DNA of 6,776 nt from the NCBI GenBank assembly GCA_041497675.1, contig JBGQGY010000159.1, positions 1-6,776 of the forward strand. Reading direction: 5' to 3'. A program made the translations under genes and the position numbers. Every line of letters begins with the position of its first letter. Positions within the stretch are counted from its first letter, which is position 1. This DNA comes from a bacterium (lineage in GTDB: Bacteria > Sysuimicrobiota > Sysuimicrobiia > Sysuimicrobiales > Humicultoraceae). The notes below the pieces were generated by a model. It was not told where the DNA came from. It saw only the letters and a program-made list of their open reading frames with translations, and searched no databases. Positions 1-6,776 of the stretch are shown in pieces.

Positions 1-2
1 CG

Positions 3-245
3 CCGACCGCGACCTCAACCAGCGATCTATCTCAGGCCGTCAACGGGCTGACGGACTTTGGCGAGCCAGGGTACCACGGGCCATGCCCGCCGCCTGGCGA
101 CAAAGCACACCGGTACATCTTCACGTTGTATGCGTTGGATACGGATTTTCCGTTTACCGACCACACGACATACGCGGCATTTCGGTTCACGATTCGCGGC
201 CATGTCGTCGCGTCGGCGACGCTCACGGGGCGTTACGGTCGATAA
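3..245 (+). CDS. 3' part of a YbhB/YbcL family (PEBP / Raf kinase inhibitor-like) protein; 5' end lies outside the window
   Basis: Not in the supplied ORF track because it has no start in the window. Frame +3 is open from 3 to TAA at 243-245 and reads ...QAVNGLTDFGEPGYHGPCPPPGDKAHRYIFTLYALDTDF...IRGHVVASATLTGRYGR*. This contains the family's C-terminal motifs DFG-x-x-GY-x-GPCPP, HRY-x-F-x-LYALD and GHV-x-A-x-A-x-L-x-G-x-Y. Confidence 0.92.
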   Translation, partial: PTATSTSDLSQAVNGLTDFGEPGYHGPCPPPGDKAHRYIFTLYALDTDFPFTDHTTYAAFRFTIRGHVVASATLTGRYGR

Positions 246-269
246 CATAGCTGCGGAAGAGTCGAGGAG

Positions 270-1577
270 TCATTCGCCGAGGAACCAGGCGGCTGCGGGA
301 AGCCAGCGCAGGGGATTGGGCAACGGCGGTCGGGGTGGCATAGAGTCCAGCGTCAACAGCAGCGGCACGGCCTTCGGGTGCTCTGCTGCGGCGGCGGTGA
401 GGGCCCGCACTTCGCGCTCCCATGTGGACGCATCATCGGCCTCGAGGCATACCTGCAGGATCAACGACGGCGCGTCGGGCGCGCTGGCGAGGAAGTCGAC
501 CTCGAACCCTTCCTTCGTGCGCACATAGGCGATGTCGTACCCTCGTCGCTCCAGTTCCAAGAAGACCGCCGTCTCGAGCGCATGACCGAGATTCGAGCGC
601 GCCGTTCGCTCAAAGAGTGGAATGAGGCCGGGGTCCACAGGGTAGGCTTTCCGGGGGTTGACCATTCGCTGCCGCTCCGAGGCGGTGTGCATCGAGACGG
701 TCCGAATGAGAAACGCGTCCTCAAGGTGTCCGAGGTAGGCATGGAGGGTGTCCTTGCTCACGGGGATGCCCTGGGACTTGAGGGCGTCATAGCACTTCTG
801 GACACTGAACAACGCGGCCGGGTTGGCCAAGAGGTAACGTTGCATCCAGCGCAGCGCCAGCGGATTGGACACGGCATGCCGCTCGATCACATCTCGCAGA
901 ACCACCACGTCGACGTACGACCGCAGAAGCGCGACACGGTCGCGTACCTCGACCCCCAGGGTTTCGGGAAACCCTCCCTGGGTGAGGTACAGCCGCAGGC
1001 GGCCATCGAGATCGGAGCGCACGGCTTTCGGCAACCGATCCCACGGCGCGTCGGGTTCGGCCCCGACGTGTCGCAGCGCCTCGCGAAAACTGAAGGGATG
1101 AACCAACACCTCCAGGGCGCGGCCCCGCATGCTCGAGGCCACTTCACGACTCAGGAGGCGCGCCGAGGAACCCGACAGGAATAGGTTCACGCGCTCGGTG
1201 TCCACCAGCCTCCGGGCGAAGGCCTCCCATCCAGGGACCAACTGAATCTCGTCCAGGAAGAACGTGGCTGTCCGCGCATCTCGGATGCCCGGCTGCTCAC
1301 GGAAGTACTCCTCGACCATCCACGAGAGGTCGGCGGTCTTGAGACCCGCCAAACGGTCGTCTTCGAAGCTGAGGAGGAGAAGTGCCTCTCGCGGCGTCCC
1401 CGCCGCGAGACGATCGGCAAGACACTGCCACAGAAACGTGGTCTTGCCGCTTCGCCGCACTCCAATGACCGCCAGGGCTTTGCCGGCCACCGCCGGCAGA
1501 CGCACGTCCCGGCGCGTCAGGGGAGGGGGCGGACTGGAAAGCCCATCCGCCATCTTCTGTCGGAGTACATCACGCAT
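270..1577 (-). CDS. AAA+ ATPase of the COG1373 type (AAA_14 + DUF4143, with a C-terminal PD-(D/E)XK-like region), about 435 aa
   Basis: Walker A GVRRSGKT and Walker B FFLDEIQ are present, plus family motifs LSGSSARLL, GGFPE, RDVIERH, PRKAYPVDPGL, GHALETAVFLEL and EVDFL. ATG 1577 is preferred over the track's TTG 1610 because AAAGGA lies 5 nt upstream of it. Confidence 0.9.
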   Translation of the reverse strand: MRDVLRQKMADGLSSPPPPLTRRDVRLPAVAGKALAVIGVRRSGKTTFLWQCLADRLAAGTPREALLLLSFEDDRLAGLKTADLSWMVEEYFREQPGIRDARTATFFLDEIQLVPGWEAFARRLVDTERVNLFLSGSSARLLSREVASSMRGRALEVLVHPFSFREALRHVGAEPDAPWDRLPKAVRSDLDGRLRLYLTQGGFPETLGVEVRDRVALLRSYVDVVVLRDVIERHAVSNPLALRWMQRYLLANPAALFSVQKCYDALKSQGIPVSKDTLHAYLGHLEDAFLIRTVSMHTASERQRMVNPRKAYPVDPGLIPLFERTARSNLGHALETAVFLELERRGYDIAYVRTKEGFEVDFLASAPDAPSLILQVCLEADDASTWEREVRALTAAAAEHPKAVPLLLTLDSMPPRPPLPNPLRWLPAAAWFLGE

Positions 1578-1579
1578 AT

Positions 1580-1633
1580 TTGTCCTTTCTGGAAGGACAA
1601 TATACCACAATATTGTCCCTCCGAAAAGGACAA
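1580..1633. promoter_or_regulatory. Two tandem 21-bp palindromes (TTGTCCYT-N5-AAGGACAA), likely operators, flanking a putative extended -10 of the ATPase gene
   Basis: 1580-1600 is TTGTCCTT-TCTGG-AAGGACAA (perfect 8-bp inverted repeat). 1613-1633 is TTGTCCCT-CCGAA-AAGGACAA (7/8). The minus strand reads TGTGG-TATATT between them, with the -10 hexamer at 1604..1599. The RBS AAAGGA lies inside the proximal palindrome. The segment is AT-rich relative to its flanks. Confidence 0.7.
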
Positions 1634-1789
1634 CCTTCCTGGCCGCTTATCCCTGCACAGACGGCGACAAACCGCCTAGAACGTGGGAGGTTGCTACTCA
1701 GCGCCGGATTCCAGCTTTACGACTAGTCACCCCTCCCCTGAAAGCGCTCGAGACCTAGACGAGCAGGAACCGGATAAGACGCCCATTGT

Positions 1790-2343
1790 GCCAGCGGCGC
1801 CCCAAGCGGCGTCTTGAACACTCCCAGCGTGTTCAGCATAGCCGCGACCACGAACCAGAGGATGAACCAGGGGAAGATCTTGACCAGATTCACGCGGGGC
1901 CCCGCGCCGGCCGCGCCCCGGCGGCCCTGCGCGATGCTGTGCGCGATGCCGAAGGCCAGGGGCACGAGCATGAGGGTGCGCGTGAGCTTGACAACCGTGG
2001 CCACCTTCCCGGCCGGCTCGCTGAACGCAAACGACGCGGCCAGGACCGAGGAAGTGTCGTGGATGGCGGTCCCCGCCCACACCCCATAGATCGTATCCGA
2101 GAACGCCAGCAGGTGTCCCAGCAGCGGATACACGACGACGGCCAGCATGTTGAATAGGAAGATCGTCGTCACGGCGAACGCGATCTCTTCCTCGCGGGCC
2201 TCGATGATCGGCCCGACGGTGAGGATGGCGGTCGCCCCGCAGATCGCGGTGCCCACGCCGATCAGACTGACCAGCCCCGACGGCGCCCGCAGCCAGCGGC
2301 CGAAGAGGTACGTTAGCCCGAGGGCCAATAGGATGGTGGCGAA
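1790..2343 (-). pseudogene. Internal fragment of a YeiH/UPF0324 (putative sulfate exporter family) membrane protein, truncated at both ends
   Basis: Family motifs LIGVGTAICGATAI, EEEIAFAVTTIFLFN, GVWAGTAIHDTSSV, ATVVKLTRTLMLVP and FPWFILWF are present. Recognisable similarity covers only about 185 aa, whereas family members are typically over 300 aa. The ORF's nominal N-terminus (2344-2463) is unrelated sequence that overlaps the divergent + strand gene. After ...APLAQWAS the frame runs into non-hydrophobic sequence lacking the usual last TM helices. Boundaries are approximate. Confidence 0.75.
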
Positions 2344-2409
2344 GTCTATCGGCAAAGTGTGCGGGTTCAAAGAAGGGAGACGGACCAACTGGTCAAAGAA
2401 ATTGGCAGC

Positions 2410-4023
2410 ATGGAAAACAGAGTCCTTGCCTCCACCTGGGCGTATCATGACGGCACGAAGCACCTCTTCCAGAGCATCCGAGCGGGTGCCGGCGGCGGGC
2501 TCGACTGGTCGAATCAGCCACGGCCATACAAAATCTACTCGACGGTTGATCCCATCCCACTCCCGAAGGACCCGCCGCTGCCGGAGTTGCCGGCCGTGGA
2601 GGCCATTGCGGCTGGAGGACGGGAGCCTGCAGGCAGGCGCGTTCCAGATCTCAACACCCTCGCGGGCATCCTCTTCCTCTCGGCGGGCATCACGAAGCGC
2701 CTGACGTTCCCCAGGGGATCAATGGACTTCCGCGCCGCAGCATGCACAGGCGCGCTCTATCACATCGAACTCTACCTGGCGTGCGGCGACCTGCCGGACC
2801 TCGAAGCCGGCGTCTATCACTTCGGGGTGCACGATTTCGCGCTGCGCAGGCTGCGCGCCGGCGACTACCGGGGCGTCCTCGTCCGGGCGAGCGGAGGCGA
2901 GCCCGCGGTTGCGGCAGCGCCGGTGATTATCGTCTGCGCGACGACGTTCTGGCGCAACGCGTGGAAGTACCGCGCCCGGGCCTATCGTCATGCGTTCTGG
3001 GACTCCGGCACGATCCTCGCGAACCTGCTGGCCGCGGCGGCAGGCTACGACGTTCCGGCGCGGATCGTCTGCGGCTTCTTCGACGCCGAGGTGAACCGGT
3101 TGCTGGATCTCGACGTGGAACGCGAGGTCGCGCTGGCACTGGTGCCGCTCGGCCGTGATAAGGCCACACCATCCGGACCATCGGGTCTCACGGTCGATCC
3201 GCTCGGCTTCCCAACGATCCCGCTCTCGAAGGAATCGGTGGATTATCCACAGATCCGGGCGATGCACGTGGCCTCCTCGCTGCGCTCAGAAGATGACGTG
3301 AGAGCATGGCGCGCTGAATCGGGCGCAGCCAGCCCGGGCGCTAACACGGCGTTCCACGCGGCGGACGTGCGAGCCTCGTCGAGGGCGCTCGTCGCGCTTC
3401 AACCGCTTGAGCATCCGGACTTGCCAACAGACTCAATCGCCCGTGTCATTGTCCGTCGGGGCTCGAGCCGGCGGTTCGCCCGCGAGTCGATCAGGTTCGC
3501 GCAGCTCTCGACGATCCTTGACCGGGCGACCCGGGGCATTCCAGCAGACTTCTTCGAACCATCCGGCGAGCGGGTCGAACCGACGGGCGCGATACTCAAC
3601 ACACTGTATCTGATCGTTCACGCTGTGGAAGGACTGGCGCCCGGCGCCTACGTCTTCGACCGGTACGCTCGAGCCCTTGAGCTGTTGAAGGAAGGGAACT
3701 TTCGAAGGGAGGCCGGCTACCTCGGACTCGAACAGAACCTCCCCGCCGACGCCAGCGTCAACGTATACGTCCTGGCGCATCTGCCGCCGATTCTAGAGCG
3801 ATTCGGCAATCGCGGCTACCGCGTCGCACAGCTCGACGCGGCCATCACGGGCGGAAAGCTCTACCTGGCAGCGTATACCCTCCGCCTCGGCGCCACTGGT
3901 CTCACGTTCTATGATGACGACGTGACGGCATTCTTCTCGCCACACGCCGCAGGGAAGAGCGTCATGTTCCTGACGGCGTTGGGCCGACTACTGAAGCGGA
4001 CGCCTAGGAGCCCAGTGGATTGA
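2410..4023 (+). CDS. SagB/ThcOx-like dehydrogenase (FMN-dependent nitroreductase superfamily) with two tandem nitroreductase domains, about 537 aa
   Basis: The N-terminus YHDGTKH...LDWSNQPRPYKIY is typical of this group. Domain 1 has RAAACTGALYHIELY, GVYHF, WKYRARAYRHAFWDSG and GFFDAEVNRLL. Domain 2 has RRGSSRRF, GLAPGAY, RFGNRGYRVAQLDAAITGGKLYLAAY and LGATGLTFYDD. ATG 2410 is preferred over GTG 2359 from expected N-terminal length, but the RBS is weak and the start is uncertain. Confidence 0.85.
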   Translation: MENRVLASTWAYHDGTKHLFQSIRAGAGGGLDWSNQPRPYKIYSTVDPIPLPKDPPLPELPAVEAIAAGGREPAGRRVPDLNTLAGILFLSAGITKRLTFPRGSMDFRAAACTGALYHIELYLACGDLPDLEAGVYHFGVHDFALRRLRAGDYRGVLVRASGGEPAVAAAPVIIVCATTFWRNAWKYRARAYRHAFWDSGTILANLLAAAAGYDVPARIVCGFFDAEVNRLLDLDVEREVALALVPLGRDKATPSGPSGLTVDPLGFPTIPLSKESVDYPQIRAMHVASSLRSEDDVRAWRAESGAASPGANTAFHAADVRASSRALVALQPLEHPDLPTDSIARVIVRRGSSRRFARESIRFAQLSTILDRATRGIPADFFEPSGERVEPTGAILNTLYLIVHAVEGLAPGAYVFDRYARALELLKEGNFRREAGYLGLEQNLPADASVNVYVLAHLPPILERFGNRGYRVAQLDAAITGGKLYLAAYTLRLGATGLTFYDDDVTAFFSPHAAGKSVMFLTALGRLLKRTPRSPVD

Positions 4024-4296
4024 GCGCGCCCAGCTTCTACGAGAGTAGGCCGCGATCGTTCCTCGTATCCAGCAGGCTCAGTTCGCCGATCCAGTCCGGG
4101 ACAAGTGAGTCTGCAATTCTTGCCCACGCGCGAACGACACTTTCTTTCTTGGTCCACAGGTGATCTAGTGGCGAGGCAAGCTGGTACTTGGCGGCGAGAT
4201 CGGCCTGGGCAAGCGCAGCATACCGCAGATTAGCGTCAATGGCCCGGAACGCCTGTTAGGGGTCCAGACGTAATCGCGTTGAATCTTTTGTCTCTC

Positions 4297-4986
4297 TCAG
4301 AGTACCTTGCTGAGGTGCATGCGGCCTTCATAGAGAGCGCGCCCGACGATGACGCCTTCCACGCCAGTGCGAGCCAGAGCCGCGAGGTCGGCCTCCGAGG
4401 CCACCCCACCAGCCGCAATGACCGGAACGGCAACAGCCCGCACAAATGCCCCGATGGTCGGGGCATCGGGCCCGGCGAGAGTCCCGTCGCGGGCAATATC
4501 AGTGTAGACCAATCGGCAAATGCCCCGCGCCGCCAGCATCTTCCCCAGACTGATGGGATCCGCTGCGGACAGCACTGTCCACCCTTCGACGGCGACACGA
4601 CCATCTCGGACGCCGAGCGAAACAGCGACCTGCTCACCGAACTGGCGGCTCGCTTCCTCCGCCAGGGTCAGGGCATCGGTGCCCAACAGCACGCGCGCGG
4701 CCCCGGCATCCAGTACCTCCTCCAGGTGGCTCACCGCGCGGACGCCGCCGTCGACCTGGATTGGCACGCCCACAGCCGCAATCGACCGGATGACGTCAAG
4801 CTGAACGGGGTGTCCTGTGAGCGTCCCCTCCAGATCCACCACGTGAAGCCACCTCGCCCCCTCACGTACCCACCGCGTAGCCGCTTCGACCGGATCATCC
4901 GCGTACACTGTTTGGGGCCGTGCATCGCCCGGAACGAATCGCACGCAGCGGCCTCGCCACACATCGATGGCGGGGATGATTTCCAT
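4297..4986 (-). CDS. HisA/PriA-like (ProFAR isomerase family) TIM-barrel domain, 229 aa, divergent; has its own in-frame ATG and RBS
   Basis: Motifs IIPAID(8), G-x-CVR, DPVEAA, LHVVDL, QVDGGVR, RVLLGT, VAVEGW, YTDIARDGTLAGP, PVIAAGGV and GVIVGRALYEG. ATG at 4986 is preceded by GAGGAG (4998..4993) at 6-nt spacing. No hisA symbol is given because several conserved positions are changed and the context is folate rather than histidine. Confidence 0.88.
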   Translation of the reverse strand: MEIIPAIDVWRGRCVRFVPGDARPQTVYADDPVEAATRWVREGARWLHVVDLEGTLTGHPVQLDVIRSIAAVGVPIQVDGGVRAVSHLEEVLDAGAARVLLGTDALTLAEEASRQFGEQVAVSLGVRDGRVAVEGWTVLSAADPISLGKMLAARGICRLVYTDIARDGTLAGPDAPTIGAFVRAVAVPVIAAGGVASEADLAALARTGVEGVIVGRALYEGRMHLSKVL

Positions 4987-5517
4987 CCGTGACTCCTCGG
5001 GCCCAGCTCCTCCTGGCACGGGCCCCTCTTGCGAAGACGCAATCTTCCGCACTATCTGATCACCCCCCACGACCGCCAGTAGATCCCGGACGAGGCGGCC
5101 GTCAGGCAGGCACGCGTCTGGATCAAGCTCCGCAAGCGGCAGAAGAACGAACCGCCGATGCGGGAGCTCCGGATGCGGGATCCTGAGCCGGTCGGAATCC
5201 ACGATGCGTTGGTCATAGAGCAGCAGATCGATATCGATCATGCGCGGCCCCCACCGGACCGTCCGAGTCCGACCAAGCCCGTCCTCCACCCGCTGCAGCA
5301 CATCCAGAAGCGCATGCGGGTCAAGCGTCGTCTCAATCAGCAGGACCCGATTGAAGAACCAGGGCTGGGATACCAGACCCACGGGTTCGGTCTCGTAGAT
5401 CGACGAGCGGGCCAGAAGGCAAATCCCCGGTACGGCGGCCAGCCGAGTTTCGGCCTCCCGCAGCAATGTCAGTCGATCACCCAGGTTCGAGCCCAAGCCA
5501 AGGTACGCGCGGGACAT
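4297..5517 (-). CDS. folK: Fusion ORF: 2-amino-4-hydroxy-6-hydroxymethyldihydropteridine diphosphokinase (FolK/HPPK, aa 1 to ~159) + ~18-aa linker + HisA-like isomerase barrel (aa 178-406)
   Basis: HPPK motifs: AYLGLGSNLGD, SSIYETEPVG, FFN, GRTRTVRWGPRMIDIDLL, IPHP and RRFVLLPLAEL. There is no stop before the HisA-like domain. ATG 5517 lies 2 nt after the folB stop. Confidence 0.92.
   Translation of the reverse strand: MSRAYLGLGSNLGDRLTLLREAETRLAAVPGICLLARSSIYETEPVGLVSQPWFFNRVLLIETTLDPHALLDVLQRVEDGLGRTRTVRWGPRMIDIDLLLYDQRIVDSDRLRIPHPELPHRRFVLLPLAELDPDACLPDGRLVRDLLAVVGGDQIVRKIASSQEGPVPGGAGPEESRMEIIPAIDVWRGRCVRFVPGDARPQTVYADDPVEAATRWVREGARWLHVVDLEGTLTGHPVQLDVIRSIAAVGVPIQVDGGVRAVSHLEEVLDAGAARVLLGTDALTLAEEASRQFGEQVAVSLGVRDGRVAVEGWTVLSAADPISLGKMLAARGICRLVYTDIARDGTLAGPDAPTIGAFVRAVAVPVIAAGGVASEADLAALARTGVEGVIVGRALYEGRMHLSKVL
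4993..4998 (-). promoter_or_regulatory. Internal Shine-Dalgarno GAGGAG ahead of the HisA-like domain
   Basis: The minus strand reads CCC-GAGGAG-TCACGG-ATG-GAA-ATC-ATC-CCC (MEIIP), which is the canonical HisA N-terminus position. Confidence 0.65.
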
Positions 5518-5519
5518 CC

Positions 5520-5882
5520 CTAGGACGCACGCCGGCGGGTGATCTCAACGGCCGCGTAGTCGAGAGGGCCACCGAGCTGCACCTGTGGTTTCTTGATGCG
5601 GACGGTCACCGTGACCACGCCCGGGAGCCGCAAAATTCTTCCAGCGACCGCGTCGCTCAACGCCTCAAGCAGGTAGAAGCGCTCCTCTTCGATGGTGTGC
5701 TTGACCATCCTATAGAGCTCACGGTAGTCCAGGGTCAGCGCCAGGTCATCTCGGGTCGATGCTTCAGGAAACTCCCCTTCCACTTCCACGTCGACGATGA
5801 AGGGTTGTGCCTGGTTCTGCTCCTCTGGCAGCACACCGTGGCGGCCCATAAATCTCATGCCGTGCAATTGAATCTTATGCAT
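5520..5882 (-). CDS. folB: Dihydroneopterin aldolase
   Basis: 120 aa with motifs GRHGVLPEE, QPFIVDV, DDLALTLDY, FYLLEAL, VRIKKP and AVEITR. It lies between folP and folK and overlaps the folP stop by 8 nt (ATGCATAA), suggesting translational coupling. Confidence 0.95.
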   Translation of the reverse strand: MHKIQLHGMRFMGRHGVLPEEQNQAQPFIVDVEVEGEFPEASTRDDLALTLDYRELYRMVKHTIEEERFYLLEALSDAVAGRILRLPGVVTVTVRIKKPQVQLGGPLDYAAVEITRRRAS

Positions 5883-6714
5883 TCCTTAGGATGGCATCGG
5901 ACATTCTGGCGACACGAACCATTGACTGCACATCGTGTACGCGGACAATGTCCGCTCCTTGGGCGATGGCAAGGGCGACAGTAGCCGCTGTGCCTTCTAA
6001 GCGCTCGTTCACGGGAAGGCCTCCTAGTACCTTGCCGATGGTTCCCTTCCGAGAGGTGCCAATGACGATTGGCCGCCCCAGGGACCGAAGCTCTCCGAGA
6101 CGCCGCAGGATTTCTAAGTTCTCCTGCACCGTCTTGCTGAACCCAAACCCGGGGTCGATCAGAATACGGTCGAGCGCGATACCTACCGCCACAGCCGCCT
6201 CGATCCTCTCGGTCAGAAAGGCACGCACCTCGTGGAGAATGTCACGAGAGACGGAGTTCTGCGGTATCCTCCAAGGCATGCCCCACCCGTGCATGATCAC
6301 AACCGGGACCTGAGCCTCCGCCACGACCATGGCCATCTGAGGATCTCCTCGCAGCGCACTGACGTCATTGATCATCGCGGCCCCGGCTCGCAGGGCCTGC
6401 CGTGCCACTTCCGGCTTCGTCGTATCGACCGACACGACGGCACCGAGCTCACCCACGAGGCGCGTGATGAGGGGGATGACCCGGCGGAGTTCCTCGGCCA
6501 GCGGCACGGGCTCAGCTCCATGGCGAGTGGACTCCCCGCCCACGTCAAGGATGTCGGCGCCCTCCGCGGCGAGCATTCTCCCCCGGGTCAATGCCGCCTC
6601 GAGTTCCATCACGCCATCACCCGCGAAGGAGTCAGGCGTCACGTTGAGGATGCCCATGGTATATGTTCGCCGGCCTAGCTCAAGGCGCAGCCGGCCGACC
6701 TGCAAGGTTCCCAT
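5875..6714 (-). CDS. folP: Dihydropteroate synthase
   Basis: Motifs MGILNVTPDSF, GADILDVGGESTR, EELRRVIP, SVDTTK, INDVSA, DPGFGF, GTSRK and GADIVRVHDV. The start is ambiguous between ATG 6714 (chosen) and in-frame TTG 6759. Confidence 0.96.
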   Translation of the reverse strand: MGTLQVGRLRLELGRRTYTMGILNVTPDSFAGDGVMELEAALTRGRMLAAEGADILDVGGESTRHGAEPVPLAEELRRVIPLITRLVGELGAVVSVDTTKPEVARQALRAGAAMINDVSALRGDPQMAMVVAEAQVPVVIMHGWGMPWRIPQNSVSRDILHEVRAFLTERIEAAVAVGIALDRILIDPGFGFSKTVQENLEILRRLGELRSLGRPIVIGTSRKGTIGKVLGGLPVNERLEGTAATVALAIAQGADIVRVHDVQSMVRVARMSDAILRNA

Positions 6715-6776
6715 AGGGCTGTAGGCGGGGATTCCCCTTCGCTGAGCCCACCCCGTCAACTAAACCCCCCGCACGC

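Follow-up and report, generated by a model that had tools for sequence, protein, structure and literature searches.

The operon folP-folB-folK in the DNA analysed here ends in a 406-aa ORF (4297..5517, minus strand) that encodes a fusion of FolK with a HisA-like domain. The window, the whole stretch of DNA that was analysed, comprises 6,776 nucleotides. The fusion ORF is preceded by ORFs 5875..6759 and 5520..5882 on the same strand (minus), and the features of the operon are as follows.

6760..6762, minus strand: in-frame TAG directly 5' of the folP TTG, read from the sequence.
5875..6759, minus strand: folP (dihydropteroate synthase), the first visible gene of the operon (Pterin_bind 8e-78; TIGR01496 288 bits, cut-off 162.6).
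5520..5882, minus strand: folB (dihydroneopterin aldolase; FolB Pfam 4.4e-32; TIGR00525 90.3 bits, cut-off 72.15).
5068..5517, minus strand: FolK (HPPK) domain, residues 1-150 of the fusion (HPPK 1.1e-37; TIGR01498 139.4 bits, cut-off 54.1).
4987..5067, minus strand: inter-domain linker, residues 151-177, with a sequence and length that vary among fusions.
4297..4986, minus strand: HisA', the HisA-derived (beta-alpha)8 domain, residues 178-406 plus the stop codon (His_biosynth 7.6e-67).

An initial annotation of the DNA had described a HisA-fold domain in-frame with FolK as the last element of folP-folB-folK. Searches against Pfam and NCBIfam confirm this organization for ORF 4297..5517 (minus strand), with the HPPK/FolK match located at residues 5-133 of the fusion and the His_biosynth match at residues 179-400. 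FolB, FolK and FolP each score above the curated cut-off and are encoded in one operon, that is, the pathway downstream of dihydroneopterin phosphate is present. The ORF list and Pfam revealed no further his gene in the window, as had also been claimed, and no ribA gene. The folB gene overlaps the end of folP by 8 nt. The listed ORF of folP starts with the TTG at 6759 and its relatives in the database begin at the ATG at 6714; the database form of FolP that is 100% identical is 279 aa long. Between folP and the edge of the window (6776) there are 17 nt of upstream sequence; the TAG at 6762..6760 may terminate a minus-strand gene further upstream, possibly folE. Within the linker, the sequence GAGGAG (4998..4993) precedes the ATG at 4986 by 6 nt. 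An Rfam scan of the window, which does not extend to the 5' leader of the operon, returned two sub-threshold matches to miRNA models and no riboswitch, and a scan of 3900..6776 for promoters and terminators returned no signal exceeding the shuffled expectation.

The phylogenetic analysis placed HisA' within a clade (g1) of nine members, the window and eight database proteins; five of the nine members are this FolK fusion. The sister clade (g2) contains 11 free-standing, unfused proteins, one of them from an Armatimonadota MAG. The architectures of the close relatives comprise five FolK-HisA' fusion clusters and no other fusion type. In a tree with the ten trait columns masked, SH-aLRT values were 95 for g1, 97 for g2 and 97 for g1+g2, and g1+g2 was nested among canonical HisAs (g3); FastTree on 200 rows gave a matching topology. 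With a length of 0.16, the branch to g1+g2 is short and therefore gives no sign of a burst of changes. A search with a 21-sequence alignment and two generic peptide patterns yielded 80 canonical loci and no member of g1, g2 or g3 among the matches listed. A search of protein representatives returned 14215 matches without new clade members (best full-length match at most 50% identity) from a database that is clustered at 50%, which hides g1/g2.

The initial annotation had regarded the domain as a divergent paralogue of HisA, and the family models agree. HisA' scores 224.9 bits (domain) or 222.3 bits (whole protein) on TIGR00007, for the domain a shortfall of 4 bits relative to the equivalog cut-off of 228.95. 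This cut-off is passed by all nine nearest canonical relatives within g3 (231.4-250.6 bits), whereas none of four g1 proteins (window included; 205.8-227.6 bits for the others) and none of six g2 proteins (163.5-191.0 bits) reach it. HisA' is 38-47% identical to canonical HisAs (80 loci among the matches listed) and it does not belong to the PriA lineage (151 bits on the PriA model TIGR01919, cut-off 306.45). The fold itself is conserved: an AF2 model of the domain (pLDDT 93.1) has PriA (3zs4) as the top Foldseek match with a TM of 0.91, and TM values against HisA and PriA structures range from 0.88 to 0.93. The full-length AF2 model of the fusion, based on a 6-sequence alignment, reached a pLDDT of 52.9 and a pTM of 0.38, from which the packing of the domains is not readable, and a search of the ESM Atlas with the fusion gave no usable match. 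Overall, the scores support the classification of HisA' as a divergent domain of the HisA family that would not be an ordinary HisA.

The gene neighborhood separates the clade from canonical HisA as well. FolP relatives (71-100% identity) are paired with three of eight g1 proteins, six of 11 g2 proteins and none of 100 canonical relatives on shared contigs, where contig sharing was inferred from identical sizes of the longest contigs and not seen directly. Chance alone would yield approximately 1.2 matches (Fisher p = 1e-8), and one contig that is shared by a clade protein and FolP is only 2571 bp long. As a control, the surroundings of canonical hisA were analyzed at 80 loci among the matches listed (±10 kb where the contig allows): none contained FolK or FolB and three contained FolP. 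HisF or HisH was located within 1.5 kb in 50 of these 80 loci (among the matches listed), including a locus in an Armatimonadota genome. The g1/g2 clade is linked to folP/folB/folK and not to his genes. The linkage to fol genes, proposed earlier as a check together with the same substitutions, is conserved in the form of the five FolK fusions and of the FolP pairing (9/19 in the clade and 0/100 outside, by inferred co-location). Nudix-HisA fusions were considered as a possible link to FolQ and were rejected, as their HisA parts are canonical.

Which residues set HisA' apart was analyzed by comparison with 80 HisAs from GTDB genomes (among the matches listed) and 100 non-clade relatives from the database. 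Residues are numbered with the Met at 4986 as position 1. All residues and codons named in the initial annotation (D79 at 4752..4750, D104 at 4677..4675, G125 at 4614..4612) were correct, and the key positions are the following.

4963..4965, minus strand: codon of D8, the catalytic Asp of beta1, retained (Asp in the window, 8/8 g1, 11/11 g2 and 180/180 canonical sequences).
4750..4752, minus strand: codon of D79 (QVDGG), corresponding to Gly in canonical HisAs and to Ser81 in PriA.
4675..4677, minus strand: codon of D104 (GTDA), adjoining the distal-phosphate gripper T103; Asp in 9/9 g1.
4612..4614, minus strand: codon of G125 (SLG), in place of the beta5 Asp of canonical HisA.
4486..4488, minus strand: codon of D167 (TDIARDG), the catalytic Asp of beta6, retained; Asp in every sequence examined.

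The domain in the window contains D8, R16, H48, D51, E53, T55, D79, G80, G81, R83, G102, T103, D104, G125, W136, T162, D167, G193, G194, G215 and R216. Seven of these residues (D8, H48, D51, D167, G193, G194 and G215) are common to the window and all 19 database members of the clade. The Amadori machinery for a 5-phosphoribosylamine (Asp8, Asp167, His48, Thr162 and the proximal loops G193-G194 and G215-R216) is intact in the predicted protein. The parts that are predicted to grip the far half of ProFAR are lost or remodelled in the clade. Position 125 is Asp in 80/80 canonical GTDB HisAs (among the matches listed) and 100/100 relatives, Gly in 9/9 g1 and Thr, Ala, Ser, Ile or Val in 11/11 g2. 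Position 79, which the alignment puts opposite the serine of the PriA motif ELSGG, is Gly in 80/80 canonical GTDB HisAs (among the matches listed), Gly, Ala or Ser in 100/100 relatives and Asp in 9/9 g1. The new carboxylates flank both loops that grip the distal phosphate (D79 and D104 in g1, D/E102 in g2). Canonical HisAs vary naturally at position 104 (Asp in 2/80 among the matches listed), and the GTDA motif alone is therefore weak evidence. Furthermore, position 17 is Leu in 180/180 canonical HisAs (80 of them among the matches listed), and position 55, a Thr in the window, is Ala in 77/80 (among the matches listed) and 99/100 canonical sequences.

The distal-phosphate grippers G81, R83, G102 and T103 and the stacking W136 had been noted as retained. 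This is true for the window but holds only in part for the clade, where T103 is replaced by Ala in five and G102 by Ser in two of the nine g1 sequences (window plus eight database relatives). The gripper hydroxyl of T103 thus appears to be dispensable in g1. In g2, position 102 is Asp or Glu in 11/11 and W136 is lost in 10/11 proteins. R83 is kept in 18/19 database members of the clade (7/8 in g1) and W136 in 8/8 database g1 proteins. The position of PriA Arg143 is occupied by Glu134 in the window, and the His50 of PriA is kept.

The substitutions might be errors or signs of decay that are unique to a single sequence, a concern raised at the outset. D79 and G125 are fixed in 9/9 g1, and the conservation across the clade indicates that the substitutions are due to neither error nor decay. 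Among the five fusions, the identity to the window is 71-77% for HisA', 71-77% for FolK and 47-57% for the linker, which contains indels (ranges that leave out the near-identical P0001). This pattern indicates that HisA' is under purifying selection. It bears on the idea that the domain is a decaying remnant or a non-catalytic ligand-binding or regulatory domain that, for example, senses a phosphoribosyl compound such as ZMP and tunes FolK. Such a role would suit a domain that is joined to FolK by a flexible linker and has lost a residue needed for the ancestral activity, but it is most unlikely given that both catalytic Asp and all glycines of the proximal phosphate loops are invariant in the clade, that the domain is conserved as strongly as FolK, and that the g2 proteins are unfused and stand alone.

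The loss of the beta5 Asp has known consequences in HisA and PriA. According to the available sections of one study, it abolishes ProFAR activity (D129N in SeHisA, D130A in PriA), and the catalytic Asp of beta6 corresponds to D176 in SeHisA and D175 in MtPriA (PMC9088769). The accessible part of a second study describes that the beta5 Asp anchors Trp145 in loop 5's pro-ProFAR conformation, that the second phosphate is bound by R85/T105, and that PRA binding in PriA involves Ser81, Arg143 and His50, with Ser81 being essential (PMC13055916).

HisA' could nevertheless be the ordinary ProFAR isomerase of the organism that was fused to FolK by chance, with D104 or D/E102 replacing the beta5 Asp. 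The TIGR00007 score merely 4 bits below the cut-off, the short branch of the clade and the residues kept in the window (R16, H48, G81, R83, G102, T103, W136, T162 and both catalytic Asp) fit with this, as does the fact that both g1 and g2 acquired an acidic beta4-loop residue upon loss of the beta5 Asp. However, D125 is present in 180/180 canonical sequences (80 among the matches listed) and its removal kills ProFAR activity, as stated in the available sections of PMC9088769. The g2 proteins also lack Trp136 (10/11) and Gly102 (11/11), which are changes of a type characteristic of the HisA-inactive SubTrpF enzymes (PMC13055916, PMC5404923). In addition, the neighbors of the clade are fol genes and not his genes, and a canonical his-linked hisA occurs in the Armatimonadota, the phylum of one g2 protein. 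An ordinary ProFAR isomerase is accordingly quite unlikely.

HisA, PriA and TrpF are a textbook system for substrate change in (beta-alpha)8 enzymes, and D127V in Thermotoga HisA is said to give TrpF activity, reportedly in work of Juergens et al. from 2000. The structure 2cff, which is among the Foldseek matches, is presumably that of this mutant. The laboratory variant of Thermotoga maritima HisA resembles HisA' in the removal of the beta5 Asp, and it indicates that this change by itself can redirect a HisA to a monophosphate ribosylamine. It differs in being a single laboratory mutation with PRA activity, whereas the loss in HisA' is natural, accompanied by new carboxylates and fixed in the clade. 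HisA' might thus be a TrpF-like PRA isomerase: TrpF activity is classically reached by losing the beta5 Asp, and the charge of this residue repels the carboxylate of PRA (PMC9088769, in the sections available). This is very improbable, as the gene context is folate and not tryptophan, and g1 has added two carboxylates. With D79 where PriA has Ser81, a residue that PRA binding requires, and Glu134 where it has Arg143, an anionic anthranilate would be disfavoured in the site.

That HisA' is an Amadori isomerase dedicated to folate, with an altered distal subsite, is a well-supported prediction because both catalytic Asp and the site of the proximal phosphate are preserved, and on the sequence evidence the domain probably has a new role in pterin synthesis. 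What this role would be is more tentative. The favored explanation, to which we give a little less than an even chance, is that HisA' is a neofunctionalised offshoot of HisA that serves the pterin operon as a candidate isomerase of the RibA product and bypasses FolE and FolQ. HisA' would still open and isomerise an N-(5-phosphoribosyl)amine, and the substrate would be a smaller monophosphate with a non-ribose part that offers hydrogen-bond donors instead of an anion. In the context of this operon, 2,5-diamino-6-ribosylamino-4(3H)-pyrimidinone 5'-phosphate, which GTP cyclohydrolase II produces, is the best candidate. An Amadori rearrangement followed by closure of the ring would turn this compound into dihydroneopterin phosphate which, once dephosphorylated, would pass to FolB, FolK and FolP in turn. 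Such a path would take the place of FolE and FolQ or operate beside them, in a manner like TrpF and RibA in Chlamydia. The initial annotation had arrived at a similar interpretation, of which the divergence, the conservation in the clade and the linkage to fol genes stand on the data presented here; the substrate, and with it the formation of dihydroneopterin phosphate from the RibA product by HisA', is a candidate suggested by chemistry and context.

Several observations speak against the bypass. The residues G81, R83, G102, T103 and W136 of the window would be compatible with a ProFAR-like bisphosphate as ligand, the lost beta5 Asp might be compensated by D104 or D/E102 on the neighboring beta4, the branch to g1+g2 is short, and folE may lie directly upstream of folP in an ORF that ends at TAG 6762..6760. 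HisA' may also be an Amadori or sugar-phosphate isomerase for the pterin operon whose substrate differs from the RibA product and which does not replace FolE. Possible substrates would include a formamidopyrimidine nucleotide from another type of GTP cyclohydrolase, a ribosylamine of the uracil type or an as yet unknown intermediate of the pathway. All that speaks for a remodelled, catalytically intact clade with linkage to fol genes fits this explanation equally well without naming a substrate, and the distal site in g1 is only partly dismantled (R83 in 7/8 and W136 in 8/8 database members). To our knowledge, however, the path from GTP to dihydropteroate needs no other ribosylamine isomerisation. 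The route from the RibA product is also the sole documented precedent in folate synthesis that we know of (PMC4161248), and isomerisation of a different substrate appears unlikely.

The proposed bypass by HisA' has relatives among known systems. Compared with HisA (TIGR00007 / PF00977), the domain shares the fold, the Asp pair of beta1 and beta6, His48, Thr162 and both Gly-rich phosphate loops; it differs in the absence of the invariant beta5 Asp, an Asp instead of Gly79 and the score below the equivalog cut-off, and its gene is fused to FolK in folP-folB-folK whereas canonical hisA adjoins hisH/hisF. In Chlamydia trachomatis, TrpF and RibA bypass FolE and FolQ (Adams et al. 2014, PMC4161248), and the available part of that paper matches the precedent as it was described in the initial annotation. 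There, too, a (beta-alpha)8 Amadori isomerase of an amino acid pathway serves pterin synthesis, converting the RibA product to dihydroneopterin phosphate, a chemistry that is only proposed for HisA'. By the same portion of PMC4161248, the chlamydial TrpF is a promiscuous enzyme of a different family that has kept its PRA activity, and its gene lies outside the fol cluster. HisA' is derived from HisA, remodelled, fused to FolK and part of a clade of its own, with an activity that is a candidate. The PriA offshoots SubTrpF, SubHisA and AdeK of the Actinomycetota are further substrate shifts within the HisA family, which in the accessible sections of PMC13055916 and PMC5404923 involve the same sites (the beta5 Asp/Trp145 network, Arg85/Thr105 and Ser81). 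AdeK, as presented in these sections, is a HisA homologue recruited into another gene cluster and a precedent for HisA' (PMC13055916, PMC5404923). PriA keeps the beta5 Asp, unlike HisA', which lies outside the PriA lineage. No PriA offshoot with folate genes was found, and the words folate and pterin occur 0 times in the available portion of PMC13055916. A literature search for a FolK-HisA fusion or a fol-linked HisA found no paper describing either, and HisA is mentioned 0 times in the available text, supplementary table aside, of a 2007 paper on the comparative genomics of folate synthesis.

It is conceivable, though rather doubtful, that g1+g2 represent an undescribed HisA-derived family of 'dihydroneopterin-phosphate synthases' that work with GTP cyclohydrolase II and have taken over from FolE and FolQ in free-living bacterial relatives of the Armatimonadota. 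Most documented natural shifts among HisA, PriA and TrpF that we know of took place within histidine or tryptophan synthesis or in nucleoside antibiotic clusters. HisA' would be a natural clade of the HisA family that was recruited into folate synthesis with a clear and conserved residue signature, consisting of the loss of the beta5 Asp and the gain of carboxylates beside the distal phosphate loops, and in two architectures, FolK-fused and free-standing. If HisA' turns the intermediate of the riboflavin pathway into dihydroneopterin phosphate, the 'missing GTP cyclohydrolase I' of some folate-producing bacteria would be explained and folate prototrophy would be predicted differently from genomes. 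The bypass that was first observed in Chlamydia would then have a second, independent origin, and the FolE-independent route to pterins would be an evolved, operon-encoded pathway that goes beyond a moonlighting patch in the reduced genomes of Chlamydia.

The folate operon of the window consists of three minus-strand ORFs that abut or overlap. The annotated features are:

3..245, plus strand: PEBP-family protein, C-terminal fragment, with no evident tie to the fol operon
270..1610, minus strand: AAA_14/DUF4143 ATPase, with no evident tie to the fol operon
1723..2463, minus strand: YeiH/Cons_hypoth698 membrane protein, partial (profile positions 81-270 of 304 only)
2359..4023, plus strand: SagB-type double nitroreductase of 554 aa with two nitroreductase-like halves (TIGR03605 154.7 bits, cut-off 78.4)
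4297..5517, minus strand: FolK-barrel two-domain protein (TIGR01498 and His_biosynth Pfam)
5520..5882, minus strand: dihydroneopterin aldolase, FolB (TIGR00525 90.3 bits, cut-off 72.15)
5875..6759, minus strand: dihydropteroate synthase, FolP (TIGR01496 288 bits, cut-off 162.6)

The ORFs outside the operon are unrelated to histidine synthesis according to Pfam and curated models, which bears out the initial annotation that the window holds no other his gene. The ORF with the SagB family peptide dehydrogenase domain and the fol operon are convergent; neither a precursor peptide nor a cyclodehydratase is visible within the window. The YeiH-like ORF, whose 5' end overlaps that of the SagB-like ORF, may be truncated or have a miscalled start. 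FolP is an ordinary chromosomal DHPS; an assignment as a sul gene was rejected based on a score of 245.7 bits against the Sul4 sulfonamide-resistance model, far below the 600-bit cut-off. An in-frame TAG (6762..6760, minus strand) lies immediately 5' of the folP TTG, the database forms of FolP begin at ATG 6714, and an upstream operon gene, possibly folE, may end at this TAG.

Within the fusion protein, the HPPK/FolK domain covers residues 5-133 (TIGR01498 139.4 bits, cut-off 54.1) and the His_biosynth barrel residues 179-400 (Pfam 7.6e-67). The barrel domain begins with the Met encoded at 4986, from which its residues are numbered here. This ATG is preceded by GAGGAG and a 6-nt spacer (4984..4998, minus strand) inside the continuous ORF, which makes a separate translation of the barrel conceivable. 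The database entry P0006, 95% identical, is a free-standing protein of 229 aa that begins at the same Met, and the FolK-barrel reading frame is unbroken both in the window and in four fusion clusters that are more distant. The barrel may also be made on its own, beside the fusion.

The barrel was compared with 80 canonical HisAs among the matches listed from GTDB genomes and with 119 database relatives, and the residues and codon coordinates of the initial annotation were all correct. No change is seen at the catalytic Asp8 and Asp167, at His48, Asp51 and Thr162, or in the glycine loops (G193-G194 and G215). Position 125, Asp in all canonical sequences (80/80 listed GTDB, 100/100 non-clade relatives), is Gly in the window, and position 79, Gly in 80/80 listed GTDB sequences and Gly, Ala or Ser in 100/100 non-clade relatives, is Asp. 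Further changes are Phe at position 17 (canonical Leu in 180/180) and Thr at position 55 (canonical Ala in 77/80 listed GTDB sequences and 99/100 non-clade relatives). Position 104 is Asp in the window and in 2/80 listed GTDB sequences; since this position is naturally variable, D104 alone carries little weight.

A barrel model built from a 21-sequence alignment (pLDDT 93.1, pTM 0.91) superposed best on product-bound PriA (3zs4, TM 0.91) and Salmonella HisA with ProFAR (5a5w, TM 0.92). In these enzymes the beta6 Asp is described as the catalytic acid. Trp145 makes a stacking contact with ProFAR, the distal phosphate is gripped by Arg83 and Ser103 (Arg85 and Thr105 in PriA), the carboxylate of PRA is repelled by that of the beta5 Asp, and activity is lost in HisA D129N and PriA D130A (PMC9088769). 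The beta5 Asp is reported to hydrogen-bond Trp145 and thus to hold loop 5 in a ProFAR-specific conformation, and PriA binds PRA through Ser81, Arg143 and His50 (PMC13055916). SubTrpF enzymes, which are HisA-inactive, are marked by loss of Arg83 or Trp (PMC5404923). In the alignment, Asp79 of the window occupies the position of PriA Ser81 and Glu134 that of PriA Arg143. Judged by this correspondence, the clade changes fall exactly on the positions deciding the group beyond the reacting ribose, and have made the distal pocket more acidic, while the catalytic chemistry and the site for the proximal phosphate stay as they were.

The signature P19, T55, D79, D104 and G125 is common to all eight database clusters of the window-type clade (g1), five of which carry the FolK-barrel fusion (406-415 aa, 71-97% identical overall). 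No other architecture was found among close relatives in a search restricted to longer proteins. Three HisA proteins with a C-terminal Nudix domain (P0286, P0289 and P0291, 404-422 aa) were considered as a possible link to FolQ and rejected; their HisA parts have all canonical residues, so they are unrelated to the clade. Across the fusions (near-identical P0001 excluded), identity is 71-77% for the barrel and 71-77% for FolK, and only 47-57%, with indels, for the linker. A barrel conserved like FolK beside a loose linker indicates purifying selection on the barrel, and this conservation together with the clade-wide occurrence of the substitutions argues against decay or sequencing error as their source.

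A sister clade (g2) of 11 free-standing proteins is likewise without the beta5 Asp, with Thr, Ala, Ser, Ile or Val at position 125; the NCBI name of one of them is [quoted passage not shown]. In a FastTree tree of 200 HisA domains and an IQ-TREE LG+C20 quick search of 77 rows with ten trait columns masked, the placement of both clades was concordant, with SH-aLRT support (no bootstrap) of 95 for g1, 97 for g2 and 97 for their sister relationship in IQ-TREE. The pair is nested, on a short branch (0.16), among its closest canonical relatives (g3, 53-61% identity, all with Asp125). The direction of change, derived from canonical HisA, follows from the IQ-TREE root placed on proteobacterial sequences and the invariant canonical states. 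The HisA equivalog model TIGR00007 (cut-off 228.95 bits) separates the groups cleanly among the members tested: g3 pass in 9/9 (231.4-250.6 bits), g1 in 0/4 (205.8-227.6, window 224.9) and g2 in 0/6 (163.5-191.0). Nearly all g3 proteins (P0010-P0078, e.g., P0012, P0042, P0061) end in Cys (tails ..APC, ..PAC, ..VPC), which is missing from g1 and g2.

Linkage to folate genes was inferred, not observed, from an equal length in bp of the longest contig recorded for a HisA-type protein and for a FolP relative (71-100% identical to the window FolP). Nine exact matches were identified (g1 3/8, g2 6/11, others 0/100), with ~1.2 expected by chance from the near-miss density (clade enrichment, Fisher p = 1e-8). 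One contig shared by this criterion measures 2571 bp, which would leave space for only folB and folK between its FolP (284 aa) and its g2 protein (230 aa), and another, of 98,964 bp, comes from an Armatimonadota MAG. Of the five g2 proteins left unmatched, three lie on contigs ≤1358 bp, too short for both genes. As a control, the 80 listed canonical hisA loci were examined over ±10 kb or as far as the contig reached; they contained no FolK or FolB relative and FolP in three cases, and 50 of them have HisF or HisH within 1.5 kb. Among these 50 is an Armatimonadota (Fimbriimonadales) genome with canonical hisA abutting hisH, the best available hint, at the level of the phylum and not of the same genome, that clade members are paralogues coexisting with a normal hisA.

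The clade combines a conserved catalytic apparatus with a remodelled distal subsite, linkage to folate genes and purifying selection on the domain, and its barrel is probably an isomerase dedicated to folate synthesis and acting on a new substrate. It would still open the ring of an N-(5-phosphoribosyl)amine and carry out its Amadori rearrangement, with the leaving half of ProFAR swapped for a group that is smaller, non-anionic and rich in hydrogen-bond donors. Pterin enzymes commonly use carboxylates to recognise 2-amino-4-oxopyrimidine rings, which is a lead rather than a test. The obvious candidate substrate in a folP-folB-folK operon would be the product of GTP cyclohydrolase II, whose rearrangement and ring closure would give dihydroneopterin phosphate. 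GTP cyclohydrolase I performs this conversion as the second half of its own reaction, and in Chlamydia TrpF together with RibA has been shown to bypass FolE and FolQ (PMC4161248).

That the barrel carries out this conversion, the FolE bypass first proposed for it, is a tentative assignment. Counted against it are the full distal-phosphate set and Trp136 kept in the window, an Arg83 found in nearly all clade members, the short clade branch, and the room for an upstream gene that may be folE. The carboxylate gained in the beta4 loop might simply stand in for the lost beta5 one and leave ProFAR activity intact. The second-phosphate site, initially described as retained, is so in the window but not across the clade: among the nine g1 sequences (window and eight database relatives), five have Ala in place of the gripper Thr103 and two have Ser in place of Gly102. 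In g2, Gly102 is replaced by Asp or Glu in 11/11, position 103 is variable and Trp136 is absent from 10/11.

In the main text of the open-access papers searched, neither a fusion of FolK with HisA nor a HisA clade linked to folate genes was found described, and the NCBI curated models hold no family for this clade. The clade would represent an Amadori isomerase of the HisA family that has been drawn into a new pathway, its proposed role analogous to the Chlamydia TrpF solution but of independent origin.
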